NCBI GenBank assembly: GCA_965116475.1
Contig: OZ220691.1
Coordinates: 2,528,001-2,592,000 of the forward strand
Origin: Gemmatimonadota bacterium
Lineage (GTDB): Bacteria > Gemmatimonadota > Gemmatimonadetes > Palauibacterales > Palauibacteraceae
DNA: 64,000 nt
Reading direction: 5' to 3'
Below the pieces are notes generated by a model. It was not told where the DNA came from, ran no database searches, and saw only the letters and a list, made by a program, of their open reading frames with translations. The translations under genes were made by a program, and so were the position numbers. This document shows positions 1-64,000 of the stretch, piece by piece (position 1 is the first letter of the stretch; every line of letters begins with the position of its first letter).

Positions 1-307
1 CGTTGTACACGTGACGCGGGAGCCCCTCCATCCGGATCGGCGTCCTCCGCTCGATGGCGAGTTCCGCGAGAAGGGATCCGTCCGCCGCGAAGAGTTTCGT
101 CGCTTCCTTGGGTTCGAAGGCGTAGATCTGGGCGATGGAGGGACACGCGTCGCACAGGTGGGTCCACCCGCGCCACGCCACGCCTCCCCCCAGTCCACCG
201 CAGATCAGAACGGCAAGCACCAGGGCCCGCCGCACGTTTCTCCGCTTCCCGGCCGTCCCCCTCCTGGCGCCACGCGACCGGCGCGCGGTTCGTCGTCGAC
301 GGATCAT
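1..307 (-). CDS. Class A penicillin-binding protein (PBP1A family), 5' part; runs off the window
   Basis: Manual translation from ATG at 307: basic N-terminus, one TM helix (ALVLAVLICGGLGGGVAW), then CPSIAQIYAFEPKEATKLFAADGSLLAELAIERRTPIRMEGLPRHVYN, typical of the region preceding the transglycosylase domain. Not in the ORF track because no stop lies in the window. Confidence 0.8.
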   Translation of the reverse strand, partial: MIRRRRTARRSRGARRGTAGKRRNVRRALVLAVLICGGLGGGVAWRGWTHLCDACPSIAQIYAFEPKEATKLFAADGSLLAELAIERRTPIRMEGLPRHVYN

Positions 308-464
308 CCCCGTTCCCCCCCTGCGATCTCCCGGCCGTTCACTCGTTCCTCCGGACCTCACCCCTCGCGTCGGACCGCCGACGGCCCGATTCTGTCGTCA
401 CGCCGCCCCCGCCGGGGAGCGACCCGCGGCGGGGCGATACGGAATATACCAACACCAGGCGCAG

Positions 465-1676
465 ATGTTTCTTCCCGTAGACGAACAGATCCGCCGGATC
501 CGGGAGGGGGCGGAGTCCATCGTCCCCGAAGACGAACTCGCGGTCAAGCTCGAGCGTTCGGCACGAGAGGACCGGCCCCTCCTTATTAAACAGGGGTTCG
601 ACCCGACCCGGCCCGACCTCCACATCGGTCACGGCGTGTCGATCCACAAGCTGCGCACCTTCCAGGAACTCGGCCACCGCGTCGTCTTCGTGATGGGCGA
701 CTTCACGGCCCGCGTGGGAGACCCGAGCGGAAGGGACGAGACGCGGCCGATGCTGTCCGAGGAGGAGATCGAATCGCACCTCGCGACCTACGAAGACCAG
801 GTCTTCCGCATCCTCGATCCGGAGACGACCGAGATCCGGAGGAACAGCGAATGGCTCGCCGGCCTCGCGCTGGCGGACGTCCTGCGGCTGACGTCGCAGT
901 ACACGGTCGCCCGCATGCTCGAGCGCGACGATTTCGCCGCGCGCCACCGGGAGGGGCGTCCCATCAGCCTCGTCGAATTCCTCTATCCGATGATGCAGGC
1001 GTACGATTCCGTCGCGTTGCGGGCCGACGTGGAACTCGGGGGTACCGATCAGCTGTTCAACCTGCTGCTCGGGAGAACGCTCCAGGAGCGGGCGGGCCAG
1101 GAGCCGCAGGTGTGCCTCGTCATGCCGCTTCTGCGCGGGACCGATGGGCATCGGAAGATGTCCAAGAGCTACGGCAACTACGTCGGCGTCGCGATGGAGG
1201 CGGGAGAGACGTTCGGGCGGGTGATGTCGATCCCGGACACGTTGCTCGACGAGTGGCTCGTGCTCGTCTCGAGCGCCTCCGGAGAGGAACTCGACACCCG
1301 TCGCGCCCAGGCGGGGGCCGACCCCCTCGCGGCCAAGCGGTGGCTCGCCGCCGACCTCGTGGCCCGCTACCACGGCGCGGCGGCCGCCGGCGAGGCGCGG
1401 GAAGCGTTCGACCGCCTGCATCGGCGCCGGGAAGTACCGGAGGACGTCCCTGCCGTCTCGCTCTCCCTCGGAGGGCAGGAGACGCTCTGGATCGCGCACA
1501 TCCTCCGGGATTCGGGACTCGCGGCTTCCTCCTCGGAGGCGGGTCGACTCATCCGCCAGGGGGCCGTGCGAGTGGATGGGAGCGTGATCCGCGAACGCGA
1601 CCTCCGTCTGGGAGAAGGCGAGTATCTCGTGCAGCGCGGCAAACGAACGTTCGCGCGGATCTCTCTCCGTTCCTGA
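465..1676 (+). CDS. tyrS: Tyrosine--tRNA ligase
   Basis: GFDPTRPDLHIGH (HIGH), YPMMQAYD, GGTDQ, KMSKS and a C-terminal S4 domain; start set at ATG 465. Confidence 0.97.
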   Translation: MFLPVDEQIRRIREGAESIVPEDELAVKLERSAREDRPLLIKQGFDPTRPDLHIGHGVSIHKLRTFQELGHRVVFVMGDFTARVGDPSGRDETRPMLSEEEIESHLATYEDQVFRILDPETTEIRRNSEWLAGLALADVLRLTSQYTVARMLERDDFAARHREGRPISLVEFLYPMMQAYDSVALRADVELGGTDQLFNLLLGRTLQERAGQEPQVCLVMPLLRGTDGHRKMSKSYGNYVGVAMEAGETFGRVMSIPDTLLDEWLVLVSSASGEELDTRRAQAGADPLAAKRWLAADLVARYHGAAAAGEAREAFDRLHRRREVPEDVPAVSLSLGGQETLWIAHILRDSGLAASSSEAGRLIRQGAVRVDGSVIRERDLRLGEGEYLVQRGKRTFARISLRS

Positions 1677-1980
1677 AGTCCCCGCAAGGGTCTTGCACGG
1701 GCCGAAATCGGCGCTCATGTTGCCCGGTCCCCTTCGTGGGGAAGTTGCGCGTGTGCGCCGAAGGGCCGCACGCCACATGCGGGAATCGTCCGAGCTTCGG
1801 AGCCTGTCCGGCGCGTCGCAAAACGGTTCCGTCAATCGTTGTAAAGGAGTAGTGGTACGACACGACGTGTTTTTTTCGGTGGTCTCGATGCGGTGAACTG
1901 ACCCGGCCGCGTCGGGCGAGGGCTCGGCCCTCGAACAGATTCGGGTCGTAGAGGATCCCACTGCCACAGGAGGGCGATCC

Positions 1981-4900
1981 ATGTTGTTTCACTTGTCAGG
2001 GCGGCGGAGTCGCGCGAGCGCGCTGACCGCTGCAGCAGTGAGCGCCTGGCTCTTTATCGGCGCGGCCCCGCTGCTCGCTCAGGGAGCGGTGTCGGGGACG
2101 GTGACCGATGCGGAGTCGCTGGCCCCGGTGGCCGGCGCGCAGGTGTTTGTTGCGGGAACGGTGATCGGTACGCTGTCGGGCCCGGAGGGCACGTACCGGT
2201 TGGAAGGGGTGCCGGCGGGCGAACAGACCGTGACGGTCCGCCTGATCGGCTACCACGAGCTGTCGCAGACCGTGACGGTAACGTCCGGTCAGGTGGCGAC
2301 GTCGGATTTCTCCGTGGAGCAGACGGCCCTTCGCCTCCAGGACATCGTCGTGACGGGGGTGGTGGGCGAGACGCCGCAGGTGAAGCTCCCGTTCACGGTG
2401 GAGCGGCTGTCGGCGCAGGACCTGCCGGTTCCGTCGGCGGACGCCTCCTCGCTGCTGGCGGGTAAGGCGGCCGGCGTATCGGTCATATCCAACTCCGGCC
2501 AGCCCGGCCAGGAGTCATCGATTACGCTGCGCGGTCCGACCTCGATCAACGCGTCCGGCCGGAGCCAGTCGCCGCTGATCGTGATCGATGGCGTGATCCA
2601 GGCCGATGGCGCATCGCTTTCGGACGTGGGCGCGCTGGACATCGACCACGTGGAGATCGTGAAGGGTGCGGCGGCGGCGTCGCTGTACGGTTCGCGGGCG
2701 CAGAACGGCGTGATCGAGATCACGACGAAGCGCGGCACGGGCCTGCAGACGAACTCGCTGACGATCACCGGCCGCGGCGAATACGGCTTCGGCCAGCTGG
2801 TCGGCGATGTCGGTCTCGTGCGTTCGCATCCCTACGAGATGAACGCATCGGGAACGAAGTTCATCGACAGCGAAGGCAACGAAGTCGATTTCGGCGACCT
2901 CAACCGCCCCGGCTTCGGTTCCGCGCGGCTGTACAACCAGATCGCCCCGGGCGAGGCGGCGACGCCGCAGACGGCGTTCGCGAACCAGGCGTTCCCGACT
3001 GAACTGTTCGATCACATGGACACGTTCTTCGATCCCGGCGAGACCGTCGACGTCTACGGTGCGGTCACGGGCCGATTCGGCGAGTCGAGCTTCCGGGTGA
3101 GCGTCAACCAGTTCCGCGAGGCCGGCGTCGTGAGTTGTTCCGCCTGCGTCGACAACCTCGCCACGCTCAACGCGGACCGCGTTGCGCAGGGCCTCACGGC
3201 TTTCGACGTGGGGATTCCGAACGACGAGGGCTACGAGCGGCAGAACGTGCGCCTGAACGTGGACACGCGCTTCGGCGACCTGGACATCGCGGCGAGCGGC
3301 TTCTACTCGCGCTCCGACCAGGACGACAAGGCCGTGTCGACCGGCGCCTTCTCCCGGTTGACCTTCATGTCGCCTGCGCTCGATATCTCGCAGGTCGATC
3401 CGATGGACGGGTATCCGGACCTCAATGCGGATCCGCAGTCGATCGAGCCCAACCCGCTCTACCTGCTGGCCGTCAATGACAGCCGCGACGAGCGGACGCG
3501 GACGATGGGGTCCGTCGACCTCAACTTCTCGCCCGCGGCCATCGACTGGCTGACGCTCGAGGCGAACGCCTCGTTCGACCGGACCGACTTCAGCGATTAC
3601 ACGATCCGGCCCAAGAACGAGCGTACCGCGGGCGGCGGCGGCACCGGCGACTTCACGGGCGGCAGCCTCCGCGAGTTCAACTCGACCAACGAGGCGGTCA
3701 ACGCGTCGGTGACGCTCGGCGCGAGCCAGACGTTCATGGACGGCGACCTCACGGTGCGCGGTAAGGCCCGCTACCTGATCGAGGACCAGAGCTACCAGTC
3801 GAACGGTGTGTTCGGGAGCCGCTTCTCGGTGCAGGACGTGCCGAACTTCGGCGCCATCATCGGCGAGACCTCGGGGAACAACTTCACGAGCGCGGTCAAG
3901 GCGGAAGGGCTGTTCGGCATCGCGAGCGCCGACTACCGCGGCCGCTACATCATCGACGGCCTCGTTCGTCGCGACGGCTCCTCGCTGTTCGGGCCCGATG
4001 AGCGGTGGCAGACCTACTACCGCGGCTCGGTCGCCTGGCGCGTGGCGCAGGAAGATTTCTGGAACATCGACGCGATCGACGAACTGAAGCTGCGCTTCTC
4101 GCTGGGGACGGCGGGCGGGCGGCCGAACTTCGCCGCCCAGTACGAGACGTTCGGCGTCTCCGCGGGCGCGATCTTCCCGATCAACCTCGGAAACCGCGCG
4201 CTGAAGCCGGAGTTCACGTCCGAGAAGGAAGCGGGACTGAACTTCGTGTTCTTCGAGAACCTGGGTCTCGACCTCACCTACGCCTGGAACACGACGGATG
4301 ACCAGCTTCTGCAGGTTCCGCAGCCGGCGTTCGTCGGCTTCTCGAGCCAGTGGCAGAACGCGGGCGAGATCGCGGCGCAGACGTACGAGGTCTCGCTGCG
4401 CTACGCGGCGATCGACACGCAGGACATGGGCCTGCAGTTCCGGTTGAACTGGGACAAGACCCGGCAGGAGATCACGCGTCTGGACGTTCCGGACTACTCG
4501 TTCGGCAACTTCTACGTCTCCGAAGGTCGTCCGCTGGGCGAGCTGTGGGGCGAGCGGTGGGCCAGGAGCTGCGCGGACCTGGCGCCCATCGGCGTGTCGG
4601 CTTCCGACTGCAACGCCAACTTCCAGGTGAACGATGACGGTCTGCTCGTCCCGACGGGCGGCGCCGCCTTCACGGAAGGGTTCAGCAAGACGCTCTGGGG
4701 AACCCAGGTCGAGGTCGCCACGGACGACGGCAGCAACTCGTACCACTGGGGCCTGCCGGTGAAGGTTCAGGATTATTCGCCGGCCTGTGTCGCGAAGAAT
4801 CCTGGCGACTACACCGAGAAGTGCGTGCTCACCGAGTTCCTGCCGTTCGGAAACACGACGCCGGACTTCAACGCCTCGTTGGCGACGAACTTCCGGTATC

Positions 4901-5361
4901 ACGGTCTGAGTGTGAACGCGCTGGTGGAGACCTCCCAGGGCCAGTCGATCTACAACGGCACGGCGCAGTGGTCGCTTCGCGAACTGCGCGGCGAGGACAC
5001 GGACCAGACGGGCAAGCCGCTCGAGCACAACAAGCCCGTCGGCTACGCGTCCGCGGTCTACTCGGTCAACGCCGACAACGACTGGTTCCGCGAGGACGGC
5101 AGCTGGATCAAGCTGCGCGAGCTTTCGTTCGGCTATACGCTGCCCGAAGGCATGGTCGAAAGTCTGTTCAGCGGCGTCTTCGACAGGGTGACGCTGAACG
5201 TGATCGGCCGGAATCTGATCACGATCACGGATTACCGCGGTTACGACCCCGAGGTCGGCTACACCGGCGGACAGTTCGGGAGCGCGGCGCTTAACCGGAT
5301 CGACAGCTTCGGTTATCCGAACTTCCGGACGTTCACCTTCGCAGCCGAGTTGGTATTCTGA
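1981..5361 (+). CDS. SusC/RagA-family TonB-dependent outer membrane receptor, copy 1
   Basis: Signal peptide, N-terminal extension domain, IVVTG, plug motif IEIVKGAAAASLYGSRAQNGVIEITTKRG-like, RRDGSSLFG, DPEV, C-terminal Phe; RBS AGGAGG. Confidence 0.95.
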   Translation: MLFHLSGRRSRASALTAAAVSAWLFIGAAPLLAQGAVSGTVTDAESLAPVAGAQVFVAGTVIGTLSGPEGTYRLEGVPAGEQTVTVRLIGYHELSQTVTVTSGQVATSDFSVEQTALRLQDIVVTGVVGETPQVKLPFTVERLSAQDLPVPSADASSLLAGKAAGVSVISNSGQPGQESSITLRGPTSINASGRSQSPLIVIDGVIQADGASLSDVGALDIDHVEIVKGAAAASLYGSRAQNGVIEITTKRGTGLQTNSLTITGRGEYGFGQLVGDVGLVRSHPYEMNASGTKFIDSEGNEVDFGDLNRPGFGSARLYNQIAPGEAATPQTAFANQAFPTELFDHMDTFFDPGETVDVYGAVTGRFGESSFRVSVNQFREAGVVSCSACVDNLATLNADRVAQGLTAFDVGIPNDEGYERQNVRLNVDTRFGDLDIAASGFYSRSDQDDKAVSTGAFSRLTFMSPALDISQVDPMDGYPDLNADPQSIEPNPLYLLAVNDSRDERTRTMGSVDLNFSPAAIDWLTLEANASFDRTDFSDYTIRPKNERTAGGGGTGDFTGGSLREFNSTNEAVNASVTLGASQTFMDGDLTVRGKARYLIEDQSYQSNGVFGSRFSVQDVPNFGAIIGETSGNNFTSAVKAEGLFGIASADYRGRYIIDGLVRRDGSSLFGPDERWQTYYRGSVAWRVAQEDFWNIDAIDELKLRFSLGTAGGRPNFAAQYETFGVSAGAIFPINLGNRALKPEFTSEKEAGLNFVFFENLGLDLTYAWNTTDDQLLQVPQPAFVGFSSQWQNAGEIAAQTYEVSLRYAAIDTQDMGLQFRLNWDKTRQEITRLDVPDYSFGNFYVSEGRPLGELWGERWARSCADLAPIGVSASDCNANFQVNDDGLLVPTGGAAFTEGFSKTLWGTQVEVATDDGSNSYHWGLPVKVQDYSPACVAKNPGDYTEKCVLTEFLPFGNTTPDFNASLATNFRYHGLSVNALVETSQGQSIYNGTAQWSLRELRGEDTDQTGKPLEHNKPVGYASAVYSVNADNDWFREDGSWIKLRELSFGYTLPEGMVESLFSGVFDRVTLNVIGRNLITITDYRGYDPEVGYTGGQFGSAALNRIDSFGYPNFRTFTFAAELVF

Positions 5362-5461
5362 TTCTCTGCCCGTGGCAGTGGCGGGTCGCCCTCTCCGGAG
5401 GGCGGCCCCGCCTCGTTACGACAGGGGGATCGGGAGATACCGCTTGAACAACGGAGAGATC

Positions 5462-7186
5462 ATGAAAAGGAAGCTGACGCTACCGGCCTTTGCGCTGGCG
5501 TTGACGGTCGGCTTTTCGGGCTGTGACCTGCAGGTCGACAACCCGAACCAGCCGGACCGCGCCCGCGCGCTCGCCGGCCCGGACGATGTGGAGACGCTCA
5601 TCTCGAGCTCCTTCCTCAAGGTCTGGGAAATCGGACACTACTGGAACAACTCGAACTTTGCGTTCGGTCACATGGCCAGTCGCCACACGGCGACGTGGGG
5701 CAACATGGGGATGAACGACCTCGGTCGTGAGCCCCGCGAGTCCCTGCCGAACTCGCCCTCCTATCGCTGGGCCTACGTCTTCGAGGCCAACTGGGGTGAC
5801 GCCTACGGCGGCATCTCGGCGGCATCGGATGGGATCCGGGCCATCGAGGCGGGCCTCGAGATCGGTCCGGGCGGTGAGCGGAACGCTCGCGCCCTCGCCT
5901 TCGCGGCGGGCAACCAGGCGATCCTTTCCTGTCTGCTCGCGCTCTGGTACGACCAGGCCTTCATCGTCGACGAGACGACGGACCTGGGCGGCGAGCTCGA
6001 AACGGTCGACTACAACGCCATGTTCAGCTACGCGATGGGCAAGCTGGACGCGGCGGAGTCGCAGGCCCGAGGATCCTCGTTCACGCTCCAGGACACGTGG
6101 ATCAACGGGAACGCCTGGGACAACAACCAGTGGGCGGACTACCTCGTGGGCTGGAAGGCGCGCTGCGCGGCGAACATGCCGCGAACCGACGCCGAGGCCG
6201 CGGGCGCCAACTGGAGCGGAATCATCACCAACGCCCAGAACGGCATTGGTGACGTCGTCGTCGTGGGTGAGGACTCGTCGTCGGACAGCCCCTGGTTCGA
6301 TGGTCTCAAGACGCTCATGCAGGAAAACGAGACCTGGCACCGGATGCACATGGACTGGGTGGGCATGGCCGACCAGTCCGGGGAGTACCAGGACTGGCTG
6401 TCGATCCCGACGCAGCAGCGCACGGCGCGCAGGATGTCGTTTGGCGACGACATGCGCTTCCCGCCGAGCAACGAGAACGGCGTCACGTCGGAGGTCGTCA
6501 GCCCGTCGGTCGCATCCTTCGGCCCGCGGTCGCGCTACAACTCGACGATCATCTTTCGGCCGGAGCGTGGGACGTACCGGCAGTCGCACTACGGCGACAT
6601 GCGGTACGACGCCTACACGCTCAGCTGCAGCTTCTGCTTCTTCGGCGACATGGAGCACATGACGACGCAGGAGATGGAGGGCTACATCGCCGAGGCGCAC
6701 TACCGCATGGGCAACTTCGCGGGCGCCGCGGAGATCGTGAACAAGACGCGCATGGAAGCGGGCCTGCCGGCCGCGCCTGCCAACCCGACGGATGCGGTTC
6801 CGTCCAACGGTGCGGGCGAATGCACGCCCCGGAAGCGGTACGACACACAGGGACGCTGCGGCAACCTGCGCGACGCGATGTGGTTCGAGCACTTCGAGAA
6901 CGTGTTCAACGTCTTCGGTGGACTCGAGTTCTGGCACGGGCGTCGCAACGACATCCTGCCAGCGGGTACGGGGCTTCAGTTGCCGATCCCGGCTTCGGAC
7001 CTCGAGGTCCTGCAGCGCGACGTCTACACGTTCGGCGGTGGCGGTCCGAGTTCGGCGGGCGATCCGACCCCGTCGATCGTGCCCGGCAGCCTGGACGCGG
7101 CGCTGGAGCGGGCCGCCTATACGCTGGAGCGGTTCAGGGCCAGCCAGGCAGCCGACCGCAAGGCGCGGGATCTGGTTGTCAGGTAG
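5462..7186 (+). CDS. SusD/RagB-like lipoprotein, copy 1
   Basis: Lipobox FSGC then DLQVDNPN; AEAHYRMG...VNKTRMEAGL helical motif; LPIPASDL; directly downstream of SusC; RBS GGAGAG. Confidence 0.88.
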   Translation: MKRKLTLPAFALALTVGFSGCDLQVDNPNQPDRARALAGPDDVETLISSSFLKVWEIGHYWNNSNFAFGHMASRHTATWGNMGMNDLGREPRESLPNSPSYRWAYVFEANWGDAYGGISAASDGIRAIEAGLEIGPGGERNARALAFAAGNQAILSCLLALWYDQAFIVDETTDLGGELETVDYNAMFSYAMGKLDAAESQARGSSFTLQDTWINGNAWDNNQWADYLVGWKARCAANMPRTDAEAAGANWSGIITNAQNGIGDVVVVGEDSSSDSPWFDGLKTLMQENETWHRMHMDWVGMADQSGEYQDWLSIPTQQRTARRMSFGDDMRFPPSNENGVTSEVVSPSVASFGPRSRYNSTIIFRPERGTYRQSHYGDMRYDAYTLSCSFCFFGDMEHMTTQEMEGYIAEAHYRMGNFAGAAEIVNKTRMEAGLPAAPANPTDAVPSNGAGECTPRKRYDTQGRCGNLRDAMWFEHFENVFNVFGGLEFWHGRRNDILPAGTGLQLPIPASDLEVLQRDVYTFGGGGPSSAGDPTPSIVPGSLDAALERAAYTLERFRASQAADRKARDLVVR

Positions 7187-7361
7187 GAGAAGCAGCAGCC
7201 CGGCGGGGACCGGGCGGGGGGGTGGTTCTCCCCCTGGATTTTGAACCAGGAAGGCGGTCCGTTGGATAGACAGCCCTTCCAGGGAGTGCAGACGCCTCCC
7301 GGCGCCGTCAGTGGCGGCTCCGGGAGGCGTGCGCTTAACAACGAGACGAGCGTCGGCAAAC

Positions 7362-7409
7362 AACGATCGGGGGCCCGCGATCCCGGGGCCGCCGATCGTT
7401 TCTGTTGTT
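7362..7409 (+). terminator. Probable intrinsic terminator or attenuator between pair 1 and pair 2
   Basis: Stem AACGATCGG (7362-7370)/CCGATCGTT (7392-7400), inner GGCCC/GGGCC, followed by T-rich TCTGTTGTT. Confidence 0.55.
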
Positions 7410-7465
7410 GGGGCGGGGAGAGGGTTCGGGTCGCTTAGGGTCCCACGCTAGAGGAAGGGTGATCC

Positions 7466-10400
7466 ATGTTGCACAAGTCGTCAGAACGGTGGAGGCGCCG
7501 GGGCGCGCTGGCCGCCATGGCAGTGAGCGCCTGGCTCTTTATCGGCGCGGCCCCGCTGCTCGCTCAGGGAGCGGTGTCGGGGACGGTGACCGATGCGGAG
7601 TCGCTGGCCCCGGTGGCCGGCGCGCAGGTGTTTGTTGCGGGAACGGTGATCGGTACGCTGTCGGGCCCGGAGGGCACGTACCGGTTGGAGGGCGTGCCGG
7701 CAGGCGAGCAGACCGTGACGGTCCGCCTGATCGGCTACCACGAGCTGTCACAGACCGTGACGGTGGCGGCCGGCCAGGTGGCCACGGCGAACTTCTCCGT
7801 GGAGCAGACGGCCCTTCGTCTCCAGGACATCGTCGTGACGGGGGTGGTGGGCGAAACGCCGCAGGTGAAGCTCCCGTTCACGGTAGAGCGGCTCTCGGCG
7901 CAGAACTTCCCCGTGCCGGCGGCCGACGTCTCCGCGTTGCTGACGGCGAAGGCGGCCGGTGTGTCGGTCGTTTCCGGCTCCGGCCAGCCGGGCGCTGAAG
8001 CATCCATCATGCTGCGGGGGCCGACTTCCATCAATTCAGCGGGCCGCTCGCTGTCGCCGCTGATCGTGATCGACGGCGTGATCCAGTCGGAGTCGGCGTC
8101 GCTCTCCGACATCGGATCGCTGGACATCGACCACGTGGAGATCGTGAAGGGCGCGGCGGCGGCGTCGCTGTACGGATCGCGGGCGCAGAACGGCGTGATC
8201 GAGATCTCGACGAAGCGCGGCACGGGCCTGCAGACGAACTCGCTGAACATCCTCGCCCGCGGCGAATACGGCATCGCCCAGTTGGTGGGGGACGTCGGCT
8301 TGACCCGGTCCCACCCGTACCAGATGAACGCGGCGGGAACGCTCTTCATCGACACCGACGGGAACGAGGTCGCGTTCACCGACCTGAGCCGCGGCGGATT
8401 CGGTGCTCCGGTCCTCGCGAACCAGATCAACCCCGACGAACCGGGCGATTCCTTCACCTCGTTCGCCAACCAGGCGTTCCCGCATGAGCTGTTCGATCAC
8501 ATGAACACGTTCTTCGATCCCGGTGAAACGTTCGATGCCTACGGCGCCGTAACGGGCCGCTTCGGGGAGTCGAGCTTCCGGGTGAGCGTGGACCAGTTCA
8601 GGGAGGGCGGCATCGTGCGTTGCACGCCGTGCATCGACAACCTCTCCACGTTGAACGCGGACCGGGTCGCCCAGGGCTTGACGGCCTTCGACGTGGGGCT
8701 GCCCGACGACGACGGATACGAGCGGCAGAACGTACGCCTGAACGTCGACACGCGGTTCGGGGACCTGGACATCGCGGCGAGCGGGTTCTACTCGCGCGCC
8801 AACCAGGACGACAAGGCGCTCGAGAACGGCGCGTTCAGCCAGCTGACGTTCGCCTCGCCCGCCGTCGACCTGGCGCAGATCGATCCGGTGGACGGATATC
8901 CGCTGATCGATGCGGACTCCCAGTCCATCTCCAACAATCCGCTCTACCTCCTGGCGATCGTCGACAGCCGGGACAAGCGGACGCGGACGATGGGGTCGGT
9001 CGACCTGAACTACTCGCCAACGGGTCTCGACTGGCTGACCCTCGAGGCGAACGCGTCCTTCGACCGGACGGACTTCTACGACTACGAACTCTACCCGAAG
9101 AACGAGAAGACCCGGGAAGGGCCGACCGGCGGCAGCCTGCGCGAAGGCAACTTCGAGGACGAGGCGATCAACGCCTCGGTGACGCTTGGCGCGAGCGAGA
9201 CGTTCATGGACGGCGATCTCACGGTGCGCGGCAAGGCCCGCTACCTGATCGAGGACCAGCGCTTCGAGTCGAACGGCGTGTTCGGCACCCAGTTCTCCGT
9301 GCAGGACGTGCCGAACTTCGGCGCCATCACCGGCTCCACGACGGGCAGCAACTCCGTCCGGGCGATCAAGGCGGAAGGACTCTTCGGGATCGCGAGCGTG
9401 GACTACCAGGGCCGCTACATCCTCGACGGTCTGATCCGGCGCGACGGTTCGTCCCTCTTCGGGCCGGACGAGCGGTGGCAGACCTACTACCGGGGCTCGT
9501 TCGCGTGGCGCATCACGCAGGAGGATTTCTGGAACATCGACGCGATCGATGAACTGAAGCTGCGCTTCTCGCTGGGTACGGCGGGTGGGCGGCCGAACTT
9601 CCAGGCGCAGTACGAGACGTTCGGCATCTCCGGCGGCGCGATCTTCCCCGTCAACCTCGGGAACACCGCGCTCAAGCCGGAGTTCACGACGGAGCGCGAA
9701 GCGGGGATCAACTTCGTGTTCTTCGACAACCTGGGTCTCGACCTGACGTACGCGTGGCAGACGACCGACGACCAGTTGCTGCGCGTCCCGCAGCCGGCGT
9801 TCGTGGGCTTCTCGAGCCAGTGGCAGAACGCGGGCGCGATCTCGGCGCAGACGTATGAGATCTCCATGCGCTACGCACCGATCGACACGCAGGACATGGG
9901 CCTGCAGTTCAGGCTCAACTGGGATCGGACGCGCCAGGAGATCACGCGACTCGATGTTCCCGCGTACCGCCAGGGCACGTTCTTCGTCTCGGAGGGTCGT
10001 CCGCTGGGCGAGATGTGGGGCCATGTGCTGGCGAGAACCTGCTCGGATCTCGAACCCGTCGGCATCTCGGCTTCGGACTGCAACGCGAACTTCCAGGTGA
10101 ACGACGACGGCATCCTCGTGTGGACGGGAGGCGCCGACTACACGGAAGGGTTCAGTAAGAGGCTCTGGGGGACGGACGGGACGGTGCCCACGACGGATGG
10201 TGGCGAAAACAAGTACCTGTGGGGCATTCCGATCAAGGTCGTGGACTACTCGCCGGCGTGCGTGGCGAAGAACCCGGGCAACTACATGGAGAAGTGCCAG
10301 CTGACCGACGTGCTTCCGTTCGGGAACACGACGCCGGACTTCAATGTGTCGTTCGGGTCCAACTTCCGTTACAAGAGCCTCGCCCTGAACGCCCTCGTGG

Positions 10401-10834
10401 AGTCGTCGATGGGTCACTCCATCTACAACAACACGGCGCAGTGGGCGCTCCGGGACGACCGGGGCGAGGACGTGGACCAGACGGGGAAACCCCTCGAGTT
10501 CAACAAGTCCATCGGGTACGTGGCGGGGGTCTATCTCTCGAACAACGACAACGACTGGTTCCGCGAAGACGGCGACTGGATCAAGGTTCGCGAATTGTCG
10601 ATCGGGTACACGCTGCCGGATGGCATGCGGCAGAGCCTCTTCGGCGAGATGTTCGACCGGGTTACCCTCAACGCGATCGGCCGCAACCTGCTGACGATCA
10701 CGGACTATCGCGGATACGATCCCGAAGTTGGCCGGAGCGGCGGCGAACTCACGAACGCGGGCCTGCAGAGGTACGACAGCTTCGGCTATCCGAACTTCCG
10801 CTCGTTCACCTTCTCGGCGGAACTGGTGTTCTGA
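7466..10834 (+). CDS. SusC/RagA-family TonB-dependent receptor, copy 2
   Basis: Colinear paralog of 1981..5361 with the same motifs. Confidence 0.95.
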   Translation: MLHKSSERWRRRGALAAMAVSAWLFIGAAPLLAQGAVSGTVTDAESLAPVAGAQVFVAGTVIGTLSGPEGTYRLEGVPAGEQTVTVRLIGYHELSQTVTVAAGQVATANFSVEQTALRLQDIVVTGVVGETPQVKLPFTVERLSAQNFPVPAADVSALLTAKAAGVSVVSGSGQPGAEASIMLRGPTSINSAGRSLSPLIVIDGVIQSESASLSDIGSLDIDHVEIVKGAAAASLYGSRAQNGVIEISTKRGTGLQTNSLNILARGEYGIAQLVGDVGLTRSHPYQMNAAGTLFIDTDGNEVAFTDLSRGGFGAPVLANQINPDEPGDSFTSFANQAFPHELFDHMNTFFDPGETFDAYGAVTGRFGESSFRVSVDQFREGGIVRCTPCIDNLSTLNADRVAQGLTAFDVGLPDDDGYERQNVRLNVDTRFGDLDIAASGFYSRANQDDKALENGAFSQLTFASPAVDLAQIDPVDGYPLIDADSQSISNNPLYLLAIVDSRDKRTRTMGSVDLNYSPTGLDWLTLEANASFDRTDFYDYELYPKNEKTREGPTGGSLREGNFEDEAINASVTLGASETFMDGDLTVRGKARYLIEDQRFESNGVFGTQFSVQDVPNFGAITGSTTGSNSVRAIKAEGLFGIASVDYQGRYILDGLIRRDGSSLFGPDERWQTYYRGSFAWRITQEDFWNIDAIDELKLRFSLGTAGGRPNFQAQYETFGISGGAIFPVNLGNTALKPEFTTEREAGINFVFFDNLGLDLTYAWQTTDDQLLRVPQPAFVGFSSQWQNAGAISAQTYEISMRYAPIDTQDMGLQFRLNWDRTRQEITRLDVPAYRQGTFFVSEGRPLGEMWGHVLARTCSDLEPVGISASDCNANFQVNDDGILVWTGGADYTEGFSKRLWGTDGTVPTTDGGENKYLWGIPIKVVDYSPACVAKNPGNYMEKCQLTDVLPFGNTTPDFNVSFGSNFRYKSLALNALVESSMGHSIYNNTAQWALRDDRGEDVDQTGKPLEFNKSIGYVAGVYLSNNDNDWFREDGDWIKVRELSIGYTLPDGMRQSLFGEMFDRVTLNAIGRNLLTITDYRGYDPEVGRSGGELTNAGLQRYDSFGYPNFRSFTFSAELVF

Positions 10835-10899
10835 TGCCCCTCCGGGAAACGGAGGCCGGACGGATATCCGCGGACATGGACTGAGTTTATGGAGGGGTC

Positions 10900-12627
10900 A
10901 TGAACAGGAAGTTGACACTGCCGGCCGTCACGCTGGCCCTCGGAATCGGTTTTTCGGGCTGCGACCTTCAGGTCGCCAACCCGAACGAGCCGGACCGGGC
11001 GCGCGCGCTGGCGAGCCCGGATGACGTCGAATCGCTCATCGCCAGTTCCTATCAGCAGGTCTGGGCGATGGGTCACTACTGGAACAACGCGAACTTTTCC
11101 TTCAACCACATGTCGAGCCGGCACACGGCGACGTGGGGCAACAACGGCCAGAACGACCTCGGCCGGGAGCCCCGGGAACCGATGCCGAACTCGACCTCCT
11201 ATCGCTGGTCGTACGTGTTCTCGGAGCACTGGAACGACGCCTATGGAGGGATCGCGGCGGCGTCCGACGGAATCCGGGCCATCGACGAGGGTCTGGAGAT
11301 CGGGCCGGGCGGCGAGCGGAACGCGCGGGCGCGCGCCTTCGCCCTCTCCAGCCAGGCGATGCTGAGTTGCCTGCTCGCGTTGTGGTACGACCAGGCCTTC
11401 ATCGTCGACGAGACGACCGATCTCACGGGCGAACTCGAGACGGTCGACTACAACAGCATGTTCAGCTACGCGATGGGCAAGCTGAACGAGGCGGAGTCCG
11501 CCGTGCGGGCGACTTCGTTCTCGCTCCCGGACACCTGGATCAACGGGAACGCCTGGGACAACAACCAGTTCGCCGATTATCTGGTCGGCTGGAAGGCGCG
11601 CTGCGCGGCGAACCTGCCCAGAACGGATGCGGAGGCGGCGGGGGTCAACTGGAGCCAGGTCATCTCCGACGCCCGGGCCGGCATCCAGGATGTCGTCGTG
11701 GTGGGCGAAGACCGCTCGTCCGACACGGCCTGGTATGACGACCTGAAGGCCAAGGCCCAGCAGAACGGAACTTGGCACCGGATGCACATGGACTGGGCGG
11801 GCATGGCGGACCAGAGCGGGCAGTACCAGGACTGGCTCACCTTCGAGACCTCGAAGCGGACGGCGCGCAAGATGGACTTCGGGGATGACCGGCGTTACCC
11901 CGCGGCGAACGAAGACGGGACGCTGGGCGAGAGCGTGAGTCCCACGGCCGCTTCGATGGGTCCGATCCACCGCTACAACGCGAACATCATCTTCATCGCC
12001 TCGCGCGGGACGTACCGGCAGTCGCACTACGGAGATGCGCGGTACGACCACTACACCCTGAGCTGCAACTTCTGCGAGTCCGGGGACATGGAGGAGATGA
12101 CGAGCCAGGAGATGGACCACTACGTCGCGGAAGGCCTGTACCGGATGGGCGACTTCGCGGGGGCGGCGGACATCATCAACGTGACGCGGATGCAGGCCGG
12201 GCTGCCGCCGGCGCCGTCGAATCCGACGGATGCGGTGCCCTCCAACGCGAACGGCGAGTGCACGCCGCGCAAGCGGTACGACGTGCAGGGGCGTTGCGGC
12301 AATCTGCGGGACGCGATGTGGTTCGAGCACTTCGAGAACGTGTTCAACGTGTTCGGCGGGCTCGAGCACTGGCACGGGCGACGCAACGACATCCTGCCGG
12401 CGGGCACGGCGCTGCACCTGCCGATGCCGGCCGCGGATCTGGAGGTGTTGCAGCGGGACATCTACACCTTCGGCGGGAGCGCGGGTGGTGCGGCCGGTAA
12501 TCCGACGCCCCCTTCGATCGTTCCCGGCAGCCTCGACTCGGCGCTGGAGAGGGCGGCTTTCACGCTGCATCGGCTCCAGCGGCAGCAGAAAGCCGCACGG
12601 GCCAGCGAGGAGCTGATCGTGCGCTGA
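10900..12627 (+). CDS. SusD/RagB-like lipoprotein, copy 2
   Basis: Lipobox FSGC; paralog of 5462..7186; RBS GGAGGGG. Confidence 0.88.
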   Translation: MNRKLTLPAVTLALGIGFSGCDLQVANPNEPDRARALASPDDVESLIASSYQQVWAMGHYWNNANFSFNHMSSRHTATWGNNGQNDLGREPREPMPNSTSYRWSYVFSEHWNDAYGGIAAASDGIRAIDEGLEIGPGGERNARARAFALSSQAMLSCLLALWYDQAFIVDETTDLTGELETVDYNSMFSYAMGKLNEAESAVRATSFSLPDTWINGNAWDNNQFADYLVGWKARCAANLPRTDAEAAGVNWSQVISDARAGIQDVVVVGEDRSSDTAWYDDLKAKAQQNGTWHRMHMDWAGMADQSGQYQDWLTFETSKRTARKMDFGDDRRYPAANEDGTLGESVSPTAASMGPIHRYNANIIFIASRGTYRQSHYGDARYDHYTLSCNFCESGDMEEMTSQEMDHYVAEGLYRMGDFAGAADIINVTRMQAGLPPAPSNPTDAVPSNANGECTPRKRYDVQGRCGNLRDAMWFEHFENVFNVFGGLEHWHGRRNDILPAGTALHLPMPAADLEVLQRDIYTFGGSAGGAAGNPTPPSIVPGSLDSALERAAFTLHRLQRQQKAARASEELIVR

Positions 12628-12635
12628 TATGAAAC

Positions 12636-12667
12636 GACCGGGGGGCGGCAGCGGGCGCCTCCCGGTC
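12636..12667 (+). terminator. GC-rich hairpin after SusD copy 2 (weak terminator or stability element)
   Basis: GACCGGGG-GGCG / CGCC-TCCCGGTC, followed by TGATTTC (poor U-tract). Confidence 0.45.
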
Positions 12668-12734
12668 TGATTTCGGATAAAGGACGGTTCGTATACGAAG
12701 CACAACGGATCTGGCTGCTACAGGAGGGTGATCC

Positions 12735-15700
12735 ATGTTGCACAAGTTGTCAGGACGGCGGAGGCGCGCGAGCGCGCTGGCCGCCACGGCAGTGAGCGCC
12801 TGGCTCTTTATCGGCGCGGCCCCGCTGCTCGCTCAGGGAGCGGTCTCGGGGACAGTGACCGATGCGGAGTCGCTGGCCCCGGTGGCCGGCGCGCAGGTGT
12901 TCGTTGCGGGAACGGTGATCGGTACGCTGTCGGGTCCCGAGGGCACGTACCGGCTGGAGGGGGTGCCGGCGGGCGAGCAGACCGTGACGGTCCGCCTGAT
13001 CGGCTACCACGAGTTGTCGCAGACGGTGACGGTGGCGTCGGGCCAGGTGGCGACGGCGGACTTCGCCGTGGAGCAGACGGCCTTGCGTCTTCAGGACATC
13101 GTCGTGACGGGAGTGGTGGGCGAGACGCCACAGGTGAAGCTCCCGTTCACGGTGGAGCGGCTGTCGGCGCAGGACCTGCCGGTCCCGGCGGCGGACGCCT
13201 CCTCGCTGCTGGCGGGGAAAGCGGCCGGTGTCTCGGTCATCTCCGCCTCGGGTCAACCCGGCCAGCCGGCCTCGATCATGCTGCGCGGTCCGACCTCGAT
13301 CAACGCGGCCGGCCGGAGCACGTCGCCGCTCATCGTGATCGACGGCGTGATCCAGTCCGAAGGCGCGTCGCTCTCGGACGTAGGCGCGCTGGACATCGAC
13401 CACGTGGAGATCGTGAAGGGCGCGGCGGCGGCGTCGCTGTACGGTTCGCGGGCGCAGAACGGCGTGATCGAGATCACGACGAAGCGCGGCACGGGCCTGC
13501 AGACGAACTCGCTGAACGTCCTCACGCGCGGCGAGTACGGCCTCGGCCAGCTCGTCGGTGACATCGGTCTCGTGCGGTCCCATCCGTACACGATGAACGC
13601 GTCGGGAACGAAGTTCATCGACTCGCAGGGCAGCGAGGTCGACTTCCGCGACCTCAACCGACAGGGCTTCGGCTCAGCGCTGCTCTACAACCAGATCGAC
13701 ATCGGCGAGCCGGGAACCACGCAGACGGCGTTCGCGAACCAGGCCTTCCCGGGCGAACTGTTCGACCACATGGACACGTTCTTCGATCCCGGCGAGACGA
13801 TGGACATCTACGGTGCGGTCACCGGCCGGTTCGGCGAATCGAGCTTCCGGGTGAGCGTGGACCAGTTCCGCGAGGCCGGGGTCGTGAGTTGCTCGCAGTG
13901 CATCGACAACCTCGCCACGCTGAACGCAGACCGCGTGGCGCAGGGCCTGTCGGCCTTCGACGTCGGCGTTCCCGACGACGAAGGGTTCGAACGCCAGAAC
14001 GTCCGCCTGAACGTCGACACGCGCTTCGGCGACCTCGACATCGCGGCGAGCGGTTTCTATTCCCGCTCCGACCAGGATGACAAGGCGGTCACGACGGGCG
14101 CCTTCTCGCGGCTGACCTTCATGTCGCCGGCGATCGAGTTGACCGGCGTTTCGGCGTTCGACGGCTATCCCGACATCGACGCGGATCCGCAGTCGATCGA
14201 AGCGAATCCGCTCTATCTGCTCGCGGTGAACAACAGCCGGGACAAGCGGACGCGGTCCATGGGGTCCGTGGACCTCAACTTCTCGCCGGCGGCCGTCGAC
14301 TGGCTGACGCTCGAGGCGAACGCCTCGTTCGACCGGACGGACTTCCGGGACTACACGATCCGGCCCAAGAACGAGCGGACATCGAGCGCCAGCGGCACGG
14401 GAGAACTCACCGGCGGCAGCCTGCGCGAGTTCAACTTCACCGATGAGGCGATCAACGCTTCCGTGACGCTCGGCGCGAGCCAGACGTTCATGGACGGCGA
14501 CGTCACGGTGCGGGGGAAGGCCCGCTACCTGATCGAGGACCAGCGCTTCAAGTCGAATGGCGTATTCGGCAGCCGGTTCTCGGTGCAGGACGTGCCGAAC
14601 TTCGGCGCCATCATCGGTGAGACAAGCGGAAACAACCAGGCCCGCTCGATCAAGGCGGAGGGTCTGTTCGGGATCGCGAGCGTCGACTACCAGGGCAAGT
14701 ACATCCTGGACGGCCTGATTCGGCGCGACGGATCCTCGCTGTTCGGGCCCGATGAGCGGTGGCAGACCTACTACCGCGGCTCGGTCGCGTGGCGCGTGGC
14801 GCAGGAGGACTTCTGGAACATCGACGCGATCGATGAACTGAAACTGCGCTTCTCGCTCGGTACGGCCGGCGGCCGGCCGAACTTCTACGCCCAGTACGAG
14901 ACGTTCGGCGTCGCGCAGGGCGCGATCTTCCCGATCAACCTCGGGAACCGCGCGCTGAAGCCGGAGTTCACGACGGAGCGCGAAGCGGGGATCAACCTGG
15001 TGTTCTTCGCGAACCTCGGCCTCGATCTGACGTACGCCTGGCAGACGACGGACGACCAGTTGCTGCAGGTTCCCCAGGCGGCGTTCGTCGGCTTCTCGAA
15101 CCAGTGGCAGAACGCGGGCGAGATATCGGCACAGACGTACGAGGTCTCGCTGCGCTATGCCGCGATCGATACGCAGGACATGGGCCTGCAGTTCCGGCTG
15201 AACTGGGACAAGACCCGGCAGGAGATCACGCGCCTGGACGTTCCCGATTACACAGTGTCGACGTACTACGTCTCCGAAGGGCGTCCGCTGGGCGAGATGT
15301 GGGGCGAAGTCCTGGCCACAAGCTGTGCGGACCTGGCGCCGGTCGGCGTGTCGGCTTCCGACTGCAACGCCAACTTCCAGGTCAACGACGACGGCCTGCT
15401 CGTGTACACGGGCGGTGCCGCCTACACGGAAGGGTTCAGCAAGAAGCTGTGGGGCACGACGGGCCAGGTGGCCACGGACGACGGTGGAACGCGCAACTAC
15501 CACTGGGGGCACCCCTTCTACGTTGAAGACTACTCGCCGGCGTGCATCGCCAAGAATCCGGGCGACTACGAGGAGAAGTGCCGGCTGACGGACTTCCTCC
15601 CCTTCGGGAACACCACGCCGGACTTCAGTGCCTCGTTCGCCACGAACTTCCGCTACCGGAACCTCAGCCTGAACGCGCTGCTCGAGTCGTCGGTGGGTCA

Positions 15701-16118
15701 CTCGATCTACAACAACACGGCGCAGTGGGCGCTGCGCGAGTTGCGCGGCGAGGACGTGGACCAGACGGGCAAGCCGCTCGAGCTGAACAAGCCGACGGGC
15801 TACGCCTCGGTCATCTACAACGTCGGGTCGGACAACTCCTGGTTCCGCGAGGACGGCACGTGGCTCAAGGTCCGCGAACTGTCCCTCGGTTACACGCTGC
15901 CGGAGTCCTTCGCCTCGGCGGTGTTCGGTAACGTGTTCGAGCGGGTCACGCTGAGCGCCATCGGGCGCAACCTGTTCACGTTCACCGAGTACCGCGGCTA
16001 CGATCCCGAAGTCGGCCGGGATGGCGGGGAGGTCGGGAGCGCGACCTTGAACCGCTACGACAGCTTCGGTTATCCGAACTTCCGGACGTTCACTTTCTCG
16101 GCGGAACTCGTCTTCTGA
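12735..16118 (+). CDS. SusC/RagA-family TonB-dependent receptor, copy 3
   Basis: Colinear paralog of copies 1 and 2; RBS AGGAGG. Confidence 0.95.
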   Translation: MLHKLSGRRRRASALAATAVSAWLFIGAAPLLAQGAVSGTVTDAESLAPVAGAQVFVAGTVIGTLSGPEGTYRLEGVPAGEQTVTVRLIGYHELSQTVTVASGQVATADFAVEQTALRLQDIVVTGVVGETPQVKLPFTVERLSAQDLPVPAADASSLLAGKAAGVSVISASGQPGQPASIMLRGPTSINAAGRSTSPLIVIDGVIQSEGASLSDVGALDIDHVEIVKGAAAASLYGSRAQNGVIEITTKRGTGLQTNSLNVLTRGEYGLGQLVGDIGLVRSHPYTMNASGTKFIDSQGSEVDFRDLNRQGFGSALLYNQIDIGEPGTTQTAFANQAFPGELFDHMDTFFDPGETMDIYGAVTGRFGESSFRVSVDQFREAGVVSCSQCIDNLATLNADRVAQGLSAFDVGVPDDEGFERQNVRLNVDTRFGDLDIAASGFYSRSDQDDKAVTTGAFSRLTFMSPAIELTGVSAFDGYPDIDADPQSIEANPLYLLAVNNSRDKRTRSMGSVDLNFSPAAVDWLTLEANASFDRTDFRDYTIRPKNERTSSASGTGELTGGSLREFNFTDEAINASVTLGASQTFMDGDVTVRGKARYLIEDQRFKSNGVFGSRFSVQDVPNFGAIIGETSGNNQARSIKAEGLFGIASVDYQGKYILDGLIRRDGSSLFGPDERWQTYYRGSVAWRVAQEDFWNIDAIDELKLRFSLGTAGGRPNFYAQYETFGVAQGAIFPINLGNRALKPEFTTEREAGINLVFFANLGLDLTYAWQTTDDQLLQVPQAAFVGFSNQWQNAGEISAQTYEVSLRYAAIDTQDMGLQFRLNWDKTRQEITRLDVPDYTVSTYYVSEGRPLGEMWGEVLATSCADLAPVGVSASDCNANFQVNDDGLLVYTGGAAYTEGFSKKLWGTTGQVATDDGGTRNYHWGHPFYVEDYSPACIAKNPGDYEEKCRLTDFLPFGNTTPDFSASFATNFRYRNLSLNALLESSVGHSIYNNTAQWALRELRGEDVDQTGKPLELNKPTGYASVIYNVGSDNSWFREDGTWLKVRELSLGYTLPESFASAVFGNVFERVTLSAIGRNLFTFTEYRGYDPEVGRDGGEVGSATLNRYDSFGYPNFRTFTFSAELVF

Positions 16119-16172
16119 TGCCCCTCCGGGAACGGGGGTCGGATGGACATGGATTTGAGTAATGGAGGGGTC

Positions 16173-17906
16173 ATGAAAAGGAAGCTGACGCTGCCTGCCA
16201 TCGCGCTGGCGCTGACGGTCGGCTTTACGGGTTGCGATCTGCAGGTCGACAACCCGAACGAGCCGGACAGAGCGCGTGCGCTGGCGGGCCCGGACGATGT
16301 GGAGACGCTCATCGCGAGCTCCTACCTCAAGGTCTGGGAAATCGGGCACTACTGGAACAACGCGAACTTCGCCTTCAACCACATGTCGAGTCGTCACACG
16401 GCGACCTGGGGCAACATGGGGATGAACGACCTCGGTCGTGAACCCCGCGAACCGCTGCCGAACTCGGCCTCGTACAGTCCCTCGTACATCTTCGAGGCGA
16501 ACTGGGGTGATGCCTACGGTGGCATCTCGGCGGCCTCGGATGGGATACGGGCCATCGATGAGGGTCTGGAAATCGGCCCCGGCGGCGAGCGCAACGTACG
16601 CGCTCGCACGTTCGCGATGGCCAGTCAGGCCATCCTGAACTGCCTGCTCGCGCTGTGGTACGATCAGGCCTTCATCGTCGACGAAACCGTGGATCTCACC
16701 GGTGAGCTGGAGACCGTCGACTACAACGCCGTGTACCAGTACGCCATGAACAGGCTGGATGAGGCCGAGGCGGCGGCGCGATCGTCCTCGTTCACGCTCC
16801 CCGAGACGTGGATCAACGGGAACCCCTGGGACAACAACCAGTTCGCGGACTATCTCGTGAGCTGGAAGGCGCGCTGCGCGGCGAACCTGCCGCGAACGGA
16901 TGCGGAAGCCGCGGGCGTGAACTGGAGCAAGGTCATCTCGGACGCCGAGAACGGCATACGCGAACTCGTCGCCATCGGCGAGGACCGTTCTTCCGGAACT
17001 CCATGGTGGAGCGGCATCAAGATCTTCATGCAGGAAAACCGGACCTGGCACCGCATGCACATGGACTGGGTCGGCATGGCGGACCAGAGTGGCCAGTACC
17101 AGGACTGGCTCACGTTCCCCACGGAACAGCGGACGGCGCGCGAGATGACGTTCGGCGACGACAAGCGGTTCCCGGCCGTGAACGAGCACGGCACGCTCGG
17201 TGAACCCGTGAGCCCATCGGCCGCCTCGTACGGTCCGCGCCACAGGTACAACGCCACGATCATCTTCCGGCCGGAGCGCGGGACGTACCGGCAGTCGCAC
17301 TACGGCGACTCGCGGTACGACGACTACACGCTGAGTTGCAGCCGGTGCGAGTTCGGCGCGATGGAGTCCATGACGCACCAGGAGATGGACGCGTACGTCG
17401 CGGAAGCGCACTACCGCATGGGCAATTTCGGGGCCGCCGCGGACATCGTGAACAAGACGCGCATGGAGGCGGGCCTGCCGCCCGCGCCGTCGAACCCGAC
17501 GGATGCGGTGCCGTCGAACGCGGATGGGGAGTGCACGCCGCGGAAGCGGTACGACGTGCAGGGACGCTGCGGCAACCTGCGCGATGCCATGTGGTTCGAG
17601 CACTTCGAGAACGTGTTCAACGTGTTCGGCGGACTCGAGTTCTGGCATGGTCGGCGCAATAACATCCTGCCGGCGGGGAGTGCGCTGCAGTTGCCGATCC
17701 CGGCCGCGGATCTCGAGGTCCTGCAGCGGGACATCTACACGTTCGGTGGGGGAGAGCCGAGTTCGGCCGGGAACCCGATTCCACCGGCCATCGTGCCGAG
17801 CAGTCTCGACGCTGCCCTGCAGCGTGCGGCGTACTCGCTGGAACGCATCCAGAGGAGCCTCGCCGCCGAGACGCGGGCGGCCAACGCCGATCTCGTGGTG
17901 CGTTAG
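16173..17906 (+). CDS. SusD/RagB-like lipoprotein, copy 3
   Basis: Lipobox FTGC; start set at MKRKLTLP by homology with copies 1 and 2 and by RBS GGAGGGG. Confidence 0.88.
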   Translation: MKRKLTLPAIALALTVGFTGCDLQVDNPNEPDRARALAGPDDVETLIASSYLKVWEIGHYWNNANFAFNHMSSRHTATWGNMGMNDLGREPREPLPNSASYSPSYIFEANWGDAYGGISAASDGIRAIDEGLEIGPGGERNVRARTFAMASQAILNCLLALWYDQAFIVDETVDLTGELETVDYNAVYQYAMNRLDEAEAAARSSSFTLPETWINGNPWDNNQFADYLVSWKARCAANLPRTDAEAAGVNWSKVISDAENGIRELVAIGEDRSSGTPWWSGIKIFMQENRTWHRMHMDWVGMADQSGQYQDWLTFPTEQRTAREMTFGDDKRFPAVNEHGTLGEPVSPSAASYGPRHRYNATIIFRPERGTYRQSHYGDSRYDDYTLSCSRCEFGAMESMTHQEMDAYVAEAHYRMGNFGAAADIVNKTRMEAGLPPAPSNPTDAVPSNADGECTPRKRYDVQGRCGNLRDAMWFEHFENVFNVFGGLEFWHGRRNNILPAGSALQLPIPAADLEVLQRDIYTFGGGEPSSAGNPIPPAIVPSSLDAALQRAAYSLERIQRSLAAETRAANADLVVR

Positions 17907-17959
17907 CGGTCCGGCGGAGCGTCCCGTCCCGGGTGCCTGCGGGCCAACTCGGGTTTGCG

Positions 17960-17994
17960 GAAGAGGCCACCGGGTTTGTCCCGGTGGCCTCTTC
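17960..17994 (+). terminator. Terminator hairpin closing the SusC/SusD array
   Basis: Perfect 15-bp stem GAAGAGGCCACCGGG / CCCGGTGGCCTCTTC with loop TTTGT. Confidence 0.75.
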
Positions 17995-18122
17995 GCGTTC
18001 GGGATCGGGAAGTGTCAGAAAACGCGGACTTCGGACGTTTCCTCGTTGTGTGGCGGTCATCCGCCACGCTGGTGTAACTTCCGTCTACGAAGACGGTCCC
18101 AAGCGAGAATACAGAGGCGTAC

Positions 18123-18323
18123 ATGAGACTGAGAGCCACGCACTTCCTGGCGACATGCGCCGTCCTGATCGGTCTGGTCGGTGTGTCCGCGACCGGGTGT
18201 TTGGATCTCACCGTCGGGCCCACGGTTCCGGCCGTCGACTCGACGGAGGACACCGCACTCGATGAGCCGGGCAACACGAATCCGGGCAACAGCATCGTCC
18301 CGGCCCTCCCGGAGAGCCGCTAG
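18123..18323 (+). CDS. Small putative lipoprotein (66 aa)
   Basis: Basic N-terminus, hydrophobic stretch, SATG-C lipobox, GAGG upstream; fills the gap before folK. Confidence 0.55.
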   Translation: MRLRATHFLATCAVLIGLVGVSATGCLDLTVGPTVPAVDSTEDTALDEPGNTNPGNSIVPALPESR

Positions 18324-18345
18324 CCGTCCGGGCGCCCGGCGCGCC

Positions 18346-18903
18346 TTGACGGGGCCCGGCGGACCATCCGCCGCCGTCGATGCCTCGCTGCGGGCCGTGG
18401 CCCTGGGGATGGGATCGAATCTGGGCGCTCGCATCGACCACCTGCGCGCCGCCGCGGGGCGCCTGGCGAAGTCGGTGCTGGTTGAGCCCCGGTTCTCCAG
18501 GGTCTATGAGACGGCGCCCGCGTACGGTCTGGACCAGCCCGCCTACCTGAACGCCTGTTGCGTCGGCTGGACCCGTCTCGGGCCCGACGCCCTGCTCGCC
18601 TCGCTCAAGGACCTCGAGTCGCAGGCGGGCCGCGATCTCGACGCGCCGAGATACTCCTCCCGCCCGCTCGATCTCGATATCCTTCTCTACGCGAACGAAG
18701 TCGTCGAGACACCGCACCTCGCGATTCCGCACGCCGCGCTCGCGGAGCGGGCCTTCGTGCTCCTTCCGCTGGCGGAGGTCGCCGGCGCCTGGCGGCATCC
18801 CGCGCTCCGGCGCTCGATCGCGGAGTTGGCGGCTGCTGTGGACCCGATGGGCGTCACGGTCACGGAGCTGTGCCTGACGGAGGCTGCCGATGGAGGCTCA
18901 TGA
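18346..18903 (+). CDS. folK: 2-amino-4-hydroxy-6-hydroxymethyldihydropteridine diphosphokinase
   Basis: ALGMGSNLG, YETAP, YLNAC, RPLDLDILLY, IPH, ERAFVLLPL. Start uncertain (TTG 18346 or GTG 18397). Confidence 0.93.
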   Translation: MTGPGGPSAAVDASLRAVALGMGSNLGARIDHLRAAAGRLAKSVLVEPRFSRVYETAPAYGLDQPAYLNACCVGWTRLGPDALLASLKDLESQAGRDLDAPRYSSRPLDLDILLYANEVVETPHLAIPHAALAERAFVLLPLAEVAGAWRHPALRRSIAELAAAVDPMGVTVTELCLTEAADGGS

Positions 18904-20027
18904 GCCGTAGGACGCTGGAGGTCCGGACCGCGGGGGGCGGGAGCTACCCGATTCACATCGAACCGGGCCTGCTCGGCGACGCGGCGTCCGTCTGCCGGGA
19001 GTACGCGCCGGCGCACCGATACGCCGTGATCGCGGATTCGCAGGTCGCGCGGCTCTACGGCGCCGGTGTCGTCTCCCGCCTGGAGGATGCCGGCCTCGCC
19101 GCCGCTCTGTTCCCGTTTCCGGCGGGCGAGTGGAACAAGAACCGGGAGCAGTGGGCCGCATTGAGCGATCGCATGCTTCACGCGCGCTTCGGTCGCGACT
19201 CGGCCGTCGTCGCCCTCGGAGGCGGGGTCGCGGGCGATCTGGCCGGTTTCGTCGCGGCCACGTACATGCGCGGCCTTCCCGTCATTCAGATTCCCACGAC
19301 GCTCCTGGCCATGCTGGACAGTTCCGTGGGTGGAAAGACGGGGGTGGACACCGAGGCGGGGAAGAACCTGATCGGGGCGTTCCATCACCCATCGGCCGTG
19401 CTCGTCGATCCTGCCGTGCTCGAGACACTGCCGCGGCACCAGCGCTGCGCCGGGCTGGCGGAGGCCGTGAAGACGGCGGCGATTCTCGATGTGGAACTCT
19501 GGGATTGGATGGTGCGGGGGTCTTCGGCGCTGTCGAGCGGCGACCCGGAGGCATCGTCGGAGCTCATCGAGCGCGTCGTGCGGCACAAGGCGGCGGTCGT
19601 CGGCGACGACCCGCTGGAACGCGGCCGCCGCGAGATCCTGAATTTCGGACACACCGTCGGCCACGCGCTGGAAGCTCTCGAGGGCTACAAGCTCCTCCAC
19701 GGCGAGGCCGTCGCCGCGGGCATGCGCGTCGAATCGCGTCTCGGAGAACTGCTCGGGATCACCGAGCGCGGCACCTCCGAACAACTCGCCGTACTGCTGG
19801 AGGCGTGCGGGCTCGGCGGCGACTGGGAGACGGACCGCCAGCCAACCGAGATTCGCGAAGCGATGTCGAAGGACAAGAAGGCACGTCTGGACCGGATCCG
19901 CTGCGTGTTCCTGTCGCGCCTCGGCGAAGTAGCCACCGACGCGGAGGGGCGACACAGCTTCGGTCTCGGCGAGGAAGACCTCGGACAACCTCTCGCGACG
20001 GCTTTACGGCCGGCCCCGGGGGGTTGA
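18900..20027 (+). CDS. aroB: 3-dehydroquinate synthase
   Basis: GGGVAGDLAGF, PTTLLAMLDSSVGGKTG, KNLIGAFH, LNFGHTVGHALE, LHGEAVA; ATGA overlap with folK. Confidence 0.96.
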   Translation: MSRRTLEVRTAGGGSYPIHIEPGLLGDAASVCREYAPAHRYAVIADSQVARLYGAGVVSRLEDAGLAAALFPFPAGEWNKNREQWAALSDRMLHARFGRDSAVVALGGGVAGDLAGFVAATYMRGLPVIQIPTTLLAMLDSSVGGKTGVDTEAGKNLIGAFHHPSAVLVDPAVLETLPRHQRCAGLAEAVKTAAILDVELWDWMVRGSSALSSGDPEASSELIERVVRHKAAVVGDDPLERGRREILNFGHTVGHALEALEGYKLLHGEAVAAGMRVESRLGELLGITERGTSEQLAVLLEACGLGGDWETDRQPTEIREAMSKDKKARLDRIRCVFLSRLGEVATDAEGRHSFGLGEEDLGQPLATALRPAPGG

Positions 20028-21637
20028 AATTGTCGGAAGTGATCCCAGCCGAACCGTCACCGACCTCCACGCTCAGCGTCGCCGGTCTCTTCGCCCGGCA
20101 CGCGGAGTTGAGCCCGCACGCGCCCTGCATATGGGCGGGGGGCGGATCGTGGAGCTATTCCCGCGTCGCCGCGCAGGCGCGCGCCCTCGCGGCGGGGCTT
20201 CACAACCTGGGCGTCGAGCCGGGCGACCGCGTCGCGGTCCAGCTGCCCAACTGGCCCGAATTCGTCGTCTCCACCCTCGCGGTCGCGGAAGCGGGCGCCG
20301 TCCTCGTGCCCATCAGTCCGAACTGTTCGCCGCGCGAACTGCGCTTCACGCTGCGGAACTCCGAGGCGGCCGTCGCGATCACGGCGGAGAACTGGAACGG
20401 GGTGGACTATCTGCAGCGTTTCGAGAACCTCCTCGCCCGGCTGCCGGACCTTCAGTACGTGGTGACGGTCGGAGACGAGGATCTCTGGTACGACGACCGG
20501 ATCTTCCAGTTCGAAGACCTCGTCGCGAGCGGCCGCGGTCGGGAAGTCCCCCCGGCGGAGGTGGACCCGCGCCGGGATCCCTGCGCCATTCTGTACACGC
20601 CCGGGACCACGGGGGCCCCGAAGGGGGTCGTCCTCACGCACGACAACCTGGTGCGGACCGCCCTCGCGACGGCCGCGCGGCTGGAGTTGGACGGCGAGGA
20701 TCGAACGCTGTGCATCGTCCCGCTGCCGAACATCTTCGGGCTCACCGCGCTGCTCACGACGCTCGGCACCGGAGGAGCGCTGGTGCTGCAGGAGACCTTC
20801 GACGCGACCGGTGCGCTCGCGCTCGCGCGGGAGTACGAGGCCACGGTCGTTCACGGCGTCCCCACCATGTTCGTGATGCTGCTGCGGGCGCTGGAGCAGG
20901 GCAGGGCCCGGCCCGACGCGCTGCGCACCGGGGTCATCGCGGGCGCCCCGGTAGGCGAGGATCTCGTGCGTGACGTGCGCCGTCGCCTGATTCCGGATCT
21001 CGAGAGCGCCTACGGCCTCACCGAGACCTCCCCCACGGTGTCGATCACGACCCGGTCGGATCCCGAGCCGAAGCGGGCCCACACGGTGGGTCGCCCGCTC
21101 GATGGGGTCGAGCTCCGGGTGCTTGACGAAGCCGACGCGGAACTCCCCGACGAGTCGGTGGGTGAACTCGCCGTGCGTGGTTTCAACGTGATGCAGGGGT
21201 ACTTCCGTCAGCCCGGCCAGACCCGAAAGACCATGACGCAGGACGGCTTCCTGAAGACCGGTGACCTTGCGATGGTGGACCCCGAGGGTTACCTGCATAT
21301 CGTCGGTCGCCTGAGCGACGTGATTCTTCGCGGGGGCAACAGCGTACATCCCGCGGAGATCGAAGCGCAGCTCCGGTCCCACCCTGCGGTGGAAGAAGCG
21401 GTGGTTCTCGGGATCCCCAACGACGTGCTGGGTGAACTCATCTGCGCCTGCGTAGTCACCGCCGAAGGGGCCTTGATCACGGCCGACGAAATCCGCGATT
21501 TCTGCCACGAGTCTCTGGCAGAGCACAGAGTGCCGGATCTCATTCACTTCCTGGATGAGCTTCCGGAGGCTTCCAGCGCACAAGCGCGCCGGGTGAATCT
21601 GGCCCGCATCGTGCGCGCCGAGGCCGAACAGACCTGA
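20024..21637 (+). CDS. Class I adenylate-forming enzyme (acyl-CoA ligase-like) with degenerate motifs
   Basis: YTPGTTGAPKG, AYGLTET, GYF, KTGDL. Start at TTG 20024, TTG 20030 or GTG 20039. Confidence 0.85.
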   Translation: MKLSEVIPAEPSPTSTLSVAGLFARHAELSPHAPCIWAGGGSWSYSRVAAQARALAAGLHNLGVEPGDRVAVQLPNWPEFVVSTLAVAEAGAVLVPISPNCSPRELRFTLRNSEAAVAITAENWNGVDYLQRFENLLARLPDLQYVVTVGDEDLWYDDRIFQFEDLVASGRGREVPPAEVDPRRDPCAILYTPGTTGAPKGVVLTHDNLVRTALATAARLELDGEDRTLCIVPLPNIFGLTALLTTLGTGGALVLQETFDATGALALAREYEATVVHGVPTMFVMLLRALEQGRARPDALRTGVIAGAPVGEDLVRDVRRRLIPDLESAYGLTETSPTVSITTRSDPEPKRAHTVGRPLDGVELRVLDEADAELPDESVGELAVRGFNVMQGYFRQPGQTRKTMTQDGFLKTGDLAMVDPEGYLHIVGRLSDVILRGGNSVHPAEIEAQLRSHPAVEEAVVLGIPNDVLGELICACVVTAEGALITADEIRDFCHESLAEHRVPDLIHFLDELPEASSAQARRVNLARIVRAEAEQT

Positions 21638-21793
21638 TCGCCGCGGCGGTCGCCGGGCAAAGCGGCCCGCGACCGGACCGGCGAGAACGCGAACGGCAGT
21701 TCGTAGACCCCTCTCACCATCCCCCCCGCCACCGGGGGCGAGGCAGAGGGGCCTCACCGGGCCCGTTCGCGGCAACGAACGGAACTAGAGGAC

Positions 21794-24058
21794 ATGAACG
21801 ACATGTACACGCGGGCGCCTCACCGGCGTCCCTCCGCCGATATGGCAGACGCCGCGGCGCTTCTCATCGATTTCGACAACGTGACCATGGGGATCCGGTC
21901 CAACCTGGGACAGGAACTCCGAAACTTCCTCGATTCGGACATCATTCGCGGCAAGGTGGCCGTGCAGCGGGCGTACGCGGACTGGCGGCGCTATCCCCAG
22001 TACATCGTGCCGCTCTCCGAGTCCTCCGTCGATCTCATCTTCGCGCCCGCCTACGGGTCGTCGAAGAAGAACGCCACCGATATCCGACTCGCGATCGACG
22101 CGCTCGAACTGGTGTTCATACGCCCCGAGATCGGGACCTTCATCCTCCTCTCGGGGGACTCCGACTTTTCGAGCCTCGTGCTGAAGCTGAAGGAGTACGG
22201 GAAGTACGTGATCGGCGTGGGGCTCCAGGAGTCCACCTCGGACATCCTCGTCCAGAACTGCGACGAGTACTACAGCTACAACCGGCTGTCCGGGCTCACG
22301 GCGGCCGACGAACTCCAGACGGAGAAGCACGACCCGTGGGAGTTGACGAGCAGGGCCGTGGCGCGCATGGCCGAGCGCGGCGACGTCATGCGGTCGGACC
22401 GCCTGAAGCAGGTGATGCTGGAGATGGATCCGGGCTTCGACGAGAAGACCGCCGGGTTCTCCCGGTTCAATCGGTTTCTGAGTGAAGCGGCCAAGCGCGA
22501 TCGAATCGTGCTTCAGAAGCGGGAAAACGGCCAGTACGATGTCGGGCTGCCGTCCGGCGCCGCGTCGGCGGCGGCGAGCGGCGGCACGGTATCCTCCAGG
22601 GGGGAGACCTCGACGGCCGGGAGCCGCGGTCGGCGCGGCCGTCGCGGAGGCTCCGGCCGTGGGCGCGGCCGCGCCTCCGCCCCGAAGACCTCGGAAGGGC
22701 GCGCACCCGCCAAGACCGAAAAACCATCGGCGAAGACGACCGCGAAGGCGGTGGACTCTTCGGCGGCTGCCCTCGAAAGGGCCTACGAAGCGCTGAAGCG
22801 GGCGGTGGCCGAACTCTCGCGGGACGGAGCCCCGGTCCGCGATTCCATGGCCAAGCGCAAGCTGCTGCAGCACGACGGCACCTTCGATGAAGGCAGCGTC
22901 GGCTTCAGCAAGTTCAGCCTGTTCCTGCGGGCGGCGCACGACGCCGGCGTCGTGCGGATGTCGCGGCATGACGACGGCAATCACTATCTGACCGTCGTGG
23001 ACGCGCCGGCCGCGCCCGCGCGCAAGGCGGCGTCGGAGCCGGCCGGAAGCTCGGACGAGGCGGGTGGACGGTCCCCCCTGTCCGCTGCGGCGAGGGCCGC
23101 GCGCAAGACGCTCGGCCGCTTCCGGCGAGGGCCGGCACCCCGCAGCGAGGCGGCGCCCTCCAGCAAGCCGGCGCCCTCCAGCAAGCCGGCATCCCGCAGC
23201 GAAGCGGCGTCCCCGAGCAAGCCGGCGCCCCGCAAGCCGGCGCCCCGGAGCCAACCGGCGTCCCGGCGTGCCCCAGCGTCTCCGGCGGCCGGTGCGGACG
23301 CGCAGCGTCAGCCAAAAAAGCCGGCTCAGCAGCGGAAGGCGGAGCCGCCTCGGTCCGAACGTGGCGGTAAGGACGCGTCCGGCGCGCAGGGGGCGAAGGC
23401 AGCCGCGAAGGGCCGGTCGGATCAGCGTCAGGCGGATCGGCGCCGGCCCGATGAGCGCGGTGGCCGGCCCGCGGAGCGCCGCGGCCAGCCGAAGGCGCGG
23501 GAAGCGCGCGCCTCGGAGCCGGGTCGCGAGAAGGCGGCGCCGAAGAGGGAGCCGGCGGCGTCGGCGCCGAAGCCCGAGCCGAAAGCCCGGGACAGCCAGC
23601 CCAGCGCCCGCGAGACGACGCCTTCCCGGCGAACGCTCGGGCGCTACCGGTCGGGGTCGCGCGGGCGGACGGCGGCGCCAGGCGCGGCGAAGCAGGCGGG
23701 CGCTCCCCGTATCGGCCCGGTCGCCGACGAGGAACCGGCCAAGGGGGAGACGAAGAAGGAAGCGGCGCGCGCCGACGCTCCGACTCGCGGCAGGCCGGCG
23801 GCCAAAGAGGCGGGAAGGGCCGGCAAGGCATCCCGCGGAACCGCGAAGCCGGCCGCGAAGTCGGCTGGAGGGCCCATCGGGCACATGGTCCGCAACTATG
23901 CGGGCGTCGGGAAGCGGACGGCGGAGGTGCTCTTCGACCATTTCGGCGACCGCGTGTTCGAGGTCATAGACTCCGAGCCGGCGCGCCTGACCGAAGTACT
24001 CTCGGAAGGTCGGGCGAAAGTGGTTCGCGAGGCCCGGCGCGCAGAGCTGGACAGCTGA
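21794..24058 (+). CDS. NYN-domain protein with two OST-HTH/LOTUS domains, a long low-complexity linker and a C-terminal HhH-like domain
   Basis: IDFDN, YADW, KNATDIRLAIDA, SGDSDF, CDEY (NYN); two xFDExxxGFSxFxxFL motifs (LOTUS); GVGKRTAE at the C-terminus; RBS GAGGA. Confidence 0.88.
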   Translation: MNDMYTRAPHRRPSADMADAAALLIDFDNVTMGIRSNLGQELRNFLDSDIIRGKVAVQRAYADWRRYPQYIVPLSESSVDLIFAPAYGSSKKNATDIRLAIDALELVFIRPEIGTFILLSGDSDFSSLVLKLKEYGKYVIGVGLQESTSDILVQNCDEYYSYNRLSGLTAADELQTEKHDPWELTSRAVARMAERGDVMRSDRLKQVMLEMDPGFDEKTAGFSRFNRFLSEAAKRDRIVLQKRENGQYDVGLPSGAASAAASGGTVSSRGETSTAGSRGRRGRRGGSGRGRGRASAPKTSEGRAPAKTEKPSAKTTAKAVDSSAAALERAYEALKRAVAELSRDGAPVRDSMAKRKLLQHDGTFDEGSVGFSKFSLFLRAAHDAGVVRMSRHDDGNHYLTVVDAPAAPARKAASEPAGSSDEAGGRSPLSAAARAARKTLGRFRRGPAPRSEAAPSSKPAPSSKPASRSEAASPSKPAPRKPAPRSQPASRRAPASPAAGADAQRQPKKPAQQRKAEPPRSERGGKDASGAQGAKAAAKGRSDQRQADRRRPDERGGRPAERRGQPKAREARASEPGREKAAPKREPAASAPKPEPKARDSQPSARETTPSRRTLGRYRSGSRGRTAAPGAAKQAGAPRIGPVADEEPAKGETKKEAARADAPTRGRPAAKEAGRAGKASRGTAKPAAKSAGGPIGHMVRNYAGVGKRTAEVLFDHFGDRVFEVIDSEPARLTEVLSEGRAKVVREARRAELDS
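23134..23270 (+). repeat. Imperfect 18-bp in-frame tandem repeat
   Basis: Encodes APRSEA-APSSKP-APSSKP-ASRSEA-ASPSKP-APRKP-APRSQP; boundaries approximate. Confidence 0.75.
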
Positions 24059-24660
24059 ACGACCCGACCGGCCCGGATCCCGCATCCGGACCGATCGGCG
24101 CCGACTTTCTTTCCCGCCCCGCCGTGGAGGTGGCGCGGGCGCTGCTCGGGTGCACGGTGCGTTCCGATTGCGCCGGCGAGCGGACGGTCGGCCGGATCGT
24201 CGAGACGGAAGCCTACACCGGGCCCGAGGACGACGCCTGCCATGCGGCGGAGCGGATCGGCCGCACCGCGCGGAACGCGCCGCTGTTCGGACCTCCGGGC
24301 ACCGCGTACATCCACCGCAACTACGGCATCCACTGGCTGCTGAACGTGGTCACGGGACCGGAGGGCTTTCCGGCCGGCGTCCTCCTGCGCGCGGTGGAGC
24401 CCACCGATGGTCTCGCGGTCATGCGCCGCCGCCGCGGCCGCGCCGAACTCACCAACGGTCCGGCCCGACTCGCCCAGGCGCTCGGGGTGGGCCCCGAGAT
24501 GCAGGGGCATCGGCTCGATCATCCTCCGCTCTCCCTGCATTGGGGAGAGCCTGTCCCGGAGGCGGCCGTCCGGGTCACGACGCGGATCGGGATCTCGCGC
24601 GCGGCAGACCGACCCCTCAGGTTCTACGATCGACGGAGCCGCTGGGTCTCGAAGCGCTGA
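24055..24660 (+). CDS. mpg: DNA-3-methyladenine glycosylase (MPG/AAG family)
   Basis: VARALLG, GRIVETEAY, YIHRNYGIHWLLNVV, VLLRAVEP, LTNGPARL, RIGIS. Start uncertain (CTG 24055 or GTG 24124). Confidence 0.92.
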   Translation: MNDPTGPDPASGPIGADFLSRPAVEVARALLGCTVRSDCAGERTVGRIVETEAYTGPEDDACHAAERIGRTARNAPLFGPPGTAYIHRNYGIHWLLNVVTGPEGFPAGVLLRAVEPTDGLAVMRRRRGRAELTNGPARLAQALGVGPEMQGHRLDHPPLSLHWGEPVPEAAVRVTTRIGISRAADRPLRFYDRRSRWVSKR

Positions 24661-24698
24661 GTCGCCGCCACGGGCCGCTAAACGCCGGGAGGACGTGA

Positions 24699-26135
24699 AT
24701 GGCCGAAATCGCTCTGCAGGAAGTCACGACGTACGGCTTCGCTTCGCTTCTCCCACCGCTGCTGGCCATCGGGCTCGCGATCTACACGCGCCAGGTCTTC
24801 CTCTCCCTGGCGGCCGGCATCTGGCTCGGACACACGATTCTCTCCGGCTGGAACCCGGCCGCGGGCGCCGCGGGGGCGATCGACGGCGCGATCGGGGTAT
24901 TGGGCGACGCGGGCAACGCGCGGGTGATCGTCTTCACGTTCCTCATCGGCGCCCTCATCGCCACGGTGGAGGCGAACGGCGGCATGCGGGGCTTCGTGCG
25001 CTGGGTCGAGGAGGCCCGGTGGGTGACGAACGCCCGGCGCGCGCAGATCATGGCCTGGCTGATCGGGATCGTCGTCTTCATCGAATCGAATCTCACCATC
25101 CTCGTCGCGGGCTCCGTGTCGCGGCCTCTCTTCGACCGCTTCCGGATCTCGCGGGAGAAGCTGGCCTACATCGTCGACTCGACCTCGGCGCCCGTCTGCA
25201 TCCTCATCCCGTTCAACGCGTGGGGCGCGCTGGTGCTGGGAATCCTGACCGAGCAGGGCGTGGGCAATCCGCTCGGCGTCTTCCTCCTCGCGATTCCGCT
25301 CAACCTCTACGCCGTCGCGGCCCTCATCCTCGCGGGCCTGACCGCTTTCCGGGGCTGGAACTGGGGTCCGATGAAGAAGGCCGAGGCGCGCACGCGGGAC
25401 GGGCGGCTCCACTGGGACCACGCCGTGGCGCTCGCGGACCCGGACGAGATCGCGCCGCCGCCGGCCGAGGGCGTCGCGCTCAAGCCGCGCAACATGCTGG
25501 TCCCGATCGCGGCCATGGTCGTCTCCATGCCCGTCTTCATGTGGGTCACGGGCGGGGGGACGATCGCGGAAGGTTCCGGCACGACGAGTGTGCTGTGGGC
25601 GGTGCTGGCAGGGCTGGCGCTCGCCTGGCTCCTCGCCCTGGGCCAGCGCTCTCTCGACCTCGAGGCGTTGAGCCGCGTCGGCCTCAAGGGAGCGGGCGCC
25701 CTGACCGGAATGGCGGTCGTGCTCTGGCTCGCGCTCTCGCTGGGTGACGTGACGGGGTCGCTGGGGACGGGGCTCTATGCGGCGGGCATCGTCGGAGACA
25801 CCTTCCCGCTCATGGCGCTGCTGCCGCTGGTCTTCGTCGTCACGGGCGGGATCGCCTTCGCTACGGGGAGCAGTTGGGGCACCTTCGCGATCATGCTCGC
25901 GGTGGCCATTCCGCTTGCGAACGCGCTTGGGCTGCCGCCCGCGCCGTTCGTGGCGGCGGTGCTGTCGGGCGGCATCTTCGGCGACCACTGCAGCCCGATC
26001 AGCGATACGACCATCATCGCCTCCCTCGCGTCGGCCACCGATCACATCGAGCACGTCCGCACGCAGATTCCGTATGCGCTCGTCGCGGGAGGGATCGCGA
26101 CCGCGGGCTTCGCCGTCGTCGGGGCGCTGATGTGA
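24699..26135 (+). CDS. Na+/H+ antiporter NhaC-family transporter
   Basis: Multi-TM; SREKLAYIVDSTSAPV, FATGSSWGTF, FGDHCSPISDTTI, HVRTQIPYAL. Confidence 0.9.
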   Translation: MAEIALQEVTTYGFASLLPPLLAIGLAIYTRQVFLSLAAGIWLGHTILSGWNPAAGAAGAIDGAIGVLGDAGNARVIVFTFLIGALIATVEANGGMRGFVRWVEEARWVTNARRAQIMAWLIGIVVFIESNLTILVAGSVSRPLFDRFRISREKLAYIVDSTSAPVCILIPFNAWGALVLGILTEQGVGNPLGVFLLAIPLNLYAVAALILAGLTAFRGWNWGPMKKAEARTRDGRLHWDHAVALADPDEIAPPPAEGVALKPRNMLVPIAAMVVSMPVFMWVTGGGTIAEGSGTTSVLWAVLAGLALAWLLALGQRSLDLEALSRVGLKGAGALTGMAVVLWLALSLGDVTGSLGTGLYAAGIVGDTFPLMALLPLVFVVTGGIAFATGSSWGTFAIMLAVAIPLANALGLPPAPFVAAVLSGGIFGDHCSPISDTTIIASLASATDHIEHVRTQIPYALVAGGIATAGFAVVGALM

Positions 26136-27514
26136 AGCACGTCCTGCCCGTCTCCTGGACGGAGGCCGGCGGGCGCGGGCGCGTCGGCGGGGTGGCCCTG
26201 ATGGAACTCGCCGCCCGCTTCGGGACGCCGCTGGTCGTCGTCGACGAAGGCCACGTCGAGGACCGACTCGCCCGCTTTCGCGCCGCCTTCGGACCCGATG
26301 CCGCGCTGACGTACGCCGGCAAGGCCTTCCTGTGCGGGGCCCTGGTGCGGCTCCTGGCCCGGGAGGGCTGGCTCGTGGATGTCGTCTCCGGCGGGGAACT
26401 CGAACTCGTGCGGCGGGCCGGGTTCCCGCTGCGCGACGTCATCCTGCACGGGAACGCAAAGTCGGCCGCCGAACTGGAACGGGCCATCGAGTACGGCGTG
26501 GGTCGGATCGTCATCGACCATCCGGACGAGATCGCCGATCTGCGGCGAGCCGCGGGCGCGGTCGGGTCCGGCCATCGTCCCGATGTGCTCCTGCGGCTGA
26601 ACGTGGACCTGACGCCGGAGACGCACGAGAAGGTTCGGACCGTGGGGCCGGGCACGCATTTCGGGATGTCGCCGTCGGTTGCGGCGTCCGTGGCGCGGCG
26701 CATCGCGGGCGCGGGGGAGTGGCGCCTGACCGGCGTCCACATCCACGCGGGCAGCCAGATTCGGGATCCCGCGCTCTTCTCCCGCGTCGCCGAGGCGGCG
26801 GTGGATTTCGCGGCGCCGCTACGGCTGTGTTTCTCCGGGACGGTCGACCTGGACCTCGGGGGAGGGCTCGCGGCGCCGTACCGCGCCGGGGAAGAGGTGC
26901 CCTCGCCCCGGGAGTATGCCGAGGCGCTGGAGGCCGGCCTGCGCCGGTCCGGCGCGGAGGCGCGGCTGGGGGCGTACCGGCTCATCGTCGAACCGGGACG
27001 GTCGGTGATCGCGAACGCCGGCCTCACCCTCTACACGGTTCACGCGCGCAAACGTCTCGATGGGGCCGGGGAGGCGCTGGCCGTGGACGGCGGGCTGTCC
27101 GACAACCCGCGCCCGTCGCTCTACGGAGCGAGCTACGAGGTGCTCAACGCGTCGCGCGCGCGCGGCGAGGCCGGGCGGTCGTTTCGCGTCGTGGGGAGGC
27201 ACTGCGAGTCGGGCGACGTGATCGCGCCGGCGGCGACGCTGCCCGGCGACACGGCCGTGGGCGACGTGCTCGCCGTCCCGGGCACGGGCGCCTACGTGTT
27301 CGCGATGTCGAGCCGGTACAACGGGGTCGGACGCCCCGCCGTGGTCTTCGTGCGGGACGGCGAGGCGCGGGAGGTGGTGCGCCGCGAAACGGACGACGAT
27401 CTCCTGGCGTGCGACCTCACGCTCGGCAGCCCGGCGCCGGCCCGCGACGCCCGGCAGTCTGCGGCCAAGCCCTGCGTCAGCGCCGCCGCAGTTCGGCCGT
27501 CGCGAGCACGCTGA
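26132..27514 (+). CDS. lysA: Diaminopimelate decarboxylase
   Basis: YAGKA (PLP lysine), SGGEL, HGNAKS, HAGSQ, DLGGG, EPGR, DNPRPSLYG, HCESGD; GTGA overlap with the transporter. Confidence 0.88.
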   Translation: MKHVLPVSWTEAGGRGRVGGVALMELAARFGTPLVVVDEGHVEDRLARFRAAFGPDAALTYAGKAFLCGALVRLLAREGWLVDVVSGGELELVRRAGFPLRDVILHGNAKSAAELERAIEYGVGRIVIDHPDEIADLRRAAGAVGSGHRPDVLLRLNVDLTPETHEKVRTVGPGTHFGMSPSVAASVARRIAGAGEWRLTGVHIHAGSQIRDPALFSRVAEAAVDFAAPLRLCFSGTVDLDLGGGLAAPYRAGEEVPSPREYAEALEAGLRRSGAEARLGAYRLIVEPGRSVIANAGLTLYTVHARKRLDGAGEALAVDGGLSDNPRPSLYGASYEVLNASRARGEAGRSFRVVGRHCESGDVIAPAATLPGDTAVGDVLAVPGTGAYVFAMSSRYNGVGRPAVVFVRDGEAREVVRRETDDDLLACDLTLGSPAPARDARQSAAKPCVSAAAVRPSRAR

Positions 27515-29276
27515 CGTCGGGGTCGAAGCGCACGCCTTCGGCCCCCGCCGCGCCCGGAATCCGCAGCGTCGCCTGCCGCGCATCGAAGCGCACGCCCGCC
27601 CGGCGGCCATCGGCCGCGCCACCCTCGACCTCGAAGTCGAGATCGAGCGTGAACACCGGCCACTCCGCCGGCTGCACCTGGCGGATCGAGAGCACGAGAT
27701 CTTCCGCCTCCGGGCCCCATTCGATCTCGAGTCTCGGGTGCCCCGGACCGTGGACCCACTGGTCGAAGAACCAGCCCAGTTCGCGGCCCGAGGCGCGCTC
27801 GAACGCCTCCCGCACGTCGCGGGTGAGGGCCACGCCGTGAAGGTGGCCGGCGAAGTAGTCCCGGATCCCGCGGAAGAAGGCCTCGTCCCCGACGTGACGC
27901 CGCAGCATGTGAAGGATCCACGCGCCCTTCTGGTAGTTGTTCCGGTTCAGCAGGTCGAAGAGCTGGTTCGAGCTGGAGTCGGTGATCGCCTGCCCCACGA
28001 CATCCGATCCCACCGCCACCTCGCGACTCGCGCCCATGAGCGCGCGGAAGGCGTCGACCCCGTCCCGGGCCTCGAAATAGAGCGGGCCGAAGTAGCTCGC
28101 GAAGCCCTCGCTGATCCAGAGGTGGTGCCAGGACGCCGGGCTCACCGCATCGCCGAACCACTGGTGCGCGGTCTCGTGGGCGATGACGCCCTCGCCCATG
28201 CGGCGCTCCTCCCATGCTCCCCGCCCATAGAAGATCGCGCTCGAGTTCTCCATGCCCCCGAAGCGGGTCGACGACTCCACATGGGCGAGCTTCTCGTAGG
28301 GATAGGGCCCGATCAGCTCGCTGTAGAAGTCGAGCATGTCCGGCGCGCGCGAGAAGCGCTCCGCCCCGTAGTCGCCATCGCCGGCCAGCGCCCACACGGA
28401 CACGGCGGCGCAGGCCTCCCCGCCTCCCTCGGGGAGAGGCGCGGCCGGCGAGAGGCCGCAGGCCGCCCCGGCGAGGGGGCGACGCTCGAAGCGGGCCATC
28501 CCGACGACCATCGTATAGGAAGGGATCGGCGCGCCGGGATCGGTCTCCCAGGTCCACACCGTCCCGCCCTCCGCCCCCGGGCGCGTCTCCACGAGGCGCC
28601 CGTTGGCGATGACCTCGTATCCCTCCGGCGCCAGTACCTCGAAGCGGGCGGTGGCCTTGTCGAGAGGGTGATCGTTGGAGGGGAACCACCACCGCGCGCG
28701 GTTCGGCCAGTTGTCCGCGAACACGGCTGGCTCGCCGTTGCGATCCTCGCCGAAGAAGAGGCCGTTTTGGGGCGCGCCGCCGTATTCGACGCGGATCTCG
28801 CGCTCGGCCGCCGCCGTGGTCGGTTCGAACGGGCCGACCGTGAGCACCGAGCCGCCGCGACCGAACGCGATGGCCCGGCCGTCCATCGTCACGGATGCCA
28901 CCTCCAGCCCGATGAAGTCGAGGTCCACCCGGTCCGCTCCGGCGGCGAGCTCGCCGCGCAGCGTCGCCACGGCGGCGAACTCGCCGGAGGCGGGCCGCGA
29001 GAGGTCGAGTTCGAGCCGATAGTGCGCGACGTCGAAGCCGGCGCGGTCCGTCGGGTGCCGGAGTTCGATCCCCGGTTCGGGGGCCGCGGAGGCCGCTTCG
29101 AACCTCGGCTGCTCCGCCGGAATCCGGGGCGGGCGCGGGCCTTCCGGGGCCGGCCGACAGGCAGCCGAAAGGCCCGGCAGGAGGCACAGGAGGAGCGCCG
29201 AGCGGGGGAACGGCGACCCCGCGGGTCTTCCGCCGCCTTGCGGAGCGACTTCCCGCTCCCCACCGTGGCGGCGCAT
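27477..29276 (-). CDS. M1-family zinc aminopeptidase, probable lipoprotein
   Basis: GGMEN, HETAHQWFG, WISEG, YQKGAWILHML; LSAA-C lipobox; start uncertain. Confidence 0.92.
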   Translation of the reverse strand: MRRHGGEREVAPQGGGRPAGSPFPRSALLLCLLPGLSAACRPAPEGPRPPRIPAEQPRFEAASAAPEPGIELRHPTDRAGFDVAHYRLELDLSRPASGEFAAVATLRGELAAGADRVDLDFIGLEVASVTMDGRAIAFGRGGSVLTVGPFEPTTAAAEREIRVEYGGAPQNGLFFGEDRNGEPAVFADNWPNRARWWFPSNDHPLDKATARFEVLAPEGYEVIANGRLVETRPGAEGGTVWTWETDPGAPIPSYTMVVGMARFERRPLAGAACGLSPAAPLPEGGGEACAAVSVWALAGDGDYGAERFSRAPDMLDFYSELIGPYPYEKLAHVESSTRFGGMENSSAIFYGRGAWEERRMGEGVIAHETAHQWFGDAVSPASWHHLWISEGFASYFGPLYFEARDGVDAFRALMGASREVAVGSDVVGQAITDSSSNQLFDLLNRNNYQKGAWILHMLRRHVGDEAFFRGIRDYFAGHLHGVALTRDVREAFERASGRELGWFFDQWVHGPGHPRLEIEWGPEAEDLVLSIRQVQPAEWPVFTLDLDFEVEGGAADGRRAGVRFDARQATLRIPGAAGAEGVRFDPDVSVLATAELRRR

Positions 29277-29414
29277 GCTTCGTCGGGCGAGGGCCCGGCG
29301 TCTGTCCGATTCCATGGCGAAACGAAGTCCGGTCATCATACCCGCTCTCGAAAAAATGCCCGCCCGTTCGGCGGTCCGCCCGCTACGCGCCGCGCCTCAT
29401 GAGACTGTACGCCG

Positions 29415-30635
<1,221 letters not shown>

Positions 30636-30638
30636 CAG

Positions 30639-30716
30639 CGGGGCTTCTGCCACGGGCTGCTGGCTGTCGGGCTTTTCGCCACGGGCTGCCGGCTTTGCCC
30701 CGCTTTCGCCACGCGC
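30639..30716 (+). repeat. Imperfect 29-bp direct repeat, about 2.7 copies, intergenic
   Basis: CGGGGCTTCTGCCACGGGCTGCTGGCTGT / CGGGCTTTTCGCCACGGGCTGCCGGCTTT / GCCCCGCTTTCGCCACGCGC. Confidence 0.7.
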
Positions 30717-30771
30717 GGGGCGGGGCCCATATTCGGCTGTCGGTTCGCTCGGTCCCTACCCGGAGGATTCC

Positions 30772-32679
30772 ATGATGTCTGTCGCTTTCCGCCCCCGCTC
30801 TCCCCGCCACCTGCCGACGCCCCGCGTCGCGCTCGCGGCCCTGCTGCTCCTGGCGCTGCCCCCGGTCGTCGAAGCCCAGCGCACGGCCAAGCCGGTCCTG
30901 CACGGACGGCACTGGATGGCGATCACCGGCAAGCCGCTCGGCGCCACCGCCGGAGCGCGCATGTTCCACCAGGGCGGGAACGCGGTCGACGCGGCCGCCG
31001 CCATGCTCGCCGCGACCTCCACGATGTGGGACGTGCTCTCGTGGGGAGGGGAAACGCAGGCGCTCGTCTATCACCCCGGAGAACAGCGCGTGATCGGCGT
31101 CAACGCGCTCGGCGTGGCTCCGACCGGCGCCACCCCCGAACACTACCGCGCGGAGGGCCACGACAACTTCCCGCCCGAGTTCGGCCCGCTGTCGGCCGTG
31201 ACCCCCGGCACGCCCGGCGGGCTCATGACGATGCTCGCCGAGTGGGGGCGGCTGAGCCTCGCCGATGTGCTGCAGCCCTCGATCGAGATGGCGGACGGGT
31301 ACCCGATCGAAGCGGACGCGGCGCGCCGCATCCGGAATACGGTGGACGAGATTCGGCAGTGGCCGTCGTCCATGGACGTCTACTTCACCCACCCGGATGA
31401 CGCGGAGAACCCGGGCCCGCGGGAGGGCGAGATCTTCCGGCAGCCCGGCCTCAAGCGGACGCTCGAACGCCTCGTGGAGGCCGAGGCCGCGGCGCTGGCG
31501 GGAGGCGCCAGCCGCAGGGAGGCGATCTACGCCGCCTACGACGCCTTCTACCGGGGCGACATCGCGGCGGATTTCGTCGCGGGCGCGCAGGCGGCCGGCG
31601 CGCTCATCACGATGGAGGACATGGCGAACTGGCAGGTCTACCTGGAGGAACCCGTCACCGCCAACTACAAGGGGATCGACGTCTACAAGCTCACGACCTG
31701 GGTCCAGGGCCCCGTCATGCTGCAGGCGCTCAACATGGCCGAGCAGCTCGACCTCCGGGCCATGGGGTACAACAGCGCGAACTATCTCCACGCCCTCTAC
31801 CAAGTGATGAACCTCTCCTTCGCCGATCGCGACTTCTACTACGGGGACCCCTACTTCCCGCCCGCGGAACCGATCGAAGGACTCCTCTCGAAGGACTACG
31901 CGAAGGCCCGGCTCGAGACCATCGACTGGGACCGGAACGACCCGAACGCGGGGCCCGGCGATCCCTATCCCTTCCAGGGTGAGGAGAACCCCTTCGCCGA
32001 TCTGCTCGAGCGCTGGGGGACGCGGGCCGCCGTCACGACCGAGCAGGGCGTCGAGTTGTCGCTGGGCGATCACGCGGAACTCGACGAAGACTTCTATCTC
32101 GGCACGACCTCCGTGCAGGCGGCGGACGCCGAGGGCTGGGTCGTCTCCATCACGCCCTCCGGCGGCTGGATCCCCGCCGTCGTCGCCGGGGAGACGGGCA
32201 TCGGGCTCTCGCAGCGGGCCCAGAGCTTCGTGCTGGACGAGGCGGACAACCCGTACAACGTGATCGAGCCCGGCAAGCGGCCCCGCGCCACGCTCACGCC
32301 GGGCATGGCGCTCAAGGACGGCCGTCCCTTCCTCTCCTTCGCGGTCCAGGGCGGCGACGGACAGGATCAGAATCTGCTCCAGTTCTTCCTCAACGTGGTC
32401 GAGTGGGACATGAACGTGCAGCAGGCGGTCGAGGCGCCGAACATGAACAGCTATCAGATGCGCGGCTCGTTCGGCCAGCATGAGACGCGCCCGGGACGGA
32501 TGCTCCTGCAGGATGCGACGCCGCCCTGGATCCGCTCCGCCCTGGAGTCGATGGGATACGAACTGACGTTCTCGGAGCGCACGTCAGGGCCGATCAACGC
32601 GATCTTCTTCGACTGGGAGAACGACGCCTTCTGGGGTGGCTCGAGCCACCACGGCGACGACTACGGCATCGCGTGGTGA
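30772..32679 (+). CDS. ggt: Gamma-glutamyltransferase family protein, secreted
   Basis: Signal peptide, GGNAVDAA, AFYRGDIA, FADRD, GTT (nucleophile Thr), PGKRPRATLTP. Confidence 0.9.
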   Translation: MMSVAFRPRSPRHLPTPRVALAALLLLALPPVVEAQRTAKPVLHGRHWMAITGKPLGATAGARMFHQGGNAVDAAAAMLAATSTMWDVLSWGGETQALVYHPGEQRVIGVNALGVAPTGATPEHYRAEGHDNFPPEFGPLSAVTPGTPGGLMTMLAEWGRLSLADVLQPSIEMADGYPIEADAARRIRNTVDEIRQWPSSMDVYFTHPDDAENPGPREGEIFRQPGLKRTLERLVEAEAAALAGGASRREAIYAAYDAFYRGDIAADFVAGAQAAGALITMEDMANWQVYLEEPVTANYKGIDVYKLTTWVQGPVMLQALNMAEQLDLRAMGYNSANYLHALYQVMNLSFADRDFYYGDPYFPPAEPIEGLLSKDYAKARLETIDWDRNDPNAGPGDPYPFQGEENPFADLLERWGTRAAVTTEQGVELSLGDHAELDEDFYLGTTSVQAADAEGWVVSITPSGGWIPAVVAGETGIGLSQRAQSFVLDEADNPYNVIEPGKRPRATLTPGMALKDGRPFLSFAVQGGDGQDQNLLQFFLNVVEWDMNVQQAVEAPNMNSYQMRGSFGQHETRPGRMLLQDATPPWIRSALESMGYELTFSERTSGPINAIFFDWENDAFWGGSSHHGDDYGIAW

Positions 32680-32718
32680 CCGCGCCCCGGTGCGGTTGAC
32701 AGCGCTCTGTTCGCCGCT

Positions 32719-34515
32719 CTATTCGCCGCGCTCCATCACGTCGAACAGATCGTAGCGCCCCGGTGAACGGGTCCGGCCGCCCCGGCGGTCGGATCCGTCG
32801 CGCGGGCCGTCCGCGTCCCCTTCGGCGGGCCGGAGTTCGGCGGGGTCCGCGGGACGCTGCAGGTGCCAGTCGGTCGCGCGCTGGTACGCCGCGATGACGG
32901 CGAGCAGGTGGTGCTCCGCGTAGGGTTCCGCGCCGAACATGCCTCCGATGGGCCTCGGGTACCCCGTCGACCCGGTCTCGAACCCGATCGGGAAGCCGAT
33001 GAGCGGCAGCCCCACCATGTCGAAGGGGAAGGGCGCGGTCTGCGTCACGAGGTCGCAGCGGCCGAACACTTCGTCGAGGATTTCCTCCAGGAGGACGAGC
33101 CGGGCCCGCGAGCCCCGCACGTACTCCGCCGCGGGCAGGAGGAGGCCATTGATCCAGGGCGCGAGCGAGACGCCGAACTTCCTCACGTCATCCCGCAGGT
33201 GTTCGAGGAAAATCTCGGAGCGCTCCGGGAGCCGCACGTTGTTGAAGTTGAAGCTCGTCAGCGTCTCCCAGTGGGTCGGGAAGTCGAGTTCGACGACCTC
33301 CGCTCCCAGCTCCTCGAGGGTCGCGAGCATCCGCCGCCGCGCCTCCGCCGTCGCCACCTCGCGGCGGTACGCCGCCTGCGTCCGCTCGCGCCGCGGGAAC
33401 GAACTCCCGATGCGGTCGACGTCGGGGTCCGGCTCGGGCGCGGTGTCCTCCGGGGGCTCGGGCTCGTCCAGAAAGCCGGGCAGGACGCCGATCCGGACCG
33501 CTCCCCCGCGCTCCGGATGCGTGAGCGCGCCGTCGGCCTCGCGCACCGCCGCCAGGTAATCCGGCACCGGCGGGAGGCCGAGGGATCGGGGGTCCGCGGG
33601 GTCCGGCCCCGCCATGATCTGCAGCATCAGCGCGGCGTCGACCGCGTCCCTGGCCAGGGGGCCGGGGTGATCGCGGGTATAGGTGAGAGGCAGGATCCCG
33701 TGCAGCGAGACCCGGCCCATCGTCGGCTTGATGCCCGTCAGGGCCTGCGCGTTCGAGGGGTTCGTGATCGAGCCGCCCGTCTGCGTCCCGGTGCTCGAAG
33801 CGGCCATGCGCGCCGCGACCGCCGTCGCCGATCCGCTCGAGGATCCGCCCGGGCTCACGTCGTCGTGGTGCGGGGCCCAGGCGTTGACGGTCGTGCGCTC
33901 ACCCGTGGGCGTCGACGCGGCGGTCGTCGCCAGCGGCCCCATCTGGGTCTTGCCGAGCAGGATCGCGCCCGCGTCGCGCAGCCGGGCCCACGAGGTCGCG
34001 TCGAAGTCCGGCACGAAATCCTCGAAGATGAACGAGTTGGCCGTCGTGCGGACCCCGGCCGTGAAGTAGTTGTCCTTGATCGCGAGCGGCACCCCCGTCA
34101 GCGGCGCCCGCCCGCGCGTCCGGTCGGCGATCCGCGCCGCCTCGAGCGCGGTCCGGGGAACCACCGTGTTGAACGCGTGGTAGCGGGGTTCCCACCGCCC
34201 GATCCGCGCGAGATACGCTTCCACGAGTTCGACCGCGCCCACGTCGCCCTCCCGAAGCAGCCGCGCCGCCTCCGCGAGCGTGAGTTCGGTCAGGTCCGCA
34301 GGTTGCGGACGGCCCGCCGGCGGAAGGTCCGGTTCGCCGCGGCGTCCGGCCGCGGCACGCCCGCCCGCTCCGGTCGCCCCGGTCGCCCGCGGGAATCGCG
34401 TCGCGGCCCCGGCCGCCGCCCCGGGGATCGCGGCCAGCGTCGCGGGGGTCGCCACGGCGGTCGCGGTCAGCGCCGTCATGCGCTCGAGGAAGCGGCGCCG
34501 GTTCACCTTACCCAC
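32719..34515 (-). CDS. Amidase-signature family protein with Tat signal
   Basis: NRRRFL; AIKD, GKT, PGGSSSGSA, GTQTGGSI, GIKPTMGRV. Confidence 0.9.
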   Translation of the reverse strand: MGKVNRRRFLERMTALTATAVATPATLAAIPGAAAGAATRFPRATGATGAGGRAAAGRRGEPDLPPAGRPQPADLTELTLAEAARLLREGDVGAVELVEAYLARIGRWEPRYHAFNTVVPRTALEAARIADRTRGRAPLTGVPLAIKDNYFTAGVRTTANSFIFEDFVPDFDATSWARLRDAGAILLGKTQMGPLATTAASTPTGERTTVNAWAPHHDDVSPGGSSSGSATAVAARMAASSTGTQTGGSITNPSNAQALTGIKPTMGRVSLHGILPLTYTRDHPGPLARDAVDAALMLQIMAGPDPADPRSLGLPPVPDYLAAVREADGALTHPERGGAVRIGVLPGFLDEPEPPEDTAPEPDPDVDRIGSSFPRRERTQAAYRREVATAEARRRMLATLEELGAEVVELDFPTHWETLTSFNFNNVRLPERSEIFLEHLRDDVRKFGVSLAPWINGLLLPAAEYVRGSRARLVLLEEILDEVFGRCDLVTQTAPFPFDMVGLPLIGFPIGFETGSTGYPRPIGGMFGAEPYAEHHLLAVIAAYQRATDWHLQRPADPAELRPAEGDADGPRDGSDRRGGRTRSPGRYDLFDVMERGE

Positions 34516-34792
34516 GGTTCCACGCGCTCACTTCGGCCGGGTAGATGGCGGGCGCCGGCCCCATCGGGTCCAACTCGAAGTCGGCGATCGCCCCGGGCGT
34601 CGACCTCAGGAAGCGCCGCGCGGACGCCATGATGCGGCGCTGGTCCGCCGGCGCATCCTCGTCGTCCTCGGGGAGCACGGAGAGATCGACGCCCGCGAGC
34701 GCGAGGCGCGTGCGGATGTACGCGTCGAGTTGCTCGTCCGTCACCTCCTGCGACGACGCGACGGGACGCGGCGGAGCGGATCGGCGGACCAT
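34508..34792 (-). CDS. Small (94 aa) hypothetical protein overlapping the amidase start; GatC/AtzG-like candidate
   Basis: GGAGG RBS before ATG 34792; 8-nt overlap with the amidase; predicted helical with a PAPAIYP tail. Confidence 0.75.
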   Translation of the reverse strand: MVRRSAPPRPVASSQEVTDEQLDAYIRTRLALAGVDLSVLPEDDEDAPADQRRIMASARRFLRSTPGAIADFELDPMGPAPAIYPAEVSAWNRG

Positions 34793-34883
34793 GGCGCCTC
34801 CGTTGGGAAGATGTTCGGAAGCATCATGATGCCGGGGATCGTCGCGCGCCACGGGGTCGTCCGTTTCCGCACGCTGGCGGGGT

Positions 34884-34912
34884 TTGCCGCGAACCGCAGG
34901 CTGCGCTAACGT
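34884..34912 (+). promoter_or_regulatory. Sigma70-type promoter of the ncRNA
   Basis: TTGCCG (34884-34889), 17-nt spacer, TAACGT (34907-34912). Confidence 0.6.
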
Positions 34913-34917
34913 TCCCG

Positions 34918-35071
34918 GAGACGGATGCAAGGCACATTTCTTGAGCCAACAATTGCCCATAGAGTCTCCGATCCGGAGGCGGACGTCATGCCCTGCGGGG
35001 ACGGCGAAAACCGATGGGAGGGGCCGAACCGTGTTGCGGAGGGCTTCAAGAAATCCCCTGCATCCGATTCT
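34918..35071 (+). ncRNA. ssrS: Probable 6S RNA
   Basis: Rod-like hairpin: CGGATGCA/TGCATCCG, ATTTCTTGA-GCC/GGC-T-TCAAGAAAT, central bubble, apical stems CTCC/GGAG, CGTC/GACG. TTGAGCC...GGCTTCAAG resembles the conserved 6S flanks. Has its own promoter and terminator. Confidence 0.75.
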
Positions 35072-35075
35072 ACAG

Positions 35076-35103
35076 AGGGGGTGACCCACGGGTCGCCCCT
35101 TTT
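35076..35103 (+). terminator. Intrinsic terminator after the ncRNA
   Basis: GGGGTGACC-CACG-GGTCGCCCC followed by TTTT. Confidence 0.75.
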
Positions 35104-35160
35104 GCATCCCGGGCGGGGCGCGGCGGCGCGGGACAGGAGGGGACGGCATGGGACGGTGGC

Positions 35161-35901
35161 GTGTTTCTCGAACTGGCTGAAGTCCTCGACTGTCCCGACT
35201 GCGGGGCGTCGGCCGGGCTCGTCGCCTTCGTCGACCGGGCGGAGTCGCGTCGCGTCGTCGAGGGGTGGCTGGGCTGCCCCCTGTGCGAGATCGAGGTGCC
35301 CATCCGCGGGGGGGCGATGCGCTTCGATCTCTCCGAGGCCGGGCGACCCGAAGCCGGGCAACCCGAGGCCGGGAAACCCGAGGCGGGGCACCGCGCCGGC
35401 CCGGGCGCCGCGACGCCGGTCGAGGGCACGGCGGCTTCGGCCGGGCTCGCCCGGGAATCCGGTCCGGACGCGGCGCTGCGCATCGCCGCCCTGCTGGGCG
35501 TGAGCGACCGGGCCGGCATGGCGGTGCTCCTGGGCCCGCGGCTCGCCGCGCATGCCCCCGCCATCGCCCGGCTCGGAGATCGCGTCGAGGTCCTCGCCTG
35601 GCTGTCGGACCCCGGCGGCGGTCCCCCTCCCGCCGCCATGGCCATCGAGGATCTCGCCGGGGGCGTCGATCCGCTCCTGGGCGCCTCGCCCGACCGCTGG
35701 CCGGTCCGCTCCGGCGCACTGCACGGCATCGCGCTCGCCGCGCCCATGGCGCTCCGACTGTCCGAGGTCACCCGCTGCGCGCGGCCCGGCGCGCGCCTCG
35801 TCGTCGAGGCGCCGACCCCTCCCGAGCTCGAATCGCTCGCCGCGTCCGAGTTCGCGGAAGTCGCCTCCGACCGCACCGTGTGGGTCGGGGAACGTCGTTA
35901 A
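35161..35901 (+). CDS. Trm112-like zinc-ribbon protein with a degenerate methyltransferase-like C-terminus
   Basis: LAEVLDCPDC...EGWLGCPLCEIEVPIRGG; C-terminal EVTRCARPGARLVVE. Confidence 0.65.
   Translation: MFLELAEVLDCPDCGASAGLVAFVDRAESRRVVEGWLGCPLCEIEVPIRGGAMRFDLSEAGRPEAGQPEAGKPEAGHRAGPGAATPVEGTAASAGLARESGPDAALRIAALLGVSDRAGMAVLLGPRLAAHAPAIARLGDRVEVLAWLSDPGGGPPPAAMAIEDLAGGVDPLLGASPDRWPVRSGALHGIALAAPMALRLSEVTRCARPGARLVVEAPTPPELESLAASEFAEVASDRTVWVGERR
35335..35391 (+). repeat. 15-bp in-frame tandem repeat, four copies
   Basis: Encodes EAGRP-EAGQP-EAGKP-EAGH. Confidence 0.8.
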
Positions 35902-35915
35902 GCGTAGCCGGAAAT

Positions 35916-35943
35916 TTGCCACAGCCTGACGAAACGCTATAAT
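35916..35943 (+). promoter_or_regulatory. Sigma70-type promoter for the TPR gene
   Basis: TTGCCA, 16-nt spacer, TATAAT (35938-35943). Confidence 0.65.
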
Positions 35944-36027
35944 TCTCCGTTGTCGCCAGATGTGTGGGGCTGTGTGGAATGTGGTTGAGTGAGATGTACG
36001 GTCCAGCTCGCTCGGGGGGAGGGTGGC

Positions 36028-36462
36028 ATGGTGTGGTGGAAGATCTGGGACAGTGACGGAAGGCGCCGACGGAAGCAGCCGGACTTCTACGAGGAAGGTG
36101 TGGAGTTGGTTCGGCAGGAACTTTACCATGAGGCGCTCATCTCGTTTCGTCTCTGCTTGAAGTACAACCCGCGGCATCCGGCCACGCTGGAACAGATGGC
36201 CGTGGTGTACACGCACATTGGACTCACCGATGATGCGGTTCGCGCCTACGGGGCCGCGCTCGAGGAGCGGCCGCGCAGCACGGCGGCGCACTACGGCTTG
36301 GCTTTTCTCCTGTTGAAGAAAGGCGCCGAGCGGGACGCCTCGCGGCACCTTCAGGAATTCCTGGCCTATGCGCGGGGAGACCGGGAAGAGCCGCGGCATC
36401 TCGAGCACGCACGCCGCACCCTGCAGCGGCTGGGGGTGCCGGCGGAATCGGTCGCGCACTAG
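36028..36462 (+). CDS. Tetratricopeptide repeat protein
   Basis: YHEALISFRLCLKYNP, AVRAYGAALEERP, AAHYGLAFLL; RBS GGAGG. Confidence 0.8.
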   Translation: MVWWKIWDSDGRRRRKQPDFYEEGVELVRQELYHEALISFRLCLKYNPRHPATLEQMAVVYTHIGLTDDAVRAYGAALEERPRSTAAHYGLAFLLLKKGAERDASRHLQEFLAYARGDREEPRHLEHARRTLQRLGVPAESVAH

Positions 36463-36480
36463 CGGCCGCGCAGCTGCAGC

Positions 36481-38352
36481 GTGCACGTCTCGAGCCCGCT
36501 CCCGGAAGACTATCGTTCCGGCACATTACCCGACCTCTTCCTCGACGGGCTCTCGCGGCCCAGAGCTGACGCCGCGCGAACGCGGGGAGCAGACGGCGCC
36601 TGGGTCTCGACCTCCACGGATGACATCGGGCGCCGCGCCCGCGCCATCGCGCTCGGGCTCCGAACGCGAGGCTTCGAGGTGGGCGACCGCATCGCGATCC
36701 TCTCGCAGACCCGCCTCGAGTGGGCCCTGGCCGACTGGGGCATCGTCATGGCGGGGCTCACCTCCGTCCCCGTCTACCCGGTGCTTCCCGCCGACCAGGT
36801 TCGCTACATCCTCGCGGACTCCGGCGCGCGCGCCGTGTTCGTGGAAGACCAGGAGCAGCTGGACAAGGTCGCGGAGGTAAAGGACGACCTGCCCGCGCTG
36901 GAACTGGCCATCGCCTTCGCGCCCGTACGGGCGCCCGACGGATCCTCGCTCGCGACGCTGCAGTTGGACGCCCTCTCCGATCTCGGCGAGTCCGCGCCCG
37001 AAGCGCTCGCGTCGACGTACGAGGCGCACGCCCGGAAGACGCGTCCGGAAGACCTGGCGACGCTCATCTACACCTCGGGCACGACCGGCGACCCGAAGGG
37101 CGTGATGCTCACGCACGGCAACTTCCATTCGAACGCGGACATGGCGCTGCGGGTCTTCCCGATCGACTCCACGCACGTGGCCCTCGCGCTCCTGCCCCTC
37201 GCGCACGTGTTCGAGCGCACGGTCGGCCATTACATCATGTGGCGAGCGGGGGTGACCGTTGCCTACGCGGAGTCCCCCAACACGGTGGCCCGCGATCTAG
37301 GCGAAGTGTCGCCCACCTTCATGGCCGCCGTCCCGCGCGTGTTCGAGAAGGTGCTCGAGCGGGCCGAAGCCAGCGCCCGGGAGGCGGGCGGTGCCAAGCA
37401 GAAGATCTTCGACTGGGCGCGGCGTGTCGGGGAGACGCGTGCGATGGCCGAACTCGAGGGACGTCGGGTGGGGCCGGGTCTCCGCCTTCAGGCCGGGCTC
37501 GCCGACCGCCTCGTGTTCTCGAAGCTGCGCGCCCGGACGGGAGGACAGGTCCGCTACTTCGTGAGCGGCGGGGCCCCGCTCGCGCCCGCCATCGCCCGCT
37601 TCTTCTTCGCGGCGCGCCTGCCCATCGTCGAAGGGTACGGGCTCACGGAGACCTCGCCCGCCGTCAGCTTCAATCCGATCGACGCCATCCGCCTCGGCAC
37701 GGTCGGGAAGCCGATCCCCGGCACCGAGATCCGGATCGCCGAGGACGGCGAGATCGTGATCCGCGGGCCGCAGATCATGGCGGGCTACTACAACAAGCCC
37801 GAGGCGACGGCCGAAGCCATCGACGACGACGGCTGGTTCCATACCGGCGATGTGGGCGAGATCGACGAGGACGGGTATCTCCGAATCACGGACCGCAAGA
37901 AGGATCTCATCATCACCGCCTACGGCAAGAACATCGCCCCGCAGCCCGTCGAGGCGGAGATCAAGCGGCACCCGATGGTGGCGGAAGCCGTGATGCTGGG
38001 TGACGGGAGAAAGTTCCCGATCGTCATCGTCGTGCCGGAATTCGAAGCCGTCCGCCCGGAACTGCACGGGGTCGAGGAAGCGGCGGACGCCGATCTCGTC
38101 GCCGACGCCCGGACGCGCGCCATGATCGAAGGGGCCGTGCGCGAACGCTGCCGGGACTTCGCGCACTACGAGAGGCCGCGCGACGTGCTCCTCGTCCCCG
38201 GGCCGTTCACCGTCGAGGGCGGGGAGTTGACGCCGACGCTGAAGGTCAAGCGCCGCGTGATCGAAGCCCGCTTCGCCGACGCGATCGAAGCGCTCTACGA
38301 GCGGGCCGAGGACGCCATGAGCGGACGGGAAAAAGAGCGGGACCGCCCGTGA
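36481..38352 (+). CDS. Long-chain fatty acid--CoA ligase
   Basis: YTSGTTGDPKG, LPLAHVFER, EGYGLTET, TGDVG, DRKKD, TPTLKVKR. Confidence 0.93.
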   Translation: MHVSSPLPEDYRSGTLPDLFLDGLSRPRADAARTRGADGAWVSTSTDDIGRRARAIALGLRTRGFEVGDRIAILSQTRLEWALADWGIVMAGLTSVPVYPVLPADQVRYILADSGARAVFVEDQEQLDKVAEVKDDLPALELAIAFAPVRAPDGSSLATLQLDALSDLGESAPEALASTYEAHARKTRPEDLATLIYTSGTTGDPKGVMLTHGNFHSNADMALRVFPIDSTHVALALLPLAHVFERTVGHYIMWRAGVTVAYAESPNTVARDLGEVSPTFMAAVPRVFEKVLERAEASAREAGGAKQKIFDWARRVGETRAMAELEGRRVGPGLRLQAGLADRLVFSKLRARTGGQVRYFVSGGAPLAPAIARFFFAARLPIVEGYGLTETSPAVSFNPIDAIRLGTVGKPIPGTEIRIAEDGEIVIRGPQIMAGYYNKPEATAEAIDDDGWFHTGDVGEIDEDGYLRITDRKKDLIITAYGKNIAPQPVEAEIKRHPMVAEAVMLGDGRKFPIVIVVPEFEAVRPELHGVEEAADADLVADARTRAMIEGAVRERCRDFAHYERPRDVLLVPGPFTVEGGELTPTLKVKRRVIEARFADAIEALYERAEDAMSGREKERDRP

Positions 38353-38669
38353 GCGACGTCGTGGCCGGGCTCGTCACGGGGCCCGACCGCGAACAACTCG
38401 TGCGGCTGGGACGGACCCTCGTCGAAGAACGGCTCATCGCCTGTCTGAACGTCGTGGACCGGGTGGCCTCCGTCTATCGCTGGGAGGGCGAGGTGTGCGA
38501 GGACGCGGAGGCGCTCGGCATCCTCAAGACGACGGCCGCCCGCACCGATGCCGTCGCGCGGCGCATCCGCGACCTCCACCCCTACGATGTCCCGGAGGTC
38601 CTCTTCATCCCCGTGGCCGCCGGTTCCGCCCCCTACCTGGACTGGGTCTCCGGCCAGGTGAGCGCATAG
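38349..38669 (+). CDS. cutA: Divalent-cation tolerance protein CutA
   Basis: LVEERLIACLN, SVYRWEG, LHPYDVPE, YLDWV. Confidence 0.93.
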   Translation: MSDVVAGLVTGPDREQLVRLGRTLVEERLIACLNVVDRVASVYRWEGEVCEDAEALGILKTTAARTDAVARRIRDLHPYDVPEVLFIPVAAGSAPYLDWVSGQVSA

Positions 38670-38681
38670 CGCCGTCGCGGC

Positions 38682-39467
38682 TCAGCCGCCCCCGTCGTTC
38701 TCCGCGCGGTACCAGAACCAGAAGATGACGCCCGCCGCCGTCCACAGGATCGTGCCTCCTCCGATCCGCATGATCAGTCCCGCGAGCCGCTGGTCTTCCC
38801 CCGCGGAGAGCGTGCCCACCGGCGGCGCGAGTTCGTACGTCGCGTAGAAGGGGAGTTCCGCGAACGTCAGGAAGACGTACGGCAGCGTCATCAGCACGGT
38901 GCTCGCGATCAGATAGCAGATCCGCACGCCGAGCGGAAAGCGCGGCCGGTGCGGGACCGGACTCACGACCGGCCACCAGAAAACGAGTCCGCCGCATAAC
39001 CAAGCCATGTCGAGGACGAGCGAGCCCGCCTGCGAGGCCATGAGACCGTCCACGACCTCCGGCCAGTGCGTCGCGATGACGATCGCGTTGAAGAAGAGCA
39101 GCGCGATGAGAGGTCGCGCGAGGAAGCCGAGGAGGGAGAGGACCCGGCCGACGCGGACTCGCTCAAGCGCCGCGCGCGGAAGTCCCGCGATGAGGAGCGG
39201 CGGGGCCAGCAGCGCGATGAGGAGAAACTGCACCATGTGCACCGACGCCAGGTATCCCGAACCCAGCGCACCCACCGGCCAGTCCAGCGCGACCCAGAGT
39301 ATGAGCACGCCGCCCGCGAAGCGCACGACCTCGAGTCGCGATGGCGCGGCGCCCCGCGTGATTGCGCAGTAGGCGAGGCAGAGGAGCGCGACGAAGAGCC
39401 AGACGCCCGGGTAGGGGCGCCACGACCAGTCCCAGGGGATGTCCTGGGCCGCACACCACCATTGCAT
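38682..39467 (-). CDS. ctaG: Cytochrome c oxidase assembly protein (caa3-type CtaG family)
   Basis: Multi-TM; SVHMVQFLL, APPLL, FWWPV, EDQRLAGLIM; next to the SCO gene. Confidence 0.85.
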   Translation of the reverse strand: MQWWCAAQDIPWDWSWRPYPGVWLFVALLCLAYCAITRGAAPSRLEVVRFAGGVLILWVALDWPVGALGSGYLASVHMVQFLLIALLAPPLLIAGLPRAALERVRVGRVLSLLGFLARPLIALLFFNAIVIATHWPEVVDGLMASQAGSLVLDMAWLCGGLVFWWPVVSPVPHRPRFPLGVRICYLIASTVLMTLPYVFLTFAELPFYATYELAPPVGTLSAGEDQRLAGLIMRIGGGTILWTAAGVIFWFWYRAENDGGG

Positions 39468-39476
39468 CGCGTGGCC

Positions 39477-40169
39477 TCAGCCGCCGCTCGTACCCGCTTC
39501 GCCCCCCGGGCTCGACACGGACCGGTTGAGACGCAGGAGCAGCGGAAGATCGTGCCGCCAGTCGGTCTGGCGCACGCCGCTCGGGTACAGCGCCCGCGCC
39601 ACGCCGTCGCCCGTGACGGCGACGACCGGCGTCGCGTGTCCCACGAAATACGGCTCTCCCGCGCCCGGCGGGGGGGACGCCCCTTCGATGCGCGCGGGCG
39701 GAAGGCGGAATCCGGCCTGGATCTCGTTCACCGTCTCCAACTCCCCGCGGAGGCCGACGAAGGACTCGTCGAAAAGGTCCAGCCAGCTCCGCAGCCGGTC
39801 CGGCGTGTCGCGCGAAGGATCCGTCGTCACGAAGACGACGTGGATCTCGCGGCGATCCGCGTACGGAAGATCGTCGAGCGCCGCCCCGAGCACCGCCATC
39901 TGCACGGGACAGATGTCCGGGCAGTTCGTATATCCGAAGAAGAGCAGCGTGAGCGCCCCCGCGGTCTCCCGCCGGAAGTCGAACCGGCGCCCGCGGGAAT
40001 CCGCCAGGGCGAATTCCGGCGCCTCGAACGGCTGGTCGAGCGCCAGCCCGCGCAGCTCGCCCGTGCCCTCCGTGCGGTCGATCGCCGCGTCCGGGGAGGC
40101 GCAGGCGACCCCGGCAAGACCGGCGCCGCACGCGACCGCGACGGCGGCGGCGACGCGCCCCGTCCTCAT
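39477..40169 (-). CDS. SCO1/SenC-family copper chaperone, lipoprotein
   Basis: FFGYTNCPDICP, TDPSRDTP, conserved His (VGHA). Confidence 0.92.
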   Translation of the reverse strand: MRTGRVAAAVAVACGAGLAGVACASPDAAIDRTEGTGELRGLALDQPFEAPEFALADSRGRRFDFRRETAGALTLLFFGYTNCPDICPVQMAVLGAALDDLPYADRREIHVVFVTTDPSRDTPDRLRSWLDLFDESFVGLRGELETVNEIQAGFRLPPARIEGASPPPGAGEPYFVGHATPVVAVTGDGVARALYPSGVRQTDWRHDLPLLLRLNRSVSSPGGEAGTSGG

Positions 40170-41755
40170 CCGAACAGCCCCCGGATGAACTCGAGCACCG
40201 GCAGGGAATCGAGAATCACGAGTCCGGTGCCGATGCCGGCGCCGAGCAGGTATCCGAGCCGCACAATGAGGTCGAACTCGCGCTGGCTGATGTCGCGAAC
40301 AAGGCGTTCGATCCGTTCGATGGAGAAATTCTCGATTTTCGTCGAGATACGTTCGGCGATCCGGATTCGTTCCGCCACCTCGGGCACCCGGTTGACGACC
40401 CAGTCCCACGCGGGCGCGGCGAGCGTGTCCGCAAGCCGCACCGCGGCGTCCTCGCGCAGGAAGCGCCCGAGCCGCCCGATCGGCGTGTGCAGGAGCCGGT
40501 CCGCCATCGGCTCGGCGATCGAGTCGAAGAGGACGCGTCCCGCGTCGGACCGGAATCCCGCGGCAAGCGATGCCGCCACGCGGTCGGCGGGAACGGCGCG
40601 CAGCAGGTCCGCCCAGCTCCTCTCTCCGAAACGCTCGAGCAGTCCCTCGAGCCGGTCGAGCAGGAAGGCGCGCGAGCCCGGATCCCGCGCCGCCTTCACG
40701 AGCCACTCGGCGGTGGCGTCGAGCGCGCTCTCGACCTGGGGATCGCCCGCGCCGCCGATGACCTCCGAAGGAGGGTGCCGGAGGAACTCGACGACGCCGT
40801 CGTTGACGTGCCGCGCGATCGCCGTCTGGACCTCCGGTTCGCGCAGGACGCCGCCCAGCCGGTCGGCACCCTCCTCCCGCAGCGCATCGAGCGCGTGCGT
40901 CACCGTTTCCTCCGTGACGATGAGGCGGGCCACGACGCGCTGGTGGAAGCGGAGATCCTGCATGAAACGGTCGAACAGTTCCCCGAGCACATGCTCGATC
41001 CGCCGTCGCGCGTCCGGATCGTCGAGCAGTCGGCCCAGGCGCTCGATCGCCACAGGCAGGTAGTCCTTGATCGCGTGCTCCAGCGCGGCCACGAGCCCGG
41101 CGGGAATCAGCTGCTCGAACGTCCGGTGCGGCTGGAGCAGCTGCCGCGCGGCCTCGTCCAGGTGGCGGCGCACGGTCGCCTCGAAGGCCGCCGAATCGAC
41201 AAGCCGGGCGAGCCAGCCGTCCATCGTGTCGCGGATGGCCGCGATCCGCTCCGGCTCCAGGGTCCGCGCGAGGGACTCGTCGCTCAGCGACTCGCGGATC
41301 GACTCGAGGAGGCGCCCGGATTCATCTCCGAAGTCCGGGGAATCCAGCGTCGCGGCCAGGAACTCGCGGCCCTGCCCGAGGATCCGCGTGAGGAGTTCGC
41401 GGACCTCGACGAGCGCGGCGTCCGGGAGGAGGTCGGCCAGCGCCGGTTGCTCTTCTTCGCTGAGTTCGACCGCGAGCTCTCGCAGGCGCTCCCGAAACGC
41501 GGACTCGAGTTGCCGCAGTTCGGAGGTGATGTCCTCCGGCGTGAGGAGCGCCCCCCCCACGACGCCGCCGACCGAATCCGCCAGCCGCTTCTGATTCTTC
41601 GGCACCGCCCCCTGCAACCACCGCACGGGCCGGCCCAGGACCTTCGGCGGACGATAGGGATGGAAGATCATCCAGACGGCGATCCGGTTCGTGATTCCGC
41701 CCGCCAGGGCGCCGAAGGCCACCGTGACGAGGGCGCGCAGCCAGTCGAACTCCAT
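40166..41755 (-). CDS. DUF445-family membrane protein
   Basis: GGITNRIAVWMIFHP, QGAVPK, C-terminal EFDLIVRLGYLLGAGIG. Confidence 0.88.
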   Translation of the reverse strand: MEFDWLRALVTVAFGALAGGITNRIAVWMIFHPYRPPKVLGRPVRWLQGAVPKNQKRLADSVGGVVGGALLTPEDITSELRQLESAFRERLRELAVELSEEEQPALADLLPDAALVEVRELLTRILGQGREFLAATLDSPDFGDESGRLLESIRESLSDESLARTLEPERIAAIRDTMDGWLARLVDSAAFEATVRRHLDEAARQLLQPHRTFEQLIPAGLVAALEHAIKDYLPVAIERLGRLLDDPDARRRIEHVLGELFDRFMQDLRFHQRVVARLIVTEETVTHALDALREEGADRLGGVLREPEVQTAIARHVNDGVVEFLRHPPSEVIGGAGDPQVESALDATAEWLVKAARDPGSRAFLLDRLEGLLERFGERSWADLLRAVPADRVAASLAAGFRSDAGRVLFDSIAEPMADRLLHTPIGRLGRFLREDAAVRLADTLAAPAWDWVVNRVPEVAERIRIAERISTKIENFSIERIERLVRDISQREFDLIVRLGYLLGAGIGTGLVILDSLPVLEFIRGLFG

Positions 41756-42675
41756 CAGGGAGAAGGCAGCGTGGCGACGAACCCGTTGAAGTCGAGTGCC
41801 TCCGTTCCGACGTAGACGATGGCCTCCATGCGGATGAGCGTCCCGTCGCCGGCCTCCTCGGTCGCCAGCGGCCGAAAGCTCCCGCGGACCGTCGTACCGG
41901 AGATCTCGAACCGCCAGCCGGCGGCCGATCCGTCGGCCCGACCCGGATCCGTCGGTTCGAGCGTTACGTCGCCCCAGGCCGCCTCGACTCCGTGCAGCCA
42001 GGTATGGGCGACGGCCGGCTGGCCGACCGTGCCCGCGTGGACGATGAGGCCGTTCCCGAGCGAGTCGGCGAACACGAACGTCCGGGCGTCCGTCGTCGCG
42101 ACGGGTATGCCCAGCGCACGCGCGGCACGACGAAAAAAGAGGATGCCGGGCACCACCCTGTCGCTCGTCTGCAGCGCCGCGATCCCCAGCGACTCCCGCT
42201 GCCCCGTCGGTCCCGTCCAGACCGACACCTCCTCGCCCGCCACGAGGCGCACGGAATCCGCGCCGTCGCCTCCGGGATCGCTGAACCGAAGACTCACGAC
42301 CTGGCCGGCATCGCCCACGCGCACCGCCATCGCCGGCGTGGGCAGAAGGCGCCACGCCGCGCGGGCCACGGACACCGTGTCCTGCGTCCGAACGAGCGGC
42401 CGCCAGGCGTCTCCGTCCGCGAGGCGCACGTCGTAGTCGAGGCGAAGGTCTTCGCCCTCGGCCGTCTGGTCGAACGCGCCGATGAAGGCGGTCCCGTCGT
42501 CGGCTGCGAAGAGCAGGTGCGTCAGATAGCGCGCGTCGACCGCCGGCGTGAGCGGCTCGCCGACGATTTCCCGGCGAGCCTCCGCCGTCCCGTCAGCGGG
42601 AGGTCCTGTACAGGCGAAGAGGACCAGGAGGGCGCCCGCCGCGCCGGGAGGCCAGCGGCCGATCACGTCTCCCAC
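41755..42675 (-). CDS. Hypothetical lipoprotein
   Basis: LLVLFA-C lipobox; stop overlaps the DUF445 start; start uncertain. Confidence 0.7.
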   Translation of the reverse strand: MGDVIGRWPPGAAGALLVLFACTGPPADGTAEARREIVGEPLTPAVDARYLTHLLFAADDGTAFIGAFDQTAEGEDLRLDYDVRLADGDAWRPLVRTQDTVSVARAAWRLLPTPAMAVRVGDAGQVVSLRFSDPGGDGADSVRLVAGEEVSVWTGPTGQRESLGIAALQTSDRVVPGILFFRRAARALGIPVATTDARTFVFADSLGNGLIVHAGTVGQPAVAHTWLHGVEAAWGDVTLEPTDPGRADGSAAGWRFEISGTTVRGSFRPLATEEAGDGTLIRMEAIVYVGTEALDFNGFVATLPSP

Positions 42676-42676
42676 A

Positions 42677-43129
42677 TCACGCCTCTTCCGGGGCATCCCG
42701 CGCGTCGGCGGGCGCGGACTCGGGCAGCCGGGCTCGCGGCCCCAGCGCCCGGTCGAGCGACTTCAGCGTGCGCCGGATCCGCCGCCGGTTCATGCCGAGA
42801 TCGAAATCTCGCCGCCGAGCGCGCGAAAACACCTCGACCCGCGTGAGCCCGTTCGCATCCAGCGCGACCCAGATCGTCAGGTCATCCACCCATCGCAGGA
42901 GCGGCACCACGCATCTCACGGAGATGAGTCCAAGGTCTTCGTCGCGGTGGGCGAGCGTCCACCACCAGCGCCGTCCCACGTACTTCAGCAGCTGGTCCCA
43001 GACCTGTGAGAAGGCGATCTCGTAGACGCGCGGCTCGGGCCCGCCCGGCGCGCGGGTGTCCGCCGAATTTTCGTGGAACCAGCGGGAGCGCCCACGGGTG
43101 CGTGCGCCCCCGGGAGATGCCTCCGTCAC
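42677..43129 (-). CDS. DUF1499-domain protein
   Basis: WVDDLTI...RVEVFSRARRRDFDLGMNRRRI matches the DUF1499 C-terminal pattern; start uncertain. Confidence 0.75.
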   Translation of the reverse strand: MTEASPGGARTRGRSRWFHENSADTRAPGGPEPRVYEIAFSQVWDQLLKYVGRRWWWTLAHRDEDLGLISVRCVVPLLRWVDDLTIWVALDANGLTRVEVFSRARRRDFDLGMNRRRIRRTLKSLDRALGPRARLPESAPADARDAPEEA

Positions 43130-43264
43130 CCCGGAAGTCCTCTTTCCCCGGTTGCCCGCGTCCGCCGCGGACGGATAGCTTGGCGATCCGCGGGGCCCGG
43201 TTGGCCCGGGCTCCCGGCCCCCGCAGACAGCAGGACCACTCTCCCGAAACTCTGACGGCTCAAC

Positions 43265-44257
43265 ATGCAGGCCATAATACCGTTGGCGGGAATGGGTACA
43301 AGGGTCCGTCCCCACACCCATACCCGTCCCAAACCCTTACTCCGCGTGGCCAATCGGCCCGTGCTTTCCTACGTCGTCGAGCAACTCCGCGCCGAGGGCG
43401 TCGACGATTTCATCTGCATCACCGGGCACCTTGCGGGCCAGATCCGCGCCTTCATGGCGGAGGAGTTCCCCGGCCTCCCGGTCACGTACGTGGAGCAGGT
43501 CACTCAGCGGGGGACCGCGGACGCGATTGCGCTGGCCGAACCCCACGTGACGGGGCCCGTCCTCATCGTGTTCGTGGACACGCTCTTCGATGCCGATTTC
43601 AGCGTGCTGCACCGCTACGCGTCCGCGTCCGGCATCATCTGGGCCAAGGAGGTCGAGGACTACCAGCGGTTCGGCGTCATCGTCACCGACGAAGCGGGAA
43701 CCATGCGGCGGATCGTCGAGAAGCCGTCGGAACCGGTATCGAAGCTCGCGAACATCGGCCTCTACTACGTGAAGGATCACGAGCTGATGTTCGAGGGGGT
43801 TCGGCATGTGATGGACCGGGATTCCCACCTGGGGGAGTATTTCCTCACGGACGCGTTCCAGTACATGATCGACCGCGGCGCACGTCTCCATACGGCGGAA
43901 GTGGGCGGCTGGTTTGACTGCGGGAAGCCGGAGACGCTGCTCGAGACGAATGGGGTGATGCTCGAGCGCGGACACGGAGGGGATCCCGACCTCCCCGATT
44001 CCGTCACCGTCGACGGCGCGGTCGCGGTCGCGGCCGACGCCCTCGTCGAGACCTCCGCGGTCGGCCCCAACGTGAGCGTCGCATCCGGAAGCCGCATCCG
44101 GGGCTCGCGCCTCCGCCACACGATCGTCGGCGCGGACAGCGTCATCGAAGACTGCGATCTGATAGATTCCCTCGTCGGGGACCGCGTGACGCTTCGAGGC
44201 GTGCGCGGCAGAGTGAGCGTGGGAGACGACGGAGTCGTCGAAGGCGAGCGGATGTGA
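43265..44257 (+). CDS. Sugar-phosphate nucleotidyltransferase with a left-handed beta-helix tail
   Basis: AIIPLAGMGTRVRPHT..PKPL, QRGTADAI, VEKP, WFDCG. Confidence 0.9.
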   Translation: MQAIIPLAGMGTRVRPHTHTRPKPLLRVANRPVLSYVVEQLRAEGVDDFICITGHLAGQIRAFMAEEFPGLPVTYVEQVTQRGTADAIALAEPHVTGPVLIVFVDTLFDADFSVLHRYASASGIIWAKEVEDYQRFGVIVTDEAGTMRRIVEKPSEPVSKLANIGLYYVKDHELMFEGVRHVMDRDSHLGEYFLTDAFQYMIDRGARLHTAEVGGWFDCGKPETLLETNGVMLERGHGGDPDLPDSVTVDGAVAVAADALVETSAVGPNVSVASGSRIRGSRLRHTIVGADSVIEDCDLIDSLVGDRVTLRGVRGRVSVGDDGVVEGERM

Positions 44258-45495
44258 GCCAGGACGAACTGATATACGACTGGAACGCGCTTCCGGGGAG
44301 CCACGACTACGCGGCGACCCGCGTCGAACTGGACGACGAGACGCTGCGCGACGGCCTCCAGAATCCGTCCGTCAAGGACCCGCCCGTCGAGAAGAAGATC
44401 GAGCTCCTCCACCTCATGGTGGATCTCGGCATCCACGCCGTCGACATCGGCCTTCCCGGCGCCGGGCCCCGCGCCTACGAAGCGTGCCTCGCGCTGGCCC
44501 GCGAGATCGTCGATGGCGGCCTCGCGATCGACGCCAACGCGGCGGCCCGCACCGTCCGGGCCGACATCGAACCCGTGGCGCGCGTCCAGCAGGCGACGGG
44601 CCTCGAGATCGAGGTCGCCACTTTCATTGGAAGCTCGCCGATCCGCCAGTACGCCGAGAACTGGGATGTCGACCAGATCCTCGCTTCGTCGCGCGACGCC
44701 ATCGGGTTCGCCGTCGGCGAGGGGCTCGATGTCATGTACGTGACGGAGGACACGACGCGGTCGCGGCCCCGGACGCTCGCCCGGCTCTTCTCGGCCGCGG
44801 TCGAGGCGGGGGCCCGGCGGATCTGTCTCGCGGACACCGTCGGCCACTCGACGCCCCACGGGGTGCGGCGGCTCGTGCGGTTCGCGAAGGACATCGTGGC
44901 CGGCACCGGAGAGTCGGTGAAGATCGACTGGCACGGCCACCGTGACCGCGGCTTCGGGCTCGCGAATGCGCTGGCGGCGATCGAGGAGGGTGTCGACCGC
45001 GTGCATGCCACCGCGCTCGGGATCGGCGAGCGGATCGGCAACGTCGAGATGGACCTGCTGCTCGTGAACCTCCACCTGCTCGGGACGCACGATCACCCGA
45101 TCGACCGGCTGTCGGACTACTGCCGCCTCACGGCGGAGATGTGCGGCGTCGAGGTGCCCCACAACTATCCCGTCATCGGGGACGACGCCTTCCGGACGGG
45201 GACCGGCGTCCACGCGGCCGCGATCATCAAGGCCATGCAGAAGGGGGACGGCTGGCTGGAGGATCGCGTTTACAGCGGCGTCCCGGCTTCGATCGTGGGG
45301 CGGAAACAGACCATCGAGATCTCTCCGGTGTCCGGTCTCAGCAACGTCCGCTTCTGGCTGAGCCAGCACGGATATGATGCGGGGGACGAAACCCTGTGCG
45401 AGGCGGTGTTCCGGCTCGCCAAGAAGTGCGATCACACGCTCTCGCAGGAGGAGATCGAAGCCGAGATCGCGGGCGTCGAGGCGGCGCGGGCATGA
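44254..45495 (+). CDS. 2-isopropylmalate/homocitrate synthase-family protein (no C-terminal regulatory domain)
   Basis: DETLRDGLQ, ADTVG, HGHRDRG, GIGERIGN, GVHA. Confidence 0.88.
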   Translation: MSQDELIYDWNALPGSHDYAATRVELDDETLRDGLQNPSVKDPPVEKKIELLHLMVDLGIHAVDIGLPGAGPRAYEACLALAREIVDGGLAIDANAAARTVRADIEPVARVQQATGLEIEVATFIGSSPIRQYAENWDVDQILASSRDAIGFAVGEGLDVMYVTEDTTRSRPRTLARLFSAAVEAGARRICLADTVGHSTPHGVRRLVRFAKDIVAGTGESVKIDWHGHRDRGFGLANALAAIEEGVDRVHATALGIGERIGNVEMDLLLVNLHLLGTHDHPIDRLSDYCRLTAEMCGVEVPHNYPVIGDDAFRTGTGVHAAAIIKAMQKGDGWLEDRVYSGVPASIVGRKQTIEISPVSGLSNVRFWLSQHGYDAGDETLCEAVFRLAKKCDHTLSQEEIEAEIAGVEAARA

Positions 45496-46102
45496 GGCGC
45501 CGGACAGCATCTTCCTGCGGGCTCGCCCTTCTCTTCGCCGGGGCCCTGGCGGCGCAGCAGCCTGCGGCCGGCGATCCGCCGACGGTGCCCGCGGGCGTGC
45601 CGGTCGTCGTCCTCCCCGTGCAGTCGGCCGTCCCGGGCGCCGACGGAGCGTGGGTCGGGGGGACGGGGAGCGCGCAGCGGACGATCGACCTCCTCAACGC
45701 CGAGATCGTGTTCGCGTTCGGGGAGGAGGAAGGGGCCGCGGGTTGGGCCCTCGCGCCCGCCGTGGAGGCTCGCCTCGCGCGCAACCCGACGCTCGGCGTC
45801 GACCCCGGGCGGCTCGCCTACAAGGGCCTGCTCGCCGCGCCGGACGCCCGGGCGCAACTCTACGAACCGCTCCACACGCAACTCCGCCAGGTGGCCGCCC
45901 TGTTCGGAGCCCGCATCGTCGTCCTGCCGCTGGCGGTGTCGTATCGGGAGAGTCGGGCCGTCCTGCGGCTCGCCGTCATCGACGTGCGGCGCAGCGCCGT
46001 CCTCTGGCACGGCGCCGTCGCGGGGGCGGCCGCCGAGGCCGCGTCGCCGTTCGCCCTCACCACGCTCGCGCTGCGCGTGGCCGATGGACTCGCACCCTCG
46101 TG

Positions 46103-46103
<1 letters not shown>
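45492..46103 (+). CDS. Hypothetical secreted protein
   Basis: Signal peptide (ALA-AQ); overlaps both neighbours at start/stop codons. Confidence 0.7.
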
Positions 46104-47140
<1,037 letters not shown>

Positions 47141-47159
47141 CCGGAGCGGAACGACCGGC

Positions 47160-47495
47160 ATGGAGCGCGAACGGATGGACGAGCTTCATTTCAAGGGCGT
47201 GATGTGCGGCGCCTGCGGCCAGATGTTCCCCAAGGGGGAGCTGGACGGCGACGACTGGTGCGAAGCCTGCGGGCTGCGCATGCAGCGGCGCATGCGGCGC
47301 TGGCGCCACGTGGTCGCCGCGGGCATCACGCTGCCTTTCGCCGTGTGGGTCGTGATCTGGCTCCGCACCTCCCCCGAACTCGGTTTTCTGCCCGCGTACG
47401 CGTGGGGGCTGCCGCTCGCGGCCGCGTACTATCTCGGTTTCCGCATCGGCCGCGAGGTCGTAAAGGGCTACACCCGATGGCGGCTCGGCCGCTAG
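47160..47495 (+). CDS. Small membrane protein with an N-terminal Cys4 zinc finger
   Basis: CGAC...CEAC followed by two hydrophobic helices. Confidence 0.7.
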   Translation: MERERMDELHFKGVMCGACGQMFPKGELDGDDWCEACGLRMQRRMRRWRHVVAAGITLPFAVWVVIWLRTSPELGFLPAYAWGLPLAAAYYLGFRIGREVVKGYTRWRLGR

Positions 47496-47521
47496 CCTCC
47501 CGGCGCGGCGGCGTCCGGACC

Positions 47522-47743
47522 GTGCTGGGGCTGCCGGCCTCGGCGCTCGCCACCATGGTCGGGGTGGTTCTCGTCATCAACGCGCACGTCTACGGCTGGC
47601 CGGGCGTCGCCGCGGGCCTCCTCCTTGCCGCGGCCGGCGTCGCGCTCGGCGTCCATTGTTTCCGTTTTTCCCGCGCGGATTCGTCCGCCGTCCCTCACCC
47701 TGCAGCCACGGGCTGCCCGGAATCCGGAGAGATTCGCGAATGA
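47522..47743 (+). CDS. Possible small two-TM membrane protein
   Basis: Hydrophobic ORF filling the gap; its TGA overlaps the gcdH ATG (ATGA); no clear RBS. Confidence 0.4.
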   Translation: MLGLPASALATMVGVVLVINAHVYGWPGVAAGLLLAAAGVALGVHCFRFSRADSSAVPHPAATGCPESGEIRE

Positions 47744-48924
47744 CTTTCGAAGGTGTCGACTACTTCAATCTCGACGCGCTCCTCCACGAAGAGGAGATCG
47801 CCATTCGGGATCTGGTGCGCGAGTGGGTGGACCAGGAAGTCCTGCCCATCATCGGCCACCACTACATCGAACGCACGTTCCCGCGGGAACTCATCCCCCA
47901 GATGGGCGAACTCGGCTTCTTCGGGGCGAACCTCCCGGAGGAGTACGGTTGCGCGGGCCTCAACAACGTGGCCTACGGCCTCATCATGCAGGAACTCGAG
48001 CGGGCGGACTCGGGCCTCCGCTCCTTCGTCTCGGTACAGGGCGCCCTCGTCATGTACCCGATCTTCGCCTTCGGGTCGGAGGAACAGAAGCGCGAGTGGC
48101 TGCCGCGGCTGGCGAGCGGCGAGTCCATCGGCTGCTTCGGCCTCACCGAGCCCGACTTCGGCTCCAACCCCGGCGGCATGATCACGAGGGCCGTCGAGGA
48201 CGGGGACGAGTGGGTCCTCAACGGCGCCAAGATGTGGATCACGAACGGCTCGATGTCCGACGTGTCGGTGATCTGGGCCAAGACCGGCGACCTCGACGAC
48301 GCCGGCTCGATCCGCGGCTTCATCGTCGAGACGGGACGCGACGGCTTCTCTGCCAGCGACCAGAAGGGGAAGCTCTCCCTCCTCGCCTCCGACACCTCCG
48401 AACTCGTCCTGCAGGACGTGCGGGTGCCGCGCACGAACCTCCTCCCCGGCAGCGGGGGGCTCAAGAGTCCGCTCAAGTGCCTCACGCAGGCGCGCTACGG
48501 GATCTCCTGGGGAGCCGTCGGCGCCGCCATGGCCTGCTACCGCGAGTCGGTCGACTACGCGAAGAACCGCATCCAGTTCGACGGCACGCCGATCGCGCAG
48601 ACGCAGATCCAGCAGGTGCGGATCGCGGACATGCTCACGGAGATCACGAAGGCGCAGCTTCTCTGCCTCCGGCTCGGCCGAATGAAGGACGAGGGCACGA
48701 TGCGGCCGCAGCACGTCTCCCTCGCGAAGCGTAACAACGTGGACATGGCCTGCGAGTGCGCGCGCGAGTCGCGGCGCCTGCTCGGCGCGAACGGGATCCT
48801 CGCCGAATACGCCTCGATGCGGCACATGGCGAACCTGGAGTCGGTCTATACGTACGAGGGCACGCACGACATCCACTCCCTCATCCTCGGACACGACGCG
48901 ACCGGGCTCCCGGCCTACAACTGA
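47740..48924 (+). CDS. gcdH: Acyl-CoA dehydrogenase, glutaryl-CoA dehydrogenase type
   Basis: ERADSGLRS, FGLTEPDFGSNPGGM, KMWITN, ARYGISWG, LESVYTYEGTHDIH. Confidence 0.88.
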   Translation: MTFEGVDYFNLDALLHEEEIAIRDLVREWVDQEVLPIIGHHYIERTFPRELIPQMGELGFFGANLPEEYGCAGLNNVAYGLIMQELERADSGLRSFVSVQGALVMYPIFAFGSEEQKREWLPRLASGESIGCFGLTEPDFGSNPGGMITRAVEDGDEWVLNGAKMWITNGSMSDVSVIWAKTGDLDDAGSIRGFIVETGRDGFSASDQKGKLSLLASDTSELVLQDVRVPRTNLLPGSGGLKSPLKCLTQARYGISWGAVGAAMACYRESVDYAKNRIQFDGTPIAQTQIQQVRIADMLTEITKAQLLCLRLGRMKDEGTMRPQHVSLAKRNNVDMACECARESRRLLGANGILAEYASMRHMANLESVYTYEGTHDIHSLILGHDATGLPAYN

Positions 48925-49021
48925 CCGGCGGCCCGGGCGGGTCCCCCGGGGCTCTGGCCCGCGTCCGTCCGGGGCCGCACGTTTCCTCGCTCAAACGACC
49001 CGTTTCACGAGGCAGAGAGCC

Positions 49022-52000
49022 ATGTCCAACGTTCGCCGCTTCTCCATCAGTCTCGCCCTCGCGCTCGCGGCTGCCGCGCCGCTGGCGGCCCAGCAACTCA
49101 TGCCCGAGCAGTACGAGGGGCTGCGGGCGCGCCACATCGGACCCGTCGGCAACCGCGTCTCTTCGGTCGCCGGCGTCCCCGGAGACCGCAACACGTACTT
49201 CGCCGGCGCCGCCACCGGAGGGATCTGGAAGACGGACGACGCCGGCCTGCACTGGCGGCCCGTGTTCGACGACCAGCCCGTGCACTCCATCGGCGCCCTC
49301 GCCGTCGCCCCGAGCGACCACGCGGTCGTGTGGGCGGGGACCGGCGAGACCTCGATCCGCTCGAACGTCTCCATCGGGAACGGCGTCTGGAAGTCGACGG
49401 ACGGCGGCGAGAGCTGGACCCACATGGGGCTGGAGGGCACCGGCCGCGTGGGGAGGATCCTGATCCACCCCCGCGACGCCGACATCGTGTACGTGGCGGC
49501 GCTCGGCCACGCCTACGCGGAATCCGACGAGCGCGGGGTGTACCGGACCTCGGACGGCGGCGCCTCGTGGGAGAAGATCCTCTTCGTCGACCGCGGGACG
49601 GGTGCCTACGACATGGTCATGGATCCGGCCAACCCGCGGAAGATCTTCGCCACCATGTGGGACATCGATCTCAAGACGTGGAAGCGCGACAGCGGCGGGC
49701 CGGGGAGCGGGCTCCACCTCACGATGGACGGCGGCGACACGTGGACGGAACTCGAAGGGAACGGGCTTCCCACCGGCACGCTCGGCAAGATCGCCGTCTG
49801 CATGTCCCACTCGGACTCGGACCGCGTGTACGCCCTCATCGAGACGAGCGATGGCGTGCCGATGGAGGGCTACGAGACGGACACGGGCGAGCTGTGGAGC
49901 AGCGATGACGGCGGCCGCACGTGGCGCCTCGTGAACTACAGCCACGACCTCGCGACCCGGCAGGCCTACTACACGCGCTGCGGCGTCGCCTCCGACGACC
50001 GCGACGAACTCTACTTCCTCTCGTCCAGCTTCAGCGTGAGCCGCGACGGGGGCGCGACGTACGAGATGTTCAACTTCCTCGGCGGCGGCCCCCTCGGCGG
50101 AGACCCGGCGGCCCCGGGGTGGGACCTGCACGACATCTGGGTCGATCCGGAGAACTCGGACCGCGTCTTCATCGGCGGCGACAGCGGCGTCGCGATCACC
50201 GAGAACCGGATGAAGTCGTGGTCGCGCATGCAGCTGCCGATCGCGCAGATGTACCACGTCACGGTGGACAACGAGATCCCCTACAACGTGATGGGGAACC
50301 GGCAGGACGGGCCCTCCTACCACGGGCCGTCGAACACCCGCTACAGCGGTTTCTGGGCCCGCGGACTCATCCCGCGCGGCGACTGGACGACCGTGGGCGG
50401 CGGCGAGAGCGGCTTCGCGACGCCCGACCCCACCGACCCGAACATCGTGTGGTCGAGCGCCTCCGGGGCCGGCGCCGTGGGCGGCATCGTCGTGCGGCAC
50501 GACCGCGAGCGCGGCCAGTTCCGCGACGTCGAGGTGTGGCCCGAGTCGACCATGGGATACCCGGCGGAGGAGATCCGCTACCGCTTCCAGTGGACCTTCC
50601 CCCTTCTCATCTCCCCGCACGACCACGAGACGATCTACGTCACGAGCCAGCACGTGCACCGCACGCGCAACCGGGGCCAGAGCTGGGAGGTCATCAGCCC
50701 CGACCTGTCGACGAACAACCGTGAGCGGATGACGATCTCCGGCGGGCTCACGCCCGACAACATCGGCGTGGAGTTCTGCTGCGTGATCTACGCCTTCGAC
50801 GAGTCGCCCATCGAGCAGGGCGTCTTCTGGGCCGGCACGAACGACGGCCTCGTGCAGGTGAGCCGGGACGACGGCGCGACGTGGACGAACGTCACCGGGA
50901 ACATCCCCAACCTGCCTCCCGACGGCATCGTGCGGAGCATTGACGCCTCCCGCTACGACGTCGCGAAGGCCTACATCACGATCGAGCACCACCAGGTCGG
51001 CGACTTCGACGCGCGCGCCTACAAGACGGACGACTTCGGGGAGACGTGGACGCAGATCACGAACGGCGTCGACAACTACCCCGTGGACTACACCCGCTAC
51101 CTGCTCGAGGACCCGGTGCGGCCGGGCCTCCTCTACCTCGGCACCGAGACGAACGTCTACATCAGCTACGATGACGGGGAGAGCTGGCAGCTGTTCATGC
51201 CGAATCTCCCCCCGACGCCGTACTACGGGCTCATCATCCAGGAGCACTTCAACGACTTCGTGGCGGGCACCTACGGCCGCGGCTACTGGATCCTCGACGA
51301 CCTGAGCGCAGTGCAGCAGCTCACGCCCGAGATCGCGGCCTCCGACGCGCACCTGTTCGCGCCCCGCGACGCCTACCGCTTCAACGACATCTCCGAGCCG
51401 CAGATCATGTACGAGGACTGGTCCGTGGGTCAGAACCCGCCCAACGGGGCGTCGATCAACTACTGGCTCGGTGGCGGGGACGGACGCGAGGTGCAGGTGC
51501 GGGTCGAGAACTCGGACGGCGAGACGCTGGCGACGCTCGACGGCTCCAGCCACGACGGCTTCAACCGCGTGTGGTGGAACTTCCGCGGTCCCGACGCGAA
51601 GCCGATCGCGTACCGCACGAAGCCGCAGTTCGCCGACTGGATGCCGATGCCGGAAGTCTCCCGGCAGGTCGGGGGCGGCTTCTTCGGCTTCGGCGGCGGG
51701 CCGCGGCAGCCCCCGGGCACCTACACCGTGACGCTCGTCGTGGACGGCGAGGACGTGGGGTCCGAGGAACTGACGGTCCTCCGGGATCCGAGTTCCGAGG
51801 GCTCGATGGCGGATATCCTCGCCCAGAAGGCGCTGCTCGACGACATCGTGGAGGACCGGAACCGGCTCGCCGATGCCGTCAACCGGATCGAGCTCCTGCG
51901 GCGGCAGATCTACGACCTGCGGCCCGTGCTGGAAGAAGCCGGGGATGCCGGGGACGCGCTCGAGGCGGGCGAAGCGCTCGACGAGTCGCTCATCGAGGTG

Positions 52001-52273
52001 GAGGGCGAACTCGTGCAGCTCAAGAACACGGGGCCGGACGGGGTGCGCTGGCCCTCGATGATCGCCGGCCGCCTGCAGTACCTCCAGGGCGCGGTCGGCA
52101 CGGCCGACTTCCCGCCCACCGATCAGCACGCCGAGGTGGCGCAGCTCCTCAGCGACCAGATCGATGAAGTTCTGGTCCGGCTGGAAGCGGTGCTGGCCGA
52201 CGAACTCGCCGAGTTCAACCGGCTGCTCCAGGCAAGGGTCGGCCGCGTCATCACGACCGACCAGGACGGATAG
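49022..52273 (+). CDS. Secreted BNR/Asp-box beta-propeller protein (VPS10/sialidase-like glycosyl hydrolase family)
   Basis: Signal peptide; many S/T-x-D-G-G-x-T/S-W repeats; helical C-terminus. Confidence 0.88.
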   Translation: MSNVRRFSISLALALAAAAPLAAQQLMPEQYEGLRARHIGPVGNRVSSVAGVPGDRNTYFAGAATGGIWKTDDAGLHWRPVFDDQPVHSIGALAVAPSDHAVVWAGTGETSIRSNVSIGNGVWKSTDGGESWTHMGLEGTGRVGRILIHPRDADIVYVAALGHAYAESDERGVYRTSDGGASWEKILFVDRGTGAYDMVMDPANPRKIFATMWDIDLKTWKRDSGGPGSGLHLTMDGGDTWTELEGNGLPTGTLGKIAVCMSHSDSDRVYALIETSDGVPMEGYETDTGELWSSDDGGRTWRLVNYSHDLATRQAYYTRCGVASDDRDELYFLSSSFSVSRDGGATYEMFNFLGGGPLGGDPAAPGWDLHDIWVDPENSDRVFIGGDSGVAITENRMKSWSRMQLPIAQMYHVTVDNEIPYNVMGNRQDGPSYHGPSNTRYSGFWARGLIPRGDWTTVGGGESGFATPDPTDPNIVWSSASGAGAVGGIVVRHDRERGQFRDVEVWPESTMGYPAEEIRYRFQWTFPLLISPHDHETIYVTSQHVHRTRNRGQSWEVISPDLSTNNRERMTISGGLTPDNIGVEFCCVIYAFDESPIEQGVFWAGTNDGLVQVSRDDGATWTNVTGNIPNLPPDGIVRSIDASRYDVAKAYITIEHHQVGDFDARAYKTDDFGETWTQITNGVDNYPVDYTRYLLEDPVRPGLLYLGTETNVYISYDDGESWQLFMPNLPPTPYYGLIIQEHFNDFVAGTYGRGYWILDDLSAVQQLTPEIAASDAHLFAPRDAYRFNDISEPQIMYEDWSVGQNPPNGASINYWLGGGDGREVQVRVENSDGETLATLDGSSHDGFNRVWWNFRGPDAKPIAYRTKPQFADWMPMPEVSRQVGGGFFGFGGGPRQPPGTYTVTLVVDGEDVGSEELTVLRDPSSEGSMADILAQKALLDDIVEDRNRLADAVNRIELLRRQIYDLRPVLEEAGDAGDALEAGEALDESLIEVEGELVQLKNTGPDGVRWPSMIAGRLQYLQGAVGTADFPPTDQHAEVAQLLSDQIDEVLVRLEAVLADELAEFNRLLQARVGRVITTDQDG

Positions 52274-52278
52274 CGCAG

Positions 52279-53244
52279 GTGCGCCGGGCGATCCTCCGGC
52301 TGGCGGCCGGGGGGGCGCTGGCCGGAGGCACGCTCGCCTGCGCACCGGGCCCGGACATCGCCCCCGAATCGCGCGCCGCGACGGCGGGGTTCTGCTCGAA
52401 CGTGCCCCGCGGGCAGTACGCCGACCTGGAGCGCGTCGAGATCGCGGACGACTGGTTCGAGGTGTATCGCGTCGCGCCTCGCGTGTACGCGATCTACGAG
52501 CCGCACCAGTTCCAGGAGGTCATCTCCTACCTCATCCTCGGCGATGAGGGCGCGCTCCTGTTCGACACAGGGATGGGGATCAGTTCCATTCGCGCCCTCG
52601 TTTCCGGACTCACCGATCTGCCGGTCACCGTGCTGAACTCGCACACCCACATGGACCACGTCGGAGGCAACGCGGAGTTCGAGCGCGTCCTCGCCCTCGA
52701 CACCGAGTTCACCCGTGCGCGAGCCCTCGGCCGCGGGAATGCGGACGTTCGGGGCGAGGTGCAAGAGAGCGCGCTTTGCCGGCCCCTCCCCGCGGGCGTC
52801 ACCGAGGACAGCTATCACACCCCCGCCTTCGAGATCGACGCTTTCGTCGGCGACGGGGACACGATCGACCTGGGGGGACGAACGCTCGAGATCATCGGGG
52901 CGCCCGGCCACACGCCCGATGCGATCGTCCTCCTCGACCGCGAAGCCGGGTTCCTGTGGACCGGGGACTCCTTTTACGAGGGCCCGATCTGGCTGTTCGC
53001 GCCCGAGACGGACCTGGAGGCGTACCGGACCTCGGTGGCCCGGCTCGCCGAGCTCGTGCCCGGGTTGACGACGCTGTTCACGGCCCACAACACGCCGGTC
53101 GCGCCGCCGTCGCGGCTGCTCGAGCTGCACGATGCCGTGGAAGCCATGTTCGAGGGCATCGCCGTCGGCAACCGGCTTCGGGACGGCGGCGTCGAGTTCG
53201 TGTTCGAAGGGTTCTCGATCATGGTCGGCCCGGACCCGCGGTGA
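52279..53244 (+). CDS. MBL-fold metallo-hydrolase, lipoprotein
   Basis: HTHMDH, PGHT, TGD, AH; TLA-C lipobox. Confidence 0.88.
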   Translation: MRRAILRLAAGGALAGGTLACAPGPDIAPESRAATAGFCSNVPRGQYADLERVEIADDWFEVYRVAPRVYAIYEPHQFQEVISYLILGDEGALLFDTGMGISSIRALVSGLTDLPVTVLNSHTHMDHVGGNAEFERVLALDTEFTRARALGRGNADVRGEVQESALCRPLPAGVTEDSYHTPAFEIDAFVGDGDTIDLGGRTLEIIGAPGHTPDAIVLLDREAGFLWTGDSFYEGPIWLFAPETDLEAYRTSVARLAELVPGLTTLFTAHNTPVAPPSRLLELHDAVEAMFEGIAVGNRLRDGGVEFVFEGFSIMVGPDPR

Positions 53245-54212
53245 ACGACCCGATCCGGGGTTTTCTCGAGCGGGCGGGCTTCCTGGTCCTCGATGGGGGC
53301 CTGGCGACGGAACTCGAGGGGCTGGGCTGCGACCTCGACGACCCCCTGTGGTCCGCCCGCGCCCTCATCGAAGAGCCCGAGGCGATCCGCGCCGCGCACC
53401 GCCGCTTCCTGGAGGCGGGCGCCGACTGCATCGCCACCGCGACCTACCAGGCGACGTTCGAGGGCTTCGCGGCCCGGGGGCTCGACGCGGCGGCGACCGC
53501 CCGCCTCCTGCGCGCCTCCGTCGACCTGGCCATCTCGGCTCGCGAGGACTTTCTCGGCGGCGGAGCGGGGCCGGCGATCCGCCCGCCGCCGCTCGTCGCG
53601 GCGAGCATCGGGCCGTACGGGGCCCACCTGGCCGATGGATCGGAGTACACCGGCGACTACGGGCTCTCCGCAGCCGAGTTGTACGACTTCCACGCCCGAC
53701 GCTGGGAAGTCCTCGCCGAGACCCCGGCCGATGTCCTCGCCTGCGAGACCACGCCTTCCGTGGAGGAGACGCGCGCCTATTGCCGGCTCGCCGCGGTATC
53801 CCACCGCCCGACCTGGGTCAGCTTCCAGTGTCGCGACGCCGCGCGCCTCGCGGACGGCACCCCGCTCGAGACCGCCGTCGCCCTGTGCGACGCCGAACCC
53901 CACGTGGTCGCGGTCGGCGTGAACTGCGTCGATCCGCGCTTCGTGGCGCCGCTCGTCCGCGCGGCCCGGCGAGCGACCGAAAAACCGGTACTCGCCTATC
54001 CCAACTCGGGCGAGGCCTGGGACGCGGAGGCGAAGTGCTGGACGGGCCCCGCGACCCCGACGGACTGGGCCCGGGGCGCCGCGGAATGGCGGGAAGAGGG
54101 AGCCGACGGCGTTGGCGGCTGCTGCCGCGTGGGCCCCGCCGAGATCGCCGCCATCCGCGACGGAGCCGTACCTTCCGGGCCGACCGTCACTTCAGCCGAC
54201 TCTTCAACCTGA
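53241..54212 (+). CDS. mmuM: Homocysteine S-methyltransferase
   Basis: LDGGLATELE, LWSA, TATYQA, GPYGAHLADGSEY, GVNC, YPNSGE, GGCCR. Confidence 0.93.
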   Translation: MNDPIRGFLERAGFLVLDGGLATELEGLGCDLDDPLWSARALIEEPEAIRAAHRRFLEAGADCIATATYQATFEGFAARGLDAAATARLLRASVDLAISAREDFLGGGAGPAIRPPPLVAASIGPYGAHLADGSEYTGDYGLSAAELYDFHARRWEVLAETPADVLACETTPSVEETRAYCRLAAVSHRPTWVSFQCRDAARLADGTPLETAVALCDAEPHVVAVGVNCVDPRFVAPLVRAARRATEKPVLAYPNSGEAWDAEAKCWTGPATPTDWARGAAEWREEGADGVGGCCRVGPAEIAAIRDGAVPSGPTVTSADSST

Positions 54213-54225
54213 CCGGATAGCATCC

Positions 54226-55605
54226 ATGTGGCATGAGGACATCCTTGGCACGATCGGCGGCACGCCTCTCGTCCGCGTGAACCGCCTCGCCGCGCACCTC
54301 CCGGGCACGGTCCTCGCGAAGCTCGAGTACTTCAACCCCGGCGGCTCCGTGAAGGACCGCATCGGGATCTCGATGCTCGACGACGCCGAGGCACGGGGGG
54401 AGATCGCGCCCGGCGGCACGATCGTCGAGGGCACGAGCGGCAACACCGGCGTCGGGCTCGCGCTCGCCGCCATCGCGCGCGGCTACAAGTGCATCTTCGC
54501 GACCACGGACAAGCAGAGCCCCGAGAAGATCGCCATCCTGCGGGCGCTCGGGGCCGAGGTCATTGTCTGCCCGACCGCCGTGGACCCCGAGGATCCGCGC
54601 TCCTACTACCAGGTCTCGCGCCGGCTGGCGGAGGAGACGCCCAACTCCTTCTACATGAACCAGTACGACAACCCCGCCAACACGCTCGCCCACCTGCGGA
54701 CGACCGGCCCGGAGCTGTGGGAAGGGACCGGGGGGAGGATCACGCACCTCTTCGTCGGCTCCGGCACGGGCGGCACGATCTCGGGCTCCGCCGCCTACCT
54801 CAAGGAACGGAACCCCGAGGTCCGGATCATCGGCGTGGATCCGCATGGCTCCGTCTACTGGAAGTACTTTCACACCGGCGAGTTCGACGAAGACGAGATC
54901 CAGCCCTACGTCACCGAAGGGGTGGGAGAGGACATCCTCGCGGGCAACATGAACTTCGACATCGTCGACGACTACGTGCGCGTCACGGACCGGGAGTCGA
55001 TGCTCATGACCCGCCGTCTCGCGCGCGAGGAGGGGATGTTCCTCGGCGGTTCCTGCGGCATGGCGATGGCCGGCGCCCTGCAGTGGATGGAGGCGAACCG
55101 CGACGCGACCGACGACGACGCGGTCCTCGTCGTGGTCATGCCCGACGGCGGCTATCGCGCGCTCGGAAAGGTCTACAACGACGTCTGGATGCAGGAGCAC
55201 GGCTTCCTCGACGAGGGCGAAACCCTCACCGCGGGAGCGCTCGCCACGCGCCGGTCGACGGAGAGGCCGCTGGTGTCCGCCCCGGTCGACATGTCGCTGG
55301 AGGACGCGATCGCGTCGATGCGCGAGCACGCGATTTCGCAGTTGCCGGTGATGGAGGGAGGAGACGTCGTTGGCAGCCTCATCGAGCAGAACATCCTCCG
55401 CTTCCTCATGGGAGACCCCGACGCGCGGAGACGCCTCGTGCGCGACGTCATGGGCCCGCCCTTCCCGGTCGTGGAGGCCTCGAGCCCCGTGCACGCGTTC
55501 GCGAACGCGCTCAGCGGAGACCAGCCCGCCGTGCTCGTGCGGCGAGAAGACGGCACGCTCGCCATCCTCACCCGCTCCGACCTGATCTCCGCCCTCGGCG
55601 CGTAG
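54226..55605 (+). CDS. Cystathionine beta-synthase-like PLP enzyme with C-terminal CBS domains
   Basis: NPGGSVKDR, TSGNTG, GSGTGGT, EGVGED, HAISQLPV, ILTRSDL. Confidence 0.9.
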   Translation: MWHEDILGTIGGTPLVRVNRLAAHLPGTVLAKLEYFNPGGSVKDRIGISMLDDAEARGEIAPGGTIVEGTSGNTGVGLALAAIARGYKCIFATTDKQSPEKIAILRALGAEVIVCPTAVDPEDPRSYYQVSRRLAEETPNSFYMNQYDNPANTLAHLRTTGPELWEGTGGRITHLFVGSGTGGTISGSAAYLKERNPEVRIIGVDPHGSVYWKYFHTGEFDEDEIQPYVTEGVGEDILAGNMNFDIVDDYVRVTDRESMLMTRRLAREEGMFLGGSCGMAMAGALQWMEANRDATDDDAVLVVVMPDGGYRALGKVYNDVWMQEHGFLDEGETLTAGALATRRSTERPLVSAPVDMSLEDAIASMREHAISQLPVMEGGDVVGSLIEQNILRFLMGDPDARRRLVRDVMGPPFPVVEASSPVHAFANALSGDQPAVLVRREDGTLAILTRSDLISALGA

Positions 55606-55614
55606 AAGCGACGG

Positions 55615-55779
55615 ATGAGCAAGCCGGAAGGGACCGATGAGCGTATGCCGAAGAAGCTCCCCATCGAGGAGTGGATCAAGAAAGTCCGCGCGGACAAAGC
55701 CCGGGCTCGCAAGGAGGGGTCAAAGAACCGCGTGACCACCGAGAGCATCCTGCGAGCGAGAGACGCCGACCGGAAGTAA
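55615..55779 (+). CDS. Small basic protein (54 aa) resembling the C-terminal half of a FitA/VapB-type antitoxin
   Basis: Manual translation MSKPEGTDERMPKKLPIEEWIKKVRADKARARKEGSKNRVTTESILRARDADRK; below the ORF-track cutoff; family resemblance is from memory. Confidence 0.5.
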   Translation: MSKPEGTDERMPKKLPIEEWIKKVRADKARARKEGSKNRVTTESILRARDADRK

Positions 55780-55785
55780 CGGTCG

Positions 55786-56529
55786 TCAGCCTACCACGGG
55801 TTGGTAGTCACTCCCGTTCATCGGCTCGTAGCGGTCCCACCGGCCTTGCATCTCGATCAGAACGCGCTGCTTTGACGGTGCGGGTTGCGGATTCATCCTT
55901 ACCACCCGTGCCGAGTATCGGTCAGGCACTTCCGCCATGGCCATCGCCAGGTCGGAGGCCAGATAACGAGGCGCCCAACCGATCATGAAGTAGTCCTCAG
56001 TCTGGATTTGGACGGCGAACCCGGTGACTGGATTGGTGAGCTCCACCGTGACGTACAGCGCTTCTCCCGGTGTCAGGCGCTCGAGACGCTCCTTGGCCGC
56101 AGAATTGACGTGCCGCCAACCGTGGAGGAAAAACCGGCACGAAAACGATCCGTCCGCATCTCTCTCGATCTTCGGGAAGACCTCGTAGGCATCTGTCTGG
56201 CGGTAACCACCGTTCGCCGCCAGGATTTCAATCGGGTCGGCCTTATGACCCAGGTCCAGATTGCGAAGGTAGTCCCCCAGGTCCGGCCTGCCGGGGTTGA
56301 TCACTCGGTTCTGAAACAGCGGAAACAGGCTCGACGCCTTGTAATCCTCCTCCAGCTCCGGGAACTCGACGAGCAGCGGAAACCCTGCTTCGGCCTGGGC
56401 TCGCCTGGCGCCGCCGGTGTAGCGGAACCGGTACTCCGGTTGAGATACGTCCGCATCGAGACGGCCGACGGGGAACCACTGCCGCCTATCCTCTTCCTGC
56501 CACGCCAGGAACAGAGTTTTCGGAGTCAT
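55786..56529 (-). CDS. HipS/HipA-N-like domain fused to a HIRAN domain
   Basis: LFLAWQ..PVGRL..YRFRY..LFPLFQNRV..RPD..GGYRQTD; then FFLHGWRH, LTPGEAL, ELTNP, IGWAPRYL (HIRAN-like); ATGA overlap with the kinase. Confidence 0.8.
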   Translation of the reverse strand: MTPKTLFLAWQEEDRRQWFPVGRLDADVSQPEYRFRYTGGARRAQAEAGFPLLVEFPELEEDYKASSLFPLFQNRVINPGRPDLGDYLRNLDLGHKADPIEILAANGGYRQTDAYEVFPKIERDADGSFSCRFFLHGWRHVNSAAKERLERLTPGEALYVTVELTNPVTGFAVQIQTEDYFMIGWAPRYLASDLAMAMAEVPDRYSARVVRMNPQPAPSKQRVLIEMQGRWDRYEPMNGSDYQPVVG

Positions 56530-57416
56530 CGAGCGACCTCCCGTAGCTGGTCTCGATTGTAGCAGATCAGTTCGACGACAAACGCCCGTGCGGTATCCGA
56601 CATCCAATCAACCGGCACGCGACGCACAAGCTCCGCTACGAGGGAATCAGTCAACGCGTCCACACGTTCCAAGATACTGCGGAAATAGGGCCCGTGCCTT
56701 TCAGCCGCCTCCCGCACCAGCGTCAGGGGACTCGGACCGTACCGCGCATCCCCCGACCAGTGGATTCCTCCACGGCCCCTCTCCGAATACCAACCCACCC
56801 TCTTCTCGTTCAACAGGAGGGTTCGCCTTTCGTCACGAAGCTCCCTCCCAAGCGAGGAGGCGTGATCGAACGACGGGGCAAGCCCACCTTTCCAATTCTC
56901 TCCAACGCGACGCCGCAGGAAGCCCCAGTTCTCGTGATGGCGATCGGTGTTCCCAATCACCGCGTCCAACACCAGATACCCCGCAAACGCCGTCCGGTTT
57001 GTTTCGGCTGCGGCTCGCTCCCGAAAGATCCGGTCGAATGATGCCCAGATGTTGCTGAACGAATGGTCCGATTGACCGAACCTGGCTGTTCGATCGTAGC
57101 CCTCCACCGTCCGCGCAAGGACCTGGTTTCCGTGAACCAGCTCGGTGCTTCCCGGAGCGAAGGACTCGGAGATCGACCCACGTTCGCTCTCAAACTCGGC
57201 CAGTTCGGTTCTCGCGTGCCGGATGCCCAGAGCTCGCGCGATTTCGGCCGCAATCTTCTCCGCCCAATGCTGACCGGTGTTGGGTTGGGGATACTTGAAG
57301 AGCCATGCTGGTCCGTGACCCTCGGCTTTTCGATACCAGAACTTCCGCTTGGTGCCCATGTCTTCCGGTCCACGCCATTCCGGATCCACCACGACAACGG
57401 GATAGTTCTCAAGCAC
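56526..57416 (-). CDS. HipA-like Ser/Thr kinase (kinase core only)
   Basis: GTKRKFW, WLFK, WAEKIA, LDAVIGNTDRHHENWG, LAPSFDH. Confidence 0.88.
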   Translation of the reverse strand: MLENYPVVVVDPEWRGPEDMGTKRKFWYRKAEGHGPAWLFKYPQPNTGQHWAEKIAAEIARALGIRHARTELAEFESERGSISESFAPGSTELVHGNQVLARTVEGYDRTARFGQSDHSFSNIWASFDRIFRERAAAETNRTAFAGYLVLDAVIGNTDRHHENWGFLRRRVGENWKGGLAPSFDHASSLGRELRDERRTLLLNEKRVGWYSERGRGGIHWSGDARYGPSPLTLVREAAERHGPYFRSILERVDALTDSLVAELVRRVPVDWMSDTARAFVVELICYNRDQLREVAR

Positions 57417-57434
57417 GATTGACGCCGGCGCGAA

Positions 57435-57905
57435 CTAGCCTTCGCCGGGGAGGGAGTAGAGGTGGGCGGTGACGAGGGCGGCGACGAGCAGGAGGAGGGC
57501 GACGAGCCAGAGTTGCCCGGCGGCGAACACGGCGGAGATGAGGATCGCGCTCCACAGGAAGATCGTTGCGCCGCGCCGCACGCGCGTGGAGATCACGCCG
57601 CGCTCCCGGTAGGCGGCGAGGTAGCGGCCGAAGAGGCGGTTCTCGTACAGCCAGCGCTCGGCACGAGGCGAGCTGCGCGCGAAGCACCACGCGGCGAGCA
57701 GGAGGAAACAGGTCGTGGGCCAGAGCGGCACCACGATGCCGATGACGCCGGCGCTCACGCTCAGGCTTCCCACGCCCAGGAAGACGGCTCGTCGCACCGG
57801 GCCGGGCAGTGAACGCGCCACGCGCTCCGCGGCCTCGTGATCGACGGGGCAGCGCGCGGACGCCGACCGGGGCGCGGCTTGGCCGTGGGGCGAGCTATGG
57901 GGCAT
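57435..57905 (-). CDS. ybaN: YbaN/DUF454 inner-membrane protein
   Basis: GVIGIVVPLWPTTCFLLLAAWCFARSS..WL..NRLFG. Confidence 0.88.
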   Translation of the reverse strand: MPHSSPHGQAAPRSASARCPVDHEAAERVARSLPGPVRRAVFLGVGSLSVSAGVIGIVVPLWPTTCFLLLAAWCFARSSPRAERWLYENRLFGRYLAAYRERGVISTRVRRGATIFLWSAILISAVFAAGQLWLVALLLLVAALVTAHLYSLPGEG

Positions 57906-57954
57906 GTGTTCGGCGAACTCCGTCTGGTCCGGGAATCTTCCGACCGGGGGATCA

Positions 57955-58028
57955 TGCGCCCGGGAGGACTCGAACCCCCAGCCTTCTGATCCGAAGTCAG
58001 ACGCTCTGTCCAATTGAGCTACGGGCGC
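57955..58028 (-). tRNA. tRNA-Arg(TCG), CCA not encoded
   Basis: GCGCCCG acceptor stem, AGCTCAATTGGACAGAGC D arm, TCTGA-CTTCGGA-TCAGA anticodon arm, GGGGG-TTCGAGT-CCTCC T arm. Confidence 0.96.
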
Positions 58029-58046
58029 GGGTGGCGCGCGCCGAAA

Positions 58047-58075
58047 ACGGTAGAACCGGCCCGCGTCCGATGCAA
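58047..58075 (-). promoter_or_regulatory. Sigma70-type promoter for the tRNA
   Basis: On the minus strand TTGCAT, 17-nt spacer, TACCGT. Confidence 0.55.
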
Positions 58076-58205
58076 CTCCGATCCGCCGTTTCTCGCCGGA
58101 ACGCCCGTGTGGGAGCCGACACCCCGGCGCTCCCGGTCGTTCGCGGATTTCCGAGACACGGCGCTAGATTCGGGGACGCCCAACCACGTCACCCGGAGCG
58201 GAACG

Positions 58206-58805
58206 ATGCGACGACTGCGTACACTCTTCCTCCTCGGCGCGCTGGCCGCCGGACCCCTGGCGCTAGCGGCGCCCGCCCCCTCCCTTGCCCAGAGCCGCGC
58301 GAACGTGGCCATGGCGGAGAGCTGGCCCGACGCCGATCCCGGCGACGTGGAGTCGGTCGACAGCATCCTGACCGCGCTCTACGACGTCATCTCGGGCCCG
58401 GCCGGACAGGCGCGCGACTGGGACCGCTTCCGCTCCCTGTTCATCCCGGAGGCCCGGCTCATTCCCACGGGGCGGTCCCCGGAGGGCGAGCACGGCTACC
58501 AGGTGTGGAGCCCGGGAGAATACGCCGAACAGGCGGGCGGCTACCTCGAGCAGAACGGGTTCTTCGAGCGGGAGATCGCCCGCAGCGAGGAGCGCTTCGG
58601 CCCCGTCGTCCACGCCTTCTCGACCTACGACTCGAAGCGCACCGCAGACGACCCCGAGCCGTTCGCGCGCGGCATCAACTCCATCCAGCTCATGCACGAC
58701 GGCGACCGCTGGTACGTCGTCACGATCTACTGGGCCGCGGAACGGCCGGATCTGCCGATTCCGGGACAGTATCTGCCCTCCAGGAACGGAGGAGGCGCCC
58801 CGTGA
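58206..58805 (+). CDS. Secreted hypothetical protein, NTF2-like fold candidate
   Basis: Signal peptide; ALYDVISGPAG..RDWDRFRSLF, FFERE, RGINSIQL. Confidence 0.75.
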   Translation: MRRLRTLFLLGALAAGPLALAAPAPSLAQSRANVAMAESWPDADPGDVESVDSILTALYDVISGPAGQARDWDRFRSLFIPEARLIPTGRSPEGEHGYQVWSPGEYAEQAGGYLEQNGFFEREIARSEERFGPVVHAFSTYDSKRTADDPEPFARGINSIQLMHDGDRWYVVTIYWAAERPDLPIPGQYLPSRNGGGAP

Positions 58806-61366
58806 AATCTCCCCCGAACGTCACCGCTGCCACCGTCCGGGCCGCGAGGCTCCGCACGGCGTGGATCGACGCCGCAGCGGTCGTCGTCGCGGTCGCCGCC
58901 GGGTGGACCGCCGCCGCACCCCCGCTCCACGGGCAGGACGTCGCCCGCTTCGAACCCGCCCCCGCGCGCGACAATGCCTTCGCGCTCACGCTCGAGTCCA
59001 TCATGCGAGGCTCCGAGCACGTCGGGCAGGCGCCCGTCGGCGTCACCTGGTCCGACGACGGCGAGTGGATCTACTTCCGCTGGCTGCCGGGCGGCGCCGA
59101 GTGGCACGAGCAGCGCGCCCTCTACCGCGTCCGCTCCAGCGGCGGCACGCCCGAGCGGCTCGAGGACGAGGAAGAACTTCGCCTCGGACCCATCCTCGCG
59201 TCGGGCGATGTCTCTCCCGATGGCCGGTGGCGCGTGACGTCCTCCGACGGAGACCTCTATCTCATCGAACGGGACGGCGCCGCGACCCGGAGGCTCACCC
59301 ACACCGCGGACGCCGAGATGAGTCCCGTCTTCTCCGGTGACGGCGCCTCCATCTTCTTCCGCCGCGGCAACAACCTCTTCGCCTTCGATATCGACGACGG
59401 CGAGATCCGGCAACTCACCGCGGTGGGCGGGCCGGAGCAACCCGAAGACCCCGAGGCGGAAGGGCACAAGGCCTTCCTCGAGGAGCAGCAGCGGGAGCTG
59501 TTCGAGCACATCCGCGTGCAGGACCTCCGGGAGGAGCGGGCCGAGGAGCGCCGGGAACTCCGCGAGGCCGGACAGCGCGAGACGCTGCACCTCGCGCAGG
59601 GCGAGCGCGCCCAGTCATTCGTCGCAGACCCCACCGGCACGTGGATCGCGGTCACCGCGACCCGCGGCAGCTTCAACGATGGCGGCCGCCGCACCGACAT
59701 CCCCCTGTGGATCACGGAGTCCGGGTACACCGAGAACACCGAGATGCGTCCGAAGGTGGGCGACGAACAGGGCGAGTCCCGGCTCGCCGTGGTCCATGCC
59801 GAGACGGGCGAAGCCGTTTGGCTCGACCTCACCGGCGACGGCTCGGACCCCGAATCCGGGGCGGCGGAATCCGACCCCGAATCCGAGGCGGAATTCGGGG
59901 CGGCGGACGACGCCGAGTCGGACGACCGCCTCGCCGTGGCCAGCTTCGCGGGCTGGAACGAGGCGGGCTCCCACGGTCTCGTATTCGCGGTGGACTACGA
60001 CTACAAGACGTGGCGCCTCTACGCCTACGAAGCGGCGACCGGCGCCCTGACGCTGCTGGACACCCACTACGATGAGGCGTGGGTCGGCGGCCCCTGCTTC
60101 GGCTTCCAGGGCGCCGGCTGCATCGGCTGGTTCCCGGCTGGGGAATCAGGCGAGATGCCGCGCGCCTGGTACGTGAGCGAGGAGACGGGCTACTCCCACC
60201 TGTACGCGATCGACGCCGATGGCGGCGACAAGGAGGCGCTCACGGCCGGCGAGTGGGAGGTCCTCGGCGTGACGGTTCCCGATGGATGGGATGCCTTCCT
60301 CCTCCAGACGAGCGAACTCTCCCCCTTCGACCAGCACCCGTGGCGCATGGAGTTCGACGGCTCCGACCGCGTCCAGCTCCTCGAGGGAGAGGGATCGTTC
60401 ACCGTCACGCCGTCGCCCGACGGACGCCGCTTCGCCGTCCTCCATTCGCGCGCGGACCGGCCGCCCGAACTCCATGTCGCCGACGCCGCGCCGGGCGCCG
60501 CGCTGACGCAGGTCACGACCTCCCCCACCGATACGTGGCTCGGCTTCTCCTGGCTCCGGCCCGAGATCGTGCACTTCGAGGCCCGCGACGGGACGCCGGT
60601 GCCCGCCCGCATCTACCGGCCCGCCGACTTCGGGGTCGAACCCAACGGCGCCGGCGTCATCTTCGTTCACGGGGCGGGGTACCTGCACAACGTCCACAAC
60701 TGGTGGTCGAACTACTACCGCGAGTACATGTTCCACCACTTCCTGGCGGCCCAGGGCTACACGGTGCTCGACATCGACTACCGCGGCTCCGCCGGCTACG
60801 GGCGCGACTGGCGCACGGCGATCTACCGGCACATGGGCGGCTGGGACCTCTCCGACCAGGTGGACGGCGCCGCCTACCTCGTCCGCGAGGAGGGCGTCGA
60901 CCCCGACCGCATGGGGATCTACGGCGGCTCGTACGGCGGCTTCATCACGCTGATGGCGCTCTTCACCGCGCCCGAATCCTTCGCGGCGGGCGGCGCGCTC
61001 CGCGCCGTGACCGACTGGGCGCACTACAACCACTGGTACACGAGCCGCATCCTCAACCTCCCCCACGAGGACGAGGAGGCGTACCGCCAGTCCTCCCCCA
61101 TCTACTTCGCCGAGGGGTTCGAGGGACACCTCCTCATCGCGCACGGGATGTATGACACGAACGTGCATTTCTCCGATGTCGTGCGCCTCGCCCAGCGTCT
61201 CATAGAACTGGGGAAGGAGAACTGGGAGATGGCCGTGTATCCGGTGGAGAACCACGGTTTCGCGGAGCCCTCGTCGTGGACCGACGAATACCGGCGCATC
61301 TACGAGTTGTTCGAGCGCGTGATCGGCGGCGGCCGCGGGGCGTCGGCGAACGGGGAGGGTGGCTGA
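58802..61366 (+). CDS. S9-family (DPP IV-like) prolyl oligopeptidase
   Basis: Propeller repeats, DYRGSAGYG, GGSYGG, HGMYDTNV, ENHGF (Ser-Asp-His triad); GTGA overlap. Confidence 0.93.
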   Translation: MKSPPNVTAATVRAARLRTAWIDAAAVVVAVAAGWTAAAPPLHGQDVARFEPAPARDNAFALTLESIMRGSEHVGQAPVGVTWSDDGEWIYFRWLPGGAEWHEQRALYRVRSSGGTPERLEDEEELRLGPILASGDVSPDGRWRVTSSDGDLYLIERDGAATRRLTHTADAEMSPVFSGDGASIFFRRGNNLFAFDIDDGEIRQLTAVGGPEQPEDPEAEGHKAFLEEQQRELFEHIRVQDLREERAEERRELREAGQRETLHLAQGERAQSFVADPTGTWIAVTATRGSFNDGGRRTDIPLWITESGYTENTEMRPKVGDEQGESRLAVVHAETGEAVWLDLTGDGSDPESGAAESDPESEAEFGAADDAESDDRLAVASFAGWNEAGSHGLVFAVDYDYKTWRLYAYEAATGALTLLDTHYDEAWVGGPCFGFQGAGCIGWFPAGESGEMPRAWYVSEETGYSHLYAIDADGGDKEALTAGEWEVLGVTVPDGWDAFLLQTSELSPFDQHPWRMEFDGSDRVQLLEGEGSFTVTPSPDGRRFAVLHSRADRPPELHVADAAPGAALTQVTTSPTDTWLGFSWLRPEIVHFEARDGTPVPARIYRPADFGVEPNGAGVIFVHGAGYLHNVHNWWSNYYREYMFHHFLAAQGYTVLDIDYRGSAGYGRDWRTAIYRHMGGWDLSDQVDGAAYLVREEGVDPDRMGIYGGSYGGFITLMALFTAPESFAAGGALRAVTDWAHYNHWYTSRILNLPHEDEEAYRQSSPIYFAEGFEGHLLIAHGMYDTNVHFSDVVRLAQRLIELGKENWEMAVYPVENHGFAEPSSWTDEYRRIYELFERVIGGGRGASANGEGG

Positions 61367-64000
61367 ACACACGGGCGCCGCTCGCGGCGGCCCTCCTCGC
61401 GGCGGCCCCCCTCCTCGCGGCGTGCGGGGCGCCGGACCCCGGACCATGGGTCGAGGCGGACGGATACCGCTGGCGGGAGTTGCGGCCGCGGGGATCGGGC
61501 GGCTTCCGGCCGCTCGATGCTTCCGATCTCGGCGTGTCCTTCCTGTACGACGTCGACGAAGAGGCGCGCCTCCGCAACCGGGTGCTCGCGGAAGGGCAGG
61601 GCGTCGCGATCGGAGATGTCGACGGCGACGGCCTGGCGGACCTCTTCCTCGCCGGCTTCGGGCGCTCGAGCGCGCTCTACCGCAACCTCGGCGGCTGGCG
61701 CTTCGAGGAGATCACGCCGGCCGCGCTCGCCCTCGAGGATGTGCTCCCGAGAGGCGCCACGCTCGTCGACATCGATGGAGACGATGACCTCGATCTCGTG
61801 ATTGCGGTCCACGGCGGCCGGAACCGGATCTTCCTCGGTGACGGCGCGGGCGGCTTCGCGGAATTGGAGGATGCGGGCCTCACCGGGGCGTGGGGGAGCA
61901 CGACGTCTACGCTGGCCGACACCGATGGCGACGGCGACCTCGACCTCTATGTCGCCAACTACAAGACGCGGCAGGTCGACGACCTCTATCCGCCGGAGGT
62001 CCTCGACATCAACCACCTGCAGCGCGGCGAGGACGGCGATCTCGTCATCCCTCCGGAACTGCGGGAACTCTACGACGAGCACTACCGCGTGGAGTTCGAT
62101 GGCCGCTTCGTGCGCCGCTTCGAGCTTGGCGAGCCGGACGAGTACTACGTTGGTCTCGGGGATGGAAGGTTCGCGCCCGCGGCCCCCGGACCGCCCCTCA
62201 CGCGTTCCCGCGGGAACGTCCCGGCGCCGGCTCGCGACTGGGGACTCGCGGCGAGGTTCAGCGACTGGGACGAGGACGGCGACCCGGACCTCTACGTGGC
62301 GAACGACTTCAACAGCGAGGACGGCATCTGGATCAACCGCGGCGACGGGACGTTCGCGCCCGCCCCGGCCGCGGCCGTCCGCACGACGAGCCTCTCATCG
62401 ATGGCGGTCGATGTCGGCGACCTCGACCGCGATGGCGACCTCGACCTCCTCACCACCGACATGCTCGCCCGGGACGCGGCGGAGCGCCTCGTCCAGACCC
62501 CGAGCTACGAGGCCGTTCCCGAGCGGCCCGGCCTCGCGGACACGAGAGTGCAGGTGAACCGCAACGCGGTCCAGCTCAACCGGGGGGACGGAACGTTCGC
62601 CGAGGCGGCGTGGGAACTCGGGCTCGCCGCCTCCGACTGGACGTGGGGCGCGCTCATCATGGACGCGGACCTGGACGGCTGGAACGACATCCTCGTCACG
62701 ACGGGACACGCGTGGGATCAGCTGGACGGCGATGCGAATGCCCGCGTGGCGGCGATCCCCGGGCTGCCGGCGGATCAGGCTCTGCGCATGTTCCCGCCGC
62801 TCGCGCAGCCGAACGTCGCCTTCCGCGGAGGAGAGGACGGCTTCACCGACGTCAGCGAGCCTTGGCGCTGGGGACACGAGGCGGACATCTCGCACGGCCT
62901 CGCGGCGGGCGATCTCGACCGCGACGGCGACCTCGATGTCGTCGTGACCAGGCTCGGCGCGCCGCCCGTCATGTACCGCAACGACGCGGCCGCGCCCCGC
63001 ATTCTCGTGCGTCTGCGGGGGACGGGCCCCAACACGCGCGGCATCGGCGCCCGGATCCGCCTCGCTGGACCCCTCGCTGGACCCCTCGCTGGATCCCTCG
63101 CTGGGGCCGGTGGGGTTCCCGCCCAGGTGCGCGAGATCACGGCGGGCGGCGCCTATCTCTCCTCGTCGGAGCCCGTTGCCAGCTTCGCCGCCGCGGCGGA
63201 CGGAGAGATGATCATCACCGTCGACTGGCCGGACGGCCGCCGCACGCGGTTGGAAGGCGTCGTCGCGAACCGCGAGTACGTCATCGACGACGCCACCGCG
63301 GAGCCGGGGGTCCCCGACCCGGCCGCCGTGCCCGACCCGGCGGCGGCGGCCGAGGCCACAACCCACTTCGTGGATATCTCGGACCGGCTCGGACACCGGC
63401 ATGTCGAATCGCCCTTCGACGACCGGCTCCGGCAGCCGCTCCTGCCCCATTCGTTCGATCGTCCCGGCCCGGGCGTGTCGTGGATCGACGTCGAGGACGA
63501 TGGCGATGCGGATCTCGTGGTCGGGAGCGGCCGGGGGGGCAGCCCGGTCCTGATGCGGAACGAGGGCGACGGCTTCGCCGCCCCGCGGGCCCTCGTGCCC
63601 GCGCTGGCGTGGGACGCGACCGCCGTGCTGCCGCATCACTCACCCGACGGTCACGTCGCGCTGCTCATCGGCACGAGCGCGTACGAGGCGGGCTCGCCCG
63701 CGGAGGCCGCGGCCGTCCCCGCGGTCATCGCGGCGCCGCTCGGCGCGTCCGCGCCCACGCCCCCGCTCATCGAAGCCCCCGGCGCCCCGCCCGGTCAGCT
63801 CCCCGCCGCGACCGGCCCGCTCGCCCAGGCCGACATCGACGGCGACGGTGACCTCGACCTCTTCGTGGGCGGACGCGTCGCCCCCGGCGCCTATCCTCTC
63901 GCCGTGGACTCCCGCCTCCTGATCCACGACGGCGACGCCCTGCGCGCCGATGCGGAGCGCTCCCTCCCCTTCGCGCGCCTCGGGCTCGTCTCCGCCGCCC
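61363..64000 (+). CDS. FG-GAP/VCBS-repeat lipoprotein with an ASPIC/UnbV domain, truncated by the window end
   Basis: Open frame from 61363 to the end: LLAA-C lipobox, repeated D-x-D-G-D-G-D-x-D-L motifs, NTRGIGARI, GGAYLSS, VDWPDG. Missing from the ORF track because there is no stop; start uncertain. Confidence 0.9.
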   Translation, partial: MNTRAPLAAALLAAAPLLAACGAPDPGPWVEADGYRWRELRPRGSGGFRPLDASDLGVSFLYDVDEEARLRNRVLAEGQGVAIGDVDGDGLADLFLAGFGRSSALYRNLGGWRFEEITPAALALEDVLPRGATLVDIDGDDDLDLVIAVHGGRNRIFLGDGAGGFAELEDAGLTGAWGSTTSTLADTDGDGDLDLYVANYKTRQVDDLYPPEVLDINHLQRGEDGDLVIPPELRELYDEHYRVEFDGRFVRRFELGEPDEYYVGLGDGRFAPAAPGPPLTRSRGNVPAPARDWGLAARFSDWDEDGDPDLYVANDFNSEDGIWINRGDGTFAPAPAAAVRTTSLSSMAVDVGDLDRDGDLDLLTTDMLARDAAERLVQTPSYEAVPERPGLADTRVQVNRNAVQLNRGDGTFAEAAWELGLAASDWTWGALIMDADLDGWNDILVTTGHAWDQLDGDANARVAAIPGLPADQALRMFPPLAQPNVAFRGGEDGFTDVSEPWRWGHEADISHGLAAGDLDRDGDLDVVVTRLGAPPVMYRNDAAAPRILVRLRGTGPNTRGIGARIRLAGPLAGPLAGSLAGAGGVPAQVREITAGGAYLSSSEPVASFAAAADGEMIITVDWPDGRRTRLEGVVANREYVIDDATAEPGVPDPAAVPDPAAAAEATTHFVDISDRLGHRHVESPFDDRLRQPLLPHSFDRPGPGVSWIDVEDDGDADLVVGSGRGGSPVLMRNEGDGFAAPRALVPALAWDATAVLPHHSPDGHVALLIGTSAYEAGSPAEAAAVPAVIAAPLGASAPTPPLIEAPGAPPGQLPAATGPLAQADIDGDGDLDLFVGGRVAPGAYPLAVDSRLLIHDGDALRADAERSLPFARLGLVSAA
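63061..63104 (+). repeat. 12-bp in-frame tandem repeat, about 3.7 copies
   Basis: CTCGCTGGACCC x2, CTCGCTGGATCC, CTCGCTGG, encoding LAGP-LAGP-LAGS-LAG. Confidence 0.9.

Follow-up and report, generated by a model that had tools for sequence, protein, structure and literature searches.

A pair of overlapping genes in the window, the whole 64,000-nucleotide stretch of DNA analysed here, is an intact hipIN-type module, listed in PADLOC as PDC-M03. Since the family is already catalogued under both names, the cassette counts as a clean new example of a candidate toxin-antitoxin or phage-defence family and not as a new kind of system. HipA-family kinases are a model for persistence and toxin-antitoxin biology. 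The reading preferred here, with a probability of roughly 55%, is that the kinase, HipI, is toxic when free and is held by its partner, HipN, with possible release leading to growth arrest or abortive infection. The features of the locus are:

54226..55605, plus strand: cbs-type gene for a PLP-dependent enzyme with CBS domains (Pfam PALP 1.4e-79, CBS 6.6e-15)
55615..55779, plus strand: remnant ORF, 54 aa, C-terminal part of a FitA-like ribbon-helix-helix (RHH) antitoxin
55788..57436, no strand: inserted lower-GC islet, 1.65 kb, holding nothing but both genes and the 18 nt before the kinase start
55786..56529, minus strand: hipN-type partner gene, 247 aa, with a HipS-like part (about residues 1-125) followed by HIRAN (about 129-226)
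56526..56529, minus strand: overlap of kinase stop and partner start, ATGA, read as translational coupling
56526..57416, minus strand: hipI-type kinase gene, 296 aa, GTG start, HipA-family core kinase
57435..57905, minus strand: ybaN-type DUF454 membrane protein gene (Pfam DUF454 3.9e-34)
57955..58028, minus strand: tRNA-Arg (anticodon TCG; ARAGORN), upstream of ybaN

The cassette and its insertion site

Both open reading frames of the ATGA-coupled minus-strand pair described in an earlier sequence-only reading of this DNA are present, the partner running from an ATG at 56529 to a stop codon at 55786-55788. ATGA-type junctions are common to most related loci and persist in some that have lost the kinase by deletion. 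The earlier reading had also proposed a PADLOC search, and both proteins match candidate system PDC-M03 at E-values of about 1e-78: model PDC-M03A covers kinase residues 3-294 (8.3e-78) and PDC-M03B partner residues 3-245 (1.3e-78), both full-length matches to genes that adjoin each other. An NCBIfam search gave no usable match to the kinase or the partner.

The hipIN pairs were described by Gerdes, Baerentsen and Brodersen (mBio 2021; PMC8262856) as a HipI kinase with a putative antitoxin, HipN, forming clade XI of the Hip tree. The likeness to the window pair extends to a core kinase without N-subdomain-1 whose Gly-rich loop is N-terminal (about 279-321 aa in published members, 296 aa here), a Ser/Thr beside that loop, the lack of an HTH gene, a kinase gene that comes first, and a downstream HipS-like plus HIRAN gene of about 230-255 aa, with published overlaps of 4-11 nt, often 4. 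Cyanobacterial and gammaproteobacterial rows of its Table S1 are, by eye, collinear with the window proteins. The differences are that Table S1 holds 0 Gemmatimonadota entries, and that the window pair falls in a sub-clade with Thr for Asp in the HIRAN NPxD motif. No structural difference separates the pair from PDC-M03, which is itself a prediction; the sole paper found for it in a literature search (PMC13245101) lists it as a candidate system only. Among the papers that could be searched, none reports an experiment on any hipIN pair. The cassette had been put forward as the strongest uncharacterised candidate in the window; given its place in hipIN and PDC-M03, 'uncharacterised' holds only in the sense of lacking an experimental test.

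The pair had further been described as an A/T-richer islet between cbs and ybaN near a tRNA, a description borne out by the GC profile, Pfam and ARAGORN. GC content is 0.60-0.63 over 55600-57400 against 0.68-0.75 in both flanks, ybaN, on the same strand, ends 18 nt before the kinase start, and tRNA-Arg is 539 nt from the kinase start. Homology to 11 same-genus loci ends at about 55788-55791 and restarts at 57435-57437, so the islet is a real insertion. The cbs gene, detected in 38 of 41 searched genomes, counting the window's own, forms the conserved left flank of a hotspot. In relatives this site holds a complete FitA-like RHH gene of 78 aa (4.2e-12) together with a PIN gene (8e-13). The window aligns there only over 55701-55787, and its remnant ORF, to which a Pfam search gave no match, is without the DNA-binding part of the RHH antitoxin. 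This comparison shows that the PIN toxin of a FitA/VapBC-like pair has been swapped precisely for the cassette, and that the latter arrived by horizontal transfer into a toxin-antitoxin hotspot. Of two draws of same-genus genomes, one had the cassette in 1 of 24 and the other in 2 of 18. The islet contains no HTH gene, the only other ORF being the RHH remnant; the ORF list and Pfam are thus in line with the claimed absence of a HipB gene. Searches for border repeats or att-like sites around the islet found none that pair the two borders.

A scan of 55400-58400 for sigma-70-type promoters and for terminators found no sigma-70-like promoter or terminator-like site. The cassette leaves no space for its own promoter and would probably be transcribed by read-through from ybaN. 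One RNA-library run yielded a 1946-nt contig over 55514-57460; since such contigs can stem from DNA and this one reaches only about 23 nt into ybaN, it is taken to show neither expression nor co-transcription.

The kinase, its partner and their predicted contact

The kinase matches Pfam HipA_C over residues 21-191 (5.5e-13, 49.5 bits, cut-off 30.5), whereas neither Couple_hipA nor HipA_N (N-subdomain-1) was matched in the same search. Its loops comprise a Gly-rich loop (M20 G21 T22 K23 x K25), a catalytic loop (D151..GNTD158RHHEN163W) and a Mg loop (D184HASSLGRE), and G21, K23, K25, D158, N163 and D184 are unchanged in an alignment of 21 homologues. Pfam and the alignment therefore both agree with the earlier claim of a core kinase that keeps its catalytic motifs and lacks the HipA N-terminal subdomain. 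Judged from these conserved motifs, the kinase is probably active. Position 22, beside the Gly-rich loop, is Thr in 9 of the 21 homologues, Ser in 9 and Gly in 3; T22 of the window is a possible autophosphorylation site, as in the hipIN description.

The AlphaFold2 (AF2) model of the kinase (pLDDT 87.1) has CtkA as its nearest fold, followed by HipA and HipT. CtkA (JHP0940, Helicobacter pylori; 3akj, 3akk, 3akl), a HipA-like Ser/Thr kinase, is the nearest solved kinase, matched by the family profile at 3.7e-8 and superposing over its full length (TM 0.78/0.81) at an identity of only 16-18%. The same profile search of PDB sequences found CtkA and did not find HipT or HipA.

The partner matches Pfam HIRAN over residues 129-226 (1.3e-7, 31.8 bits, cut-off 24.7). 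Its match to Couple_hipA (0.078) is below threshold, so that the HipS signal is weak by sequence alone. The AF2 model of the partner (pLDDT 96.4) recovers both halves in Foldseek: HipS chains 7vkb_B, 8ezr_A and 7ab3_E at target TM 0.72-0.77, and HIRAN domains 3k2y_B (3.4e-5, target TM 0.77), HLTF 4s0n_D (4.2e-4) and HLTF 4xzg. With the Pfam HIRAN match, these structures uphold the proposed HipS-like N-terminus and HIRAN-like C-terminus. PDB sequence searches with the partner or a close-clade profile gave no match, and a wider partner profile gave weak HIRAN matches. The partner family comprises 1323 clusters at 50% identity.

Other Hip systems arrange these parts differently. HipBST of E. coli O127 and the Legionella HipS-HipT pair (7ab3, 7vkb, 8ezr) take N-subdomain-1 in trans from a neutralising HipS-type protein, and the window kinase model resembles HipT at query TM 0.61-0.64. 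However, in HipBST the HTH protein HipB has its own gene and a free-standing HipS of about 100 aa is encoded ahead of the kinase, whereas the window has no HipB, places the kinase first and fuses the HipS-like domain to HIRAN in a downstream gene. The canonical HipBA kinase (about 440 aa) contains N-subdomain-1 and follows an upstream HipB, while the 296-aa window kinase starts at the Gly-rich loop. HipL (PMC8262856) fuses kinase, HipS-like and HIRAN parts in one gene in the same order that the window splits into two overlapping genes.

The HIRAN domain shares the 3'-end-binding OB-like fold of HLTF HIRAN, and N213, P218 and R222 are kept in at least 90% of 90 diverse family members. In HLTF, according to a review, Asp94 recognises the 3'-OH and is preceded by the aromatic Tyr93 (PMC5773155). 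A profile alignment places the family consensus NPaD on the HLTF motif NPYD; in the window the motif reads N166-P167-V168-T169, so that the equivalents of Tyr93 and Asp94 are both replaced. Position 169 is Thr in 19 and Ser in 2 of 21 close relatives, never Asp, whereas it is Asp in 50 of the 90 members across the wider family. This weakens, for this member, the earlier proposal that HIRAN senses free 3' ends, and the residues at this site suggest that the cue in this clade need not be a free 3' end.

Modelling of the kinase with HipN, another check proposed in the sequence-only reading, passed its controls, with a median ipSAE of 0.79 against 0.01 for the best control. The three runs gave 0.84, 0.01 and 0.79, the single failed run counting against the preferred reading; at least 46% of contacts agree between runs, and partner pLDDT is at least 84. 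Of 157 solved complexes, 116 attain this pass mark, against 2 of 215 mismatched pairs, although HipS-HipT complexes have already been solved and the pass may reflect likeness to them. The predicted interface involves kinase residues 14-24 and 85-99 and HipN residues 49-57, 65-83, 106-114, 139 and 215-221. It would place the HipS-like domain over the Gly-rich loop, which is also part of the HipS-HipT interface, and a conserved HIRAN loop is likewise predicted against the kinase.

Under the preferred reading, HipI would be a small HipA-family Ser/Thr kinase that harms its own cell when free, probably by phosphorylating a translation component, by analogy with HipA and HipT. HipN, made from the overlapping downstream gene, is predicted to bind the Gly-rich ATP loop through its HipS-like domain, and this binding would keep the kinase silent. 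HIRAN would be the likeliest input domain, a nucleic-acid or phage-derived cue loosening HipN, and the freed kinase may then cause growth arrest or abortive infection. That the kinase is toxic and held by HipN is probable. The later steps follow a hypothesis of Gerdes et al. (2021), in which HIRAN senses phage DNA ends and frees the kinase for abortive infection. The mechanism offered in the earlier reading is not new, as it stands there almost verbatim (PMC8262856); part of it is supported here by the binding model, the asymmetry between kinase and partner, and defence neighbours.

HipN with and without its kinase

Close homologues occur in more than 10 phyla, mostly in metagenome-assembled genomes titled as sponge symbionts. 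The related loci considered below are the best 80 of 500 confirmed matches; they were not drawn at random and come mostly from one habitat type. A full-length HipN is encoded by 78 of the 80. Of the 78 loci whose kinase state could be assessed, 44 have an intact kinase; in the other 34 it is either broken (21) or absent (13). Six of the loci counted as intact have at least 282 kinase residues in one stop-free frame, in an unbroken upstream ORF of 296-578 aa. A kinase-profile search of genomes with kinase-absent loci gave no match in 10 of 10, and the same search found the kinase in 5 of 5 positive controls. Among 400 other genomes of the phylum, HipN was found in 13 and the kinase in 11, all of them within those 13, with 0 kinase-only genomes. 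The kinase has been lost many times independently: the HipN tree shows 21 changes of state, of which well-supported branches force at least 13.

Of the 55 columns invariant in paired HipN, orphan HipN proteins retain 99.3%, compared with 99.1% in a leave-one-out test among paired HipN. Two orphan sister pairs, each with a deleted junction in common, have accumulated 43 amino-acid differences since, none in invariant columns. HipN is also better conserved than the kinase in every intact-kinase locus. On these alignments, HipN is under purifying selection after kinase loss. A partner that outconserves its kinase, and selection that continues after the kinase is lost, are both unusual for a mere antitoxin. 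Because the partner is kept under selection in genomes without such a kinase, a pure role as a sensor that releases the kinase leaves this pattern unexplained.

One tentative proposal, which remains doubtful, takes HipN to be a self-sufficient selected function, the kinase a costly and repeatedly shed module, and the HIRAN pocket re-tooled in this clade, by exchange of Asp for Thr, to take a ligand that is not a free 3'-OH. A related explanation, unlikely but the most serious rival to the preferred reading, treats HipN as a core protein with its own job, such as binding nucleic-acid structures or giving immunity against incoming hipI elements ('anti-addiction'). The kinase would then be a dispensable and costly add-on, or a subunit that HipN completes and targets and does not inhibit. 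Alongside the retention, genome-search and conservation results above, this explanation draws on the homology of the HipS-like domain to the N-subdomain that is integral to HipA (PMC8262856). The finding that the kinase never occurs without HipN fits an obligatory subunit supplying the missing N-subdomain as well as it fits an inhibitor. However, no HipS-HIRAN protein is known to act independently of a kinase, the neighbourhoods of orphan hipN showed no further conserved partner, and the interface predicted over the kinase ATP loop is what would be expected of an inhibitor. Orphan antitoxins persist in other toxin-antitoxin families too.

Another toxin upstream of orphan hipN was considered and rejected: the upstream ORFs encode a Type III restriction enzyme, ThsB, NYN, DUF7002, cupin and NHL proteins, and are unrelated neighbours.

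Genomic context and remaining alternatives

Neighbour clustering across the same 80 loci (best of 500) placed Type I HsdS at 12 loci, HsdR at 11 and an AbiLi-like ATPase at 5, with a single Type III system and a single ThsB (Thoeris). Some related loci are embedded in Type I restriction operons, and many have ordinary metabolic neighbours, so the defence-island signal is only partial. Thoeris, Type III or AbiL-like genes adjoin some of the loci. The clustering found no third conserved gene, such as a diDNase, and only shadow ORFs inside the pair recur widely; a diDNase has been reported beside HipA/HIRAN genes in Gram-positives (PMC11706625).

These metabolic settings also bear on a second explanation, considered quite improbable, in which the cassette is a plain selfish addiction module that stabilises itself and its DNA, has no part in phage defence, and carries HIRAN as a regulatory domain or a passenger. 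Its insertion at a toxin-antitoxin hotspot, occupied in relatives by a FitA/PIN pair, would suit such an element, as would its patchy distribution, frequent loss and the asymmetry between kinase and partner, which is a classical toxin-antitoxin pattern. However, the 18 nt between ybaN stop and kinase start, with no promoter-like site, make autoregulation at its own promoter unlikely here. The strong conservation of HIRAN (N213, P218 and R222), repeated embedding in Type I restriction operons and beside other defence genes, and the listing of the pair by PADLOC as a defence candidate also argue against a purely selfish role.

A third possibility, that this genome holds a decaying copy without function, is very improbable: kinase decay is common in relatives, a near-identical RNA-library contig lacks 1 nt within the kinase gene at 56765, and the cassette is without its own promoter, but in the window neither ORF is truncated, the ATGA coupling is preserved, and the window proteins (the first row of each 21-relative alignment) carry every residue invariant in it.

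The hipIN/PDC-M03 branch is large, and the window contributes an intact, compact member whose history is clear, namely a cassette swap at a toxin-antitoxin hotspot. Three observations go beyond the published hypothesis. Among the genomes searched, the kinase never occurs without HipN, while HipN often persists, with its sequence conserved, where the kinase is lacking. In the predicted complex, the kinase is contacted by the HipS-like domain and also by a conserved loop of HIRAN. Finally, a large sub-clade does not have the residue with which HLTF reads the 3'-OH, an Asp. Together, the asymmetry, the predicted contacts and the missing Asp indicate the first mutants and ligands to try.

Gene pair and catalogued relatives

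The cassette consists of two overlapping minus-strand genes, with the remnant of an antitoxin gene beside them:

55615-55779, plus strand: antitoxin remnant ORF, 54 aa, only the C-terminal part of a FitA-like antitoxin
55786-56529, minus strand: hipN-type partner gene, downstream gene of the pair, ATG at 56529, stop at 55786-55788, 247 aa
56526-57416, minus strand: hipI-type kinase gene, upstream gene of the pair, GTG start, 296 aa
One flank of the pair: cbs-type gene
Other flank of the pair: DUF454/ybaN-type gene
539 nt away from the kinase start: tRNA-Arg

The hipN start codon overlaps the kinase stop codon as ATGA, and the pair has a GC content of 0.60-0.63 vs 0.68-0.75 in its surroundings. 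The coupled pair, the lower-GC islet and the position between cbs and ybaN near a tRNA, all described in the sequence-only reading, were thus borne out. A scan around the cassette detected no sigma-70-like promoter; the distance from the ybaN stop to the kinase start is 18 nt, and read-through from ybaN would be the simplest source of transcription. Each gene is present in a single copy in its own genome. A second, distant HipA-like match in that genome (L083, G000:C1:1326566-1327045; E 1.2e-5, 29% identity) lies within a 437-aa frame that is possibly a canonical HipA.

The kinase matches Pfam HipA_C over residues 21-191 (5.5e-13; 49.5 bits, cut-off 30.5), and the Pfam search found no HipA N-terminal domain in it. 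Its Gly-rich loop (M20 G21 x K23 x K25 F W), K41, catalytic loop (GNTD158RHHEN163W) and Mg loop (D184HASSLGRE) are invariant across 21 homologues. Because these core motifs are invariant, the kinase looks active, and its earlier description as retaining the catalytic motifs and lacking the HipA N-terminal part holds. The nearest fold to the kinase model (pLDDT 87.1) is CtkA of H. pylori (TM 0.78/0.81), with HipA and HipT next; CtkA is also the sole PDB match of the kinase family profile by sequence (3.7e-8).

HipN carries a Pfam HIRAN match at residues 129-226 (1.3e-7, over the cut-off) and, at its N-terminus, a weak match to the HipA N-terminal family (0.078). An AlphaFold2 model built from an alignment of 90 diverse homologues (pLDDT 96.4, pTM 0.92) matches solved HipS antitoxins in the N-domain (7vkb_B, 8ezr_A and 7ab3_E; target TM 0.72-0.77), and its C-domain matches both the HIRAN domain of HLTF and a HIRAN protein from bacteria, 3k2y (E 3.4e-5, target TM 0.77). 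This agrees with the HipS-like N-terminus and HIRAN-like C-terminus originally proposed.

The suggestion that the system was uncatalogued did not survive. Both proteins match the PADLOC candidate system PDC-M03 (two models) full-length at ~1e-78, and Gerdes, Baerentsen and Brodersen (mBio 2021; PMC8262856) define the same organisation as hipIN, in which HipI is a core kinase without N-subdomain-1. Their Table S1 has 41 hipIN rows, many with gene overlaps of 4-11 nt, and includes enterobacterial and vibrio pairs (rows 1140-1157); its cyanobacterial and gammaproteobacterial rows are, by eye, visibly collinear with the window proteins, and the table holds no Gemmatimonadota entry. At the time of that paper, no module of the hipIN clade had been analysed experimentally. 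A full-text literature search covering few subscription journals found no experimental study of a HipS-HIRAN/kinase pair. In Gram-positives, HipA and HIRAN genes adjoin diDNase genes, a link called open in a 2025 paper (PMC11706625). The window cassette is therefore a Gemmatimonadota member of the known, experimentally untried hipIN/PDC-M03 kind.

Locus history, distribution and neighbours

Both flanks, cbs and ybaN, are conserved among relatives, and the locus comparison took in 11 same-genus loci. Eight of these (L085, L087-L091, L093, L095) have sequence homologous to the remnant ORF in the cbs-ybaN gap, and all five loci with sequence inspected (L085, L087, L089, L090, L091) have a plus-strand antitoxin-toxin pair there. 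For example, L087:2887-3575 encodes a FitA-like ribbon-helix-helix protein of 78 aa (4.2e-12) and a PIN-domain protein (8e-13). Because window homology to relatives stops at the hipN stop (~55788) and restarts at the ybaN stop (57435-57437), the cassette stands exactly in place of the PIN gene, in opposite orientation. No border repeats were found at its edges.

Other relatives fill the site differently. L086 (genome G022) has a hipIN cassette at the same cbs-ybaN site, reaching the contig end; L092 has the remnant followed by 9 bp only, and L094 joins cbs directly to ybaN. In L001, the nearest hipIN relative (partner identity 92%), the islet is larger than in the window: a FitA/PIN pair lies between cbs and hipN together with genes for a DUF6197 protein and a PLD-family (DrmC-like) protein. 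The latter two genes (L001:7979-9273, minus strand of the locus) stand between the PIN gene and hipN, and the 300-aa PLD-family product matches DrmC models (1.4e-14). Since relatives hold varied toxin-antitoxin or defence genes, or none, in the gap, it is a small hotspot of toxin-antitoxin and defence cargo. Run X3, a sponge metatranscriptome library, has a contig that covers 55514-57460; it shows 9 differences and lacks 1 nt at 56765 within the kinase gene. The run also contains an allele joining 55603 to 57431, without remnant or cassette; these contigs may derive from DNA present in the library.

HipN relatives number 2569 at 90% clustering (within the length range searched) and form 1323 clusters at 50% identity, 826 with E<=1e-10; kinase relatives number at least 3727. 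A one-genome-per-species scan confirmed 500 hipN loci, and the best 80 of these (62-92% identity; not random, and chiefly metagenome-assembled genomes) were analysed. They come from Gemmatimonadota, Binatota, Latescibacterota, Acidobacteriota, Nitrospirota, Pseudomonadota, Verrucomicrobiota, Chloroflexota, Spirochaetota, Deinococcota, Thermodesulfobacteriota and Tectimicrobiota. Many of their titles name sponge symbionts, and DNA runs containing the stretch are mostly labelled sponge metagenome; runs X1, X2, X3 and X23 were compared with it. Within the genus, hipN was found in 1 of 24 genomes in a first draw (0 of 16 in the neighbouring family) and 2 of 18 in a second. The phylum-wide sample had it in 13 of 400 other genomes, in two families only (2/29 and 11/70; 0/301 elsewhere). 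Because occurrence is patchy and GC low, horizontal spread of the cassette is indicated. In the HipN tree, most rows do group by phylum, and the window falls within a 13-row Gemmatimonadota clade (support 97).

There is a genuine, though partial, defence-island signal. A Type I specificity subunit forms the commonest neighbour cluster (12 loci), followed by a Type I restriction subunit directly downstream (11 loci) and an AbiLi-like ATPase (5 loci). Whether or not the kinase is present, hipN lies between Type I restriction-modification specificity and restriction genes in 11-12 of the 80 loci (e.g. L010:9420-12653 and L078:2202-3386), while a Type III enzyme and a ThsB TIR protein occur upstream in single loci. 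Many of the remaining neighbours are metabolic genes. Neighbour clustering of the 80 loci yielded no third conserved gene.

Kinase loss and HipN retention

A full-length hipN ORF is present in 78 of the 80 loci, the exceptions being L022 (46 aa) and L066 (215 aa). Kinase state was assessed in 78 (the other two loci end at a contig end) and was intact in 44, broken in 21 and undetectable in 13. Broken kinases have in-frame stops (L007, L020, L037, L045), occupy two frames (L003, L068, L070) or, in the other 14, have large deletions or truncations; assembly error could account for some single stops and frameshifts but not for the deletions. A kinase profile search found no match anywhere in 10/10 kinase-less genomes and recovered known copies in 5/5 controls. 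Kinase-less loci have unrelated neighbours upstream of hipN, and the ATGA junction is frequently retained where the kinase is gone. In L008, L024, L039 and L006, this junction and a short 3' kinase stub persist upstream of hipN, the rest being deleted; the stub may carry signals required for hipN expression.

On the HipN tree (80 rows; L022 left out as too short, L004 and L034 without state), the intact/dead kinase state has to change 21 times, and branches with good support force at least 13 of these changes. Orphan HipN proteins retain 99.3% of the 55 columns invariant in 44 paired HipN (leave-one-out among paired, 99.1%). The orphan sister pairs L024/L039 and L009/L015, which have a common deleted junction, show 43 differences, 0 in invariant columns; three sister pairs show 68 differences, again 0 in invariant columns vs 15.1 expected if even (P 3.6e-8, overstated because mutability varies among sites). 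HipN conservation exceeds that of the kinase in all intact-kinase loci, e.g. 62-72% vs 44-64% identity to the window.

The phylum sample, which partly overlaps the 80 loci and is not independent of them, has kinase matches in 11 of 400 other genomes, and each of these 11 is among the 13 having HipN. Four are full-length and stop-free (G203, G227, G292, G368), and one covers positions 2-253; no genome in this sample has the kinase without HipN. Sequence comparison shows that the cassette is mobile and its kinase motifs intact, that the kinase has been lost often and independently while HipN persists, and that the kinase never occurs without HipN.

Predicted complex, HIRAN pocket and mechanism

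Complex modelling favoured the proposed partnership: predictions with both alignments gave ipSAE 0.84, 0.01 and 0.79 (median 0.79 vs 0.01 for the best control), with at least 46% of contacts shared between runs and HipN pLDDT of at least 84. The same mark was attained by 116 of 157 solved complexes and 2 of 215 mismatched pairs, and the pass may be partly due to resemblance to solved HipS-HipT complexes. The predicted interface takes in kinase residues 12, 14-24 (Gly-rich loop), 26-27, 37, 39, 85-99, 101-102, 108-110, 130 and 162-175, and HipN residues 12-13, 49-57, 65-83 (conserved LFPLFxNR stretch), 87 and 106-114, together with R139 and the conserved loop 215-221 of the HIRAN domain. The model supports predicted binding of HipN to the kinase over the ATP loop.

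In HLTF, the 3'-OH is recognised by Asp94 and the last bases are pinched by Tyr72/Tyr93, according to PMC5773155. The family profile consensus NPaD aligns onto HLTF NPYD, where window HipN has N166-P167-V168-T169 (residues 166-169, about 56023-56034). Among 21 close relatives, 19 carry Thr at position 169 and 2 carry Ser; of the 90 diverse members, 50 have Asp there, 16 Thr and 8 Asn. The motif thus reads NP[AV]T in the close clade but NPxD in HLTF and the family at large. Thr fixation in this clade suggests an altered ligand pocket, not decay. Because Thr replaces Asp, sensing of free 3' ends is less secure for the window sub-clade than for the whole family.

We give a probability of roughly 55% to the whole reading of a mobile cassette with a HipN-held, growth-arresting kinase and HIRAN-cued release. 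HipN would bind the kinase over its ATP loop and, by analogy with HipA and HipT, keep it in check; on the same analogy, free kinase would phosphorylate a translation factor and arrest growth. HIRAN, in the published hypothesis, would take a nucleic-acid cue (phage or DNA damage) and release the kinase. The main rival, which we consider unlikely, gives HipN a function of its own, with the kinase as an add-on or as a subunit completed by HipN; HipN retention favours it, and the kinase/HipN asymmetry is compatible with it, as with held-kinase release. That the cassette is purely a selfish addiction module seems improbable, and a dead remnant highly so.

The mechanism offered by the sequence-only reading is a conjecture already published: in PMC8262856, recognition by HIRAN of DNA ends, from invading phage or from replication intermediates, is proposed to activate the kinase and so bring about abortive infection. 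To this, the present analysis adds the hotspot swap, the pattern of kinase loss and HipN retention, a predicted two-domain contact and an apparently altered HIRAN pocket.
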